Source: Vulcanimicrobiales bacterium (GTDB lineage: Bacteria > Vulcanimicrobiota > Vulcanimicrobiia > Vulcanimicrobiales > Vulcanimicrobiaceae). Taken from it: 64,000 nt of DNA. The notes beneath the pieces are model-generated. The model ran no database searches and was not told where the DNA came from. It saw only the letters and a list, made by a program, of their open reading frames with translations. Positions 1 to 64,000 of this stretch are shown here, piece by piece. Location of the stretch: contig JBBQQR010000009.1 of assembly GCA_038215615.1 (NCBI GenBank), positions 1 through 64,000 of the forward strand. Direction: 5' to 3'. The position numbers were made by a program, and so were the translations under genes. Every line of letters begins with the position of its first letter. Position 1 is the stretch's first letter.

Positions 1-141
1 CTCATCAAGCGGCTCTCGTCATCTTGGCGCCGCTTAGACGGGTACCAACACATCGCAGTTGCAGATCAGCAAGCTGCGTGAGATAATGCACCAACGGAGT
101 TACGCCGCTAAACGAATTTCCCCGAACATCGGCACGACCTC
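1..141 (+). mobile_element. possible 3' end of an IS256-family element (transposase C-terminus plus right end), truncated by the window edge
   Basis: Frame 1 reads LIKRLSSSWRRLDGYQHIAVADQQAA* (stop at 79-81), resembling the 'WRRLxGY' tail of IS256 transposases. GAATTTCCCCGAACATCGGCACGACCTC (114-141) resembles IS256-type ends. Very short, recognised from memory only. Confidence 0.35.
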
Positions 142-186
142 AAGCCGGTGCTTGAGTTAGCCTTGTTTTCCCAGGGCCGGATGACC

Positions 187-1362
187 CTAGCGCCCCGTCA
201 GCGTCGAGTGGACGATGCTGATCACGCGGTCCTGATCGTTCTCGGCCAGACCGACGAAGAGTGGCAGACTCAAGGCTCCGTCATAATAGCGCTCGGCATT
301 CGGAAATTGCCCCGTGCGGAAACCCAGCTCCCGGTAAAACGGCTGGGTGTGAATTGGAACGTAATGGACTTGGCTCCTAATGCCGTGACGCAGGAGTTCG
401 AAATAGAGTTTGCGCCTGGTTTCCGCTCTGTCGCCTGTCAAGACGTGAATCGGATACAAGTGCCAGGCAGAGGTCGCGTCGCTGCTGCGGTATGGCAGCT
501 GAAGCGGAAGACCGGCTAAGCCCGCATCGTAGCGCTTTGCCAATTCGTTTCGCCGCGCAATAAATGCGGCGAGTTTCTTGAGCTGGCTCGTTCCGAGCGC
601 AGCTTGAATATCGGTCATGCGATAGTTGTAGCCGAGTTCGCGCTGTTCGTAGCGCCAGGGTTCCGCGGCAGCGGTGTTTGCCGTTAGTCCGTGGTTGCGA
701 AACCGCCGTACGTGCTGCGCGATACTCTCGCTGTTAGTGACGACCATGCCTCCCTCAGCGGTAGTAATACTTTTTATGGCGTGAAAGCTAAAGGTTGTAG
801 CGTCCGAGTAACTGCCGCTGCCGATAGCCCGTCCGCGGTAAGTGGCACCCAACGCATGACTAGCATCTTCAATAATTTTAATGCCGTATGGTCGCGTTAA
901 AGCGGCGAGCCGGCTGAGCTCGCTGGGTTGCCCGCCGAAATGAACGGTGATCAGCGCCTTGGGAAGCGTATCGGCGGCAGCAGCGGACAACAGGTTGCGC
1001 TCCAAGGCACCGGGGCTGATGTTGTAAGTGCGCGGATCGATATCCACGAAATCGATCTCCGCTCCGCAATAAAGCGCACAGTTGGCAGTCGCTACGAAGC
1101 TGATCGGAGAAGTCCAGACGCGATCGCCCGGCCCGATTTCGAGTGCGCGACAAGCCGCATGCAGCGCCGCTGTCCCGTTTGCTAGCGCGACGGCGTGGCG
1201 CGCGCCGCAATACTCCGCGGCGCGCAGCTCGAATGCGTCAAGAGCAGGACCGCTCGTCAGCCAATCGGATCGGAGGGCTGATGTCGCGGCCGCAACATCG
1301 TCTTCGTCTATGTGCTGTCTCGCGTACGCGAGGTTAGGTTCGTGCGAAGGAGATGTCGTCAA
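187..1362 (-). CDS. pseC: UDP-4-amino-4,6-dideoxy-N-acetyl-beta-L-altrosamine transaminase (DegT/DnrJ/EryC1 family)
   Basis: AYARQHIDEDD..LTSGP, EDASHALGA, FSFHAIKSITTAEGG (PLP Lys), LGYNYRMTDIQAALG. TTG start at 1362 follows GGGAGG. Confidence 0.85.
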   Translation of the reverse strand: MTTSPSHEPNLAYARQHIDEDDVAAATSALRSDWLTSGPALDAFELRAAEYCGARHAVALANGTAALHAACRALEIGPGDRVWTSPISFVATANCALYCGAEIDFVDIDPRTYNISPGALERNLLSAAAADTLPKALITVHFGGQPSELSRLAALTRPYGIKIIEDASHALGATYRGRAIGSGSYSDATTFSFHAIKSITTAEGGMVVTNSESIAQHVRRFRNHGLTANTAAAEPWRYEQRELGYNYRMTDIQAALGTSQLKKLAAFIARRNELAKRYDAGLAGLPLQLPYRSSDATSAWHLYPIHVLTGDRAETRRKLYFELLRHGIRSQVHYVPIHTQPFYRELGFRTGQFPNAERYYDGALSLPLFVGLAENDQDRVISIVHSTLTGR

Positions 1363-2656
1363 AGAATACCTCCCATAAGCCGAAGCTTGCAGCTGGGGTT
1401 TCTGCTGGTTCCGGGTTGACGATCCAAACGTAGAGCCAGAGCGTGGCATGTTTCAGTTTACGGCCCGGCGGCGACGGGGGAATCACGACGACTCCGCCCC
1501 TTTCCACGTAGCCATCCGTGGACTCCAATAGAGGCGGCGTGGGAAGATCGTCCGTGCTGCCGTCGTCGTAGAGAAGTCTTACGAAAAGATAAGCGCCCGT
1601 CACGACTTCTACGGCGGTCTCTTGCGTTTTGTGCGCGGCGACGAATGCGCGGAGCCGCCACTGCTCGCCCTCGTGAACCCGCAGGGTGTGCTTGTTCTCG
1701 ATGGCCGCGTAAGGTGAAGATTTCGGCTCTATGACCTCGTCCGGATTCATCCGGATGAGCAGCGCATTTTCACCCGACCGCTGGCGCCCTGTGCGCACCG
1801 CTAGGGAAACGTGGAATGCCGGATCGCAAACGACGGCGTGCCAATCCAGGGCGATGTCGGTCGAACCGGCGATCCAGCCGCCAGGAACTATCTGCGCCGG
1901 CGCGACGCGCAACTCTTCGAAACCGCCGTTGGAAAGCTCGTTCACTGCTTCCAGGCGAGTCGGAGCGATTTGCTTTGGGGCGGCCTTCGGCGCAATGGCT
2001 GCGAAGACAAAAATCGTCGGAAACCGTGTCATCAAGAATGCGCGCTCTGACATCGCTTGAAAAAAAACGTCCTCGGCAGTCTTGTCGTGCAGTTGAACGA
2101 CCATATTCCTGACGTGCGGTAGCCAAGCAGCGTAGTTCCGAGAGAAGACCGCCACTTCGGAGCATTCGATGTTCATTTTTACGAGATCGATTTTTTCGAA
2201 CCCGGAATCACGCAGCAGCTCTCCCAACGTGACGCCCTTGACGTCCGGAGTTTCGTTTTTCGCCGGAGGCTTTACCATGGTAGCCCACTCGCGGCCGTCG
2301 GCGAGCTCGCCCGGGTGCAAGACCAATCCGACAGCCTCAGGCCACACCGCCGCGTGCACGAGGGTTACACGCCCGTTATACGCCTCCAGGTTCAGCCGGC
2401 ACAGCTCGAAATTCGCGTCATCGGGCTCGATGGCGATAACATGAGCGCCCGGGTATTTGTGCAAGAAATACAACGATGAGTATCCGGCGTACGCGCCGCA
2501 GTCCACAATGAGCCCCGGCGACCGGAGATCCCGGTCGACGACGCCATATTCTTCTTTGAAGAGAACGTCGCCGATGGCTTCCTTATCGGAAGTGCCCGCC
2601 CGATAATAGATTGGGTTCCCATCGATCGAGAGGCTTAGCGTTCGGATCTGCTGCAT
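1334..2656 (-). CDS. FkbM-family methyltransferase with C-terminal CBM-like beta-sandwich
   Basis: IVDCGAYAGYSS, AIEPDDANF, IDLVKMNIE motifs. C-terminal 'NELSNGGFEE...VFFDDISF' is typical of CBM4/9-like domains. Confidence 0.75.
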   Translation of the reverse strand: MQQIRTLSLSIDGNPIYYRAGTSDKEAIGDVLFKEEYGVVDRDLRSPGLIVDCGAYAGYSSLYFLHKYPGAHVIAIEPDDANFELCRLNLEAYNGRVTLVHAAVWPEAVGLVLHPGELADGREWATMVKPPAKNETPDVKGVTLGELLRDSGFEKIDLVKMNIECSEVAVFSRNYAAWLPHVRNMVVQLHDKTAEDVFFQAMSERAFLMTRFPTIFVFAAIAPKAAPKQIAPTRLEAVNELSNGGFEELRVAPAQIVPGGWIAGSTDIALDWHAVVCDPAFHVSLAVRTGRQRSGENALLIRMNPDEVIEPKSSPYAAIENKHTLRVHEGEQWRLRAFVAAHKTQETAVEVVTGAYLFVRLLYDDGSTDDLPTPPLLESTDGYVERGGVVVIPPSPPGRKLKHATLWLYVWIVNPEPAETPAASFGLWEVFFDDISFART

Positions 2657-2682
2657 ACGGGCTGCCTTAGCAGTCCACGGGG

Positions 2683-3477
2683 CTAGGCGATCGCGGGTTG
2701 TTTTGTCGGAGCCTTAAGATCGGCGGAGTTTTGAAACGCGCGGAAATTCATGATCCGCTTATCGGTTCCGATTTGTTTCCCGCCGCCCTCCGCGTGCAAC
2801 GTGAGCGAGGTTGCGCCGTCCAAGGGAATTTCTACGACCTGTCGCGTTTTTACGTTCGCTTCAGTAACCTGGACGCCCGCATCGTTCAAGACGCGCAGCA
2901 CAAACGGTTTCGAGTTGACGCCCGGTCCCGGCTCGATCTCGAACAGAAGACTGGTGGCACTGCCCGGTTCGGTGATGGAGACCTTGGCATCTTCGCCTGC
3001 CCACCGGAACGTCTCACTGTTGAACGTCTCGAGCGGATACCAGCCGGAACCAAGCTTCGCGCCGATTTCGGGCGGCAGCACGTCTACCGGCGCTGCGACG
3101 AATGTTAACTTGAACACGCGAAAGTTCAGAACGCGCGCATCGTTGGGAGCGGCTTTGCCGCCGCCTTCGACGTGCAAGACGAGTTTGCGAACAGCCGGCT
3201 CCGAAGCCGGCAGCTCGACCGAAACCATCTGGCGACCCTTCACCGTCGTGCGCGCCAGCGTTTGATCGTTTTCTTTTATCAGGAGTTCGAACGGCTTGAG
3301 GTTCAGTCCGGGACCGGGCTCGAGATGAATATTCAGATAGTGTTTGACGCTTCGCAATGCCGCAACAGTGATTTCCGCGTCGTTTGTCACCCAGCGAAAA
3401 CTCTCGGCGCGGTAGGTTTCCAGCGGGAACCAGCCAGGGCCGAGGCTCGTGTTGTTGGCAGGCGTCAAAATATCCAT
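2683..3477 (-). CDS. hypothetical protein made of two tandem GWYPLET...RILNFR modules
   Basis: Two ~120-aa repeats (LGPGWFPLETYRAESFRW...DARVLNFRVF; LGSGWYPLETFNSETFRW...DKRIMNFRAF). No signal peptide. ATG at 3477. Confidence 0.8.
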   Translation of the reverse strand: MDILTPANNTSLGPGWFPLETYRAESFRWVTNDAEITVAALRSVKHYLNIHLEPGPGLNLKPFELLIKENDQTLARTTVKGRQMVSVELPASEPAVRKLVLHVEGGGKAAPNDARVLNFRVFKLTFVAAPVDVLPPEIGAKLGSGWYPLETFNSETFRWAGEDAKVSITEPGSATSLLFEIEPGPGVNSKPFVLRVLNDAGVQVTEANVKTRQVVEIPLDGATSLTLHAEGGGKQIGTDKRIMNFRAFQNSADLKAPTKQPAIA

Positions 3478-3562
3478 CAAGCGATCCCCGTAAAAGAAGA
3501 AGAAAGAACGTGTTTCTGCGGCCCGAGCGGGGCGAACCTTCAAATCTCGCTGAGGCGCTCGA

Positions 3563-4300
3563 TCACAATTTGAGGTTGGCGCCCCCCGCGTCGCGATGGA
3601 ACATCTTTACGGTGTCGAGTGAATATTCGTCTAAGTCTTTGCCCACCAGGGGAAGCTTCTTTATGAGCTCGTTTGTCAACGTAATAATGTGGCATCCGGC
3701 TCGGTCGGCCTGAAAGAGGTTGAGCGTCTCGCGCGCGCTCGCCCAAATGAGTTCGAATTTAGGATGCTCCTGGAGCATCTCGACCGCCTGCTCGATCACG
3801 GGCGCTGGATCGCGGCCGGTGTCGGCGATGCGCCCGGCAAAAACCGAAATGTAGGCGGGGACGGCCGGCTCGAGCGCGTCGCGAGCTTCGGCCACTTGAG
3901 GCAGAGTCATGAGCGCCGTAATATTGAGCTTAATACCTTCGCCTGCCAACCGTCGCACCAGGTTCTTTGTGGGTTCGGCTTTCGTGTTGGTGATCGGGAT
4001 CTTGACGTAGACGTTTTCGCCCCACGCAGCAATCTTGCGAGCCTGCCGCTCCATCTCCGCGTCGTCGTCGCTGATCACCTCGAACGAAACCGGACGATGG
4101 CCGATCGCGCCAAGAACTTCCCGCGCAAAAGTTTCATAATCGCTGACTCCAGCTGAATGCATCATGCTCGGATTGGTCGTGAAGCCCTTGAGCAGCGGAA
4201 GCGCGCAAAGCGCGCGCATTCCCGAAGCATCAGCGCCGTCGGCGAAGATCTTGATGCGCAGCCGTTCGATATCCGCGGAACTCTTTATGTGGACTCCCAT
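3563..4300 (-). CDS. tal: transaldolase (short type found in heptose clusters)
   Basis: IKIFADGAD, GFTTNPS, NVYVKIP, SVFAGRIADTG, LIWASARE. Confidence 0.85.
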   Translation of the reverse strand: MGVHIKSSADIERLRIKIFADGADASGMRALCALPLLKGFTTNPSMMHSAGVSDYETFAREVLGAIGHRPVSFEVISDDDAEMERQARKIAAWGENVYVKIPITNTKAEPTKNLVRRLAGEGIKLNITALMTLPQVAEARDALEPAVPAYISVFAGRIADTGRDPAPVIEQAVEMLQEHPKFELIWASARETLNLFQADRAGCHIITLTNELIKKLPLVGKDLDEYSLDTVKMFHRDAGGANLKL

Positions 4301-4896
4301 TTCGTTTGCACTTTTTTCAAGCTCGGATGCGAAACCATCAAATGCCAAACCACGGCTTGAAAGCCTTCGGCGTGGGGCGTTACGTGTTCATTATTTACCG
4401 TGGGTATAATGACGCACGCGTCGGCGATGCCGGCTGCAAACCCATTTGCGTCGCCAAGGATCCCCACGATCCGGCTGCCGACTTCGCGGGCGTATTGCAG
4501 AGCAGAGACGATGCCGAGACTGAGACGTTTTTGAACGTTGCCTCCGCTGACGGAGAGCACGAAGACGACATCACGAGCAGTGAGCCTGCTCCCCCGAAGC
4601 CACGCAACAAAGACCGTATCCCAACCGTCGTCGTTCGTTCGGGCCGTCAGCTCGGCGATGTTGTCGGTCGGAGCGTACGCTTCGATTTGGGCGATCTTTC
4701 GAAAATCGTTCACCGCGTGCGAGGCGTTCGCGGCACTCCCGCCGACGCCTAAAAAAAATACCCGCCCGCCGTTTTCCCGCGTTTCCGCAACGATCTCAAC
4801 GACGGCCTCAACCGCCTCGGGCTCGATCGCATCAATCACGGCTGTGGCCTCGGCCAGATACGCGCGGGTAAAGCTCAACATGCTTTTTGCCTTCAC
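4285..4896 (-). CDS. gmhA: SIS-domain phosphoheptose isomerase
   Basis: GVGGSAANASHAVNDFRK, LTARTND, LSVSGG, TPHAEGFQAVVWH. Confidence 0.8.
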   Translation of the reverse strand: MKAKSMLSFTRAYLAEATAVIDAIEPEAVEAVVEIVAETRENGGRVFFLGVGGSAANASHAVNDFRKIAQIEAYAPTDNIAELTARTNDDGWDTVFVAWLRGSRLTARDVVFVLSVSGGNVQKRLSLGIVSALQYAREVGSRIVGILGDANGFAAGIADACVIIPTVNNEHVTPHAEGFQAVVWHLMVSHPSLKKVQTKWEST

Positions 4897-4915
4897 TCTC
4901 TAAGAACTTGCCATC

Positions 4916-5635
4916 ATGCAAGCGGTAATCCTCGCGGCCGGGGACGGCCGGCGGCTTCGCCCGCTGACCGAGCACCTACCCAAACCGATGCTTCGCGTCG
5001 CCGGCAGGCCCATTTTGGAGCACAACGTCCGACTGCTGGTCCGTCATGGAATCGACGAGATCATCATCAATACTCACCACTGCGGTGAGGCGATAGAGAA
5101 TCACTTTCGTGACGGCACCGCTTTCGGCGCAAGAATTACGTACTCGCCCGAAGATCCGGTTCTAGGGACGTCGGGAGCGCTCGATCCTTTACGAACGAGA
5201 TTAACTTCAACATTTCTGGTCATTTACGGCGATAATCTCACGACGTGCGATCTCGGTGCGCTGGCCCATTTTCACCGCGCCAGAGCCGCCACTGCCACTA
5301 TCGCCGTCTACGAGCGCGAGAATGCGACCGCGGGGGGAATCGTTGCGATCGCGCAAGACGGACGGGTCTTGCGTTTTCTCGAAAAACCCGCGGGCCATGA
5401 AATTTTCAGCTCGTGGGTCAATGCCGGGATCGTGGTTTGCGACCCGGAAATCTTTGAAAGTATTCCACCCGGCTTCAGCGACTTCGGCAAGGACGTGTTC
5501 CCGGCAATGATTTCCAAACAAGAAAAACTCTTTGCCTATCGCATGGAAGCGCCGCGCGAGCGGATTTGGTGGGTCGATTCTCCCGAGGATTACGAACGGA
5601 CGAAGTCGGAGCTTCAAACGTGGATCCCGAATTAG
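4916..5635 (+). CDS. sugar-1-phosphate nucleotidyltransferase (HddC-like heptose-1-P guanylyltransferase)
   Basis: QAVILAAGDGRRLRPLT..PKPM, LGTSGAL, YGDNL, FLEKP, VNAG; located next to gmhA. Confidence 0.85.
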   Translation: MQAVILAAGDGRRLRPLTEHLPKPMLRVAGRPILEHNVRLLVRHGIDEIIINTHHCGEAIENHFRDGTAFGARITYSPEDPVLGTSGALDPLRTRLTSTFLVIYGDNLTTCDLGALAHFHRARAATATIAVYERENATAGGIVAIAQDGRVLRFLEKPAGHEIFSSWVNAGIVVCDPEIFESIPPGFSDFGKDVFPAMISKQEKLFAYRMEAPRERIWWVDSPEDYERTKSELQTWIPN

Positions 5636-6450
5636 ATCTCTCCGAAAAGAACGTTCTTGTGACCGGCGGCAGCATGGGCATAGGATTCGCCGTCGCCGGG
5701 GAGTGCTTACGTGCAAAAGCCAGGGTGGTGATTTGCGCTCGCGACGGCGCGAAGGTCCGTGAGGCGGTTCAATTACTGGCGCGCGTCGCCGGTCCTGAAA
5801 ATGTAGATGGCGTGGTCGCCGACGTTACGGATCGACACCAAATAGACGCCGCGCTCGATCTCCTCACATCGCGTTTCGGCACCGTCACGTCGTTGGTTCA
5901 TGCCGCTGCCGTGCAAGGACCGATCGGAGAGATCACCTCGATCGATCCCGCGCAATGGCTTGAGGCGGTGCGCGTCGATCTCTTCGGCTCTTTTCTGGCC
6001 GTGCGGCAAACCTGCGAGCGTATGAAAGCGCAAGGCGGGCGCATCGTGCTTTTCTCCGGCGGCGGCGCGGCGAATCCGTTGCCGAGTTTCACGGCATACG
6101 CATGCAGTAAAGCCGGCGTCGTGCGCCTCGCCGAAACGGTCTCAATTGAGATGGCGCGCTTTGGGATAGAAATAAATGCGTTGGCGCCCGGGCTCGTTGC
6201 CACGAGAATGCTCGAGCAGACCCTTGCGGCCGGACACACGCCCAAAGTCGAGCCCGTTCCAGCCAAGCTTGGAGCCGAGGCTGCGACATTCCTGATATCG
6301 GATCGAGCACGCGGAATCACCGGGAAGTTTGTGGCGGCACCTTATGATAGCTGGGGCGAATGGCCGCAGCGGCTTAAAGAGTTACAGGAAGGTGACCTGT
6401 TTACGTTGCGGCGCATCGTGCCCCGAGATCGCGGCATGGACTGGCAATAG
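5620..6450 (+). CDS. SDR-family oxidoreductase
   Basis: VTGGSMGIG and YACSK catalytic motif. GTG start at 5620 overlaps the upstream gene end. Confidence 0.85.
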   Translation: MDPELDLSEKNVLVTGGSMGIGFAVAGECLRAKARVVICARDGAKVREAVQLLARVAGPENVDGVVADVTDRHQIDAALDLLTSRFGTVTSLVHAAAVQGPIGEITSIDPAQWLEAVRVDLFGSFLAVRQTCERMKAQGGRIVLFSGGGAANPLPSFTAYACSKAGVVRLAETVSIEMARFGIEINALAPGLVATRMLEQTLAAGHTPKVEPVPAKLGAEAATFLISDRARGITGKFVAAPYDSWGEWPQRLKELQEGDLFTLRRIVPRDRGMDWQ

Positions 6451-9400
6451 TGATAGCCGCCGCCGCATCGCTCGCGATATTCGCTTACTGCACGATCGTT
6501 GGATTCGCCGTGATCGCGACGCTCGGGGCCGAGGATCGTCCGTACCTGCCGCTTCTGGCTCCAGCTCTTGGAGCGGCAACAATTATCATTCCGGGGATTT
6601 GGGTGAGCGAGTTGGGCGTTCCGATGGGACGCGCGGGACCGGTCGAGCTGCTGATCATCTTGGCCGTCGCGATCTTCTTGCTTGCGCGCGCCCGCCGGCG
6701 GGTTCACCTGACGCCCTATTGGCCGTTTGCCGTCATCGTGCTGGCCGGCTTCGTCGCAGCCGCATGGCCGATTTTCCAATTTGGTTTCAACTGGCTGAGC
6801 TACTCCAACGACGATATGTCCAACTATGTACTGAACGGAGAGCGACTCGTCGAGCTGGGCTGGTACAGCGTTCCCGACTTTACCGCCTACAATTTCAATC
6901 GCGATCCGACGGCGATCTATTGGCTGTGGACGGTTGACAACGAGCGTTTTGGTGCGGAGATGTTTCTTACGCTCTGGCTGAGCGTGTTCCGCGTGAATGG
7001 TTTTCAGCTTTTTATGCCGGTGATGGCGGCACTGGGCATGATGCAGATTGCAGCCGCAGCCGCACTTGTCTACCGCAGCGAAGCGGCCCGGAACGCAGCG
7101 ATATGGACCGCATCGCTGATGGCCGCATGCGCGCTGGCTACGTTTGGCCTCGAATACCAGCTGCTCGCGCAAGTCTTCGGCGTTGGCCAGCTCATTGCGG
7201 CCGTCGTACTCGTTTGCGATTTGCCCGAGCCATTTACTTGGCGCCGCGTTGTGCTGGCCGGAATCGCGACCACGGGTGTCGCCATGGTCTATCCTGAGGT
7301 GACGCCGTTTCTGTTCATCGGCGTCGCGTTGTACTTCGGCGTTCTCATTTACCGGCGCGCGCTCACTTGGCGCCGATGCGGACTTTGGCTGGCCTTAATA
7401 TCTCTGGTGACCACGCTGCTGTTAAACGCTTACCTTCGGAATTATCTCGCAGTCGTCTGGCGGCGCGTATTATCGAATAGCGGCTCGCCGACGGGCGCCC
7501 ACTTAAGAACCTACATCGAACTCTTTCCATTCTATCTCTTGCCCAGCGGCTTGCCGACATTCTTCGGTCTCTATTCGGCCGTCGAATCCATTTCCGAGCC
7601 GTGGCTTTCGCTCGGTATTTTGGCGGGCGCGTTGCTTCTGGGAGCCACGTTTGTTGTCGTGCTGCGGGCAGTCGGACGGGCCGAGCCCGCCGCGGCGCCA
7701 GCGCTTGCGATGATGACGCTTGCTGGTTTGCTGTTTTGGACTCGTAACGGCTTTGGGTTGTTCAAACTCGCAATGTATATACAGCCGTTCATCATCGCGT
7801 GCTTTGTTCCGCGATTCGGGGCGTGGTTCCGCAAGTCGCGGCCTGCGTTTGTTATCGCAATGGTTTTGTTCGCGATTCTCAATCTGCAAACGCAGTCATT
7901 CTACGTGGATAGAAGCCGCGCGGGCTGGAGTACCAAGGGGACGACCTTCGTCGAGATACCAAATGCTTCGGCGTCCCATCTGCTTGATGAATTGGGGCGG
8001 CTTTCAAAGATTGCAAATCCGTCGGTGGATTTCATTTCGGACACGACCAATGTGGTGTTCGGAAAAATTGAAGCGTTTTTTGCTCAGCCTTCCAACATCG
8101 TCTATCCGTCGAGCAATTTTTTGCCCGGCGTCTTTATCCTCACGGATGATCGCGTCGAGCGCGCCCTCATGATTCCGAAACTTGTCGATATCGCGCTCGG
8201 GATGCGTGCCGAGCGCCGGAGAAATTTCAAGAGTCCGAATTTCTTTTTCAGAGACGATTATGGCTTGATCAGGCTCAACGCATTTTTCTCCAACAGCAGC
8301 GTTCCGGGTTTGGAGCGGCGGCGCAAAGGCGTAATATTCCTTGAAGATACTGCCGCGCAGTCCGTCGTCAACCGTTGGTATACCTCCGACGTGCAGCGCA
8401 ATTTCGATGTCGTACCAATCGATCGCGTAAAGAATCACCTGATTTTCGTCTCGTCGCGATACGGCCTGGATTACTATTCGCGTGGCCGTGCGGTCGCGCT
8501 CTATCAACTCGAGCCCGATCTGTTCTATAACAAGAAAACCATGGCCGGAATGGGCCGCCGCATACTCTTTGAGATCATCAACCCGAGCCCCAAAATTCAC
8601 TTGGAAATAAATTATACGGCGACTCTCAAAGACGACGGCAAATGCGTGTTGTACGATCCGTCGGTTCTCGGCTTGGGCATGACGCCGAGCTACGGCCATG
8701 TCATCGGGCGCGGGTCTGCCCGGGTATTCCTTCCGCCGGTCTCCCCGCGTATACTCGTCGGGCAGCCTTACATGATGCTGGATATGAATACCGTGCCCAC
8801 TCTGTTCCCATTTCCTCGGACGGGTCTGATGAATTTGTACGGCCGCAACATTCCACTCGACGGCAGGGCGCTTGTCGGGTTCGTGCGCGACATTTCGGTG
8901 GTTACCGACGGCGATTATCAGCATCTTGTTCGCCCCAGCTTGCTGCGGAGTCTGCGCAGCGACCTCGCCAACCGGAATTTGGAGTATTCGGGCGCCTACG
9001 AAGACGGCTGGATTTCCGAGTCATCCGAATATGTACTTGCTCAGCCGCCGGACAGACCGGTGCTCGTTGTCAGCGGGCTCGTGCCGCTGATCGGCAACCC
9101 GAATTTTCATCAAGTCCTTCGCGTGCTGGCCGATGGGCGCATCGTAGGCCGGGCAGACCTCGGGATCGGTGCTTTCAGCTTCCAATTTCCAGCGCGAAAC
9201 TTGGGCCCTCACGCACGCGTCACACTGCTGTTCGACCATTTTCAGCGTCTCCCAAATGGGGACGGCAGGCCCGTCGCGGCGCAACTCTACTCGGTCGGCT
9301 TTCTATCGCCTCGCGAAGCGGCAGAGCAGTCGGCGTCGGTGGCGCTTTCGAGTCTCACCCGCTCCAATTGGTTGAACCGGGCGGTGCGCGCGCGAGTTGA

Positions 9401-9752
9401 CTTTGGCGCCGGCTGGTATCCTCTTGAAACGTACGGCGGTCAAACGTTCCGGTGGGCGAACAACGACGCGCGGCTATTGATTCGCGGAGCAATCACGAAC
9501 CGTTCGAAGCTGGTTTTGGACGTCGTGCCCGGCCCGGGCGAGGCTCAGGGCGTCGGCAATCTCCATCTGCTCGACGACAAAGGACACGCCCTCGGAAGTG
9601 CCGCCATTCCCGGGCGACGCCGCGTGACATTCGTTTTGAGGGCGTCGAGCGGACCATCAACGTACATCTTGCATATCGACCGCGGCGGCGCGCTCACACC
9701 GTCCGATCCGAGAATTCTCAATTTTCGTGTCTTCGCCGTTTCGGTCGAATAG
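6450..9752 (+). CDS. large polytopic membrane protein (GT-C-like) with long extracytoplasmic C-terminal region ending in a GWYPLET module
   Basis: About 12-13 hydrophobic segments in the first ~480 aa, an acidic SNDD motif after the third TM, and C-terminal GWYPLETYGGQTFRW...DPRILNFRVF. Confidence 0.7.
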   Translation: MIAAAASLAIFAYCTIVGFAVIATLGAEDRPYLPLLAPALGAATIIIPGIWVSELGVPMGRAGPVELLIILAVAIFLLARARRRVHLTPYWPFAVIVLAGFVAAAWPIFQFGFNWLSYSNDDMSNYVLNGERLVELGWYSVPDFTAYNFNRDPTAIYWLWTVDNERFGAEMFLTLWLSVFRVNGFQLFMPVMAALGMMQIAAAAALVYRSEAARNAAIWTASLMAACALATFGLEYQLLAQVFGVGQLIAAVVLVCDLPEPFTWRRVVLAGIATTGVAMVYPEVTPFLFIGVALYFGVLIYRRALTWRRCGLWLALISLVTTLLLNAYLRNYLAVVWRRVLSNSGSPTGAHLRTYIELFPFYLLPSGLPTFFGLYSAVESISEPWLSLGILAGALLLGATFVVVLRAVGRAEPAAAPALAMMTLAGLLFWTRNGFGLFKLAMYIQPFIIACFVPRFGAWFRKSRPAFVIAMVLFAILNLQTQSFYVDRSRAGWSTKGTTFVEIPNASASHLLDELGRLSKIANPSVDFISDTTNVVFGKIEAFFAQPSNIVYPSSNFLPGVFILTDDRVERALMIPKLVDIALGMRAERRRNFKSPNFFFRDDYGLIRLNAFFSNSSVPGLERRRKGVIFLEDTAAQSVVNRWYTSDVQRNFDVVPIDRVKNHLIFVSSRYGLDYYSRGRAVALYQLEPDLFYNKKTMAGMGRRILFEIINPSPKIHLEINYTATLKDDGKCVLYDPSVLGLGMTPSYGHVIGRGSARVFLPPVSPRILVGQPYMMLDMNTVPTLFPFPRTGLMNLYGRNIPLDGRALVGFVRDISVVTDGDYQHLVRPSLLRSLRSDLANRNLEYSGAYEDGWISESSEYVLAQPPDRPVLVVSGLVPLIGNPNFHQVLRVLADGRIVGRADLGIGAFSFQFPARNLGPHARVTLLFDHFQRLPNGDGRPVAAQLYSVGFLSPREAAEQSASVALSSLTRSNWLNRAVRARVDFGAGWYPLETYGGQTFRWANNDARLLIRGAITNRSKLVLDVVPGPGEAQGVGNLHLLDDKGHALGSAAIPGRRRVTFVLRASSGPSTYILHIDRGGALTPSDPRILNFRVFAVSVE

Positions 9753-10685
9753 CTATTCACGGGCGAGCACGTGTTCGCTAATGAACGCGATCGATCGGCG
9801 CAATCCTTCGTCGAGTGAGACGCGGGGCTCCCAGCCGAGCGAACGCGCGGCGCTGAGATCCGCGAGTGTCTGCTCGGCTTCGTCGCCCGCAATATCGGGA
9901 GCATGTTCCGGTGGGATCTGCGTGCCGAGCAATGTAGAGATCTTGCGATAAACTTCCAAGACCGAGTAGTTCTTGCCGCTTCCCAGATTGAACGTGCGAC
10001 CGGCAGTGCGCGGGTCGGTCAGACAGCGCACATGAAAATCGTTTACGTCATCGACGAAGATGAAATCGCGGCGTTTCTCTCCGGTTCCGTAGATAACCGG
10101 GCGTTCTCCGTTGAGAAGCTTGAGGATGAACGCGCTCATCACGGGAGGCACGGTTCGCCGGTAGTCCTGCCGCGGACCATACACGTTAAAGTAGCGCAGC
10201 GCGGTCATACGCATGCCGAATTTCCGCTCGTACCGCCGCGCGAATGCCATGCCGGCAAATTTGCTTATTGCATAAAAACTCTCGGGCGCCACATCGTCTT
10301 CGCGCGACGGAAAACGTCCTGTTCCCTCATAGAGCGCCGAGGTTTCCGAATAAATGACGTTTGGAATTGTGGCGCGGCGGCATGCTTCGAAAATATTGAC
10401 GGTGCCTTCAACGTTTACGGATACCGTCTCGACGGGGTCGTCTTCACAGTCGGAAAGACAGTTCTTAGCGGCCAGGTGAAAAACCGCATCCATGCCCGCA
10501 AACGCGTGAGAAATTTTCGAATCGCGGATGTCGGCTTCGATCAGGCGTACGCCCGGCGGGACCTGCTCGCGTAATCCGTATGCCAGGTTGTCGATGCCGG
10601 TCACATCGTGACCGTCCGCAACGAGGCGATCGGCCAGATTGCTCCCGATGAATCCGGCCACGCCCGTAATGAGGATTTTTGCCAT
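9753..10685 (-). CDS. NAD-dependent epimerase/dehydratase
   Basis: ITGVAGFIGS, HLAA, YAISK, LRYFNVYGPRQ, RDFIFVDD. Confidence 0.9.
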   Translation of the reverse strand: MAKILITGVAGFIGSNLADRLVADGHDVTGIDNLAYGLREQVPPGVRLIEADIRDSKISHAFAGMDAVFHLAAKNCLSDCEDDPVETVSVNVEGTVNIFEACRRATIPNVIYSETSALYEGTGRFPSREDDVAPESFYAISKFAGMAFARRYERKFGMRMTALRYFNVYGPRQDYRRTVPPVMSAFILKLLNGERPVIYGTGEKRRDFIFVDDVNDFHVRCLTDPRTAGRTFNLGSGKNYSVLEVYRKISTLLGTQIPPEHAPDIAGDEAEQTLADLSAARSLGWEPRVSLDEGLRRSIAFISEHVLARE

Positions 10686-10686
10686 T

Positions 10687-11721
10687 CTAGGTGGGGCTTT
10701 TGTCTAAATGATAATGCATCGAGCGGGAGGCCAACGTGTTCGTCAAGACTCTGCTGCCGTCAAAATCCGCGTTGTACGCAAGGCGCGGGAAACCGCGGTC
10801 TTGCATGAACCGCGTGAGTTCGGCTCCGTCGTGCGGACAGTAGAGCTGGAGGAAACCGCCGCCGCCGGCGCCGACAATCTTGCCGCCCAAGACCCCGAAT
10901 TCTTTGCGCGTCTGTGTGTAGAGCTCTTCGATGCCGGCGGGAACGATTTTGTTCGACAGCCGTTTCTTCTGAGTCCAATGTTCGTGGAGCAGTCTTCCGA
11001 ACGTATCAAAGTCGCTGCTCTTGATGGCTTTGCCGATCTCCAGGCCGATATCCCGGATACGCACGAGGGCCTCTTCGGTGCGTGAATTGCCGCTTTGCAA
11101 TGCCGCGGTCTCCTCCGCGAGAATGTCCGTCGTTACGTGCTGCGTCTTTGTGTAATACATGTGCGTTTTGGAGACCAGTTCAGAGATTGCATGGGCCGGA
11201 AGCGATACTCGACTGACCCCAACGGTTCCGTCGGGCGCGATATTCAGTTCCGTCAATCCGCCAAACGCGGCCAAATACTGGTCTTGCTTTCCAATCGGTT
11301 TCTTGAGGATATCGAGTTCGATCGAGCACGCCTCTTCCGCAATCTCTGCGAAGCTGCCGGGTGTAAGCAAGTAGGCACGGATCGCATTGAGCAACCCGAC
11401 CAAATAACAACTCGATGAGCCCAGGCCCGTACCCGCGGGCAAGTCGGCCAGCGACGCGATTTCGATGGCGTCCGCAATGCCGTGATGTACCAGCGCCTCG
11501 CGTGCAAGCTCGTGCTTCAACTGCTCCACGCGTTCCACGGTTTCGCTTTGCGTATAGTGCAGGCGCACCAGACGGTCGGCGTATGGCACGTTCAGCGCGA
11601 CGTACATATACTTGTCGATTCCCATTGCTAGGACGTACGCGCCATGCGTTCGGTAGAACGCCGGCAAGTCGGTTCCGCCGCCGCCAAGGGTGACGCGAAA
11701 GGGCGTACGCGTAACGATCAA
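10687..11721 (-). CDS. hddA: GHMP kinase, D-glycero-alpha-D-manno-heptose-7-phosphate kinase-like
   Basis: RTPFRVTLGGGGTD, PAGTGLGSS, GKQDQY, KIVGAGGGGF. Confidence 0.8.
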   Translation of the reverse strand: MIVTRTPFRVTLGGGGTDLPAFYRTHGAYVLAMGIDKYMYVALNVPYADRLVRLHYTQSETVERVEQLKHELAREALVHHGIADAIEIASLADLPAGTGLGSSSCYLVGLLNAIRAYLLTPGSFAEIAEEACSIELDILKKPIGKQDQYLAAFGGLTELNIAPDGTVGVSRVSLPAHAISELVSKTHMYYTKTQHVTTDILAEETAALQSGNSRTEEALVRIRDIGLEIGKAIKSSDFDTFGRLLHEHWTQKKRLSNKIVPAGIEELYTQTRKEFGVLGGKIVGAGGGGFLQLYCPHDGAELTRFMQDRGFPRLAYNADFDGSRVLTNTLASRSMHYHLDKSPT

Positions 11722-11766
11722 GGTGAGGAATCCTCTCTATCCAAACGTGAGTTCGGAGATGATGCG

Positions 11767-12468
11767 ATGATCCTTTCCGCTCACCAGCCCGCATATCTTC
11801 CGTGGCTCGGATTTTTTGGAAAGTTGGCGAGCAGCGACGCGTTTTGCGTACTCGACACGGCGCAATACAGTCGCGGAGATTTCATCAACCGCAATCGAAT
11901 AAAGACCGCTCAAGGATCGATGTGGCTGACCGTACCGATCCACGCCCATGGTCACCCGCGTATTTGCGACGTGCGGATCCGCGATAACGGATGGCAACGC
12001 AAACACGTCATGGCTCTGCGGCATGCATACCGGAAAGCCCCGTACTTTGACTCGTTTGCTCCCGGCTTGGAGGCGGTGATCACGCAGCGATATTCGTTCC
12101 TGACGGAACTAACGGGCGCGCTGCTGCGCCATTTCATCGAGTTGCTCGGCATAGAAACCCGCCTCATGCTCGCGAGCGAGTACGATTTTGCCGGCAAGAA
12201 ATCCGAGTACCTCGTGGACATATGCAAACGGTTGGGAGCGAAAACGTTTCTGTTCGGCGCTGAGGGACGGTCGTACGCCGACCTGGATGCGTTTCACTCG
12301 GGCGGAATCGAAGCGCTCTTTCAAGAGTACGCGCACCCGGTCTACCATCAGCGGTATGGCGCGTTCTTGCCGCGACTATCGATCGTCGACCTGCTTTTCA
12401 ACGAAGGCCCGCGGAGCCTTGAGATAGTTCGTGCCGGCTGTGCCCTATATACGAACACGGCAAAGTGA
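11767..12468 (+). CDS. WbqC-family protein
   Basis: HQPAYLPWLGFF, NRNRIKT..WLTVP, YRKAPYF, LSIVDLLFNEGP. Confidence 0.9.
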   Translation: MILSAHQPAYLPWLGFFGKLASSDAFCVLDTAQYSRGDFINRNRIKTAQGSMWLTVPIHAHGHPRICDVRIRDNGWQRKHVMALRHAYRKAPYFDSFAPGLEAVITQRYSFLTELTGALLRHFIELLGIETRLMLASEYDFAGKKSEYLVDICKRLGAKTFLFGAEGRSYADLDAFHSGGIEALFQEYAHPVYHQRYGAFLPRLSIVDLLFNEGPRSLEIVRAGCALYTNTAK

Positions 12469-13064
12469 CCTGGGGAAGACGAATGCCGTATCTCCGCGAG
12501 CGGCGACAATCGGCGTTGAGCGAAACTCAGGATATCCGAAGGGTCCGCATGGTATTCGGAAGCGAGTTGTCCCCTAGCGAAGGATGACAAAAAATCAACG
12601 GCGATACCTCGGCGTGCCATGCCATAAAGGTTGTGCAGCATGTCCTCCACGTAAGCGAGCCATCGCGTCTTGGAGATATTTAATCGAACGTTAAACGTTC
12701 CGCACGCAATCGCATAATCGTACCTCCTTCGCGGGCGCGCCCGCAGGATATCGCGGCACTCCAGGTCGATTCCGGGATGCATCCGTCGCGCCCGCTCGAC
12801 CATTCGCGGGTTTATGTCGGACCCGAAGTACTGCGCCTGTCGGTGATGTTTCTTGAGAAAATCGTAGAGGCTGGCAAGTCCGCAGCCAACGTCGTACACG
12901 GAGAAGGCCCGGTCCTCGTGCGCGAAAATCTGCGCCACTTCCGAAAATTTGCTCGCTTGGCTTCCCGCATTACGCCAGCCGGCGGCGCGGGCTTCGTCTC
13001 GATGCTTATCGAGTAAACCGTCATAATAGCGAATGATGCCCGCTATGTCGATAGAGTTCGACAT
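12348..13064 (-). CDS. class I SAM-dependent methyltransferase
   Basis: SVYDVGCGLA, GSDINP, YDYAIACGTFN. ATG at 13064; the 3' end overlaps wbqC on the opposite strand. Confidence 0.8.
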   Translation of the reverse strand: MSNSIDIAGIIRYYDGLLDKHRDEARAAGWRNAGSQASKFSEVAQIFAHEDRAFSVYDVGCGLASLYDFLKKHHRQAQYFGSDINPRMVERARRMHPGIDLECRDILRARPRRRYDYAIACGTFNVRLNISKTRWLAYVEDMLHNLYGMARRGIAVDFLSSFARGQLASEYHADPSDILSFAQRRLSPLAEIRHSSSPGHFAVFVYRAQPARTISRLRGPSLKSRSTIDSRGKNAPYR

Positions 13065-13129
13065 ATCACCTGATCCTTTGTAGGGAAGGAGCTCGTCGTT
13101 GCGAATCCCAGGAAACACAAAATAAAACT

Positions 13130-14269
13130 ATGAAGCTCTCGTTCTACGTTGCAACGCGAAACGGTTCTTCGAGAAACCCTCCTGGAACGTTCGCAACGCT
13201 GCTTCAACAATACAAGGAGCTCGGCGACGAGCTGGTCGTTCTCGTTGACGACACGACGACGGACGATACTTTTGACATTGCGAAAAACTTTACGCCAAAC
13301 GTGCACCGTTTCGCGCACGACCCGCTGTTCATCGAGATGCAGCGTCAGGCTTTCTATCGCTGCAGCGGAGATTGGATTTTTGCAGCGGACGACGACGACC
13401 GGATGGGCTCGAACTGGACGCGCCCCATCCTCGACGAACTCATGAGCCGGCGCACCGTCACGCACTATTGGGTTCCAACGCGTTACCTCGTCAGCGACGA
13501 TTTCTATCTTTCAACGGCGCCCTATATCGGCCATTTTAGCGCGCAGTTTTTTCGCAACATCGAGTCGATCGCGATCTTACCCTCCAATTTGCATCAGCAG
13601 ATTGCCTTCGCCGGCGAGCCGGCATATCTGGCCGGCCTGTACATGGATGCTATGAACTTCACCTGGCACGATCGGGCGTCGCGTGAAGCCAAGGTGCGGA
13701 CGTACGATGAAGCCCACGACGAAGCGAACACCAATTTCGATCAGAGCCGTTTTTATCTTTACGAAGATTACTATTTTGAAACCGAACGCAGAGAAGATTG
13801 CGCCGCTCCCGCCGTCATGGAGCCGATCGACTCCAGCGAGACGCCGCGCGGCATTCACGTACGCATTTTGAGCGCGCAATCGAGCATGACTGTTGGTCAG
13901 ACGTATTGGGCTACGGTGCGGATCGTGAACAACTCTGATCGAGCACTGCTTCCTCAAAGTGAATTCCTCCGGTGGGGCGAACTCGCCCTCGGATATCGCT
14001 GGTTGCCGCTAACCGAAAACGCGGGCGCCGGCACGCAGCCGCAGACGCCGTTCCCTGCTAGACTTTTGCCTGGACATCAGCACGATGCATTGATAAGAGT
14101 TCAAGCGCCGGCAGTGCCGGGCACGCGGCAACTAAAAGTCGATATTCTGGAAGAGAACCGCTCGTGGCTTTCGGATGCGGAACCCGCCGGGTCGTTCGAA
14201 ACGCGCGAGGTTCAGATTCGGCCTCTTGTCTGGCCGCCGACGACCGAGCCCCAGCGCGCTCATGGCTGA
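13130..14269 (+). CDS. GT2-like glycosyltransferase with C-terminal Ig-like domain
   Basis: ELVVLVDD.TTDDT, GDWIFAADDDDR. C-terminal 'VRIVNNS...LGYRW...PG...APAVPG...VDILEE..W' Ig-like pattern. Confidence 0.7.
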   Translation: MKLSFYVATRNGSSRNPPGTFATLLQQYKELGDELVVLVDDTTTDDTFDIAKNFTPNVHRFAHDPLFIEMQRQAFYRCSGDWIFAADDDDRMGSNWTRPILDELMSRRTVTHYWVPTRYLVSDDFYLSTAPYIGHFSAQFFRNIESIAILPSNLHQQIAFAGEPAYLAGLYMDAMNFTWHDRASREAKVRTYDEAHDEANTNFDQSRFYLYEDYYFETERREDCAAPAVMEPIDSSETPRGIHVRILSAQSSMTVGQTYWATVRIVNNSDRALLPQSEFLRWGELALGYRWLPLTENAGAGTQPQTPFPARLLPGHQHDALIRVQAPAVPGTRQLKVDILEENRSWLSDAEPAGSFETREVQIRPLVWPPTTEPQRAHG

Positions 14270-14933
14270 CGTTCTCGTGCTGGCGGCGCATCCCGACGAC
14301 GAGGTGCTGGGATGCGGAGCAACGATCGCGTCCCACAAAGCACGAGGAGACACCGTTCATGTTGTTATTGCATGTGAAGGAGTGACGGCTCGCGCCGAGG
14401 CCGGCAGCGATGACCTCGAAAAATTGAAAGCGGCCGCGCGCCGCGCGAACGCAATCCTAGGTTCCGACTCGCTCGAATTGCACGATTATCCCGACAACAA
14501 GTTGGATTGCGTACCCGCGCTAGACGTTACAAGGTTCGTTGAGGAGCGAATCCGCCGCCACGGCCCGGCGATCGTCTACACGCATCATTGGAACGACGTG
14601 AATGTCGATCACCGGCGCTTAAGCGACTGCGTTCTCACTGCGTGCCGGCCGTTTCCCGGCCAGACCGTTCGCAGAATTCTCTCCTTTGAAGTGGCGTCGA
14701 GCACGGGTTGGTTCGGCCCGCGGCCGGATGCATTCGATCCCAATTGGTTTGTGGACGCCGGCCTTACGCTTGACGCCAAATTTGCGGCGCTCCAAGAATA
14801 CTCGCAGGAAATGCGCGACTTCCCGCACGCGCGTTCGATTGAGGCGTTGACCCACTTGAGCCACTGGCGAGGCGCTGCTGTAGGCTTGGCAGCGGCAGAG
14901 GCATTCGTCCTGGTTCGCAGTCTTGAAACGTGA
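14262..14933 (+). CDS. PIG-L/LmbE-family deacetylase
   Basis: AAHPDDEVLGCG, YTHHWNDVNVDH, AEAF. Confidence 0.9.
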   Translation: MADVLVLAAHPDDEVLGCGATIASHKARGDTVHVVIACEGVTARAEAGSDDLEKLKAAARRANAILGSDSLELHDYPDNKLDCVPALDVTRFVEERIRRHGPAIVYTHHWNDVNVDHRRLSDCVLTACRPFPGQTVRRILSFEVASSTGWFGPRPDAFDPNWFVDAGLTLDAKFAALQEYSQEMRDFPHARSIEALTHLSHWRGAAVGLAAAEAFVLVRSLET

Positions 14934-15607
14934 AGCACCATTATAAGGAAAAGCTCGCCGATCTCCGGCTTTGTTTCGCCGAAGGGGAATACTCCGCCGA
15001 AGTTTTCGGTTCGCGCGACTATGTTGCGCGGCTGGAAGCCTACGAAGCCACGGAAAATTGCAAAGCTGACAGAAAGCGCATTCGCGCGCTCGTCGAGCCG
15101 CGGGCGGGGCTAAAAGTCCTCGACTATGGCTGCGGCCTGGGCGGCCTATGCGCGGAGCTTACGGCCGCGGGATCCACCGCTCACGGGACGGATATTTGCA
15201 TCGAGATCCTCGCCGCGGCGCGACAACTCCATCCCGAGCTGAGCTTTCTTGCGATCGACCAGGTAAGCGGCATGTACGACGTCGTCGTCTCGATGCACGT
15301 GCTGGGCCACGTGCGCGATCCTCAATCGACGCTCAAAAGAATGCGCGATCTGCTGCGCCCCGAAGGCATCCTGGTGATGTGCGTGCCGAATCCGGCCTAC
15401 ACCCTGGGGATGATTCCGAACAACATCGTCAATGACTATTTGCCCGATCCGACTGCCATCCGGTGCTGGTCGGAACGCCGCATCGTTTCCGAACTTCGCG
15501 CCGCGGGCTTTCGTCCGGAAGGCATGGAACCGTTCGGAGAGTTTCCACCACTGTTTCCGATCGATGCGATGCGAAGCCGGCTCGTTGGTAAAGCCATTAA
15601 ATGTTGA
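14930..15607 (+). CDS. class I SAM-dependent methyltransferase
   Basis: VLDYGCGLG, YDVVVSMHVLGHVRDP, LRPEG..VPN. Confidence 0.8.
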   Translation: MKHHYKEKLADLRLCFAEGEYSAEVFGSRDYVARLEAYEATENCKADRKRIRALVEPRAGLKVLDYGCGLGGLCAELTAAGSTAHGTDICIEILAAARQLHPELSFLAIDQVSGMYDVVVSMHVLGHVRDPQSTLKRMRDLLRPEGILVMCVPNPAYTLGMIPNNIVNDYLPDPTAIRCWSERRIVSELRAAGFRPEGMEPFGEFPPLFPIDAMRSRLVGKAIKC

Positions 15608-16596
15608 ATGGCAAGTCTATCTTCGTTACGGGCGGCACCGGCTCGTTCGGCCAAGCATTCGTCGCTACGGTGCTGCAGCGTTACAAGCCGCGGGAAGTGA
15701 TCGTTTTCTCGCGAGACGAGCAGAAGCAGTACGAGATGCGTCATTCCGTGGCGCGCGATGGAGTTCGGTATGTATTAGGCGATGTCCGCGATCGCGAACG
15801 TCTCACGCGCGCGTCCCAAGGCGTGGACATCATTGTGCACGCCGCCGCGCTGAAACAAGTGCCGACTGCCGAGCACAATCCGATCGAGGCCGTGAAGACG
15901 AATATCTGGGGCGCGCAGAACGTGATATTTGCCGCCATCGACAATAGCGTTTCGCGCGTCATAGCGCTGTCGACCGACAAGGCCGTCAATCCTATCAACC
16001 TGTACGGTGCGACAAAGCTGGTCTCCGACAAGTTGTTCGTGGCGGCAAATGCGACCGGCGACGCGGGGCAAACGATGTTTTCGGTTGTCCGCTACGGCAA
16101 CGTGTTTACGTCACGCGGCTCGGTCGTGCCGTATTTTCAAAAACTCTCGGCCGAAGGCGCTTCGAAACTTCCCATTACGGATGTTCGGATGACGCGCTTC
16201 TGGATTACGCTGCAGGCCGGCGTCGATTTCGTACTGGGCTGCCTTGCGCGAATGCAAGGTGGGGAGATTTTCGTCCCGCGTATTCCGTCCGTACGTATGA
16301 TTGACGTCGCGAAGGCGGTCGCGCCGGGGTTGGGATTCGAGGTCACTGGGATACGTCCGGGTGAGAAGCTGCACGAAACGCTTTGTCCGAAAGATGAAGC
16401 GCACCTGACGCTCCGGTTTGGCGAACATTTCGTCATCCGGCCTTCGATTGCGATGCCCCCGGGCCGTTCTTACGGCATCGATGCTTTAGGAGAGCAGGGC
16501 GCGCCGGTTGAGGAAGGCTTTGAATATACTTCCGCGAGCAACGAGCACTTTCTGAAAGCCGAAGAGCTTCGCCGTCAGGTGGGCGCGACGGGCTGA
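15601..16596 (+). CDS. pseB: UDP-N-acetylglucosamine 4,6-dehydratase (inverting)
   Basis: TGGTGSFG, SRDEQKQ, HAAALKQVP, LSTDKA.NPINLYGATKL, VRYGNV..SRGSV, MTRFWITL, GIRPGEKLHE. Confidence 0.92.
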   Translation: MLNGKSIFVTGGTGSFGQAFVATVLQRYKPREVIVFSRDEQKQYEMRHSVARDGVRYVLGDVRDRERLTRASQGVDIIVHAAALKQVPTAEHNPIEAVKTNIWGAQNVIFAAIDNSVSRVIALSTDKAVNPINLYGATKLVSDKLFVAANATGDAGQTMFSVVRYGNVFTSRGSVVPYFQKLSAEGASKLPITDVRMTRFWITLQAGVDFVLGCLARMQGGEIFVPRIPSVRMIDVAKAVAPGLGFEVTGIRPGEKLHETLCPKDEAHLTLRFGEHFVIRPSIAMPPGRSYGIDALGEQGAPVEEGFEYTSASNEHFLKAEELRRQVGATG

Positions 16597-17885
16597 CGAA
16601 GGCGCCGCGCGACGTCGGCGGCGGCGAGTCCAAGCAGAATCATCCACGCCATTCCCACCTTCGGATAGAAGACGAGCAGATCGAGAATGAAGTGCACGGC
16701 AAGCGCACTACTCGCCGCGAGAGCGGCGATCGTCAGCGGCGTTTGCGCGCGGCGGACGAAGGTCGCGACGGAAGTATAGATCAAGAAAAGCGTAGCGGCC
16801 AGCAGCGGGATGCCGCCCTCAACGAGGCTTTGGAGGTAGAGGCTGTTGGCGTGCGTTTTGATCGGCGCGCGCAAGAACTTTCCCACCTCGAGCTCGTAAT
16901 TGCCTGCTCCAATGCCCCAAACCGGGTGCTCGCGCCACAGTTGAATTGCAGCTCGCCACAGGTCGCGACGCGTTCCCAGACCGCCATGGATCTCTATGCG
17001 GTGATGCGGCGCAGTCGTTACTAACCCGATTCCGCCCGCCACCAAACGCCAGCCGATTCCCGCACCTGCAAGTATTGCGAGCACTGCAGCGCCGAATGCG
17101 ATTCGGACGGCAGAAGAACGCGCGCACATGAATGCAACTAGGAGCAGCGCTAATGCGAGCGCAACGAGGCCGCCGCGCGAAAGCGTCATGACTGTAGCGA
17201 GAATCCCGCCGGCGATCGTGAATATTTCCGGCCAGCGCCTCCCTTGCAACAGCGTATATGCGAGCATCACCGGCAGCATTAAACCAAGGAACGCGGCGAG
17301 TTGATTAGGCCCTTCGAGCGGACCGGCGATGCGCGGCACCTCCGCATGTGCGATGATGAGCCCTGAGTGCGCACCCAGATACAACTCCGGGACTGAAAGC
17401 GCAACGACGATCGCGGTGACCACGAGCACCGCCCAGCGGATCAACTGCCCGTCGTGATCTTCGTAAAACGCGATCGCGCAAACGCACAGGATGACGGCGT
17501 ACTCTATCCATTTCGATGTTTCGCGTTCGACCGGCGTGATGAACGCCGCGTGCAAAATGGAAAGCGCCGTGGCAAGCGTCACGAGCAGCACCGAAAGTAC
17601 CAACGGCGCTACCGGTCCGGTCTTCAGCGCGCTCATGGGGGTTTTTCGCAGCGCGAGGCCGGCAATCGCGCCGGCAAGCGCAACTTTGGAGAGGGTGAGC
17701 GTTGTGATGCCGATCGAATGGGAATACGCGAACGGATCGAGCAAGAGCAGCGCGACGACCGCGTACACCGGCTTTCGTGACGTCGCGATCGCGACGATTG
17801 AAAAAACTGCGGCAAAGACCACGATGCCGGCAATATCGATATGAGGCGCGGTCACATCGGCCGGCACGACTGGGCCGAATTGCAT
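16575..17885 (-). CDS. O-antigen ligase / Wzy_C family membrane protein
   Basis: Polytopic; RIAGPLEGPNQLA, TLSRGG, R..LW..AI..W.EHP.WGIGAGNY, HANSLYLQ. Confidence 0.85.
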   Translation of the reverse strand: MQFGPVVPADVTAPHIDIAGIVVFAAVFSIVAIATSRKPVYAVVALLLLDPFAYSHSIGITTLTLSKVALAGAIAGLALRKTPMSALKTGPVAPLVLSVLLVTLATALSILHAAFITPVERETSKWIEYAVILCVCAIAFYEDHDGQLIRWAVLVVTAIVVALSVPELYLGAHSGLIIAHAEVPRIAGPLEGPNQLAAFLGLMLPVMLAYTLLQGRRWPEIFTIAGGILATVMTLSRGGLVALALALLLVAFMCARSSAVRIAFGAAVLAILAGAGIGWRLVAGGIGLVTTAPHHRIEIHGGLGTRRDLWRAAIQLWREHPVWGIGAGNYELEVGKFLRAPIKTHANSLYLQSLVEGGIPLLAATLFLIYTSVATFVRRAQTPLTIAALAASSALAVHFILDLLVFYPKVGMAWMILLGLAAADVARRLRQPVAPT

Positions 17886-17944
17886 GCCTGCGTGCTTCGT
17901 GAGGGGAAGAGTTCGACCTCGCTTAGGAGAAATTCAGCAGTATC

Positions 17945-18373
17945 GTGCACGATAATCCTAACGTCGACGTCAACGATCTGATGGCTCGGGTGCACGATCG
18001 TGTTCGCCGAGAAGAGCGCCTCGAAACAGCACCCGCCGCGGAACGCACGTATGTCTACGCCTCTGAGCTCGACGCTGCCAGCATCGAAGCGTTGCTATAC
18101 ACGGCGCGCAAAATGGCGCAAGTGCGCACCGTATGGCCGCGCAATTTCATGCGCTTTCCGTTCAACGTCAGCCGCTCTTTGCGGCGCACGTGTTTGAAAC
18201 TTTTTGCTTTTTTCTTCAACGATCAGCGGCATGTCAATTTTGCACTGACGGAAGCTGTTCGCGAACACGTGCAGCTCACTAAGGAGATGCACGGGCTCAT
18301 CGCGAGCCTTCAAGGTGAAGTACGTGTTTTGGAAGCGCGCCTTCAGGAAGCGGAGCGTCGTGTCGTCCGATAA
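17945..18373 (+). CDS. hypothetical protein with C-terminal coiled coil (glycan-locus associated)
   Basis: ORF heads the GT operon and overlaps the next gene; 'DQRHVNFAL' is followed by heptads. Confidence 0.65.
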   Translation: MHDNPNVDVNDLMARVHDRVRREERLETAPAAERTYVYASELDAASIEALLYTARKMAQVRTVWPRNFMRFPFNVSRSLRRTCLKLFAFFFNDQRHVNFALTEAVREHVQLTKEMHGLIASLQGEVRVLEARLQEAERRVVR

Positions 18374-19604
18374 CCGATCGATCGCGCTCGTAACGCCGTG
18401 GTTCGGCGAAGATCAAACCAACGGTGCAGCCCTGCTGTCATCGCAACTTGTGCGCGAACTTTTCGCTTCGAATCATCGCGTCGACGTGCTGACGACGTGC
18501 GCAAAATCGTTTGGGGACGACTGGTCGGCGAACTATTATGCCGAGGGCGCTTCGCACTCGGAAAACTTCACCCTGCGGCGCTTCGGCGTGCGCCGTCGCA
18601 ACGCCGAGGTTTTCAATCGCGCGAACCATTTTCTGCTCAGCCAGCCGCTTGAGTTTCTCAAAGTTCATCCGAACGCTATTCCGGCCGGCGTCGCGGAAGC
18701 TTTTTGCCGCGAGAACATTCAGTCGCCCGCCCTTTTGAAATACTTGTCCGACTGGGGCCGGAGTTACAACGCGATCCTTTTCACCCCGTATCTTTATGGG
18801 CCGGTGCTTGCAGGTGTAGAAATCGCCGCCGGACGTTCGTTTCTTCAGCCGTGCCTGCACGACGAAGCGTACGCGTACCTTCCGCAAGTGGCGCGCCTGT
18901 TTCGCGCCGCTCGCGGGCTGCTCTTTAATAGTAGAGCGGAGTTCGATCTTGCGCGCCGGCTTTATGGTCCGGAAATCGAAACAAAGAGTACGATCGTCGG
19001 GCACTGGGTCAGGGCGCCCGAACCGCACGCCGTGACCGGCGACAACGCCGTCCCGAGGGAACCGTTCGTTTTCTACCTGGGGCGTATGTGCGAGTCCAAA
19101 AACGTAGATCTGGTCGTAAAAGCGTTCCGCGATTACCGTCGTTACCGGCCAGGTTCGCGGCTGCAGCTCGTCCTTGCCGGCGACGGTGAGGACCAGGCTT
19201 TCGAGTCGGGCGGTGGCCTGCGCGTATTAGGCCGCATCGGCGAGCGTCGCAAGGCAGCGCTGCTTCAGGCGTGCGCCGCGCTACTCCAGCCAAGCGTTAA
19301 CGAAAGCTTTTCGCGTTCCGTGATGGAGGCGTGGAGCCACGGCAAACCCGCTGTGGTCAATTCGGAGTGTGCGCCGACCGCGCAGGCTATGCGTCTTTGT
19401 GGCGCCGGCTGGGCGGCGTCTTCGCCGGATGAGTGGATCGCCGCGCTTTCAGCCATCGATCGCGCAGCCCCGCAACAGCTGCGCGAGCTTGGCGAGCGCG
19501 GAAGAATGCATTATCTGCAATTCGGAACTCCACAGCGCGTGCTCCAGCGCTACCGTGAAGCTCTTGGCCTCGCCGGCGAGCCGTCGGCCGCGGCGCACGG
19601 GTAG
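18360..19604 (+). CDS. glycosyltransferase family 4
   Basis: FYLGRMCESKNV, PSVNESFSRSVMEAW..GKP. GTG start at 18360 chosen. Confidence 0.85.
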   Translation: MSSDNRSIALVTPWFGEDQTNGAALLSSQLVRELFASNHRVDVLTTCAKSFGDDWSANYYAEGASHSENFTLRRFGVRRRNAEVFNRANHFLLSQPLEFLKVHPNAIPAGVAEAFCRENIQSPALLKYLSDWGRSYNAILFTPYLYGPVLAGVEIAAGRSFLQPCLHDEAYAYLPQVARLFRAARGLLFNSRAEFDLARRLYGPEIETKSTIVGHWVRAPEPHAVTGDNAVPREPFVFYLGRMCESKNVDLVVKAFRDYRRYRPGSRLQLVLAGDGEDQAFESGGGLRVLGRIGERRKAALLQACAALLQPSVNESFSRSVMEAWSHGKPAVVNSECAPTAQAMRLCGAGWAASSPDEWIAALSAIDRAAPQQLRELGERGRMHYLQFGTPQRVLQRYREALGLAGEPSAAAHG

Positions 19605-20795
19605 TTGCCCAAACCCAAAGTCGCTTTCGTCGTTCCGCGCTGCGGCGCCGAGATTTTCGGCGGCGCCGAAGTGTACTGTCTGGAACTTGCGCGCCGCCTC
19701 GGCCCATTCTGGGACATCGACGTTCTGACGACGTGCGCGCGCGACTACATGACGTGGAAAAACGACTACCCCGAGGGTCACGCCTACGAAGAGGGAGTCC
19801 ACGTGCAGCGGTTTCCGGTGGATCGCCCGCGCGACGTCGAGCATTTCAACCGGCTCTCCGAGCGTGTCAGTTTCGATGTGGAACGGAGCAGTATCTCGCT
19901 GCAAGAAGAATGGATGCGAGCTCAGGGTCCGGTTTCGGGCGAGCTGGAACGGTACGTGGCTGCGCACCGGTTTCGTTACGACGCCTTCTTTTTTTTCTCG
20001 TATCTCTACGCGACGACGTATGCGCTCTTGCCGCTGGTTGAGGAGAAGGCGTTCTTGGTCCCGTTCGCGCACGACGAGTGGCCGCTGCGCATGCGCATTT
20101 GGGACGAATTTTTCAAGCGTCCGCAGTGTGTCGTTTTTAACACTCCCGAAGAGCACGATTTCGTGCGCGCGCGATTTTCGCGATGGGACGTGGACGGGCC
20201 GATAATCGGCGCGGGCATGCTGCCGCCGCCCTACGCAAACGCCGAGTCTTTCAGATCGCGTTTCGGGATAACCGAACCGTTCATGCTCTATCTGGGGCGC
20301 ATCGATCCATCCAAAGGGTGCGATGTGCTGATCGAGGATTTTGCACGTTTTCGTTCCGCCCACGCGACACCCGCGAAGCTCGTCTTGATCGGCGAGCTCC
20401 ACCTTGTGTCAAAAACACACAACGATGTGTTGGTGCTTGGCCCGGTCGACGATCAGACGAAGTGGGACGCGCTGGCAGCCTGCGATGTGCTCGCGATGCC
20501 GTCCGCCTACGAAAGCCTATCGCTGGCCGTGTTAGAAGCCTGGTCGGTTGGGAAAGCTGTTCTGGTGAACGCCCACGCTGCGGCGCTAGTCGGGCAGTGC
20601 AGGCGGTCCGGCGGCGGCTTATGGTATTCGAACTATGAAGAGTTTGAGGCGGCTTTGACCGTCATGGATGAAGACGTTCGTAAGAAACTGGGAAGACAGG
20701 GTATGGATTTCATTAACGATTCGTGCCGGTGGGACGCCGTTGAAGACGCGTACCGCCGCTTACTTAATCGAAGCGACGAAACAGCCGATATTTGA
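19605..20795 (+). CDS. glycosyltransferase family 4
   Basis: GGAE, YLGRIDPSKG, PSAYESLSLAVLEAW; paralogous to the preceding gene. Confidence 0.9.
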   Translation: MPKPKVAFVVPRCGAEIFGGAEVYCLELARRLGPFWDIDVLTTCARDYMTWKNDYPEGHAYEEGVHVQRFPVDRPRDVEHFNRLSERVSFDVERSSISLQEEWMRAQGPVSGELERYVAAHRFRYDAFFFFSYLYATTYALLPLVEEKAFLVPFAHDEWPLRMRIWDEFFKRPQCVVFNTPEEHDFVRARFSRWDVDGPIIGAGMLPPPYANAESFRSRFGITEPFMLYLGRIDPSKGCDVLIEDFARFRSAHATPAKLVLIGELHLVSKTHNDVLVLGPVDDQTKWDALAACDVLAMPSAYESLSLAVLEAWSVGKAVLVNAHAAALVGQCRRSGGGLWYSNYEEFEAALTVMDEDVRKKLGRQGMDFINDSCRWDAVEDAYRRLLNRSDETADI

Positions 20796-20852
20796 TGAGC
20801 AAGGATTCCAATGGTAAGATGTCTACAGCGGCGCGTGTAGAGGCGGTCGGAT

Positions 20853-21839
20853 TTGGTTAATGGGAAACGTGCGATCGATCTGACATCGAAACGGATCTGC
20901 GTCACGGGTGGGGCCGGGTTCCTTGGCTCCTTTTTAGTGCAATCGCTGCGCGATGCGGGCTGCTCCAATGTCTTCGTCGTCGAGCACGGCGACTACGACC
21001 TCACCAAGGAATCCGACGTAAACCGGCTTTTCGAAGACGAGCGGCCGGAAATCTTATTTCATTTGGCCGCGGTTGTCGGCGGAATCGGCGCCAATCAGGA
21101 AAACCCGGGGTCGTTTTTTTACTCCAACGCTGTCATGGGAATTCAACTTCTCGAATACGCGCGCCGCTTTGCTGTAGAAAAAAGCGTCGTCATCGGAACG
21201 GTGTGCTCGTATCCCAATCTCGCTCCGATCCCGTTCCGCGAAGAATCCTTGTGGGACGGCTACCCGGAAGTGACCAACGCTCCATACGGCATCGCCAAGA
21301 AAGTCTTGCTCGTACAGTGTCAAGCCTACCGCGAGCAGTACGGCATGAATGCGGTCTATTTACTGCCCGGTAATATTTATGGACCGCGCGATAATTTCGA
21401 TCCGGCTTCCTCGCACGTTATCCCCGCAATGATTCGAAACATGCTCGAGGCGAAGGCCCGGAAAGCGAGCGAGATCGTGTGCTGGGGAGACGGTTCGCCG
21501 ACGCGCGAAGTTTTATATGTCGAAGATGCGGCCAAAGGCATCGTCAAAGCATCGCAGCGGTATGACGGCGCCGCGCCTATCAACTTAGGCAGCGGCGAAG
21601 AGATATCCATTAAAGATCTTGCAGAGTTGGTTGCCGAGCTCTGTGGCTACAAGGGCAGCATAAGCTGGGACACGAGCAAACCGAACGGCCAGCCGCGGCG
21701 CAAACTCGATACGACTCGGGCCGAGCAGCACTTTGGATTCCGCGCCGAGACGCCGCTGCGGCGCGGCTTGGCCGAGACGATTGCTTGGTACGAGGGCCGG
21801 CTCTCGGCGGTAAGCGCCAAGGGGGTCGACGCCGAATAG
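20853..21839 (+). CDS. fcl: GDP-L-fucose synthase
   Basis: VTGGAGFLG, HLAAVVGGIGAN, CSYP, YGIAKK, SHVIPAMI, WGDGSPTRE. Confidence 0.9.
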   Translation: MVNGKRAIDLTSKRICVTGGAGFLGSFLVQSLRDAGCSNVFVVEHGDYDLTKESDVNRLFEDERPEILFHLAAVVGGIGANQENPGSFFYSNAVMGIQLLEYARRFAVEKSVVIGTVCSYPNLAPIPFREESLWDGYPEVTNAPYGIAKKVLLVQCQAYREQYGMNAVYLLPGNIYGPRDNFDPASSHVIPAMIRNMLEAKARKASEIVCWGDGSPTREVLYVEDAAKGIVKASQRYDGAAPINLGSGEEISIKDLAELVAELCGYKGSISWDTSKPNGQPRRKLDTTRAEQHFGFRAETPLRRGLAETIAWYEGRLSAVSAKGVDAE

Positions 21840-21846
21840 TGCGGGT

Positions 21847-22995
21847 GTGGAGCAATCCGACCCCGCCCGGGAAATAGCCGAACTCAGAGCCGCGCTGTCG
21901 GCGCGCGACGCGCGCCTGAAGAACATGGTCGCGCAAGAGAAAGAACTGCGCGCCGTGCGGAAGGCCGCGGAAGAGCGCGCCAAAGCTCTCGAGGAGCTGA
22001 TGGCGGCGCTCGACGATCGCGATCGCCGGGCCAAGGCGCTTCAAGACGCCGCCGACCTCGGCGAGCAAAAGATCCAGGAACTCACTGCAACGCTCCAATC
22101 GTTCGAGGTCTTTCGCAAAGCCGCCGAAGCCCGCGAGCTCGTGATTTCGGAGCTCAAGGCCGCGCTCGCCGAGCGCGATGGGCACGCCAAACACTTGCAG
22201 GAAGCCGTTACCGAACGCAACGCGCGCCTTACGGAATTAGCCAACCGCGCCGAGTCTCTCGAAGATTCGCGAGCTGCCGCCGAAGCACGCGAGCGTGTTA
22301 TCGCTGAGCTAACCGCGGCGCTGGAAGAAACGAACCGGCGCGCGACCATGCTGCAAGAAGCTGCCGACGCCCGCTTGCAGAAACTGCACGAGGTCCAGGC
22401 GGCTGTTTCTTCCATGCATGACATTTATGCCGTCGCGCAAGAACGCGAACGCGTCATTACGGAACTTCAAGCCGCCGCCGCCGCCGGTCTTAAAGTGGCG
22501 CAGGAACGCGTGCGCGTCATTGCTGAGCTTCGCGCCGCGCTCGCGGAAACCGACGCGCGTGCCAAAACTTTGCAAGAGGCCGCCGACCTGCGCGGACAAA
22601 AGGTCGAAGAGCTTTCGGCCGCTTTGGAAAAGCAGAACGGTCGGGTGACCGAACTTGAAGCTGGCGCGAACAATTTCCAGGAGATGCATGCGACCGCTCA
22701 AGAACGCGAGAAGATCATCTTCGAGCTCAACGCGGCTCTGATCGAACGAGAGAAGAACGCGCAGAAAATCCTGGCGGCTGCAGGAGAACGGGAGACGCTG
22801 ACCCTGGAACTAACCGCAGCGCTTGAAGAGCGTGACCGCCGGATCGCGCAGCTCGAGCGCGTCGCCGAGGAAAGATTGGTTGCGCTTCAAGAAACCGATA
22901 AGGGCTTGCAGGCGATTACGGCCGAGGCCGACCGCCGCGCGATTATGCTCTCCGAGGTAACGTCCTTGCTGCGCGAAAAAACTGACGAAAGTTGA
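21847..22995 (+). CDS. stand-alone long coiled-coil repeat protein
   Basis: 382 aa, Ala/Glu/Leu/Arg-rich, with repeated A(E/Q)xRxxVIxELxAAL and LQEAAD units. Confidence 0.8.
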   Translation: MEQSDPAREIAELRAALSARDARLKNMVAQEKELRAVRKAAEERAKALEELMAALDDRDRRAKALQDAADLGEQKIQELTATLQSFEVFRKAAEARELVISELKAALAERDGHAKHLQEAVTERNARLTELANRAESLEDSRAAAEARERVIAELTAALEETNRRATMLQEAADARLQKLHEVQAAVSSMHDIYAVAQERERVITELQAAAAAGLKVAQERVRVIAELRAALAETDARAKTLQEAADLRGQKVEELSAALEKQNGRVTELEAGANNFQEMHATAQEREKIIFELNAALIEREKNAQKILAAAGERETLTLELTAALEERDRRIAQLERVAEERLVALQETDKGLQAITAEADRRAIMLSEVTSLLREKTDES

Positions 22996-23885
22996 CCGAC
23001 TCCGCACTTCCGCTGGTAAGCATCGTTACGCCTTCGTACAATTGCGCTCCATTCTTGGAAGAGTGCATTGAAAGCGTGCTCGCTCAGGACTACCCGAACA
23101 TCGAATACATCGTTATGGATGGCGGCTCGACCGACGAAACGCCGGCGATACTCGACCGTTACCGCGACCGCGTCGCGCGAATGCATTCCGCGCCTGATTT
23201 CGGGCAGGCCCAGGCGGTCAACCGCGGCTTGGGGGCCGCCACGGGCGAAATCGTCGCATTCCTCAATGCGGACGACGCGTATCTTCCTGGGGCCGTGTCT
23301 GCTGCCGTGCGTTACATGACGGCCCACCCGCAAGCAGTCGTCGTGTACGGAAACGGCTTCCACGTATCGGAAGATGGCGCGACGCTCGCGCCGTATCCGA
23401 CTCAAGATTTCGACCGCGAGGCGCTGCGCCGGAGCTGCTTCATCTGCCAACCGGCCGCGTTCATCCGGCGCCAAGCGTTCGCGCACGCCGGCGCGCTCGA
23501 CCCGGCGCTGCATTATGTGCTGGATTACGATCTGTGGATCCGGCTGGCGGCGGTGGGCGAGTTCATGAGAATCGAACCGTATCTTGCCAAGTCGCGCGTG
23601 CATGGCGCCAGCAAATCCGTTTCCGACCGCGCGGCATTTTATCGTGAGATCTTCGCGCTGCTGTTGCGGCATTTTGGCTACGTCCCCTACGAGTGGGTGC
23701 AGGGGTATGCGAGTTATTTGGTCGAGCGCAAGGACCAATTTGTCGCCAAGCCAGGGCATACGTTCGTTAGCGCGGCGCTCGCTTTGCTGATCGGGAGCTG
23801 GATCAACCGCGGCCGCATTGGCACCTTTTTCAAGGATTGGCTGGCCCACCGCACCATCGGTAATACATTATTGCAGCGCCCGTGA
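22992..23885 (+). CDS. glycosyltransferase family 2
   Basis: VSIVTPSYN, DGGSTD, FLNADD, ICQPA. Confidence 0.92.
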   Translation: MTDSALPLVSIVTPSYNCAPFLEECIESVLAQDYPNIEYIVMDGGSTDETPAILDRYRDRVARMHSAPDFGQAQAVNRGLGAATGEIVAFLNADDAYLPGAVSAAVRYMTAHPQAVVVYGNGFHVSEDGATLAPYPTQDFDREALRRSCFICQPAAFIRRQAFAHAGALDPALHYVLDYDLWIRLAAVGEFMRIEPYLAKSRVHGASKSVSDRAAFYREIFALLLRHFGYVPYEWVQGYASYLVERKDQFVAKPGHTFVSAALALLIGSWINRGRIGTFFKDWLAHRTIGNTLLQRP

Positions 23886-25084
23886 TGGAAAACGAAGCGC
23901 TCCCGCTCGTAACGGTCGTCACGCCGTCGTTCAACCAGGCCAGGTTTATCAAGGCGACGATCGAGAGCGTGCTTTCGCAAGACTATCCCAACATCGAATA
24001 CATCATCGTCGACGGCTGCTCGACCGACGGGACGAGCGCGGTCGTCGCGCCGTACAGCGATCGTCTCACGTTTCTCTCGGAAAAAGACCGCGGGCAGGGC
24101 GATGCGATTAACAAAGGCTTTCAAATGGCGAGCGGTTCGATCGTCGCGTATCTCAACTCTGACGATATCTTTCTGCCGGGAGCGGTAAGCGCGGCAGTTG
24201 CGGCTCTGCAAGAAAACCCGGAATACGGCGCCGTCTACGGTGAAGGCTACAGGATTGACGCCGGCGGGAACGTCATCGCGCGGTTTGAAGTGACCGAAGA
24301 ATACAACCTATGGAAGCTCGTCAACGTTTCCGACTACGTTTTGCAGCAGACGGTGTTCTGGCGGCGATCGGTTTTCGATACGATCGGCTTTTTCGATCTC
24401 GACCTGCACTATGGTCTCGATTGGGAGATCCTCATGCGCACCGGCAAGCGCTACGTCATGGGATATATCCCGCAATTCATGGGCTGCATTCGAGAGTACC
24501 CTGAAGCGAAAACGTCAGCCGGCGGCGCGCAGCGCTTTCGGGAGATCGCGCGCATATTGCGAACGCAAAGTTCCTATCGTTTCCCTCCGGCATATTTCAT
24601 TTACGGCTTGGACACCTATGAAAAAATCGTCTGTCGTCAGATTGGCGTGCTTTTCGGCTGGTGGCCGCGGCTCGCGCGCAAGCTCCAGCGCGGCGTTCTG
24701 CGCGTGTCCCACCATTGGATCGGGCAGGCCGCGACGCACTCGCAAGGGCTCTATTCCGACGGCTGGGCGTCGACGCGCGTGCATCTCATGCTGCCGCCCA
24801 GCGATGGCCGCTATATCGAGCTGACCGTTACGCTTCCTCCGTCCCCCGTCGCGCGCCAATCGATCGAGGTGCGAATCGGCCGGCGCGTTTTTGCGCGGGA
24901 AAGCTTTGGGGAAGGCACTTTTACGCTCAGCATTCCGGTTCCCGAAGATCTCTGGGACACCGCGCTAACGTTTCTCGTCGAAACGCGCAGGTATTTCACT
25001 CCGGAGGGCGCCGACCGCCGGCGCCTCTGCTATCTCTTGGAGGGCGCGCGCTACAGCGAGCGCTACCAGCTACCCGGGGGTTAG
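23882..25084 (+). CDS. glycosyltransferase family 2 with C-terminal beta domain
   Basis: VTPSFNQ, DGCSTDG, YLNSDD; C-terminal GLYSDGW...DRRRL domain. Confidence 0.9.
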   Translation: MMENEALPLVTVVTPSFNQARFIKATIESVLSQDYPNIEYIIVDGCSTDGTSAVVAPYSDRLTFLSEKDRGQGDAINKGFQMASGSIVAYLNSDDIFLPGAVSAAVAALQENPEYGAVYGEGYRIDAGGNVIARFEVTEEYNLWKLVNVSDYVLQQTVFWRRSVFDTIGFFDLDLHYGLDWEILMRTGKRYVMGYIPQFMGCIREYPEAKTSAGGAQRFREIARILRTQSSYRFPPAYFIYGLDTYEKIVCRQIGVLFGWWPRLARKLQRGVLRVSHHWIGQAATHSQGLYSDGWASTRVHLMLPPSDGRYIELTVTLPPSPVARQSIEVRIGRRVFARESFGEGTFTLSIPVPEDLWDTALTFLVETRRYFTPEGADRRRLCYLLEGARYSERYQLPGG

Positions 25085-25948
25085 CAAAAAGACCCTGAAG
25101 TTGAGGATGCGCGGATCGCTGCCGGTTTTCTGGCCGCCGCCCGTGACGTGCAGCGTGAAAGCGTTCGCCCCGGATTTCACGGGAACAGAAAATGTTGCGT
25201 TGCCTTTTTTGTCGGGATTGATCGTCGCGACCGTCGCTCCCGAAGCATTGCGAACGGCGATTGCGAGCTGATGGCCGGCCATTCCGGGTCCCGGAAGCGT
25301 AACGATGTGGATCTTTTGCGTCTTCGATCCAGTCGACGTCACGGTAAACGCGGCGTCGTTGTCCACCCAGCGGAACGTCTGTCCTGCGTACCGTTCCACG
25401 ATGTCCCAATTGCCGCCCAGGGTAATGCCGCTGCCCGGATCGACGACGTCGGCATCGGCTACGGTGAAGACACGGAAATTGAGAATGCGCGGATCCGACG
25501 TGTGTTTGCCGCCGCCGTTCACGTGCAGCGTAAATGTCGAGGGCGATCCAGGATGTACGGGGACGGGCGCCATGACCCATTGATGACCGGCAACGGGAAG
25601 CGATGCAACGGTCTTTCCTTTTTCCACGATCTGCAGCGTAAATTTTTTCGTTCCCAAGCTGGGCCCGGCTTCGAGCTCGAGCGCGACGTCCTTGACGTTC
25701 GTGCGCGGATTCTTCACGATGATTTCGGCGTTGTTGTCGACCCAGCGAAACGTCTGACCGGCGAACGTTTCATAGAGATACCAGCCTTTGCCCAAGGCCA
25801 GGTCGTTGGTGTCGTCGACAACGTCGGCAATCTTACCGGTGAGCGGTCCACTCTTGGTCGCCGCGGGCGCCGGCGCGGTTGCATTCGATCCGCTGCAGGC
25901 GGCGAGCGCCGCAATCGAAAGTAAGATACAGGCGCGGAATAACGTCAT
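25070..25948 (-). CDS. lipoprotein with two GWYxxE...RILNFRVF modules
   Basis: Lipobox LAAC and a Pro/Ala linker, then LGKGWYLYETFAGQTFRW...DPRILNFRVF and LGGNWDIVERYAGQTFRW...DPRILNFRVF. Confidence 0.85.
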   Translation of the reverse strand: MTLFRACILLSIAALAACSGSNATAPAPAATKSGPLTGKIADVVDDTNDLALGKGWYLYETFAGQTFRWVDNNAEIIVKNPRTNVKDVALELEAGPSLGTKKFTLQIVEKGKTVASLPVAGHQWVMAPVPVHPGSPSTFTLHVNGGGKHTSDPRILNFRVFTVADADVVDPGSGITLGGNWDIVERYAGQTFRWVDNDAAFTVTSTGSKTQKIHIVTLPGPGMAGHQLAIAVRNASGATVATINPDKKGNATFSVPVKSGANAFTLHVTGGGQKTGSDPRILNFRVFLLTPG

Positions 25949-25968
25949 AGCGCAGAGAATCCACTTTT

Positions 25969-26763
25969 ATGACTGAAAACCCTTCCGCTGCGCTCGGAAC
26001 GCGGTTTTACGAGCTCGTCCATATATTGACGCTCCGCAATTTAAAAGTGCGCTATCGCGGTTCGGTGCTCGGCATCTATTGGTCGTTGCTCAATCCGATC
26101 ATCATGACAGCCGTGTATTCGGCGATTTTCAGCGCGACGTTTCAACGTTACTATCAGGGATCGGCGCTGCGCTACGCGCTGGCGGTTTTCATCGGTTTGG
26201 TCGCCGTCAATTTCTTTTCAGCGGCAACCACTTCGGCGCTGCCGGCTCTCGTATCCGGCGGCCTGCTGCTGAACAAAATAAAACTTCCGCCCGCTATTTT
26301 CCCGATCTCAATGGTCGCGGCGCAATCGTTTCAGCTGCTCGTCGGAATTTTGCCGGCACTTGCGATTATCACGGTGCTGATTTCGCGAAACGCATATCAC
26401 GTGCTGCTGTTGCCGCTGCCGGTCGCCGCGTTGATCGTCCTCAGCATGGGCGTCGCCTTTTTCGTCAGTGCGCTGTACGTGTTTTTCCGCGACATTCCAT
26501 ATCTCTACGAGCTCGTCACGTTTTTGCTCTGGCTAACCGTGCCGATCTTTTATCCCGTAGCGATCGTTCCGGAACAAGTGCGCGCATTTTTGTGGATCAA
26601 TCCGCTCTATCCGATCATCGAGAGTTTGCGGCAAATCGCGCTCGAACGCGCTATGCCTGACTTCCGCCTGATCGGCATTGCGGCGCTCGAGGCGATCGTT
26701 GTGCTGGCTTTGGGCTGGCTGGTCTTCGCGGCTAACCGGCGCAAGTTCATGGACTTCGTCTAA
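25969..26763 (+). CDS. wzm: ABC-2 polysaccharide export permease
   Basis: RNLKVRYRGSVLG..WSLLNP, FFRDI, PIFYP, INPL. Confidence 0.9.
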   Translation: MTENPSAALGTRFYELVHILTLRNLKVRYRGSVLGIYWSLLNPIIMTAVYSAIFSATFQRYYQGSALRYALAVFIGLVAVNFFSAATTSALPALVSGGLLLNKIKLPPAIFPISMVAAQSFQLLVGILPALAIITVLISRNAYHVLLLPLPVAALIVLSMGVAFFVSALYVFFRDIPYLYELVTFLLWLTVPIFYPVAIVPEQVRAFLWINPLYPIIESLRQIALERAMPDFRLIGIAALEAIVVLALGWLVFAANRRKFMDFV

Positions 26764-27536
26764 TGCCCGATCCAGCAGTCGCACTAAAGGGCGTCTCGCT
26801 CGAGCGCTTAATGCGCGACGAGTACGCTTACGATCTCAAGAATCAAATCTTTTCCATTCTGGAAGGCCGCCATCAGAAACAAACCCGCAAAGCGGTGCTT
26901 TGCGATATCGACCTCGAGATCGCACGCGGCGAGAAGGTCGGCTTAATCGGGGCCAACGGTGCGGGCAAATCGACGCTGCTCAAAACGATCTGCGGTATTC
27001 TTTATCCGACGAGTGGAGAAGTAAGCACGAACGGCAACATCGTTCCGTTGCTGGAATTGGGCGCCGGCTTCGACCCCGAGCTGCCGGTGATCGAAAACAT
27101 CATTCTCTACGGCGTGCTGCTCGGTTCGTCGCGCAAGGCGATGATCGAAAAAGTGCCCGGCGTCTTACAGTTTGCCGAACTTCAGAACTACGGCTCGGTG
27201 CCGGTGAAGGTGCTCTCTTCGGGCATGGCGGCCAGGCTGGGCTTCGCGATCGCGACCGACGTGCAGCCCGACATCTTGATCCTCGATGAGGTGCTCTCCA
27301 TCGGGGACGAGCATTTCAAACAGAAGTGCCGGCGCCGGCTCGATCAGTTTTGGCACGAGCACGTTACCGTCATCGTGGTCTCGCACGAACTCGAGTTCAT
27401 CCGCCAATCGTGCGACCGGGCCATTTGGCTGGAGAACGGCCGCGTCGCCTACGACGGCCCCGCCCGCGAGACGGTTATGCGCTACCTGTCGTCCATCGAG
27501 CGGCAGGCCATGGAAGCCATCGCGAGTCTACGCTAA
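26763..27536 (+). CDS. wzt: polysaccharide export ABC ATPase, without C-terminal CBM
   Basis: GANGAGKST, LLELGAGF, LSSGM.ARLGF, LILDEVLSIGD, VSH. Confidence 0.9.
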   Translation: MPDPAVALKGVSLERLMRDEYAYDLKNQIFSILEGRHQKQTRKAVLCDIDLEIARGEKVGLIGANGAGKSTLLKTICGILYPTSGEVSTNGNIVPLLELGAGFDPELPVIENIILYGVLLGSSRKAMIEKVPGVLQFAELQNYGSVPVKVLSSGMAARLGFAIATDVQPDILILDEVLSIGDEHFKQKCRRRLDQFWHEHVTVIVVSHELEFIRQSCDRAIWLENGRVAYDGPARETVMRYLSSIERQAMEAIASLR

Positions 27537-27617
27537 CCTCACTCTAACCGGCTGGCCCGCTTGCCATGCAAACGGCCGGAGCCCGGCGAACGTTATGCTT
27601 TCATGAAACACGGCCTT

Positions 27618-28925
27618 ATGAAACGCGCGGCCTTTGTCGCAGCCATCCTTTTCGCAGTACCGGGCGGCGTATGGGCGGCGCCGCAGGGCCTCGCTTCGGG
27701 CGACCTGCTGCAGAGCTACGAGCTGCTGACAACGACGTACTATTCAAAGGTCGATATTCAGGCGATGCTCGACGGAGTGCGTAAAGCGCTTAACGCCGAG
27801 CTGCAGAAGCGCGGCGCCGATCCGTCGCTGCCGGCCATGCGCGCGAAAAACGGCGCCGGCGAAAACGTCGCGCAGATCGCGGCTGAAATCGTTCGCGCGC
27901 AAAACGCGACGCACGAGCCCGAGACGGCCCTCACCTACGCCGCCATTCGCGGCATGGCCGGAGCTCTGGGCGACCAGTACACGGCGTTCTTCACGCCGGA
28001 CGAATACCAAAAGTTTAACCAGGCGCTAGACCCCGAGAAAATCTCCGGCATCGGCGTCCTTATCGAACCCGACCCCGCCACGAAATATATCCGCGCTTTT
28101 TACGTCGTGCCGGGAACGCCGGCCGACCGGGCGGGCATCCAATCCGGCGATGATTTCCTTTCCGTCAACGGCACGTCCACGCAAGGGTTGAAGCAAGAAG
28201 ACGCCGTCAAACTTTTGCGCGGCGCATCCGGTACCGTCGTGCGTTTGCAGGTTCAGCGCAACGGCGCTTCAGTCGAAACATTGTCGGTAACGCGCAGCGA
28301 CGTGCAGCCGCCGACGGTCATCTATAAGATGTTGGCCGGTCACATCGGCTACGTGGCGATCCTCACGTTCGGACGCGACACGCCCGATCAGTTCGGAATG
28401 GCGCTCAACCGTTTGAACGACCAAGGCGTGCGCGGTTACGTGCTCGACTTGCGCAACAACGGCGGCGGTTACGTGAACTCGGCGCTCGACATCAGCTCGA
28501 AGTTCATCAATAACGATCCGCTGCTGACGGTCGAAGAGCGCGGCTCGCGCGTTTACACCGTGCAGGCCCCGCAAACCGCAGTGCCGCCCAAACCCATGAC
28601 GATTCTCGTCAATCGCTACACCGCATCGGCTTCGGAAATAACCGCCGGCGCGCTGCAAGACGACGGCATCGGCGTCCTCGTCGGCGAGAAAACCTTCGGC
28701 AAAGGCGTGATGCAGTCGCTTACGCAGCTGCCTGACGGCGCCGCGATCAAAATCACGACCGCGCATTACCTCACGCCGAAGAACCGCGACATCAACCTCA
28801 AGGGCATTGTGCCGGACTTTGCGGTGACCGAGAATCAGGGTGCGCGCTTCGGCGACGCGACCAACGACGCGCAGCTGCAAGCTGCAATCGCGATCCTGAC
28901 CAAGAAAATAGCCGCTTCTAACTAG
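27618..28925 (+). CDS. ctpA: S41 carboxyl-terminal processing protease with PDZ domain
   Basis: Signal peptide, SGIG (PDZ), LDLRNNGGG, TASASEI, TFGKG. Start could be 27603. Confidence 0.9.
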   Translation: MKRAAFVAAILFAVPGGVWAAPQGLASGDLLQSYELLTTTYYSKVDIQAMLDGVRKALNAELQKRGADPSLPAMRAKNGAGENVAQIAAEIVRAQNATHEPETALTYAAIRGMAGALGDQYTAFFTPDEYQKFNQALDPEKISGIGVLIEPDPATKYIRAFYVVPGTPADRAGIQSGDDFLSVNGTSTQGLKQEDAVKLLRGASGTVVRLQVQRNGASVETLSVTRSDVQPPTVIYKMLAGHIGYVAILTFGRDTPDQFGMALNRLNDQGVRGYVLDLRNNGGGYVNSALDISSKFINNDPLLTVEERGSRVYTVQAPQTAVPPKPMTILVNRYTASASEITAGALQDDGIGVLVGEKTFGKGVMQSLTQLPDGAAIKITTAHYLTPKNRDINLKGIVPDFAVTENQGARFGDATNDAQLQAAIAILTKKIAASN

Positions 28926-28982
28926 GCCTCGGGCCGCGTTAGGCGGGGGCGTGCGCAGCGCGACTCGAAGGTTCATGAGCGA

Positions 28983-29055
28983 GGGCGATTAGCTCAGCTG
29001 GTAGAGCGCTTGCTTTACACGCAAGATGTCGGCGGTTCGAGCCCGTCATCGCCCA
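28983..29055 (+). tRNA. tRNA-Val(TAC), CCA not encoded
   Basis: Acceptor GGGCGAT/ATCGCCC, D arm AGCTCAGCTGGTAGAGC, anticodon stem CTTGC/GCAAG with TTTACAC loop, T loop GGTTCGAGCCC. Confidence 0.97.
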
Positions 29056-29064
29056 CATAAGAAT

Positions 29065-29901
29065 ATGCTTCAGTCAAAAGAGTTGGTAACGACCGAGATC
29101 GCGGACGGAATCGCGATCGTGACGATGCGCCGTCCCGAGAAGCGCAATGCGCTTTCGCTCGAGGTGATGCGCGAGCTGCTGCGCGCGTTTTCCGCAATCG
29201 GCGAAAACAGCGACGTGGGCGCGGTCATCCTGGCGGGTGACGGTCCGGCGTTTAGCGCCGGGCACGATCTGCGCGAGCTGCGCGAACGCGATGTGGCGGC
29301 GTACCGCGAGATTTTCGACGCCTGCGTCGATCTCATGGAAACGATCCAGCGCATTCCCCAACCGGTGATCGCCGAGGTCGCGACGATCGCGACTGCGGCC
29401 GGCTGCCAGCTGGTCGCATCGTGCGACTTGGCGGTAGCGTCCACGGACGCGAAGTTCGCTACGCCCGGCGTGCGCATCGGCCTGTTCTGCACTACGCCGA
29501 TGGTCGCGCTGACCCGCGCTATCGGACGCAAGCGCGCGATGGAGATGCTGCTGACCGGGGACTTCATCGACGCGGCAACGGCGGCGGAGTGGGGGCTGGT
29601 GAACCGCGCTGTCCCGGCGGACGGCTTGCGCGCCTCGACGATGGCGCTGGCGAGAAAGATTTGCGAGTCGAGCCCGAGTGTCATCGCGCTTGGAAAGACC
29701 GCCTTCTACGCGCAGTACGGCTTGGACCAGCATGACGCGTACGGCTACGCGAAGGACGTGATGACCATGAATGCGCTAGCTGCCGACGCTCAGGAAGGGA
29801 TGGCAGCATTCCTGGAAAGACGACCGCCGCGCTGGGGTTCCTCGCCCGAAAAAAAATCTGTTGATGACGGCAGGGGGGACGCTCAGCGCGCGGAATCGTG
29901 A
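29065..29901 (+). CDS. enoyl-CoA hydratase/isomerase
   Basis: RRPEKRNALS, FSAGHDL, ATAAGCQLVASCD, FATPGV.IGLFC. Confidence 0.9.
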   Translation: MLQSKELVTTEIADGIAIVTMRRPEKRNALSLEVMRELLRAFSAIGENSDVGAVILAGDGPAFSAGHDLRELRERDVAAYREIFDACVDLMETIQRIPQPVIAEVATIATAAGCQLVASCDLAVASTDAKFATPGVRIGLFCTTPMVALTRAIGRKRAMEMLLTGDFIDAATAAEWGLVNRAVPADGLRASTMALARKICESSPSVIALGKTAFYAQYGLDQHDAYGYAKDVMTMNALAADAQEGMAAFLERRPPRWGSSPEKKSVDDGRGDAQRAES

Positions 29902-29996
29902 ATGCTCTCCCGCGCGGGCTCGTGGGCCCCGCCGGTGCAGAATGTACAATCGTCGCCCACACCCGGTATGCGGGCAACCGCATACGCGACGACAGT

Positions 29997-30030
29997 GAGG
30001 GCTCGCTTCTGGCGGGCCTTCCTGTTTTTT
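29997..30030 (+). terminator. intrinsic terminator or attenuator hairpin just upstream of the DUF5693-like gene
   Basis: GAGGGCTCGC-TTCTG-GCGGGCCTTC followed by CTGTTTTTT. Confidence 0.65.
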
Positions 30031-30037
30031 GAAGCGA

Positions 30038-32050
30038 ATGCGCGCAAGCGTGAACCGGCTCGATCCAAGAACGCGCTTTGCTGCCTTGATCCTTTTGATT
30101 GCTCTGCTCGCTTGCGCGGTTGTGGCGTTCGAGCGCGCGCGCATCGAGTCGGCGACGCGCCGCGTCGAGCTGACGATGGATTACAACGACTTTCTCTCGC
30201 TGGCGCGCTCCTACAATTACGATCCGGCGGATTTCTTGGTCGAGATGCGCCGCGCCGGCCTGACGTCGCTCGCGCTGACCGAGGAGCTCGGCTCGAACGT
30301 CGGCAGTTCGAACAATGCCATCGCGCTGCCGGGCGCGGCCCTCGCGGCCCAGGCCCACGTGGGTGGAATCGCGGATCCGACGCTGCTGGCGCTGGTTGGG
30401 GCGGGAAAAGTGCGCCCGGATGAAGTCTACCTGCTCGTGTTCGACACGCCGACGTACCTGCGGTACCGGCTGCAGCTCCCGCTGCATTTCGAGTCGAAAA
30501 GCATCCGCGTTTTGCACGCCGTCAAACCATACGTTATCGCGCTGCGTTCGCAGATCGACTATTTCAATACGACCGGCCTCGGCATTCCGGCGGATCAAGT
30601 CGCCCTCGCGCGCCGGTTACATCTGCTAATCGATCCGCGCTTTCAAAACGACGAGCGGTTTACCTTGCCGCAGATTCAGCGCGAGTTTGCCTACACCGGC
30701 GCCGGCAACCGCCTGGCCACGGTCGTCTTCTTCGGGCTGCGCAATCAGGTGATGGGATTTCCGGACCACGTGAAAGAGATGGCGCAACTTTTTGGCGAGC
30801 AGCCGTACCGCGCGCTGAACTTCGGTGAGATCGAAACCTACGATTCGAGCCAAGTGCAGAAGGGGAGCAGCGAACTCGCCTCGCTCATTCCCGGTCGCAC
30901 GGTGCGGGTCGAGGCGATCAATAAAGTCGAGCTCGACAAACTCGCCTTGCCTGAAATCGTTGCGCGTTACGAACTCGGCGTGCGCGAACGCAACGTGCGC
31001 GTGGTTTACTTGCGTCCGTTCGCCCATCAATACAACGGACTCTCGATCGAAAAGACCAACGTCGAAATGGTTCGGGAGATCGCCGGCGATCTGGCCGCGC
31101 GCGGTTTCAAGATGGGCCGAGCCGCGCCGATTCCGCTCTATCGTGGAAATAACCGCATCTTGGTTGGACTGGCCGCGCTGGCCGTGCCCTCGATCTTCTT
31201 GCTGCTGCTCGGATTCTACGGCTGGTATCGTCCTCTGTGGGCCATCGCGGCGTACGGCGCCACGGTGCTCCTGTATGCCGGCGGCAACCTTTCGCACCAC
31301 GATCTACTCGCGCGCTCCATCATTGCGCTGAGCGGCGGCCTGCTTTTCGCCGCTGCCGGATTCTCGGTCTTGAGCCGCGCCTTTCTGCAGGCGCCGGCGG
31401 CGACGATCGGACGTCAGATCCGGCGCAGTGTCGCGTGGACGCTGGTCGCGACGGGCATCACGCTGCTGGGCGCGCTCCTCGTCGTCGGCGTCATGAGTTC
31501 GCCGCTGGTCATGGAAGAAGTCGAACCGTTCCGCGGCGTGAAACTGCTGCTCGCGCTGCCGCCGCTGATCGCGCTCGCGCTCTATCTTTTCACCGACAAA
31601 TTCGATCCGCAACGGCGCGACGCGCGCGAAACGCTGACGGACCCCGTGCGCATCTTTCAGCTCGCGGCCGCCGCCATCGTGCTCGGCGTCGGCGCGCTCG
31701 TGCTGCTGCGCAGCGGCAACCAAAGCGACATCTCACCGTCCTCGTTCGAGCTGGCGCTCCGGCACAACCTGACTTCGCTCCTGGCGGTGCGGCCGCGCTT
31801 CAAGGAATTCGTCATCGGATTTCCGGCGCTGATGCTGATGCCGGCGTTGCGTATTCCGCACCGGCGCTGGCTCGGGGTTCTGCTCGCGCTCGCTATCGGC
31901 ATCGGCTTGGGCGACGTCATCGACACGTTCTCGCATCTGCACACGGAACTGCTGGTCTCGGTGCTGCGCATTTTCAACGGATTGCTCATCGGCGCGGTCG
32001 TCGGAATCATTGCTATCCTTATCTATCGCGCGTTTGCATTCCGCCGCTAA
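30038..32050 (+). CDS. DUF5693-like membrane protein (csaB-associated)
   Basis: N-terminal TM, large soluble domain, C-terminal TMs with FRGVK, RPRFKEFVIGFP and TFSHLHT; adjacent to csaB. Start 30038 or 30050. Confidence 0.75.
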   Translation: MRASVNRLDPRTRFAALILLIALLACAVVAFERARIESATRRVELTMDYNDFLSLARSYNYDPADFLVEMRRAGLTSLALTEELGSNVGSSNNAIALPGAALAAQAHVGGIADPTLLALVGAGKVRPDEVYLLVFDTPTYLRYRLQLPLHFESKSIRVLHAVKPYVIALRSQIDYFNTTGLGIPADQVALARRLHLLIDPRFQNDERFTLPQIQREFAYTGAGNRLATVVFFGLRNQVMGFPDHVKEMAQLFGEQPYRALNFGEIETYDSSQVQKGSSELASLIPGRTVRVEAINKVELDKLALPEIVARYELGVRERNVRVVYLRPFAHQYNGLSIEKTNVEMVREIAGDLAARGFKMGRAAPIPLYRGNNRILVGLAALAVPSIFLLLLGFYGWYRPLWAIAAYGATVLLYAGGNLSHHDLLARSIIALSGGLLFAAAGFSVLSRAFLQAPAATIGRQIRRSVAWTLVATGITLLGALLVVGVMSSPLVMEEVEPFRGVKLLLALPPLIALALYLFTDKFDPQRRDARETLTDPVRIFQLAAAAIVLGVGALVLLRSGNQSDISPSSFELALRHNLTSLLAVRPRFKEFVIGFPALMLMPALRIPHRRWLGVLLALAIGIGLGDVIDTFSHLHTELLVSVLRIFNGLLIGAVVGIIAILIYRAFAFRR

Positions 32051-32056
32051 CCTTTT

Positions 32057-33163
32057 GTGCGGCTGTTACTGAGCGGGTACTATGGGTTTGGAAACCTCGG
32101 CGATGAAGCGCTTCTGGCTGTGATCGTCTCGCAACTTCGCACGCGACATCCCTATGCCGAAATCGACGTGCTCAGCGCCAAGCCCGAGGTGACGGCGCAC
32201 GAATTGCGGGTGGACGCGACGCCGCGCTGGGATTCCAAGGCGGTGCGCCAAGCGATCGAACGCGCCGACGTAGTGCTTTCGGGCGGCGGCGGATTGCTGC
32301 AAAATGCGACCAGCTTGCGCAGCCTCATCTATTACAGCGGCATTATTCGGGCTGCGGTGCGCGCGCGGCGAACGACGATGATCTTCGCGCAGTCGATCGG
32401 TCCGCTCGATTTTTGGGGAAGAACCGTCGTGCGTGAAACGTGTAAGGGTATCGCGGGCGCAACCGTTCGTGACGATCGGTCGCGCGAGTTGCTCGGCTCG
32501 CTGCTGCCCGGCATCCGGGTGGAACGAACCGCGGACCCGGCATTTCTGTTCGAAACGCCCGAGGATCAAGATGACTTTTCCGCCGACGGTTTGGGACCGC
32601 AAAGCGATCCGCTCGCGATTATCAGCGTGCGCAAGGCCAATGGTTTGAAAGATCGCATCGACGTGCTGGCGCGGGCGGTCGACCGGCTGAGCGAAGAGCA
32701 TGGGTTGCGAGTTGCGTTTCTTCCGCTGGGCGGCGCGTCCGATGCGGAAGTTTCCACGACGATCATTCGCAAGTGCCGCACGCCGGCCGTGCTGTTGCCC
32801 GAAGCGCCGCTCGCTCGCGCTGCAAACATTATCGGGCGCGCCAAAGTTTTGGTCGGTATGCGGCTGCATTCGCTCATTCTGGCTGCGCGTCAGGGCGTGC
32901 CGTTTCTGGCGATTCCCTACGATCCGAAGGTCACGGCTTTTTGCGCAGATCTGGCTTATCCGCTGCCGCCGCTTTTTTCGCTCGAGACACCGGAAGAAAA
33001 GCCGGCTCCCGAGGCGGTCGATTCGGCGATCGACGCTCTGTGGAACCGGCGCGAGTCGCTGCGCGAGTACTTGCTGGCCGCGCGCGAGCCGCTGGAGCGA
33101 TTGGCGCTGCGCAACTTTGAAGTGCTCGACGAGCTGATCGCGCAAGGGCCGCCGCGTGAGTGA
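32057..33163 (+). CDS. csaB: polysaccharide pyruvyl transferase
   Basis: SGYYGFGNLGDEA, SGGGGLLQ.ATS.RSL.YY, QSIGP, GMRLHSLI, YDPKV. Confidence 0.9.
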   Translation: MRLLLSGYYGFGNLGDEALLAVIVSQLRTRHPYAEIDVLSAKPEVTAHELRVDATPRWDSKAVRQAIERADVVLSGGGGLLQNATSLRSLIYYSGIIRAAVRARRTTMIFAQSIGPLDFWGRTVVRETCKGIAGATVRDDRSRELLGSLLPGIRVERTADPAFLFETPEDQDDFSADGLGPQSDPLAIISVRKANGLKDRIDVLARAVDRLSEEHGLRVAFLPLGGASDAEVSTTIIRKCRTPAVLLPEAPLARAANIIGRAKVLVGMRLHSLILAARQGVPFLAIPYDPKVTAFCADLAYPLPPLFSLETPEEKPAPEAVDSAIDALWNRRESLREYLLAAREPLERLALRNFEVLDELIAQGPPRE

Positions 33164-35957
33164 TCCGGCGGAACGCGATTATCGCGACACGCTGAACCTG
33201 CCGAAGACGGACTTTCCGATGAAAGCGGACTTGCCGAAGCGGGAGCCCGACCGCGTCGCGTGGTGGGAAGAGCGGCGCACCTACGAAAAACGCCTCGAGC
33301 GCAATGCGCGCAACGCGCCGTGGATATTGCACGACGGTCCACCTTATGCCAACGGCGAGCTGCACATGGGCCATTTCCTGAACATGGTCCTGAAAGACAT
33401 CTTCGTAAAAATAGCGCTAATCGATTCGCGCTGGGCGAAGTTCGTGCCGGGCTGGGACATGCATGGCTTACCGATCGAGCTCGATACGCTCAAGCATCTA
33501 AAAATAAAAGATTTTCACGACGTCGATCCGGTCGAGTTCCGGGAGAAGTGCAAAGAGCGCGCGCTGCATTGGCTGGACCGCCAACGCTCGGTGCGCATGC
33601 GCATGGGGAACTTCGGCGACTGGCAGCATCCGTATCGCACGATCGATCCCGAATTTGAAGCGACGATCGTGGAAACGCTCGGCGCGCTCGCATCCAAGAA
33701 TCAGCTCTACAAAGGCCTGCGCTCGACGCTGTGGTGCATTCACGACGAAACGGCGCTCGCCGAAGCGGAGATCGAATACAAGCCGCGCGTCTCGCCGTCG
33801 GTCACGGTACGTTTTACCGCGAACGACGCCCAACGAATGGCACTCTTAAGTGCCATGGCGAGCCTGTCGAACCACCCCGAGCAGCGCGGCGTAGCCGCGC
33901 AAGCCGAGGGGCTTTCAAAGCTAAGCCTCCTCATCTGGACCACGACACCGTGGACGCTGCCCGCAAATGCCGCGATCGCGCTGCGTCCGGATGCCGAGTA
34001 TGGTTTGTACGTGGTGGGCGATGAAGCGGTGATTGTTGCCGATGCGCTCGCCGAAAAAACGTTAGGCGACCGCGTCGTGGACGCGCGGCGAATCGGGGGC
34101 GCGAAGGGAAGCGCGTTGGAAGGATTGGCGGTCCGCCATCCGTTCATGGATCGCGACACGCCGATCGTGCTCGCCGATTACGTCGACATGGAAACCGGAA
34201 CCGGCGCGGTACACACGGCGCCGGGGCACGGTGCGGACGACTTCGAAACGGGCGTGAAATACAATTTGCCGATTATCAATCCGGTCAATTCTGGCGGCGT
34301 TTTCACGAGCGAAGCGGGACCGTACGCCGGCATGCACATTTGGAAAGCCAATCCGAAGATCGTCGAGGATCTGCGCGCGAGCGGCGCGCTTTGGGATTAT
34401 GCGGACTTCGAACACAGCTATCCGCACTGCTGGCGCTGCCACAACCCGGTGATCTTCCGCGCAACCGCGCAGTGGTTCATCGCGATGGATCAAAACCGGC
34501 TGCGCGCGCGCACGATCGAAAACATCCGCAGCGTGCAGTGGACGCCCGCGTGGGGCCAAGAACGCATCGCGCAAATGCTCGAGACGCATCCCGAGTGGTG
34601 CATCTCGCGTCAGCGCACGTGGGGAACGCCGATTCCGGCAATTGTTTGCAAGGGATGCGGCGAATCGATCCTCGATCCCGAAGTCGCCCGCATTACTGCC
34701 GAAATCTTTCGGGAACGCGGCGCCAATGCGTGGTGGACCGATCCGGTGCAGAGTTTTCTGCCGCCAAATTTTGCCTGCCCCAAGTGCCGAAGCACGACGT
34801 TCGAAAAAGAAAAGAACATCGTCGACATCTGGTTTGAATCGGGCGTGACGCACTTGGCCGTGCTCGGCAAAAACGGCTTGCCTTGGCCGTCCGATCTGGT
34901 GCTGGAAGGCGGCGATCAGTATCGCGGCTGGTTCCGCAGCTCGATCGTGACGGCGACCGCGGTTAAAGGCGTGGCGCCTTATAAACACGTGGTGAAGAAC
35001 GGCTGGGTCAACGACGAGAGCGGCCGGCAGATGAGCAAATCGCTCGGCACCGGCATCGACGCGCAGGAAGCGATGCAAAAATGGGGCGCGGACGTGCTGC
35101 GTTTGTGGGCGGCTTCGGTGGAGTTCGTCGACGACGTGCGCTTCGGGCCGCACGTCATCGAACAAGTCAGCCGCGTTTACCGCAACATTCGCAATCGCCT
35201 TCGCTTCATGGTGAGCAATCTTGGCGACGTGAATCCGGACGATCTCATCGCGCGCGAGAACATGGAGCCATTCGACGCGCTGGCGTGCGAGCAAGTCGAT
35301 CGCTGGACCGTGACCGTCCTGGAGTCGCTGCGCGACTACGACTTACACGGCGCTTATTTAGAGATCGTGCGTTTCGAAGGAGATGACCTCTCAAGCTTCT
35401 ATTTCGATGCGCTGAAGGACCGGCTCTATTCGAGCGCAGCCGGGGCGTCGCGCCGGCGCAGCGCGCAGAGCGCGCTCTTCTATATATTGCAGCGCGTGCT
35501 GGCAGTGCTGGCGCCACTCCTTTCCTTTACGGCGGAAGAAGCGTGGCAAGCGGTGCCGGCGGAGTTGCGCCGCAGCGACAGCGTCTTCGACCTGACTTTC
35601 GAATCGGGGCGCCCGGCCGGAGAAAAGGCTGCCGCCCTCTGGCAGCTGCTGAAAGAATTGCGCCAGCAAGTCGCCGCTAACGAGTCGCCGCGCGACTTTG
35701 AGGCCGACGCGAGCAGCGTTGTCGTTCCGGCGGCGATGCTGAACGACGTGACGGCGTTGGGCGACGGACTCCGCGAAGCTCTTGTGGTTTCCACTGTCGA
35801 GCGCGTGTCGGGTGACGGCGAGGAACGTCGCGTCTATTTACTGCCCGCTAAGGGCTCCAAATGCAAACGCTGCTGGAAATACCTACCGCTTGGAAGCGAT
35901 GCACAACATCCGTCGCTGTGCGCGCCGTGCGCAGAAACGGTTCATGCACTCGCTTAG
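33156..35957 (+). CDS. ileS: isoleucine--tRNA ligase
   Basis: DTLNLPKTDFPM, HDGPPYANG.LHMGH, WTTTPWT, WCISRQR, QMSKS, C-terminal CKRC...C..C. Confidence 0.97.
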   Translation: MSDPAERDYRDTLNLPKTDFPMKADLPKREPDRVAWWEERRTYEKRLERNARNAPWILHDGPPYANGELHMGHFLNMVLKDIFVKIALIDSRWAKFVPGWDMHGLPIELDTLKHLKIKDFHDVDPVEFREKCKERALHWLDRQRSVRMRMGNFGDWQHPYRTIDPEFEATIVETLGALASKNQLYKGLRSTLWCIHDETALAEAEIEYKPRVSPSVTVRFTANDAQRMALLSAMASLSNHPEQRGVAAQAEGLSKLSLLIWTTTPWTLPANAAIALRPDAEYGLYVVGDEAVIVADALAEKTLGDRVVDARRIGGAKGSALEGLAVRHPFMDRDTPIVLADYVDMETGTGAVHTAPGHGADDFETGVKYNLPIINPVNSGGVFTSEAGPYAGMHIWKANPKIVEDLRASGALWDYADFEHSYPHCWRCHNPVIFRATAQWFIAMDQNRLRARTIENIRSVQWTPAWGQERIAQMLETHPEWCISRQRTWGTPIPAIVCKGCGESILDPEVARITAEIFRERGANAWWTDPVQSFLPPNFACPKCRSTTFEKEKNIVDIWFESGVTHLAVLGKNGLPWPSDLVLEGGDQYRGWFRSSIVTATAVKGVAPYKHVVKNGWVNDESGRQMSKSLGTGIDAQEAMQKWGADVLRLWAASVEFVDDVRFGPHVIEQVSRVYRNIRNRLRFMVSNLGDVNPDDLIARENMEPFDALACEQVDRWTVTVLESLRDYDLHGAYLEIVRFEGDDLSSFYFDALKDRLYSSAAGASRRRSAQSALFYILQRVLAVLAPLLSFTAEEAWQAVPAELRRSDSVFDLTFESGRPAGEKAAALWQLLKELRQQVAANESPRDFEADASSVVVPAAMLNDVTALGDGLREALVVSTVERVSGDGEERRVYLLPAKGSKCKRCWKYLPLGSDAQHPSLCAPCAETVHALA
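33851..33912 (+). repeat. REP-like composite palindrome, in frame inside ileS
   Basis: TGCCA TGG CGAG CCTG TCGAA CCA CCC CGAG CAG CGCGGC GTA GCCGCG CAAG CCGAG GGG C aligns with the copy at 35974. Confidence 0.85.
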
Positions 35958-35973
35958 CGTAGGGCGTTCATGT

Positions 35974-36035
35974 TGTCATCGTGAGCCTGTCGAACGACCC
36001 TGAGTAGCGCATCTGCGATGCGCGGATCGAAGGGC
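35974..36035 (+). repeat. REP-like composite palindrome, left flank of the GIY-YIG gene
   Basis: TGTCA TCG TGAG CCTG TCGAA CGA CCC TGAG TAG CGCATC TGC GATGCG CGGA TCGAA GGG C. Confidence 0.9.
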
Positions 36036-36077
36036 TCGGGGCCTTGTTAAATGTTTCCTCGGTCGCAGTAGAGACGC

Positions 36078-36367
36078 ATGCGACGTTATTACGTGTACAT
36101 GTTACAGTGCGCCGACGGCAGCTTCTATATCGGGATAACGAACAATTTGGATTTGCGCGTTTGGCAGCACAACGAAGGTATCGATACGCACTGCTATACG
36201 TACTTGAGGCGCCCCGCGACACTCGTCTATTCCACCGATTTCGATGACCCGAAAAGGGCCATCTCGTGGGAAAAAAGCTCAAAGGCTGGTCACGTAAAAA
36301 GAAACAAGCTCTCATCGATGATAACTGGAGCCGAATAAGCGAGCTCGCGCGTAGAAAAATCGTGTGA
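36078..36367 (+). pseudogene. small GIY-YIG nuclease (UPF0213/YhbQ-like), 1-nt frameshift at the A run 36271-36276
   Basis: YYVYMLQCADGSFYIGITNNL..R..QHN.G. The -1 frame continues with the family tail KLKGWSRKKKQALIDDNW to TGA 36365-36367. Confidence 0.85.
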
Positions 36368-36371
36368 ACGC

Positions 36372-36433
36372 GCCCCCTCGACCTGGGCGCTTTCGCGCCC
36401 TGCTCGGGGTCCTTCGACAGGCTCAGGATGACA
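36372..36433 (-). repeat. REP-like composite palindrome, right flank of the GIY-YIG gene (inverted)
   Basis: Reverse complement: TGTCA TCC TGAG CCTG TCGAA GGA CCC CGAG CAG GGCGC GAAA GCGCC CAGG TCGAG GGG. Confidence 0.9.
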
Positions 36434-36447
36434 ACTGATAGGCGACG

Positions 36448-36885
36448 CTATTTCAGCGTCTGGACAAACTCCGCAACGTCGTGAAGATCGCGCGGCGTCA
36501 TCTTCCAGCGCGGCATGACGGGATCGAGCACCTTGCCCTGGTTATCGACGCCGGTGGAAATGGCGCGCTCCAAACTTTGGAGCGTATAGGCCGGTTTGAC
36601 GGACGCGAGCGCCTTTTGCCGCAAGTCGGCGCTCACGGCTCCTCCCGGCAGGTGCACGCCGCCCGAACCATCGGCGCGATGGCAGGCCGCGCACGACGTG
36701 CGCAGCGGCGGATGCAGTGCATTGATGCGAAAACCTTGGCTGTCCTTGCCGGTGAGGAAGATCATACGCCCATCGGACATAGCGCTCATCCTGGCTGCGG
36801 TCGCGGCGCGCTGCGCTTGCATCGAGTTGTTCGCGCACGCGCAAAGCGTGGTTAACGCAACGAGCGGAATGATATATTTTCGCAC
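36448..36885 (-). CDS. c-type cytochrome lipoprotein
   Basis: Lipobox-like LCAC, single CAACH heme motif, distal MP; GGAGG before TTG. Confidence 0.8.
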   Translation of the reverse strand: MRKYIIPLVALTTLCACANNSMQAQRAATAARMSAMSDGRMIFLTGKDSQGFRINALHPPLRTSCAACHRADGSGGVHLPGGAVSADLRQKALASVKPAYTLQSLERAISTGVDNQGKVLDPVMPRWKMTPRDLHDVAEFVQTLK

Positions 36886-36920
36886 AATGAACCTCCGAAC
36901 TGCAGTGTTGTTATCCTTCT

Positions 36921-39732
<2,812 letters not shown>

Positions 39733-39755
<23 letters not shown>

Positions 39756-40206
39756 GGCTTGAGAGGATCAGCAAGATGACGCCAATCGTTATGCACGTGT
39801 CGGCGACGTCAAAAATGTTCGGCCAGATTTTGTAAAAGTCGATGAAGTCGATCACATAGCGGTAATGCAGGCGGTCGACGATGTTGCCGATCGCGCCGCC
39901 GAGGATCATGCCGAAGGCGATGCGCACAGTCCGCGAGGTACGCGCCTGATCGCGAAACGAGAACCAAAAGATCGCGAGCACGACGGCCGCCATCGCGATG
40001 AGCAGCGCCGGCGAGTCGCCGAAAAGTCCGAACGCGCCGTGCTGATTTTGCTCGTACGTCCAGCGCAGCAAGCCCGGAATGACCAGCCGGCTTTCCCCGG
40101 GCATGAAATGCCCTGCAATGTAGCGTTTGCTGAGCTGATCGGCCGCGACGACGAGCGCCGCCACCAGAACCAGCTGGAACGTGTCAGATTTTTGGCGTCG
40201 GAACAT
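39733..40206 (-). CDS. lspA: lipoprotein signal peptidase II
   Basis: DQLSK, NQHGAFGL, GGAIGNIVDRL...VIDFI, FDVAD. Confidence 0.92.
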
Positions 40207-40912
40207 ATTGATAGAGCTTTCCCGAAAGTGGAAGGAACCAGTCGTTGACCAACACGATGCCGACCAGAATCATAAAGACTCCGGCGGCAATTTCGATCGC
40301 CGGCAAAAAGCGTTTGATGCGGTTGAGCGCGGGCAGCACGGCGCCGAAAGCGAGCGCCAACACGATGAACGGCACCGCCAGGCCCATGGAGTAGATGAAC
40401 AGCAGCCACGCGCCCTGCGCGGCGCCCCCGGACTGCGACGCGATGGCAAGGATCGCCGCGAGAATCGGGCCGATGCACGGCGACCAGCCGGCCGCAAATG
40501 CGATGCCGACGATGCCCGACATGAAAAAGGAACGGTTGCCCGGCGGCAGATGCAGACGTTTGTCCATGGCCAGGAACTTCAAACGGAAAACGCCGATCAT
40601 TTGCAATCCCAAGATGATGATGATAACGCCGCCGACTTGTGCGATAACGTGGCGGTTGGTCTTGAGCACTCCGCCGATGGCGCTGGCCGATGCGCCGAGC
40701 GCCACGAAAACGATCGTGAAGCCGATAATGAATGCGACCGCGTGCGCGATGACGCGAGCGCGCGCCGGCGCGGCCATGCTGCCTTGCAGTTCCTCCAGCG
40801 TCGAGCCGGTCAGAAATGAAAGATACGCCGGAACCAGCGGGAGGACGCAGGGAGAAACGAAGGAAACGAGGCCCGCCAGGAACGCAATCCCAGCCCCGAC
40901 GTGCGTGGTCAC
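40184..40912 (-). CDS. ccdA: cytochrome c biogenesis protein
   Basis: AGLVSFVSPCVLPLVPAY, GWSPCIGPIL, YSMGLAVPF. Confidence 0.92.
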   Translation of the reverse strand: MTTHVGAGIAFLAGLVSFVSPCVLPLVPAYLSFLTGSTLEELQGSMAAPARARVIAHAVAFIIGFTIVFVALGASASAIGGVLKTNRHVIAQVGGVIIIILGLQMIGVFRLKFLAMDKRLHLPPGNRSFFMSGIVGIAFAAGWSPCIGPILAAILAIASQSGGAAQGAWLLFIYSMGLAVPFIVLALAFGAVLPALNRIKRFLPAIEIAAGVFMILVGIVLVNDWFLPLSGKLYQYVPTPKI

Positions 40913-40938
40913 GCAATCTTCATTTGACAGGACCGCTC

Positions 40939-41781
40939 TTGAATCATTGGTTCACGTATCCCAACATCGATCCGATCGCCATTCATATCTGGCGCATCAG
41001 CATTCATTGGTACGGCATATCCTATTTGATTGGGTTTGCGGCCGTTTACTTCTGGATGAGCCGTCCGGCAGGCATGCGGCGCCTCGGATTGACTCGCGAT
41101 CAGATTCAGGATTTTCTCGTTTACGCATTGGTCGGCGTGCTCGTCGGCGGGCGAACGTTTTTCGTCATCAACGACATCATCAGCAAGCACAATTTGTCGT
41201 CGTATCTCAGCAATCCAATCAATTTCATCGCGATTTGGAATGGCGGCATGGCCTTCCATGGTGCGATGATCGCGACTATGGTCGCAACCATCCTTTTTCT
41301 GCGCAAGCATCCCGGTCTGACGTTCAGCGTGTTGGGCGACGAAATGGTCATGCTCTTGCCGGTCGGGATCGCGCTCACGCGCTTCGTCAATTTTATCAAC
41401 GACGAACTGTGGGGCGACGCCTGCAAACCGGATCGGCCGTGGTGCATGGTGCCCGGTCCTAACGCCGACATACCATTGCAAAACCGTGGCCTGCCGCTGC
41501 ACCCATCGCAACTCTACGAGGCGATTCTCGATGCGTTGACGCTGCCGGTTCTGCTCTTCATTTATAAGCGGCGCCCTCCCGACGGGGTCGTAGCCTGGAG
41601 TTGGTTCACGCTGTACGGCGTCACGCGATCGATTGCCGAGATTTGGCGGCAAGCGGATTTTTCGTGGCACGGAATTACCGGCGGCCAGTTCTACGCGCTG
41701 CCGATGATTGCGATCGGTGCAATCATGCTGTATGTGTGCGCGCGGCGGGGGGTTCGCACCGACGCTGCTGCCGCCGCATGA
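40939..41781 (+). CDS. lgt: prolipoprotein diacylglyceryl transferase
   Basis: IDPIA..IHWYG, GGR, GGMAFHG, R.VNFIN.ELWG, HPSQLYE; TTG start at 40939. Confidence 0.92.
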   Translation: MNHWFTYPNIDPIAIHIWRISIHWYGISYLIGFAAVYFWMSRPAGMRRLGLTRDQIQDFLVYALVGVLVGGRTFFVINDIISKHNLSSYLSNPINFIAIWNGGMAFHGAMIATMVATILFLRKHPGLTFSVLGDEMVMLLPVGIALTRFVNFINDELWGDACKPDRPWCMVPGPNADIPLQNRGLPLHPSQLYEAILDALTLPVLLFIYKRRPPDGVVAWSWFTLYGVTRSIAEIWRQADFSWHGITGGQFYALPMIAIGAIMLYVCARRGVRTDAAAAA

Positions 41782-42425
41782 TCGCCGAGCGTTGGGCACA
41801 GCTGCGGGCGGAGATTCCGGCGCACGTTACGATCGTCGCCGTAACGAAGTTGCAGCCGGCCAGCGCGCTCGAGGAAGCTCTCGCCGCCGGCGTCCGTGAT
41901 ATCGGCGAAAACTACCTGCAGGAGGCGCGCGCGAAGTTTGAGGCTGTGAGCGGCGATCAGTCATTCATGAAGCACTTCATCGGGCACGTGCAAAGCAATA
42001 AAGCCAAAGCCATCGTCGAGACGTTCGACGTGGTGCAAAGTGTCGACCGGATTGAGGCGGGACTCGCCCTCGCAAAGGCTGCTGCTGCCGCGGGCAAGCG
42101 CCTGCGAGTCCTCATCCAGCTGAATATTTCGCCCTCCCAAAGGTTCGGCGTTCGCCCCGAGGAGGCGCCCGAGCTCGCGCGCGCTCTGCGCCAAGAGGCG
42201 AGCCTGGCCGTGGACGGCGTCATGGCAATCGGCCCGCTGGGCGCATCAAGTTCGGAGACTGCGCGCGCATTCGAAATCGCGGCCGGCGTCTTCGGGGCCG
42301 TCGGCGGGACGGTACTCTCGCTTGGAATGTCGGGCGATTGGCGCGAGGCGTTGCGCGCCGGCTCGACGATGGTGCGACTGGGCAGCGTTTTATTCGGGCC
42401 GCGGGCGGCGCCCGCGCGGGTCTAG
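41778..42425 (+). CDS. yggS: PLP-binding protein YggS/PROSC
   Basis: VAVTK, GENYLQE, HFIGHVQSNK, LSLGMSGD, GSTMVRLG..LFG. Confidence 0.92.
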   Translation: MIAERWAQLRAEIPAHVTIVAVTKLQPASALEEALAAGVRDIGENYLQEARAKFEAVSGDQSFMKHFIGHVQSNKAKAIVETFDVVQSVDRIEAGLALAKAAAAAGKRLRVLIQLNISPSQRFGVRPEEAPELARALRQEASLAVDGVMAIGPLGASSSETARAFEIAAGVFGAVGGTVLSLGMSGDWREALRAGSTMVRLGSVLFGPRAAPARV

Positions 42426-42466
42426 CCGCCGGGCCGTCGAAGTTTTAACGCTAAAGTGAGGCTGAC

Positions 42467-42877
42467 ATGAGCATGTTTACCAGGATCGGCTCGTTCTTTT
42501 CGATGAGCGACGAAGATGACGAACTGTATGCGGAAGAAGGCTCGCGCAACGTCGTCCCGCTGAGCGGCGTCTCCCGCCGCGGCGGCACCGAAGTTAGCGT
42601 TTACGCGCCGCGCGCATTCGGCGACGTTACCGAAATCGCCGACGCTCTGCGTAACCGCCAAGTGGTGATCGTCAATCTCCAAAACGCGGACCGCTCGCTG
42701 CTGCAGCGCGTCGTCGACTTTACGTCCGGCGTCGCATACACGATTGACGGCAAGATCCAAAAACTCGCCGAAGCGATTTACCTGATCGTCCCGGCGGGCG
42801 TCGTGGTCAATTCGCAAGGCTTGCGCGAATCCATGATGGCCGACGGTTCCCTCGACTTTCTTTCCAATAGAGGATGA
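42467..42877 (+). CDS. sepF: cell division protein SepF
   Basis: P..F.D..EIAD.L...VIVNL, RVVDF.SG..Y..DG. Confidence 0.9.
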   Translation: MSMFTRIGSFFSMSDEDDELYAEEGSRNVVPLSGVSRRGGTEVSVYAPRAFGDVTEIADALRNRQVVIVNLQNADRSLLQRVVDFTSGVAYTIDGKIQKLAEAIYLIVPAGVVVNSQGLRESMMADGSLDFLSNRG

Positions 42878-43428
42878 GCATGCAAAGAATCACGCCAGTC
42901 GACATCCAGCACAAGACCTTCAAGAAGGCGCTGCAGGGATACGACCGCGCGGAAGTCGATCAGTTTTTGGACGAGGTCATCGAGACGCTCGAAGACGATG
43001 CGCAGCATCGCGCGGCGCTCGAAGCGGAGATCGCCGACCTCAAAGAACGGATCAGCCATTTCAAAGCGATGGAAGAGTCGCTGCAAAACACGCTGCTGCT
43101 GGCGCAGCGCACCGCTGACGAAGTAAAAGCTTCGGCGCATAAAGAGGCCGACCTGATCAAAGAGCAGGCGCGCATTTCTGCCGAGCGCGAGATTTCGACG
43201 TTCACCGACGCTGCCGCCGACGCGCGGCGCGAACATCAGCGCGCGAACGAAGCCGCCGAGAAAGCCCGCAGCGAGCTACGCAGCCTGCTGATGACGCACA
43301 TTGCGCTGTTGGAAAGAACGCCTCCGCAAAGCAACGGCGAGACGCCGCAGGCGGCCGAACCGCCCAAGGCGTCCGGCGAGAGCTCGGAGACCGATCTGAG
43401 CGATACCAACCGCATCACCGTCTATTAG
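42874..43428 (+). CDS. divIVA: DivIVA domain protein
   Basis: ITPVDIQHKTFKKAL.GYD..EVD.FLD followed by coiled coil. Confidence 0.9.
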   Translation: MSMQRITPVDIQHKTFKKALQGYDRAEVDQFLDEVIETLEDDAQHRAALEAEIADLKERISHFKAMEESLQNTLLLAQRTADEVKASAHKEADLIKEQARISAEREISTFTDAAADARREHQRANEAAEKARSELRSLLMTHIALLERTPPQSNGETPQAAEPPKASGESSETDLSDTNRITVY

Positions 43429-44497
43429 CACGATCGCGGTTCTGCCCGGCGACGGCATCGGTCCTGAAGTGACCGGCGCCGCGGTGCGGGTGCTTCAAAA
43501 AACGCGTCCCGATCTCGAGTGCATTCAAGCGGATGTAGGCGGCACGGCGTTGCGCGCCGGTAAGCCGGCGCTGCCCGAAGAAACGCGGGCGCTGTGCGAC
43601 CGGTCGGACGCAATTCTCTTTGGCTCGGTCGGATTACCCGAATATGACGGCAAACCGCTGGCCGAGCGCCCGGAGTACGCGCTCTTTTTATTGCGGCGCG
43701 ATTACGAACTCTACGCGAACTTGCGGCCGGTCCGACTTTTTAGTGGACTCGAATCTGCGTCGAGTTTGAAGCCCGAGCTGCTCAAGGATCTCGATCTGAT
43801 CGTCGTGCGCGAATTGACCGGCGGCATTTACTTTGGAAAACCGAAAGAGCAGCGCGTTGGGAGCGACGGTGTCGAAGAAGCCGTTGACACGATGGTGTAC
43901 CGCGCCCCGGAGATCGAGCGCATCGCGCGCGTAGCGTTCGAACTGGCGGGCAAACGGCGGAAGCTGGTCACGTCCGTCGACAAGCAAAACATTTTGGAGA
44001 CGTCGCGTTTGTGGCGCCGCGTCGTGGACCGCATCGCGCCGGAGTATCCCGGCGTGCGCGTCGCGCACTTGCTCGTTGATAACGCGGCGATGCAGCTGGT
44101 CCGGCGCCCGGCCCAATTCGACGTGATGCTCACCGAAAATATGTTCGGCGACATTCTTTCCGACGAAGCGGCGATGCTGACCGGATCGATTGGAAACCTG
44201 CCCAGCGCAAGCCTCGGCACGAAGGGCACGTCTGGAAAGCAATTCGGACTCTACGAGCCGATCGGCGGCACCGCTCCCGACATCGCAGGTCGCGGGATCG
44301 CCAATCCGACGGCGGCCATTCTATCGGCGGCGATGCTGCTGCGTCACAGTTTGGACGATGAGGTAGGCGCCCAGCGAATCGAAAGCGCGGTCGAGCGGAC
44401 GTTTGCGGGCGGCGCGCGGACGGCCGATCTCGCGCAGGCCGGCGAAGCGGCGCTCACCAGCGGGGAGTTTACGGATAGGGTTTTAGACTTTTGCTGA
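43424..44497 (+). CDS. leuB: 3-isopropylmalate dehydrogenase (apparently non-canonical start)
   Basis: IAVLPGDGIGPEV, NLRP, VRELTGGIYFG, VDNAAMQL, NMFGDILSDEA, APDIAG..IANP. No ATG/GTG/TTG precedes the first motif. Confidence 0.93.
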   Translation: MSTIAVLPGDGIGPEVTGAAVRVLQKTRPDLECIQADVGGTALRAGKPALPEETRALCDRSDAILFGSVGLPEYDGKPLAERPEYALFLLRRDYELYANLRPVRLFSGLESASSLKPELLKDLDLIVVRELTGGIYFGKPKEQRVGSDGVEEAVDTMVYRAPEIERIARVAFELAGKRRKLVTSVDKQNILETSRLWRRVVDRIAPEYPGVRVAHLLVDNAAMQLVRRPAQFDVMLTENMFGDILSDEAAMLTGSIGNLPSASLGTKGTSGKQFGLYEPIGGTAPDIAGRGIANPTAAILSAAMLLRHSLDDEVGAQRIESAVERTFAGGARTADLAQAGEAALTSGEFTDRVLDFC

Positions 44498-44842
44498 TTC
44501 GCTGAAGACGACTTCGCCGAAATAATTGCGCAGGCGCACGTGCAGTGTCGCGTGCTTGCCGGCGTTGTTGGATTTCCACGCATTGCGCCAGCTCTCCAGG
44601 GCGTGCGCCTTCATCTGCATTTCGACCGGCCCGTCCATCTCGCTCATCGCTTCCGCGTCGACGAAGACATCGAGCATCGTGCCTTTTATGTCGAACCCGG
44701 TGATCACGGGTTTGTACTGCGCCTTGAGCGGCTCGACTGCGCGAAGCTCCGGCGCCGCAGCCGCAGCAGCAGCGCCTTGTGGCGCCGGCTGCGAACATCC
44801 GGCCAGCATCAGCAGCGCGGTCAGTGCGCGAACGGCTTTCAT
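44483..44842 (-). CDS. hypothetical lipoprotein
   Basis: MKAVRALTALLMLAGC lipobox followed by an Ala-rich linker. Confidence 0.7.
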   Translation of the reverse strand: MKAVRALTALLMLAGCSQPAPQGAAAAAAAPELRAVEPLKAQYKPVITGFDIKGTMLDVFVDAEAMSEMDGPVEMQMKAHALESWRNAWKSNNAGKHATLHVRLRNYFGEVVFSESAKV

Positions 44843-44886
44843 CTTCCGGCCATCTTTCGTTCACGGCCGCCGTCTACCATGCGGGC

Positions 44887-45405
44887 ATGGATGGCATAGC
44901 ATGGGCGGCAAGCGCGATGTCCGCCGCGCAAACCCGGCTGGAGATCGCCGCGCAGAACCTCGCCAACGGATCGGCCGACGGCTTCCGGCGCAGCCTCGCT
45001 CGCGGCTCACTGCACGCGGAAGGCGTGCGCGTCGATGTGGTCCGCGACGACACTCAGGGCGCCCTGCGCCGGACGGGCAGAGCGCTCGACCGCGCTATTG
45101 TCGGCGAAGGCTCGTTCTTACTGCGCGGCGCGGACGGGCGTACGGCCCGAGCTCGCAGCGGTGCATTCACGCGCGATCGCTTCGGCGCTTTGCGCGACGA
45201 CCTCGGCCGGACGCTGGTGGGCACGTCGCTCTCGCGCGGCTCGTATGTGCGCAGCGGTTTCCTGGAAAGTTCTAACGTTGATGCGGTCGGCGAGATGGTG
45301 AACGTCCTCGAAGCTGAGCGTTCGTTCGAGGCCGCACAAAAAGTTTTGAGCGCGATCGATCAGACCGCGCAGCGCGCGAATTCGAAGATGTCGGAGTTCA
45401 AGTGA
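44887..45405 (+). CDS. short flagellar basal-body rod protein (FlgF-like)
   Basis: AQNLAN.SADGFR, TGRALD.AI.GEG.F, LESSNVDAV.EMV. Confidence 0.8.
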   Translation: MDGIAWAASAMSAAQTRLEIAAQNLANGSADGFRRSLARGSLHAEGVRVDVVRDDTQGALRRTGRALDRAIVGEGSFLLRGADGRTARARSGAFTRDRFGALRDDLGRTLVGTSLSRGSYVRSGFLESSNVDAVGEMVNVLEAERSFEAAQKVLSAIDQTAQRANSKMSEFK

Positions 45406-46127
45406 ACCGCGCGCTTTACGCGGCCGCCACCGGAATGGCGGCGCAGCAAAAGAACCTGGAGATCGTCGCGGACAATTTGGCGAACGCCGACGTCGCCGGA
45501 TTTAAAGGCGCGGCGGAAACCTTTACCGACATCGCCTCGCGCGCAGGAACGCTGGGAACGGCGGCGGCCGGGACGCACGTGATGTTTACGCAAGGCAAGC
45601 TCGAACGCAGCGGCGGCCCGTTCGATCTGGCGATCCAGGGAGCCGGATTCTTTGCGGTTGCCGACGGTGCGGGTCGCTTGGCATTCACGCGCAACGGTGA
45701 ATTTTCGCGCGCGTCCGACGGCTCGCTGCGAAATGCGCAAGGCCGCCGTCTGCTCGGCACGCGCATTCCGGCCGACGCTATTTCGGTGAACGTCGCCTCC
45801 GGCGGCGCCGTTACCGCGCAGACCGCGACGGGTGAGAAGAAGTGCGGCCGCATCCGCTTAGCCGAGTTTGCGTCTCCGGAATATCTGGAATCCGCCGGCG
45901 GCACGCTGTTCTTCGAAACGAATGCTTCGGGAAAAGCGCGCTTCGTCGATCCCGGCAAGCGGGGCGGTCCCGAGCTGAAGTTCGGCATGCTCGAGCGATC
46001 AAACGTCACCATCGTCGAGGCGATGATGCAGATTCTCGCGGCGCAGCGCGCGTATGAGGCCAACGCCAAGGGCGTCCAAGCCGCCGATGAGATGATGCGC
46101 ATCGCCGACAACTTGAGCCGTGATTGA
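45402..46127 (+). CDS. flgG: flagellar basal-body rod protein FlgG-like
   Basis: RALYAAATGM.AQQ..L...A.NLAN, DLAIQG.GFF, TRNG.F, LERSNV..VEAM...I.AQRAYE.N.K. Confidence 0.8.
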   Translation: MNRALYAAATGMAAQQKNLEIVADNLANADVAGFKGAAETFTDIASRAGTLGTAAAGTHVMFTQGKLERSGGPFDLAIQGAGFFAVADGAGRLAFTRNGEFSRASDGSLRNAQGRRLLGTRIPADAISVNVASGGAVTAQTATGEKKCGRIRLAEFASPEYLESAGGTLFFETNASGKARFVDPGKRGGPELKFGMLERSNVTIVEAMMQILAAQRAYEANAKGVQAADEMMRIADNLSRD

Positions 46128-46278
46128 AGGGTCGAGTGCGCAGCGGCAGATCGCGGCGCTTTCACTCGCGCCCATGCTGGAAAGCGTCTTGGCGCCGCTG
46201 GCCGAGGCAATGGGCGAATTCGGAGAGCTCGTCGCCGAAACGTGCGCGGAAAAGATCGCCTCGCAGCTCTCGCCATGA
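46120..46278 (+). CDS. 52-aa ORF, possibly a minimal FlgJ-like rod-binding protein (not in the ORF track)
   Basis: GTG 46120 overlaps the flgG end and its TGA overlaps the fliA ATG; MIEGSSAQRQIAALSLAPMLESVLAPLAEAMGEFGELVAETCAEKIASQLSP. Confidence 0.55.
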   Translation: MIEGSSAQRQIAALSLAPMLESVLAPLAEAMGEFGELVAETCAEKIASQLSP

Positions 46279-46946
46279 GCGAGCGTGAAGCGCTGATCCG
46301 GTCGTACTTTCCGCTCGTGCGCAGCATCGCGCGCCGCATACAGCGCATGGTGCCGGGAAGCGATCTCGACGACGTGATCGGTGACGGCTGCGTCGGTTTG
46401 ATTCGTGCGGTGGACGCCTTCGATCCGAGCCGCGGCCCGGACATGCGCGTCTACGTTTCACGCGTCGTGGCCGGTACGATGCTCAACGGTCTGCGGCGGC
46501 TCGATCCCGTTTCGGAACGCGTCCGGCGCGAATTGCGCGAGGCCGAACGCGAACGTTACGCGCTTGCACTGCGCAGCGGCACGATTCCGACGCAAGGTGA
46601 AATGGAGACGCGCAGGCCGTCGCTGCGGCGCGCCGTGCTGCACGCCTACCAGTACGCGCCGCTCTCGCTCGATTCGCCCCTGCCCGCCGACGAATCGCTG
46701 CAGCCCGATTGGACGCAAGATCCGGCGCTGCTGGCGGGCCAGGCCATGCACCGGGAGCACCTCCAAAACGCACTCATGAAGCTGACACGACGCCAGCGCA
46801 GCGTGGTCGCGCTCTACTATTATTCCAACCAGTCGCTGTACGAAATTGGCCGCACGCTCGCCATTTCGCCGCAGCGCGCGTCGCAGTTGCACGTCACCGC
46901 ACTGCGCAACCTGCGAAAGGTGCTCGATGCTTCGGCCTTGGGTTGA
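46275..46946 (+). CDS. fliA: FliA/WhiG-family sigma factor
   Basis: PLVRSIARR, GLIRAVDAFDPSRG, LSLD, region 4 LYY...L.EIG..L.IS.QRASQLH. Confidence 0.8.
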   Translation: MSEREALIRSYFPLVRSIARRIQRMVPGSDLDDVIGDGCVGLIRAVDAFDPSRGPDMRVYVSRVVAGTMLNGLRRLDPVSERVRRELREAERERYALALRSGTIPTQGEMETRRPSLRRAVLHAYQYAPLSLDSPLPADESLQPDWTQDPALLAGQAMHREHLQNALMKLTRRQRSVVALYYYSNQSLYEIGRTLAISPQRASQLHVTALRNLRKVLDASALG

Positions 46947-47205
46947 GTCGGCTTCCGTGCCGGCGGCGCTGCCGTTGGCACTGCAGCCCGATGACGAAAT
47001 CGAAACCCCCGTTCTTCCGCGCGAGCATCCGCGCTGGGTGCGGGATGCGCTAGCGGTCTCGTCGCGCGCGCGTCGGCTGTTCGCGAACCTGCGTCCAGCG
47101 GCGATCTCCGTGCTTGGGTTTTGGGACCATCAGACGCGCGCGGTCACGATCGGGGCAAGAACGCTCGGTGTGGACTCAAGCGGAAGCTATTACGCCGTTC
47201 AATAG
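46927..47205 (+). CDS. hypothetical protein
   Basis: ORF overlaps the fliA end and fills the gap; no recognised motif. Confidence 0.45.
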   Translation: MLRPWVESASVPAALPLALQPDDEIETPVLPREHPRWVRDALAVSSRARRLFANLRPAAISVLGFWDHQTRAVTIGARTLGVDSSGSYYAVQ

Positions 47206-47979
47206 CAAGTCGCGCCGGCGCTTTGCAAGCTGGAAATACGCGGCTAGCGACGCGGCGCCGAAAATCACGAATGCTGCCAGCGACTCCAATGGTGAAAAGC
47301 GCGAAGCCGGTGCCGGCCATATGACCGTGAAGAAGAGCAGCAGCCCGACGGCGTGGATGACTATGCCCGGCACGATGGAGTTTGTGAGATAGGCCATGGT
47401 GCCAAAAACGATATCGATCAAAAAATAGAACAGCACGACTTGCCATGCGAAGCCCTGCGTGAAGCCGTGGGCCGGTAACATGAGTAATGCGGTAGCGCCT
47501 ATTGCCAAGGGACCACCGATGCGCGGCTCGAGCGCGCCTTGCACGTATCCCCGAAAGCCCGCTTCCTCTGCGATAGCATTCACGAGCGGCGACATCAAGA
47601 GTATGAGGGCCACGGTGAGGATGGGATAGCGCGAAAACGCCGGCAACAGGTGCGCGGGCATGACGGTCAGCCGCGAAAGGAGCATCCATAAACCGGCCAG
47701 CGAGAGCACGGCGCACGCGCCTGCAATTGCAGCCGTAATGAACGTCGGGGCAGGTAGCGGATTTGCGCGCAAGGCGCGAGCCCGGTATGGCGCTGATTTC
47801 CGTGGACCCCAGCGACCGCCCAGATACTGCCAAAGGATCCATAGCAGCGCGCCCATGACCGCGACGCTCCAAGGAAACGCCGGCGAAATACGCAGGTTCT
47901 CGAGCAGTAAGAGCGACCACACGCCGCCGGCGATTCCGACCAGAAGAAACGCAAGAACGATGACGCCGAGAGTTTTCAC
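47176..47979 (-). CDS. CPBP (CAAX/Abi) intramembrane metalloprotease
   Basis: Polytopic; AEEAGFRG, PAH, IHA motifs. Confidence 0.8.
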   Translation of the reverse strand: MKTLGVIVLAFLLVGIAGGVWSLLLLENLRISPAFPWSVAVMGALLWILWQYLGGRWGPRKSAPYRARALRANPLPAPTFITAAIAGACAVLSLAGLWMLLSRLTVMPAHLLPAFSRYPILTVALILLMSPLVNAIAEEAGFRGYVQGALEPRIGGPLAIGATALLMLPAHGFTQGFAWQVVLFYFLIDIVFGTMAYLTNSIVPGIVIHAVGLLLFFTVIWPAPASRFSPLESLAAFVIFGAASLAAYFQLAKRRRDLLLNGVIASA

Positions 47980-47982
47980 CGG

Positions 47983-48735
47983 TTAGGCAGCGGCTACGAC
48001 GCCGTCCAGCAACGCTGCAAGACGGACGGCTGCGCGTTTGGCGACTTCGGTGACCTCGGCGTGCGACGTGTCGGCGGCGGCGACGGAATTCGTGATCAAA
48101 CTGACGCCGAAAACCTCCATCCCGGCGGCGCGCGCCGCGATCGTTTCGAGCACCGTCGACATGCCGACGGCGTCGGCGCCGATCGTTCGCAGGTAGCGCG
48201 CTTCTGCGGCCGTTTCGTAATTCGGGCCTAGCAACCCGGCGTAGACGCCTTCGCGCACGTTTGCGTCAACCTTGCGCGCGGCCTCGCGCAGGCGCGGGCT
48301 GTATGCGCCGGTCATGTTCACGAATGGGTCATCGAGCTCGCTGCCGAGCAGCGGATTGAGGCCAGTCAAGTTGATGTGGTCGGTGATAAGCATCAAGTCG
48401 CCGGCGCGGAACTGTTCGTTCAGTGCACCCGCCGCGTTGGTCAGCAGCAGCTGCTTCGCGCCGTGCGCGCGCGCCAGTGCGACGGAACGCGTGATCTCGG
48501 CAGCGCCGAATCCTTGGTAGCCGTGAACTCGGCCGGCAAACGCCAAAACGCGCTTGCCGTGCCACTCCCCCGCAACCGCTTCACCGGCATGTCCCGCGAG
48601 TTTGGCGACGGGCAGTTTCAGCTCGCTGAACGGAATGCGCCCGCCCTCCGACCATGCGGGGATCGCGCCGCTCGCTAGAATTTCGGAGAGCCCGCTTCCA
48701 AGTACGAGCGCGAGATCGATATCGCCGAGCTTCAT
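47983..48735 (-). CDS. punA: purine-nucleoside phosphorylase
   Basis: VLGSGL, GRVHGYQG, TNAAG, DHINL, GPNYET.AE, VGMSTV.E, LITN. Confidence 0.9.
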   Translation of the reverse strand: MKLGDIDLALVLGSGLSEILASGAIPAWSEGGRIPFSELKLPVAKLAGHAGEAVAGEWHGKRVLAFAGRVHGYQGFGAAEITRSVALARAHGAKQLLLTNAAGALNEQFRAGDLMLITDHINLTGLNPLLGSELDDPFVNMTGAYSPRLREAARKVDANVREGVYAGLLGPNYETAAEARYLRTIGADAVGMSTVLETIAARAAGMEVFGVSLITNSVAAADTSHAEVTEVAKRAAVRLAALLDGVVAAA

Positions 48736-50234
48736 TGAATTAAATCCTCGCCGGTCATTGCGGGCGGTACGGGCAGTCCCGCCAAGTGCAGGAGCGTCGG
48801 CGCAACGTCGCCCAACTTTCCGCCGGTCTTCAGCGTGCACGTAAAGTCTTTCGCCACGAGAACGAACGGCACGAGGTTGGTCGTATGTGCCGTCAAGGGG
48901 TTTCCTCGCGGATCGATTTTCTCTTCCGCATTGCCGTGATCGGCGGTAATCGCCAGCAAGCCGCCCGCCTTCAGCGTCGCGCGCGCGAGCTCGCCCAGGC
49001 ATCCGTCGAGCACTTCGACGGCCTCAATAGTGGGCGCAAATTTTCCCGTGTGTCCGACCATATCGGCATTGGCGTAATTCATCACGATGACATCGTACGT
49101 GCCGGCGTTGATGGACTCAACGGCATACTTTGTGATTTCTCGCGCGCGCATAGCCGGCTCGAGATCGTAGGTCGCGACGCTGCGATCCGACGCAATCAGT
49201 TTGCGGTCCTCGTTTGTGAAAACGTCTTCGCGGCCGCCGTTAAAAAAATAGGTGACGTGCGCGTACTTCTCGGTTTCGGCCAGGCGCAGCTGCCGCAGTC
49301 CTTGACGCGAAACGATCTCACCGAACGTGTCGAACTGCGGGCGAGGCCCGAAGAGGACCGGGTTGGGAAACGTATCGTCGTACTTGGTCATCGTCGCGAA
49401 AAGAAAGTCGTCGTAACCGGCGCGGTTGAAGGCTACCGTGAGCTGCCGCGCCCGATCGGGGCGGAAGTTGAAGAAGATGCATGCATCGCCGCTACGCACG
49501 GGTAGGCCTCCGGCGATGGTCGTCGGTTTGACGAATTCGTCGTCCTCACCGCGCGCGTACGCCGCCGCCAGCGCGGCCTGCGCGGTCGGCGCATCGTACT
49601 CTCCGCGCGCGTGGGCGATCGCATCAAATGCTGTTTCCGTGCGTTCCGGACGGTTGTCGCGGTCCATCGCATAGAATCGCCCGATCACGGTTTTTATTGC
49701 GGATGAAGGTTTGAGCGAATCCACCTTGAGTTGCAGCGCGCCCAGATAATCTGTTGCCGAACGAGGCGGCACATCGCGCCCGTCCAGAAACGCATGGATC
49801 GCGAAGTTGGCGCCGGCGTTGTGAATCGCATCGACGAGCGAGAAGAGATGGTCGAGCGAGCTGTGCACTTTTCCATCGGATAACAGGCCCATCAGGTGGA
49901 GCGTTCCGCCGCTGCGCCGGACGTGCTCGATGCAGGCGTGCAGCGTGGCGTTTCTTGCAAATGCCCCCGAGCGGATCTCTTCGTCGATGATCGTCACGCC
50001 TTGCGCCACGACGCGGCCGCTTCCCATGTTTGTGTGGCCGACTTCGCTGTTGCCCATGATGCCTTTGGGAAGGCCGACGTATTCCCCCGAGGCGTTCAGC
50101 ATCGTCCACGGGTAGCGCTCGAGCAAAGCTTTCCATTCCGGTAAACGCGCGGCTGCAATCGCGTTTCCGTGCAGATCGTCGCGGCAGCCCCATCCGTCAA
50201 GAACGCAGATGACGAGCGGCCGAAACCGTGTCAC
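48732..50234 (-). CDS. gpmI: 2,3-bisphosphoglycerate-independent phosphoglycerate mutase
   Basis: [48 protein letters not shown] start at 50234. Confidence 0.95.
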
Positions 50235-50968
50235 GCTCTTGCGCACAGCGCGGCGAAAGATGCGGCATCGAGCGAAGCCCCGCCGACGAGTCCGCCGTCG
50301 ATCTCCGGCTGCGCTGTGTATTCGGCGATGTTTTCGGGTTTGACGCTCCCGCCGTAGAGAATCGGCGTTCCGTGCAGACCCGGTACGCAGGCGCGCATCG
50401 CGGCCATTACCGCATTCGCTTGCGCCGGATCGCAGCTGCGGCCGGTGCCGATGGCCCAAATCGGTTCGTACGCGAGCACCAAGCGTGCCAGATCGGCTTC
50501 GCTCAAGCCTTCGAGGGCGGCGCGCGTTTGCAAGGTGACGTATTCGAGGGTTTTTCCCGCGTCGTGCAATTCGATCGTTTCGCCGACCGCGACGATCGGA
50601 GTCAGGCCGCCCGCCAACGCCGCAGCGGTTTTTACCCGTACTGTAAGATCGGTGTCGCCGAAATACTCGCGCCGCTCGGAGTGACCGACGATGACGTACT
50701 GCACGCCGAATTCGCGCAGCATCGGCACGGAGATCGCGCCGGTGAAGGCGCCGCTCTCGTCCCAGTGCACGTCCTGTGCGCCCAAGTGTACGCGGCCACC
50801 GTCGAGCTTCGCGCAAACCGCGGCAAGAGCGGTGAACGGCGGACAGAGTACGATTTCGACGTGTTCGGGAACCGCGCGCGCGAGCGGCAGAAATGCCTCG
50901 ACGAACGCGGCGGCTTCGCGACCGGTCTTGTGCATCTTCCAGTTGCCGGCGGAGATCAGTTGCCTCAT
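50231..50968 (-). CDS. tpiA: triosephosphate isomerase
   Basis: [36 protein letters not shown]. Confidence 0.97.
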
Positions 50969-52167
50969 GCTTCGAGCGCCTTTATGCCGGGGAGTTCTTT
51001 ACCCTCGAGAAATTCGAGCGTCGCGCCGCCCCCGGTGCTTACGTGCGTGACGTTCTCCGCAAAGCCGAGCTCCTCGGCCGCAGCCGCGGCGTCGCCGCCG
51101 CCGACGACCGTGCGCGCGCCGCGCCCCGTTGCGCGCGCCATCGCTTCACCGACCGCTCGCGTACCTTCGCGGTAGGGCGGTTTCTCGTAGACGCCCATCG
51201 GTCCGTTGAAAACCACGGTGCGCGCCGCTTCGATGGTCTTCGCATACGCGGCGGCAGTCTTCGGTCCGATGTCGAGGATCATGGAATTGCCGACGTCTGA
51301 CAGTTCGACTGTGTGCGCGCCGGCATCATCGTCGAACTTTGCCGAAACGACCGCGTCGACCGGAAGCATCATCTCGACGCCGCGCTTGGCAGCGAGCTCG
51401 AGCATTGCTTGGGCCGGCTGCAAATCGTCGTCGCGCAGCGACGTGCCGACATCGATCCCTTGTGCCGCCAAAAATGTGTTTGCCATTCCTCCGCCGATGC
51501 AGAAGGCCGTCACACGATCCATCAGGTTATTGAAGACGCCGACCTTGTCTTTGACCTTCGCTCCACCGATCACGCACACGTAGGGCCGGTGAGGATCGGT
51601 CAGGAGGTTCGAAAGCTCGGCGATCTCGGCTTCCATGAGCAAACCGGCGAAGGCCGGCAAGCAATGCGCGACGCCTTCGGTTGAAGCGTGCGCGCGGTGC
51701 GCCGTTCCGAAAGCGTCGTTGACGTAGAGATCGGCCAGCGCCGCCAGCTGCTTTGCAAAATGCGGATCGTTCCGTTCTTCACCCGGTTCGAAGCGGACAT
51801 TTTCGAGCATCACGATCTGTCCATCGCGCAGTGATTCAGAAGCTTCTTGCGCGGCGGGACCCACCACGTCGGGCACCAGGGGCACATCACGGTGCAAGCG
51901 TTCGGCTAGGGCAGCGGCAACCGGTTTCAACGTGTATTTCGGGTTGCGTTTGCCCTCCGGCCGCCCCAAATGCGAAACGATGATCGTGCGCGCGCCGCGA
52001 TCGGAAAGATAGCGTAACGTCGGGAGCGCGGAATCGATCCGTTTGTAGTCGAGAATAGCCTGCCCTGAGCCTGCCGAAGGGTCTTTGAGCGGCACGTTGA
52101 GGTCTTCGCGGAGCAGCACGCGCTTGCCGCGCACGTCCGCGTCTTTCAGTGTGCGAAGCGTGGGCAC
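50965..52167 (-). CDS. pgk: phosphoglycerate kinase
   Basis: [44 protein letters not shown] overlaps the gap stop. Confidence 0.97.
52058..52081 (+). repeat. short REP-like unit, in frame inside pgk
   Basis: GCCTG CCC TGAG CCTG CCGAA GGG (24 bp) encodes PSAGSGQA on the gene strand. Confidence 0.8.
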
Positions 52168-53180
52168 TACGCTCGCGCGGGTATTTTTTCGAGCACCAGC
52201 GCGGTGAGGTCGGCCAGGCGGCACGAGTATCCCCACTCGTTGTCGTACCAGGCCGCGATCTGTACGAGATCGCCGTTAGCGTTGGTCAGCAGCGAATCCA
52301 CGATCGAGCTGTACGTGGATTTTTTGAAGTCGCTCGAAACGAGTTCTTCATCGCAGTAGCGCACGTATTCGCTCATTTCCCCGCCGGCGGCGCGCTTGAG
52401 GATCTGATTGACTTCGTCTTTGGTTGTCTCGCGTTTGACCTGCGCGACTAAGTAGATCATCGAAACCGTCGCCGTTGGAACGCGCAAAGCGAAACCGTCG
52501 AAGGTGCCTTTGATTTCGGGAATCGTCAGATACAGCGCTTTGGCTGCACCGGTAGACGTCGGGATAATGTTCGTCGCAGCGTTGCGGGCGCGGCGCAGAT
52601 CTTTATGCGGTGCGTCCAAAATATTTTGATCGTTGGTGTAGGAATGGATCGTCGACATAAAACCTTTGACCCAGCCCAGATTGTCGACGATGGGTTTGAC
52701 GGCGGTCGCTAAGCAATTCGTCGTGCAGGATGCATTGGAGATGATGTGGTGTGTTTCGGGATCGTAGTTGCGCTCGTTCACGCCGAGCACGATCGTAATA
52801 TCCTCGCCCTTGGCGGGCGCGGAGATCAGCACTTTTTTCGCGCCGCCGCCGGTGATATGGGCGCGCGCTTTGTCGGCGTCGGTAAATAAGCCGGTCGATT
52901 CGATCACCACGTCGGCCCCCAGATCTTTCCACGGGAGCTTTCCGGGATCGCGCTCGGCGAGCACCTTGATTTTTCGCCCGTTAATGACGAGCGAGTCGCC
53001 GTCGCAGGAGACGTCGCCGTCGAACGTGCCGTAGTTTGAATCGTACTTGAAAAGATGCGCGCATTCCGCGGAGGTCGTAAGGTCGTTGACTGCGGCGATC
53101 TCGATCTCGGGATGCCGCTCGAGCAGAGCTTTGGTAAAGTTTCTTCCGATGCGGCCGAAGCCGTTGATACCAATTCGCAT
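52167..53180 (-). CDS. gap: type I glyceraldehyde-3-phosphate dehydrogenase
   Basis: [32 protein letters not shown]; alternative ATG at 53201. Confidence 0.97.
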
Positions 53181-53197
53181 AGGACTTTCGCCTTTAG

Positions 53198-54082
53198 TCA
53201 TCTCGAAGCGGATTCCCCGCGCAGGCGGCGCGCCAAGCGCGCCAGCGCGTTCAGACGGCTGCCGGCGGCCGGCTTGGATATGGGTGGACTGCAGCGCTTG
53301 CCCAGCTCCGCCAAACTTTCGTCGGGATGGTTGAGGCGCAGCTCCGCAATCTCGCGCAACGCCGCGCTCAAGTGGCGCAGGCCGTACGCAGAGCTGACGT
53401 AATCGATGATCTCGCGCTGTGCGGCGGCTGCGCCGGCGACTCGCTCGAGATTTGCCGCTTCTGTGTTCACCAAGCGATGAATGCGATTCTTGGTTTCCTT
53501 GAGCGCGTGGATGCCTTCAAGTTCCAATACGGTGTTGTGCGCGCCGGTGATGCCGAAGAACTGGACGATCGCCTCGAAGTCTTTATAGTAGAGCGTCGTG
53601 CGTTCGCTGCGGCGCATATTTTTCGGCGCACCGGCGACGGCGCGCAGGATCCATTCGAGTCGCTCGGCTCGCTCGCGATCCGGCGGCACGAACTCCAAGT
53701 GATAACCTTGCGATCCGGCGGATACCGAACCGCACGTCAAAAACGCGGCGCGAGCTTCCATCACACGATCGCATTTCCGAACCGGTTTGCGTGCGCGTTC
53801 GGGCTCGACCGGTATCGCAATTCGCTGCGCCGTGCGGTTTGTTTTCGTTGTCATCCTGAGGTTGTCGAAGGACCCCGAGGGGCGAGCGAAGCGAGCCTCA
53901 CGAGGGGAAAGCCTTAAAAGAAGCCGTGCAACCGCGTTGCGATGTGTCACAAAGTATGTACGCTTGCCGATCGATCGAGTACCGTAGAGTACGAGGCCGG
54001 CGAGCAGTGCTTCGCGGCAGTGCGCCTGCTCCGGCAGATCGCGTGCCAGCGCGTCTTTGGTGTCGGCGGAAAGATTACGCAT
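53198..54082 (-). CDS. whiA: DNA-binding protein WhiA
   Basis: R.AFL..GSVS...[31 protein letters not shown]. Confidence 0.9.
53849..53907 (+). repeat. REP-like composite palindrome, in frame inside whiA (antisense to the gene)
   Basis: TGTCA TCC TGAG GTTG TCGAA GGA CCC CGAG G GGC GA GCGAAGC GA GCC TCA CGAG GGG. Confidence 0.88.
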
Positions 54083-54350
54083 CGTCGTCGGGGCGATCTT
54101 CTACGACGTCGTACAACGCGGCCGCTTTGACCGCGGGCGTCATGCGCAGCGGAACTTCACGGATTCGCACGGTCACGTACCTGGTGGCGTAGTGGATGAC
54201 CAGAACGTCACCGGGACGCACGTCGTACCCCGGCTTGAGCGCTTTGCCGTCTTTGGTTATCCGGCCGTGAACGAGTGCTTCATGCGCCTCGCTGCGCCGC
54301 TTGCTTAAGCGCGAGATTTTCATGAACTTATCGAGTCGCACTTGCACCAT
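54075..54350 (-). CDS. S4-domain RNA-binding protein (YabO/Hsp15-like)
   Basis: VRLDKFMKISRLSKRRSEA...G.I..DGK..KP...V.PGD. Confidence 0.85.
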   Translation of the reverse strand: MVQVRLDKFMKISRLSKRRSEAHEALVHGRITKDGKALKPGYDVRPGDVLVIHYATRYVTVRIREVPLRMTPAVKAAALYDVVEDRPDDDA

Positions 54351-54396
54351 TTCCCGAAAAAAGAGATCGGCACCCTGCTCGCCAACCCGAGCGCCG

Positions 54397-55793
54397 ATGG
54401 CGACGGCAGCTCGCCCGGCCATGCGCCGCGGCCAAGTCAACATTTTCGACGAAAGCCGGCCGATGTGGCGGCTCTTTCTGATTTTCCTGGTGCCGCTGCT
54501 GCTCAGCAACATGTTGCAGTCGGCCTCGCAAACGGTGGCCAGCATCTACCTCGGGCAGTTGATCGGCGTTCGCGCGTTGGCGGCGGTCTCCGGAATCTTC
54601 CCGATCATTTTCTTGCTGATCTCGTTTTTGATCGGACTCTCGAGCGGCAGCACCATCCTGATCGGTCAGGCGTTCGGCTCGGGCAACGTCCCCGCGATGA
54701 AGCGGGTCGCCGGCACGACGCTTTCGATCAGCGTCATGCTTGGAATCGTCGTCGCGGTCATCGGGATTTTCTTTAGCAACGACCTCCTGCGGCTCATCCA
54801 CACTCCGGCCGACATCTTGCACGACTCGACGGTGTACTCGCAGCTCATTTTCTTTTCGTGCCCGATGTTGTTTCCGTACTTGGCGTACACAACGTTTATT
54901 CGCGGTACCGGCGATTCTCAAACCCCGTTTTACTTCCTGATCGTCAGCGCTATACTTTTAGCCATTCTTACCCCGCCTTCATTTTGGGCTGGGGCGGCTT
55001 TCCGCGCCTGGGAGTTTCGTCGGCAGCCATCGCCGGATACATCAGCAATGCCATTGCGTTCGTCGCCCTGCTGGTGCTTTTGGCGCGCCGCAAGGATCCG
55101 CTCTCGTTCGATTTCGAGATGATGCGCGACATGCGCATCGATTGGAAGATCATGAAAACCGTGGTCCGGCTGGGCGTGCCGATCGGTTTGCAAGTCATTA
55201 TGGTTGCGCTGGCGGAGATCGCCGTCATCAGTTTTGTGAACCGCTTCGGTTCGGACGCGACGGCCGCGTACGGCGCGGTCAACCAGATCGTCGGCTACGT
55301 GCAGTTCCCGGCCATCAGCATCGGCATTGCCGCTTCGATCTTCGGCGCACAGTGCATCGGCGCCAAACGGGAAGACAAGCTCAACAGCGTTATCCGGTCG
55401 GGCGTCGGTCTGAACTACGCTATCGGCGGCCTCATCATCTTGCTCTGCTACATTTTTGCGTGGAATATTCTCGGGTGGTTCGTGACCGCCGAGCGTCCGT
55501 TGCAGATCGCGCACGCGTTGCTGATGATCACGTTGTGGAGTTACCTGCTCTTCGGCAACTCATCCGTGTTGAGCGGCGTGATGCGCAGCAGCGGAACGGT
55601 CTTTTGGCCGACGTTTAACGGTATCTTCGCAATATGGGCGGTAGAAGTTCCCGCCGCCTGGATCCTGATGCACAAGTACGGCATCGACGGAATTTGGATG
55701 GGCTACCCGATTGCCTATTGCGTCGTCGTGCTCTTGCAGTTCGGCTACTACGAACTGTTCTGGAAGCGCATGACGCACGAGCGCCTAATCTAG
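54397..55793 (+). pseudogene. MATE efflux transporter split by a 1-nt frameshift near 54971-54974
   Basis: The N-half (RGTGDSQTP...AILT) and C-half (PAFILGW..LGVSSAA.A) join if one C is added to the C4 run. Confidence 0.85.
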
Positions 55794-55858
55794 TACGGGC
55801 CACATAAAGTTAATCACAAGGAAACCTAGCGGCAACGTTCGTAGTGCTTGATAGCGTG

Positions 55859-56197
55859 ATGGATAGAGAGCCGACCACTCGCGAGCTTATGGAAGCCCTG
55901 ATCGATTTTAAGGACGGGGTCGCTGAGCAATTTACCGGAGTTTCGGGGCAATTTGCCAGGGTCAACGAGCGGTTCGATCGTGTCGATGCCAAACTCGTTG
56001 AACACGACAAGCGCCTCGAAGGCGTAGAATTCCACGTCGCCTCCTTAGACCGGCGCGTTGGCCACATTGAAACGCGCCTAGAAAACGTCGAGACTCGCCT
56101 GGGACACGTCGAAACGCGTGCTGTAAGCATAGATGCTTGTGTAGGCAGAATTGGCGTCAGCGTCGAGCAGTTACAGCGTCGGCTGCCCGCCTACTAG
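55859..56197 (+). CDS. small heptad-repeat coiled-coil protein
   Basis: [45 protein letters not shown]. Confidence 0.6.
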
Positions 56198-56565
56198 ATC
56201 CGTTTTTTCTTTCGCGGCGTAACGCACGTGCCGGACGCTCGGCATACGACGATCGGTTCCGCGAGCGCGTCGGCGGCGGACGGGCCGGCATCCGGACGCG
56301 CCGCGATGACCTTGCGAGCCTCAAACGACATCTTGCGCGACGTATTGCCGGTGCTTTCGATGCGCCCCGACGCCTCGATGTAGTCGCCCGCGCGTACGGG
56401 CGCGAGAAACTCGACGCTGTCGTATCCGGCGAATAAGCCTTCATCGCCGTCGAGGCGGATGAGCAGCTCCGTCGCAACGTCGCCGAAGAGCTCGAGCATG
56501 CGCGCACCGTCGACCAAGTCTCCGCCGTAGTGCGCGTCGCTAGAACTCATCCGTACGCGAATCAT
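56194..56565 (-). CDS. kal: hotdog-fold 3-aminobutyryl-CoA ammonia-lyase-like protein
   Basis: [50 protein letters not shown]. Confidence 0.8.
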
Positions 56566-57740
56566 GCTCGTGCGGTCTTTGCCATTTTCCACAATTCCTC
56601 GAGTTCGTCCAGCGTCATGTCGGCGAGTGACTTGCCGTCTTTGGCGGCGCGCGCTTCCATGAAACAAAAGCGTTTGTAAAACTTCTCGTTCGCCTCGCGC
56701 ATCGCCGCTTCCGCGTCGATTCCGAGCGCGCGCGATAGGTTAACCAGCGTGAAGAACACGTCGCCGAGCTCTTCGCGCACGTGCGGATCGTCCTGCTTGG
56801 CGCGCCGGGCTTCGGCCAGTTCGCGCAGCTCCTCGACGAGCTTCTCGAGAATCTGAGAGGCCGCCGGCCAGTCGAAACCCACGCGGGCCGCTTTCTCTTG
56901 CATGCGCTGGCCGCGCTGCATCGCTCCGAGATGCCGCGGAATGCCGTCCAGGCGGCTGCGCCGTTTGCGCCCGGTGGCCTCTTCGGCTTTGAGACGTTCC
57001 CAGTTTTTCCACTGCGCGTCGACGTCTTCGATCACGGCCTCGCCGAACACGTGCGGATGGCGCCTGATCATTTTGTTCGAGAGCGCGTCGATGACGTCGG
57101 CGCTCGTGAACCGTCCCGTTTCGCTTCCGATTTGCGCGTGAAAAACGATCTGCAGCAGCAGGTCGCCGAGTTCTTCGCTGAGTGCGGTTTCGTCATTCAG
57201 CTCGATCGCTTCGACCACTTCGTACGTTTCTTCGATGAGATACGGCACGAGCGTGCGGTGGGTCTGTTCGCGATCCCACGGGCACGACCGGCGCAAACGC
57301 GCCATGATTTCGATTAAGTCGTTCCACGTGTGGTGCGTGGAAGCGGGCGGTAGCGGCACGAGCGGCATGGCGATCGCCGCCGAGAGCGTATCGCGCGGGA
57401 CGCCCGGCACGATCTCCGTCCGAATCCCGCGGCTTTCGAGCGCGCGCACGAATTGCGGCAACCCGGGAAAGTCCGAAAGCGGATTCCCGAGGACGCCTAT
57501 TGCGATATCGCTGCCCTGCAGCGACGCCGCGACGCTCTCGATAGCTTCAGTTGCGCCGCGGACGAAGAGTGCGGGATCGGCGGCGAGACCGGTGACGATC
57601 TCGACGCCTTGTGATTCGATGTAGGCGATCAGTTCCGACGGCGCGAGCATCAGTGCGGCGCGCCGCGACGCGCGCAGGGCATCGAGACTTCCCAGCGTGA
57701 GCAGTCCCGGATCGCCCGGCCCGAGCCCGACGATGCGCAC
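56562..57740 (-). CDS. mazG: MazG nucleoside triphosphate pyrophosphohydrolase with N-terminal tetrapyrrole-methylase-like region (YabN type)
   Basis: [40 protein letters not shown], second EELGD. Confidence 0.92.
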
Positions 57741-57773
57741 CCTTCGACTCGCTGCGCTTCGCTCAGGGCGGGC
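57740..57773 (-). repeat. single REP-like unit abutting the mazG start codon
   Basis: Reverse complement: GCCCG CCC TGAG CGAA GCGCAGC GAG TCGAA GGG, whose last G is the first base of GTG. Confidence 0.8.
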
Positions 57774-57794
57774 TATGCTCGGTGCCTTCTTGGG

Positions 57795-58724
57795 CTACTT
57801 CGTCTGCGCCGGCGCCGGGGCCGCAGCGGCCGGGAGCGGCGTCGGGAAGAGACCGGCGAAGCGCGGGTCGCTGACGTCGATCTTTGCGGTTTGCTGCTGC
57901 TGCTGTAAGAACTGCTGGATCAGCGGACTCTCTTGCTGCTGTTTGAGCATCTGCGTGATCTTTGCCGTAGAGTTAGCGAGCGTGGCCTTTGTCGCCGGCG
58001 TGCGCGCCTCGATCTCGATAATGTGATAACCCAAAGGCGATTTAATCGGCGCGCTGACCTTTCCGATCGGTCCGCTGAAAACGTAGGCGTCGAAGGTCGG
58101 CACCATGCGGCCCCGCGGGAACAACCCTAGTTCTCCGCCGTTGCTTTTGCTGCCCGGATCCATTGAGTATTGTTTTGCCTCGGCGGCAAAATCTTTGCCG
58201 GCTTTCAGCTCGGCTTCGATTTTTTGTGCGGTGGCGAGGTCCGCAACGAGAATGTGGCGAGCGCGGGCCTGCGCCGGCTGATCGAGCTGCGCGTGATTGA
58301 GTTTGAAGTACGCTGCGATTTGGCCCGGCGGAATGTGCACGCCGGCGCCGACGGCTTTATCCAAAATGATCTGACGGCGGATCAAATCTTGCACGTCCTG
58401 TTCGGAGAGGCCGCGCGCTTTCAGCAGCTGATCCCACTGATTGGCGGGATATTGCGCCTTGTACTGATTTTCGATCTTGTCGATCTCGGGTTGCGAGACC
58501 GTAATCTTGTGGCTTTGCGCGTACTGATCGATCAGGTCGTCGGTCACCATCAGTTGCAGCACGTTGCGTGCCGTGACGGGTGTCGAACTGTTTTCGAGCT
58601 TTGTATCGAGCTGATCGCGTGTGATCGCCTGGCCGTTAACGGTGAGAATCGTGCTGCCGCCGGAGCCGCATGCGGTAAGTGTGGCCGCGAGCAACACCGC
58701 GGCTATTGATGTAAATTTTATCAC
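57795..58724 (-). CDS. prsA: PrsA-like peptidyl-prolyl isomerase lipoprotein
   Basis: Lipobox LTAC; ARHILV, F...AK.YS.D.GS..NGG.LG, GYHII. Confidence 0.88.
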   Translation of the reverse strand: MIKFTSIAAVLLAATLTACGSGGSTILTVNGQAITRDQLDTKLENSSTPVTARNVLQLMVTDDLIDQYAQSHKITVSQPEIDKIENQYKAQYPANQWDQLLKARGLSEQDVQDLIRRQIILDKAVGAGVHIPPGQIAAYFKLNHAQLDQPAQARARHILVADLATAQKIEAELKAGKDFAAEAKQYSMDPGSKSNGGELGLFPRGRMVPTFDAYVFSGPIGKVSAPIKSPLGYHIIEIEARTPATKATLANSTAKITQMLKQQQESPLIQQFLQQQQQTAKIDVSDPRFAGLFPTPLPAAAAPAPAQTK

Positions 58725-58747
58725 CGCCGCCCGATTCGAGCCGGGCC

Positions 58748-61700
58748 CTAAATCGCCTCTAACAGGTCGCGCAGCAGCGGCATCCAGAGTGATTCGGGCG
58801 ACGCGCCGCCGCGCAGCGCGGGCAGCTCGACGAGCACTTTTCCGTCGCCGAAACGGTAGCGGTTTCCGGTCAGCTTGCCAAAGCGCGCAATGGCGCTGGG
58901 CGCCAACGCAAAGCTCGAACCGACGCCGAGCGTCAGCCGCTTCTCGTCGACGATCACGCGCGTCACGTGCTTCTGCAGTGCGATCGCGCGCAGCTTGGTT
59001 ATCTCGACCAGATTCTCCAGCGGCTTCGGAAATGGGCCGAAACGATCGCGCACGCCGGCGGCGACCTCTTCGACCTGCGCCCGCGTGCGCGATCGCGCGA
59101 GCTGCTGATAGATGGCGATCTTCTGTGAAACCTGCGGCACGTAATCGTTGGGAACGTACGCGTCGATCTTGACGTCGATGACCGCCTCGCGCCGCTCTTC
59201 GAGCGCGGCTTGTTGCCCCTTTCGCTCGGCGATCGCTTCGGCCAAGAGCTGGCAGTACGTATCGAAACCGACCGAGGCGATGAAGCCGGACTGCGCCGCT
59301 CCGAGCAGGTTGCCGGCGCCGCGAATCTCGAGATCGCGCATGGCGATCTGCAGGCCGCTGCCCAAATGCGCGAATTCGCGAATCGCTTCGAGCCGCGCTT
59401 TGGCTTCTTGCGAAAGCGATTTGTGCGCTTGATAGAGCAAGTACGCATAGGCTTGATGGTTCGAACGCCCGACGCGGCCGCGTAATTGGTAGAGCTGCGC
59501 CAGCCCGAATTTGTCGGCGTCGTTGACGACGATCGTATTGACGTTGGGGATGTCGATGCCGTTTTCGATGATCGTCGTGGCGACCAGCACGTCGATGTTG
59601 CCTTCGATGAATGCCTGCATAACCGGTTCGATCTCGGCTTCGCTCATCTGCCCGTGTCCGACGGCGATGCGCGCGCGCGGAACCAGGCGCTCCAGTGCGT
59701 TCTTGACGGCGTAGATCGATTCGATCCGGTTGTGCAGGTAGTAAATCTGTCCCCCGCGGTCGAGCTCGGCCGTTATGGCGCGCTGCACGACGGCATCGCT
59801 GGCCGGCACTACCACCGTTTTGATCGACATGCGGTTCTTGGGTGCGGTTTGAATGAGCGAGAGATCGCGCACGCCCAGGAGCGACATGTGCAGCGTGCGC
59901 GGAATCGGTGTGGCCGAGAGCGTCATGACGTCGACGCTGGCGCGCAGTGCTTTCAGGCGCTCTTTTTGCATTACGCCGAAGCGCTGTTCTTCGTCGACCA
60001 CGATCAATCCGAGATCGGCAAAGACGACGTCTTTCTGCAGCAGCCGGTGCGTCCCGATGACGATGTCGACGCGGCCTTGCGCCAACTCGCGCAGAATCTC
60101 GCGCTGTTCTTTCTTGCTCTTGAAACGTGAGAGCTCTTCGATCCGGATTGGGAATCCGGCAAAACGGCTGGCGAACGTACGGTAATGCTGCGCGGCCAGC
60201 AGCGTGGTCGGTACGAGCAGCCCAACTTGTTTTTTGTCCGCAATCGCCTTAAACGCCGCGCGGATGGCGACTTCGGTTTTTCCATAACCGACGTCGCCGC
60301 AGACGAGGCGATCCATCGGGCGCGCGCTTTCCATGTCGGCCTTCGATTCGTCGATCGCTTTGCGCTGGTCCGGCGTCTCTTCGTAGGGAAAAGCCTCTTC
60401 CAGCTCGGCTTGCCACGGCGTGTCCGGCGCAAAGGCGTGTCCGCGCGACATTTCGCGCTCGGCGTATAGGGCCACCAAGCCATCGGCTATTTTTGCGAGC
60501 GACTCCGAAACGCGCGATTTGGTGCGCGCCCAATCGGCGCCCCCCATGCGCGAGAGCCGCGGCGTGGCGCCTTCGGCTGCGCTGTATTTGGCGATCTGGT
60601 GCATCTGCGTAACGGGCACGAGCATGCGGTCGGTGCCGGCATAGGCCAGATCCAGATAGTCTTGCGTTGCGCCCAGAATCGTTTCGGTCCGCAGCCCCAG
60701 ATATTGGCCGATCCCGTGTACGCTGTGCACCACGTAATCGCCGACGCGCAAGTCGGCCAGCGTGACCGGCACGCCTTCCTTGACCGCGCGAATTTTGACG
60801 CGTTTGGGCGGCTGTCCGTAAATCTCACGATCGCCCAGCACGCGCAAACGCAGCTCGGGAATGACGAATCCGCTCTCAATGGATCCGTGGCCGATGAAGA
60901 TGCCGCTAATGGAAGCCGCGTTTACGATATCGGTCGTGCGCGCAGCCCCTGTTGTAACGAGTGTCACCGTTTCGCCCGCTTGCGTCCAATCGCGTAGCGC
61001 TTGCGTGAACATCTCGATCTGCCGGTTGAAGTGTTCGGCCGGACGCGTTTCGAGCACGAACGACTGTACGACGCGGGGCAGCCATTCCAGCGATTGCGCG
61101 CTTTCGATCGCGCCGGGAAACGCTAACGCGCGCGTGCGCGCAAACGATTGGGAAAGATCGCGCAGCCGCGGATACGGCGCGATCACTTCGCCGAGCAGCG
61201 ATTCTTGCACGTCCGCGGAGCGCACCGAGAGCTGATCGGATGCGAGCGCCTCGAGCAAGACGCTTTGCTCGCGCGAGCGTTCGTCGTCGAGTGCGCGCTC
61301 CAGCGTTGCGAGCATGCCCGGTTCGTCGAACACGAGCGTCGCGTGCTCCGAAAGGAAATCGAGGACTGTTTCACGCTCGTCAAACGCCAGTGAAAGCCAC
61401 GCCGGGGGTATCTCCGCGCCCGTTTCGATGTACGATTTCACTGCGTCCGCGACGTTGCCCGGCGCATCTAAACGCTCGAGCACGCGAACGCGCAACGTTT
61501 CGTCGCGTGGGATTTCACTCCACGGCACGATCTCGATCTCAGGCAGAGTGCCTTCGCTGCGCTGCGATTCCAATTCGAATGGGCGGATGGTCTCAACCGT
61601 GTCGCCGAAAAACTCGACGCGCGCCGGACGGTCGGCGGTCGGCGGAAACACGTCGACGATTCCGCCGCGCACGGCGTATTCGCCGGCGGCGCTCACGACG

Positions 61701-62254
61701 TCGCTGCGATGGTAACCTAAGCGGTACAACTCACGCAGCGTGCGATCCCAACCCGCTTCGCTGCCGGCGCGCAGCGTAAAGCGCGATTCCATAAACAACG
61801 CGCGGGGCATGACGTACTGACGCAGCGCACCCAGCGGCGCGAGAATGATTCCGGGCTTACCGTCCGCCAGTTCGGCCAACATAGCCATGCGCGCGGAGTG
61901 CTCGGAGGGGCTTTCCAGAACGCCGACGGCTTCGTCGCGCGAACGGAGGAGCGAAACGCTCCGCGCCTCGTCTTCTTCGAGAAAATAGAGCAGGTCGGTA
62001 AACGCGCGTTCGGCGGCGTCGGCGGTCGGCATGGCGACGAAGATTTGGCCGCCGAGGGCTCGATAGAGCGCTGCCAGGAGCGCGGGCCGTGCGGCCGGGA
62101 TCGTTTCGTGGAGCGCGTAGAGTCCGCGCCCTTGGCGCAGGCGCTCGATGACTCCGGTGACGGGCTTGGCGCCCTGGAGGGCGTGGACCAGCCTCCCCGC
62201 GAGCGTCTCCCCGGGGGTTGTCGTCAGGAGAGGCGGCGCACCAATCGTTGTCAT
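58748..62254 (-). CDS. mfd: transcription-repair coupling factor
   Basis: GEYAVRGGIVD, GDYVVH.VHGIG, CGDVGYGKTEV, DEEQRFGV, TLSATPIPRTL, QLRGRVGRS, DLEIRGAGNLLG. Confidence 0.97.
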   Translation of the reverse strand: MTTIGAPPLLTTTPGETLAGRLVHALQGAKPVTGVIERLRQGRGLYALHETIPAARPALLAALYRALGGQIFVAMPTADAAERAFTDLLYFLEEDEARSVSLLRSRDEAVGVLESPSEHSARMAMLAELADGKPGIILAPLGALRQYVMPRALFMESRFTLRAGSEAGWDRTLRELYRLGYHRSDVVSAAGEYAVRGGIVDVFPPTADRPARVEFFGDTVETIRPFELESQRSEGTLPEIEIVPWSEIPRDETLRVRVLERLDAPGNVADAVKSYIETGAEIPPAWLSLAFDERETVLDFLSEHATLVFDEPGMLATLERALDDERSREQSVLLEALASDQLSVRSADVQESLLGEVIAPYPRLRDLSQSFARTRALAFPGAIESAQSLEWLPRVVQSFVLETRPAEHFNRQIEMFTQALRDWTQAGETVTLVTTGAARTTDIVNAASISGIFIGHGSIESGFVIPELRLRVLGDREIYGQPPKRVKIRAVKEGVPVTLADLRVGDYVVHSVHGIGQYLGLRTETILGATQDYLDLAYAGTDRMLVPVTQMHQIAKYSAAEGATPRLSRMGGADWARTKSRVSESLAKIADGLVALYAEREMSRGHAFAPDTPWQAELEEAFPYEETPDQRKAIDESKADMESARPMDRLVCGDVGYGKTEVAIRAAFKAIADKKQVGLLVPTTLLAAQHYRTFASRFAGFPIRIEELSRFKSKKEQREILRELAQGRVDIVIGTHRLLQKDVVFADLGLIVVDEEQRFGVMQKERLKALRASVDVMTLSATPIPRTLHMSLLGVRDLSLIQTAPKNRMSIKTVVVPASDAVVQRAITAELDRGGQIYYLHNRIESIYAVKNALERLVPRARIAVGHGQMSEAEIEPVMQAFIEGNIDVLVATTIIENGIDIPNVNTIVVNDADKFGLAQLYQLRGRVGRSNHQAYAYLLYQAHKSLSQEAKARLEAIREFAHLGSGLQIAMRDLEIRGAGNLLGAAQSGFIASVGFDTYCQLLAEAIAERKGQQAALEERREAVIDVKIDAYVPNDYVPQVSQKIAIYQQLARSRTRAQVEEVAAGVRDRFGPFPKPLENLVEITKLRAIALQKHVTRVIVDEKRLTLGVGSSFALAPSAIARFGKLTGNRYRFGDGKVLVELPALRGGASPESLWMPLLRDLLEAI

Positions 62255-62293
62255 CCTGGGACCAACCCGTGCTCCAACCCGGCTTTCGCGGAG

Positions 62294-62776
62294 ATGGTTT
62301 CTCGCGACTCGAAAGAGGCGGGTCTCTTGCTTTCTGCGCTCGTTCTCGCCGTAGTTGCGTCTTCGCCTTGCACGTTTCGTCCGCAGCTGCAATTAGCTCC
62401 GGCCGTTGTGCGCGTACGCGTCGCCGGCGCGGCGCGTGCGTTTACCGCGAGCGCAAACCTGACGCTGTCGGTTCGTACGATGAAAAAAGCCGCCACAACC
62501 CGCGACGGGGGACTACGCGCGCACGTTGCAGGCTACTATGCGATCGCACAAAGTCTGGCGCAAACATCCGCGCTTCGTGCATTCGGATCGTCGCAAACGC
62601 AGGCGCGCACGCGCTTAGGAAAAGCCGCGGCGGCGCTGGTACGCGACGCGAACGCCGAATACGCGCGCCAAGTTCGCATCTACGATACGGTCACGGAAAA
62701 TGGTAGAGCGCAGGGTCAGGGACCGGCGTATGGTTTTCCGGGAGGCCCGAACGCAAGCGTCTACTGCATGCGATAA
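62294..62776 (+). CDS. hypothetical secreted protein
   Basis: GGAG-ATG, hydrophobic N-terminus, two Cys; no recognised family. Confidence 0.55.
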   Translation: MVSRDSKEAGLLLSALVLAVVASSPCTFRPQLQLAPAVVRVRVAGAARAFTASANLTLSVRTMKKAATTRDGGLRAHVAGYYAIAQSLAQTSALRAFGSSQTQARTRLGKAAAALVRDANAEYARQVRIYDTVTENGRAQGQGPAYGFPGGPNASVYCMR

Positions 62777-63986
62777 AAACACCAGCCGCAATTGCAAATG
62801 GAACGAGCGCGATCGCAACGCTCAGAGACGTGGAAAGATCGGTCATGGCATCGGGAAGATAGCGCAAGACCGAAGCCAGCGTTAACGCCACGATCGCCCA
62901 CGCGGCGGGAGTTTCCCACGCAAAAAGCGCCGCCGGTAAGATCCACAGCGCGTACCATGGGTACGGGTTGGGAATCGCAATCCATAGCGCGAGCGCCAGC
63001 AGCGCGGCGCCGCTGTGGTTGCGCTTCCATAAGAGAATGCATCCGCCGATCGCTAACGCCACGGCAAGTGCGGCGGTAAGCGCGAGCGCCGCGGATCCGC
63101 CAAACGCCGCGTCTAGGACGTACTGCAGGGAGAATTGCGGGAAATAGGTTCCGCGTCCGGCGTTGTGCGAGAGCTGTGCCAGCGCGGGCCACGCGACGAC
63201 TGCCGCCGCGGCGAGTCCCAATAGCGTGCCGGTTAAGACGCGCGAGCGCAAGCGACTCTCTGCGAACATGAACGGAGCGACTGCGGCGGCTAGCAAGCCC
63301 GGCGCTTTTACGAGCGCCGATAACGAAACGACGACGGCACCCGTAAAGTGGCGCCCGCGTGTGATCAAGGCGGATCCCGCTAAAACGATTGCAACAAGGT
63401 AGACATCGTTGTGTCCTTCGGCCGCGGCCCAGATCGCGATCGGATTGAGCGCGATGCCCGCGGCGGCTGCGACGCGCGTGCGTTCGGGAAATGCCGCATG
63501 CGCCAGAGGAGCGCAGAGAACGAGCGCTCCGCAAGCACTGATGCGCAAGGCCCACAGCGGGGCGGCGGGGCCGAAGCCGGCAAAGATCGCGACGGTCGCT
63601 TGCGTGAACCATACGAATGCCGGGCCGTAAACGCAAGCCGGCGGAGGATTTCCCCACTGCCACAGCACCGCATCCATCAGCGGACCGCGCAAAGGAACGG
63701 CCGCATGCGCGTAGGGATCCAACCCGTGCAGCGCCATCAATCCGTACCCGGCGTAGGCGTAAACGTCGCTTGAAAATACGACCGGAAAAAACAACGCAGC
63801 TGTACACGCGAGCGCGCTGCAAATGAGTGTCATGGCGAGCGTAGTCGAACCACCCCGAGCAGCGCCCGGTACGGGCGCAAGCCGAGGGGATGCCAGGACC
63901 GCCACATACCCGACGCTTGCGATCGCGATCGCAACAAACAGCGCAAGCCACATCAGCGACCCGAAATTCCCCCAGTACGTCACCAC
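62691..63986 (-). CDS. GT-C polyprenol-phosphate-sugar-dependent glycosyltransferase (MptA/MptB/GT87-like), 5' end possibly outside the window
   Basis: SSDVYAY..YG, CVYGP.F, NPI...AAEGHND, PWY; polytopic. Confidence 0.75.
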   Translation of the reverse strand: MVTYWGNFGSLMWLALFVAIAIASVGYVAVLASPRLAPVPGAARGGSTTLAMTLICSALACTAALFFPVVFSSDVYAYAGYGLMALHGLDPYAHAAVPLRGPLMDAVLWQWGNPPPACVYGPAFVWFTQATVAIFAGFGPAAPLWALRISACGALVLCAPLAHAAFPERTRVAAAAGIALNPIAIWAAAEGHNDVYLVAIVLAGSALITRGRHFTGAVVVSLSALVKAPGLLAAAVAPFMFAESRLRSRVLTGTLLGLAAAAVVAWPALAQLSHNAGRGTYFPQFSLQYVLDAAFGGSAALALTAALAVALAIGGCILLWKRNHSGAALLALALWIAIPNPYPWYALWILPAALFAWETPAAWAIVALTLASVLRYLPDAMTDLSTSLSVAIALVPFAIAAGVFIACSRRLRSGLPENHTPVPDPALYHFP

Positions 63987-64000
63987 GGCGAGCAGCTGCG

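Follow-up and report, generated by a model that had tools for sequence, protein, structure and literature searches.

The window, the whole stretch of 64,000 nucleotides of an Eremiobacterota genome that was analysed, contains a 460-bp cassette in which a small GIY-YIG gene is enclosed by two hairpin repeats of one family, set in opposite orientation. Gene and repeat are likely related, at some distance, to the Ssn nucleases and the hairpins that these target. Small GIY-YIG Ssn proteins were shown experimentally to bind and cut CGTCAT-tagged hairpin repeats as single-stranded DNA, and the idea of a nuclease paired with a hairpin is thus already published as the Ssn/NTS system (Chenal et al. 2025, PMC11893778). 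An earlier note on this DNA had proposed a cognate nuclease and repeat working without a tyrosine transposase. The pairing of gene and repeat is supported by what follows, but the proposal is not new, the link to proven Ssn proteins is weak and the gene copy of the window is broken. The CGTC REPs were described without a dedicated transposase (abstract of Di Nocera 2013, PMC3733652), a statement also given in the earlier note and superseded by Chenal et al. 2025 (PMC11893778). The cassette is composed of the following elements:

35972..36037, + strand: left copy of the two-module hairpin repeat (nhmmer E 9.4e-15)
36078..36275, + strand: GIY-YIG gene in frame 1, residues 1-66 (Pfam PF01541, E 4.1e-14)
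36269..36367, + strand: remaining third of the GIY-YIG gene, C-terminal, read in frame -1 (GKKLKGWSRKKKQALIDDNWSRISELARRKIV, followed by the stop), from alignment to intact homologs
36271..36276, + strand: A6 run with the reading-frame break, one base short relative to orthologs
36371..36436, - strand: right copy of the repeat, inverted (nhmmer E 7.7e-17)

The cassette itself (35974-36433) begins with TGTCATC and ends with GATGACA, and its gene content between the arms is a single GIY-YIG ORF; sequence and PF01541 match agree here with what the earlier note had described. Over 39 nt each, the inverted arms (35972-36010 and 36397-36435) show 87% complementarity. The TGTCAT tag of each repeat lies at its outer end, i.e. 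to the left in the left copy, which reads TGTCA-TCG-TGAGCCTGTCGAA-CGA-C-CCT-GAGT-(GC hairpin)-ATCGAA-GGG, and to the right in the right copy. The latter ends 4-6 nt past the stop codon of the gene (36365-36367), close to the 4 bp first reported. No direct target duplication is visible at the cassette ends, as already remarked; the inverted repeat instead runs 2 nt further. Against the congeners G127 and G033, the intergenic DNA that flanks the cassette has diverged too far for exact insertion boundaries. Among 19,626 random 290-bp segments of the same genome, none is flanked likewise on both sides and 265 are on one side. The repeat-gene-repeat arrangement is far beyond chance.

PF01541 is the sole Pfam match of the window protein. 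Residues 1-66 include the GIY motif as YVY, the YIG motif as FYIG and, within WEK, the conserved Glu. This part is 88% identical to the intact 96-aa ortholog P0002; intact orthologs are single-domain proteins of 96-97 aa. The gene had been said to need restoration of its frame, and comparison with these orthologs places the break in the A6 run (36271-36276), where they have TGGGAAAAGAAACTC. The conserved C-terminus (GKKLKGWSRKKKQALI...) is readable only after a shift to the -1 frame. The A6 run recurs with 0 differences, at a depth of ~6, in a Logan contig from what is probably the source run, a sequence not independent of the assembly. The sole gene copy of the window genome is inactivated by this one-base loss in the A-run and therefore cannot be acting now, so that the 47 repeats of this genome are probably relics without a nuclease to service them. 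In an alignment (A4) of 32 rows, made of 29 proteins from loci of the order plus P0005, P0006 and P0010, 20 columns are invariant. These include Y10, Y20 and E68 in the numbering of the alignment, all retained in the window copy as Y7, Y17 and E65 of its own numbering. A search of the ESM Atlas returned generic GIY-YIG clusters only.

The repeat family counts 47 copies in the genome (nhmmer profile, E <= 0.01). The window holds four clear copies besides the cassette pair, listed here with a tag-like site next to one of them:

33849..33913, + strand: full copy in frame within coding sequence of ileS, with TGCCAT as a mutated tag (nhmmer E 2.4e-10)
38775..38836, - strand: solo copy between the start of tgt and the stop of rluD (nhmmer E 6.6e-12)
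38844..38854, - strand: 11-nt tag-like site TGTCATCGTGA in the last codons and stop of rluD (alignment of empty sites)
53847..53908, + strand: full copy (nhmmer E 1.7e-13)
63826..63891, + strand: full copy (nhmmer E 8.7e-10)

The earlier note had counted at least six more copies within 33.8-57.8 kb; nhmmer reduces this to the three clear ones at 33849, 38775 and 53847 plus a weak fragment (52064-52097, E 9.6), the fourth clear copy lying at 63826. The ileS copy is translated, encoding ...MASLSNHPEQRGVAAQAEG... as seen in protein and DNA alignments with five congeners, in which the in-frame repeat reads VILSLSKD.... Some form of this insertion is present in 6/6 genomes of the genus and the insertion is therefore old.

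The repeat, ~65 nt long, consists of two hairpin modules; G-A boxes lie inside it, and its GC hairpin is variable. Each module bears an invariant YGAG...CGAR box, which likely forms tandem sheared G-A pairs. The TGTCAT tag is invariant in 19/19 aligned copies and lies unpaired, 5' of the stem; a conserved C directly follows the first hairpin. Across 19 full copies 98.1% of the stem cells pair, compared with 31-51% in slid controls. The stem also covaries: 10 of 17 pairs are changed on both sides (43 cells), a value reached in 0/500 shuffles. With respect to local GC skew, the repeats are oriented without bias (22/47, p 0.77).

Such covariation could reflect a structure of RNA, the repeat acting as a terminator, stabiliser or processing site unrelated to the nuclease. 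Many REPs have been argued to be transcribed and to act as RNA (Di Nocera 2013, PMC3733652), and copies of the present family do occur where genes end, behind ileS and where two genes converge. But one-sided changes of the G-U type amount to only 2 of 323 paired cells, so that pairing of DNA fits better than pairing of RNA. The repeat is moreover found in both orientations around the same gene, and the terminator scan of 35900-36500 gave a single terminator-like site, unrelated to the repeats, with no T-run terminator tied to them. The promoter scan of the same interval found no promoter-like site. Rfam assigns nothing to the repeat: the whole window yields one tRNA at the gathering cut-off, and a permissive search of 35940-36470 only two chance Rubella_3 matches (E ~1). 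SsnA is without activity on RNA (PMC11893778), and an RNA function leaves the tight co-occurrence of gene and repeat unexplained. We consider this explanation very improbable. The reading of the repeat as a DNA hairpin served by the nuclease is followed below.

Repeats accompany the gene well beyond the window, as the idea of the earlier note would require for both gene flanks and genome-wide counts. Of 30 loci of the order, 24 have repeats on both sides within 200 nt, and in all 30 at least one side is occupied. Upstream, the copy nearest to the gene is sense in 27/27 of the loci having one, and downstream it is antisense in 26/27, i.e. the tags point away from the gene at these same 27/27 upstream and 26/27 downstream copies. 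For metagenome relatives (49-66% identity) an outward copy is found at 52 of 66 usable loci, on both sides at 28, where shuffling gives an expectation of 0.25 for at least one side and 0 for both. An inward copy is present at 29 of these 66 loci, and tandem repeat arrays lie near the gene in L014, L018 and L025.

Co-occurrence was assessed in 151 genomes of the order, repeats being counted as pattern matches; since the compared genomes are kin, these statistics overstate independence. Where the gene is present (83 genomes), the median is 94 matches and no genome is at zero. Where it is lacking (68 genomes), the median is 7; 23 are at zero and 20 still have at least 20 repeats. Thus 23/23 repeat-free genomes lack the gene. 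The reversed pattern, used as a control, gives ~0 matches. In the sister family, 5/5 genomes have a weak protein match only (E 1e-7 to 1e-9) and zero repeats; the four matches that were extracted and aligned are all YhbQ-like. The association is therefore specific to the repeat-flanked gene clade. Within the genus the sole gene copy is broken in two genomes, by the frameshift in the window genome (G000) and by an internal TAG in G127. These have the lowest pattern counts (37 and 67 respectively; 108-182 in the others), which suggests that repeat number falls after gene loss. The Y1/RAYT transposase domain PF01797 has no match in the window genome, which is 100% complete, while 6 of 14 control genomes are positive; the absence of a RAYT presumed at first is thus borne out.

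The same data can be arranged differently. The repeats would be an independent REP/MITE-like family, spread or kept by host recombination, replication slippage or another enzyme, and the GIY-YIG gene a selfish gene of homing type that lands in repeat doublets and takes the repeats as its target. The 20 of 68 gene-lacking genomes that keep at least 20 repeats fit such a scheme, as do the inward copies and tandem arrays that are common near the gene. It accounts less well for the 23 repeat-free genomes that all lack the gene and for the presence of repeats in every gene-bearing genome. The strict outward orientation, with constant spacing, favours a fixed unit, and no other candidate enzyme was found, PF01797 being absent. 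This scheme appears to us unlikely. The nuclease would recognise the repeat in both cases, the difference being what moves.

Comparison of congeners bears on this last point. At the ileS-cytochrome c-LigB locus G127 has an 82-bp empty site, in line with the early suggestion that relatives might show one downstream of ileS. G033 has there an inverted repeat doublet without gene; this gene-less doublet, in the same intergenic region as the window cassette, is also what a homing gene would find as a landing place. In G013, G021 and G112 the cytochrome c gene is inverted and has the cassette on its other side. G000 and G112 share the solo repeat at 38775-38836, which is absent, with alignable flanks, from G021, G013, G127 and G033. 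For the copy at 53847, the four congeners that match contiguously have a site of similar length, and the contig of G112 breaks at this repeat. Contig C8, queried over 18.5 kb, showed no further clear empty site. From this polymorphism we infer that the repeats, and perhaps the whole cassette, have been mobile or were rearranged by recombination between repeats.

Located 9 nt 5' of the solo copy, the TGTCATCGTGA site matches that copy's first 11 nt exactly. The same 11 nt are found at the empty site of G013 and, with one change, at that of G127. This identity, together with the position of the solo copy 9 nt past the rluD stop, is the basis on which tag-like landing sites are considered.

Returning to the nuclease and its repeats, we think it probable, by analogy with Ssn and its NTS/SRM sequences, that the cassette nuclease recognises the TGTCA-tagged family as single-stranded DNA. 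Ssn cleavage is site-specific, is confined to ssDNA and to one strand, and lies a few nucleotides 5' of the hairpin (PMC11893778). On the model of SsnA, the predicted action of the intact protein is to bind each repeat through its top strand in folded form and to cleave on the 5' side of the tag, a few nucleotides away. With the tags outward, such cleavage would take place immediately beyond the two ends of the cassette, on one strand at one end and on the other strand at the other.

A further step would make the cassettes autonomous IS-like mobile elements driven by the GIY-YIG nuclease. The gene-less repeats and doublets would be their MITEs, the nuclease would cut just outside the outward TGTCA tags, and new copies would arise beside tag-like sequences. 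The whole would form a second Ssn-like family with its own hairpin code of tandem G-A boxes. To our knowledge GIY-YIG proteins are hydrolytic nucleases with no known strand-transfer chemistry, and we know of no bacterial transposon for which the chemistry of GIY-YIG-driven transposition is known. We regard this extended scheme as possible, if rather doubtful. A layout of this kind, NTS-ssnA-NTS, was noted as IS-like for Ssn (Chenal et al. 2025, PMC11893778).

If the clade behaves like Ssn, the nuclease-plus-hairpin principle reaches a second small GIY-YIG group and a soil phylum, the Eremiobacterota, known only from metagenomes. It would also supply a new recognition code for the ssDNA-cutting tools proposed by the Ssn authors. 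Clues to whether and how such units move, a question raised by the Ssn paper, come from the outward orientation of the tags, from sites that are empty in some genomes and filled in others, from the 11-nt target that resembles the tag and from short 5' partial arrays. For annotation, the repeats account for spurious peptides that recur in these genomes (VILSLSKD..., ...SFDRLTMT) and for breaks of the assemblies at repeats.

Several known systems resemble the cassette in part. REP/RAYT and IS200/IS605 systems use HUH Y1 transposases that act on single-stranded DNA hairpins. As in REPtrons, a small gene lies here between inverted hairpin repeats that are also scattered genome-wide; action on ssDNA hairpins, known for RAYT and IS200/IS605, is here predicted. 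Unlike REPtrons, the genome has no HUH/Y1 domain and the tag is TGTCA, not GTAG. Rickettsia palindromic elements (RPEs) are inserted in frame in genes. Like them, one repeat copy lies in frame inside ileS and is translated, but sequence family and host are different and the ileS insertion is old.

The CGTC families, with which RPE-4 and RPE-6 have been equated, have simple stems of 8-9 bp, loops of 4-5 nt and a CCA tail (Di Nocera 2013, PMC3733652). The repeat of the window shares with CGTC REPs the unpaired CGTC/TGTC tag at one end of a palindrome, the head-to-head inverted pairs and the location of some copies within genes. It differs from CGTC-1 to CGTC-4 by the non-Watson-Crick G-A boxes of its stem and by the second hairpin that follows. 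GIY-YIG genes are not mentioned there, the term having 0 occurrences in a search of the paper (PMC3733652). In the literature, subscription-only papers aside, we found no description of this repeat type or of this GIY-YIG clade.

Among known proteins, UPF0213/YhbQ has the same size and the same domain. The best matches of solved structure are 1zg2 (BH0048, E 2.4e-13) and 1ywl (EF2693, E 1.5e-9), and P0002 scores 53 bits with the UPF0213 protein BH0048, above its scores with Ssn homologs of the Neisseria genus. The repeat-flanked clade also differs from the YhbQ type in sequence: it has a C-terminal WEKxLKGWSRxKK motif that the YhbQ-like set is without, and GIDxxCYTYxRRP where the YhbQ type has GRGAKYTRSRLP. 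A G-x-G-A-K-Y-T-R segment, seen as a consensus in the alignment, marks proteins of the BH0048/EF2693 type. A quick tree parts the clade from the YhbQ-like set (SH-aLRT 98) and places it on the Ssn side of this split, with the Neisseria-genus group on a branch 4.3 long. Elsewhere in the window genome (contig C4:51500-51787) there is another gene, YhbQ-like, that no repeats flank.

For comparison with Ssn we used ten NTS-flanked homologs of the Neisseria GTDB genus and one NTS-adjacent homolog, L134. A scan with the published NTS motif gave 129 loci, none of them from N. meningitidis, the species of SsnA. Searches of N. lactamica NS19 and N. mucosa gave only YhbQ-like and UvrC matches, and in L051 no GIY-YIG gene lies between two NTS copies 471 nt apart. 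Similarity of the proteins is weak: P0002 scores 24-40 bits against the ten Neisseria-genus homologs (phmmer), and by profile comparison (hhalign) the clade scores 97 with the Neisseria-genus type and 123 with the YhbQ type, i.e. nearer UPF0213. The Ssn clade is nearly synonymous with CDD cd10448 (GIY-YIG_unchar_3), and in supplementary data 4 of the Ssn paper 7 of 9 Cyclobacterium genomes are entered as 'cd10448 psiblast YES, CDD score >100 NO', at most a hint that such matches may belong to the repeat-flanked clade (PMC11893778). Eremiobacterota do not occur in the supplementary files of that paper that were searched (12 of 14). The repeat also differs, being longer (~65 nt) with two modules and YGAG...CGAR boxes. 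The published SRM search motif, HGTCWYN(0-2)YYVSBRHN(0-5)WNVSBRGN(0-2)RNCYNB (PMC11893778), misses this TGTCA-tagged two-module repeat, matching at 0/30 loci of the order and 0/66 metagenome loci, whereas the same expression recovers the repeats at 10/10 Neisseria-genus loci. The tags face the gene at the latter (8/10 and 8/9), a mirror-inverted arrangement relative to the outward tags found here.

Beside these differences stand several likenesses with Ssn. Both are single-domain GIY-YIG proteins of ~95 aa with conserved Tyr and Glu columns. SsnA needs Y6, Y17 and E64 for cleavage (PMC11893778). In the profile alignment, the Tyr, Tyr and Glu columns of the clade fall opposite PAVY, LYIG and REKQ of the Neisseria-genus type, through which Y10, Y20 and E68 would be equivalent to these three residues. 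In both systems the gene is bracketed by inverted hairpin repeats with a 5' HGTCWY tag, here an unpaired YGTCAY 5' of the stem with a conserved C after the first hairpin. In both, the repeats number tens to hundreds per genome and co-occur with the gene, in the absence of a tyrosine transposase.

The 460-bp unit at 35974-36433 has the ends reported for it in the earlier note: read directly, it starts TGTCATC and ends GATGACA. It also holds nothing but a GIY-YIG gene, as claimed, with one ORF inside (PF01541, E 4.1e-14, residues 4-70). A repeat search of the window gives inverted arms of 39 nt (35972-36010 and 36397-36435), 87% complementary and 386 nt apart. At least six further copies of the repeat had been counted within 33.8-57.8 kb; besides the two flanking copies, the profile search finds fewer, with four clear copies of the ~65-nt, two-hairpin, TGTCA-tagged repeat and one weak fragment in the whole window.

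Features in the window (strand or frame where it applies)
33156-35957, plus strand: ileS, neighbour of the cassette
33849-33913: clear repeat copy, by profile search
36078-36275, frame 1: GIY-YIG residues 1-66, then 20 unrelated residues
36269-36367, -1 frame: conserved GIY-YIG C-terminus (GKKLKGWSRKKKQALIDDNW...)
36271-36276: A6 run, frame break, 1 base short relative to orthologs
36448-36885, minus strand: cytochrome c gene, neighbour of the cassette
36921-37694, minus strand: LigB-type dioxygenase gene, neighbour of the cassette
38775-38836: clear repeat copy, by profile search
52064-52097: weak repeat fragment, by profile search
53847-53908: clear repeat copy, by profile search
63826-63891: clear repeat copy, by profile search

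The GIY-YIG ORF is broken by a frameshift. It is 79-88% identical to intact homologs of 96-97 aa, and at the A6 run three orthologs read TGGGAAAAGAAACTC while the window reads TGGGAAAAAAGCTC, one base fewer. A Logan contig (depth about 6) matches the window with 0 differences; the frameshift is thus not one assembler's artefact, this contig coming from the probable source run of the assembly and so not being independent. In the genome of the window (G000; 2.21 Mb, 54 contigs, completeness 100%) PF01541 has three matches: the cassette gene, a YhbQ-like gene on contig C4 and uvrC. The C4 gene (51500-51787, outside the window) is a second small GIY-YIG gene, of YhbQ/UPF0213 type, intact and without flanking repeats. 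A whole-genome search of G000 found no Y1/RAYT transposase, in agreement with a REPtron-like system "without a tyrosine transposase", as proposed.

An intact ortholog was searched against 151 genomes of the order, and the best 30 loci were taken for flank analysis. On both sides in 24 of these 30 loci, and on at least one side in all 30, a repeat is found at most 200 nt away; some of the six loci not flanked on both sides are contig ends or read-through ORFs. Among 19,626 random 290-bp segments drawn from G000, a repeat stood on both sides of none and on one side of 265, so that the predicted enrichment at homologous genes is borne out. The nearest upstream repeat is in sense in 27/27 loci having one and the nearest downstream repeat antisense in 26/27, i.e. 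the TGTCA tags point outward. Among more distant metagenome relatives (49-66% identity; 80 contigs, 66 with usable flanks), 52/66 loci carry an outward copy and 28 carry one on both sides, against 0.25 and 0 in shuffled flanks; inward copies occur in 29/66, on both sides in 9.

Repeat number (pattern count; a reversed-pattern control gave about 0) also follows gene presence (best E < 1e-14) in the same 151 genomes, as had been anticipated. The median is 94 matches in the 83 gene-bearing genomes (zero in none, fewer than 5 in 2) and 7 in the 68 that lack the gene (zero in 23, at least 20 in 20). P-values computed from these counts overstate independence, the genomes being kin. All five genomes of a sister family have a weak gene match only and no repeats. 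Four of these matches were extracted and are YhbQ-like, and are included in the 10 order genomes whose extracted hits were confirmed as such. Within the genus the only gene copy is broken in G000 (frameshift) and in its congener G127 (internal TAG), and repeat numbers are lowest in these two genomes, at 37 and 67 respectively, the others having 108, 131, 146 and 182.

G000 holds 47 profile matches to the repeat at E <= 0.01, including 19 full two-module copies with the consensus nnTTGTCATCCTGAGCTTGTCGAAGGACCCCGAGCAGCGCGC..AAGCGCGCA.GTCGAGGGGC. Rfam contains no family matching it. In the proposed fold, hairpin 1 is TCC...GGA enclosing TGAGCYTGTCGAA and hairpin 2, located 3' of it, is CCCY...RGGG enclosing GAGC-[GC hairpin]-TCGAR. 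The fold pairs 98.1% of 323 cells, with two-sided changes in 10 of 17 pairs (43 cells). No shuffle out of 500 came up to this, and with slid partners pairing is only 31-51%. One-sided changes of G-U type are limited to 2 cells, a hint that the stems pair at the DNA level, and we regard a repeat acting as RNA as very improbable. Folded as ssDNA, the tag strand reaches z of about -2.0 to -2.1, its complement -0.8 to -1.4. The YGAG and CGAR boxes are invariant and face each other in both modules, where they may form tandem sheared G-A pairs.

For 9 of the 42 tagged copies in G000, a partial copy of the 5' end (at least 9/11 matches) stands no more than 45 nt upstream, for a chance estimate of about 0.2. 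Often these form short tandem arrays whose unit joins the initial 8-15 nt of the repeat to 6-10 nt, with periods of about 17-21 nt; arrays lie directly 5' of full repeats on five G000 contigs (C7:~3570-3620, C4:~39030-39080, C28:~16180-16220, C25:~540-590 and C48:~2575-2625). They may be the footprint of processing near the tag. Head-to-tail arrays with periods of about 50-72 nt also adjoin the nuclease gene in several order genomes, reaching about 20 full units (loci L014, L018, L025, L026 and L028).

The cassette locus differs among five congeners. The empty site sought near ileS exists in G127, where 82 bp without repeat separate ileS from the cytochrome c gene. In G013 the order is ileS, repeat, inverted cytochrome c gene, repeat, inverted GIY gene, repeats and LigB; G021 and G112 share it with the GIY gene in the opposite direction. 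Inversions between inverted repeats could link the states of the different congeners, a scheme requiring a third repeat that the window does not have. The flanks are too diverged to place insertion boundaries. G033 has an inverted repeat doublet without gene between ileS and the cytochrome c gene. Beside this doublet one may consider that the GIY-YIG gene homes into existing doublets, the repeat being its target and not the end of an element; we hold this to be unlikely, and prefer a nuclease acting on its own repeats.

The solo repeat at 38775-38836 has alignable flanks. It is present in G000 and in G112, the closest kin of G000 by IleRS identity (93%), and missing in G021, G013, G127 and G033. 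Empty sites end in the rluD stop region with ...TGTCATCGTGA (G013) or CGTCATCGTGA (G127, one change). In the filled allele (38775-38854), 9 nt separate the rluD-terminal 11-mer from the full repeat, which starts with an identical TGTCATCGTGA. Thus the new copy adjoins a pre-existing tag-like gene sequence, which may reflect target choice, i.e. a target-site rule, or a copied 5' end. Three congeners (G021, G112 and G013) have an extra 670-880 nt, missing from G000 and G127, at another locus, C8 ~43917-43948, which lies outside the window.

The copy at 33849-33913, a full one, lies in frame within ileS and encodes ...MASLSNHPEQRGVAAQAEG... Some form of it occupies the same place in all five congeners: the tag is intact in G127 and G013 (encoding VILSLSKD...), in G112 an internal 33 nt are deleted in frame, and G033 and G021 have variants. 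This insertion is old and translated, and as an in-frame, translated repeat it resembles the Rickettsia palindromic element.

The cassette is a real feature, and its reading as a nuclease with cognate repeats is essentially right as regards the association. By analogy, the intact protein probably binds the tag strand in its folded form and cuts it on the 5' side of the tag. Outward tags would place the two predicted nicks on opposite strands and immediately beyond the ends of the cassette, and nicking could spread or rearrange repeats and cassette. The analysis shows the anatomy, the fold, the gene-repeat association and the polymorphism, from which we infer binding, cleavage, cut position and mobility by analogy and from the polymorphism. 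In G000 the enzyme would be dead and the repeats probably relics.

A system of this kind is already published (Chenal et al. 2025, PMC11893778). In that paper SsnA of N. meningitidis, a GIY-YIG protein of 94 aa with a single domain, binds the CGTCAT-tagged NTS hairpin as ssDNA only and cuts a few nucleotides upstream; SRM repeats lie near 71% of Ssn homologs (both sides in 42%), and NTS-ssnA-NTS is likened to an insertion sequence, with a REP/RAYT parallel also drawn. Eremiobacterota do not occur in the 12 of its 14 supplementary files searched. That CGTC REPs are without a dedicated transposase, as stated in the earlier note, was indeed concluded by Di Nocera et al. 2013 (PMC3733652). At least 129 stretches (L044-L172) carry the 28-nt Neisseria NTS motif without a mismatch, among the matches listed in Dehalococcoidia, Planctomycetota, Nitrospirota, Verrucomicrobiota, Latescibacterota and many Proteobacteria; of these, L134 alone has a GIY-YIG gene within its 300-nt flanks.

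For comparison we used 10 homologs from the GTDB genus of N. lactamica NS19, with canonical NTS/SRM flanks. An intact 96-aa ortholog, P0002, scores just 24-40 bits against them, compared with 53 bits for the UPF0213 protein BH0048 (1zg2). Profile-profile scores (97 to the Neisseria-genus type, 123 to the YhbQ type, 52 between these two) place the window-gene clade between both types. A quick tree sets YhbQ-like proteins apart from the rest (SH-aLRT 98), with the Neisseria-genus group on a very long branch. The published SRM motif is found at 0/30 order loci and 0/66 metagenome loci, while the same regex finds repeats at 10/10 Neisseria-genus loci, whose tags point toward the gene (8/10 upstream, 8/9 downstream), in contrast to the outward tags here. 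We file the cassette, by analogy, as one that would work like Ssn. The type of system is thus not new: this is a divergent, Ssn-like nuclease/hairpin variant in a new phylum, a candidate member of the Ssn family, distinguished from Ssn by its own repeat code, its mirror-image layout and the clues it offers on mobility.
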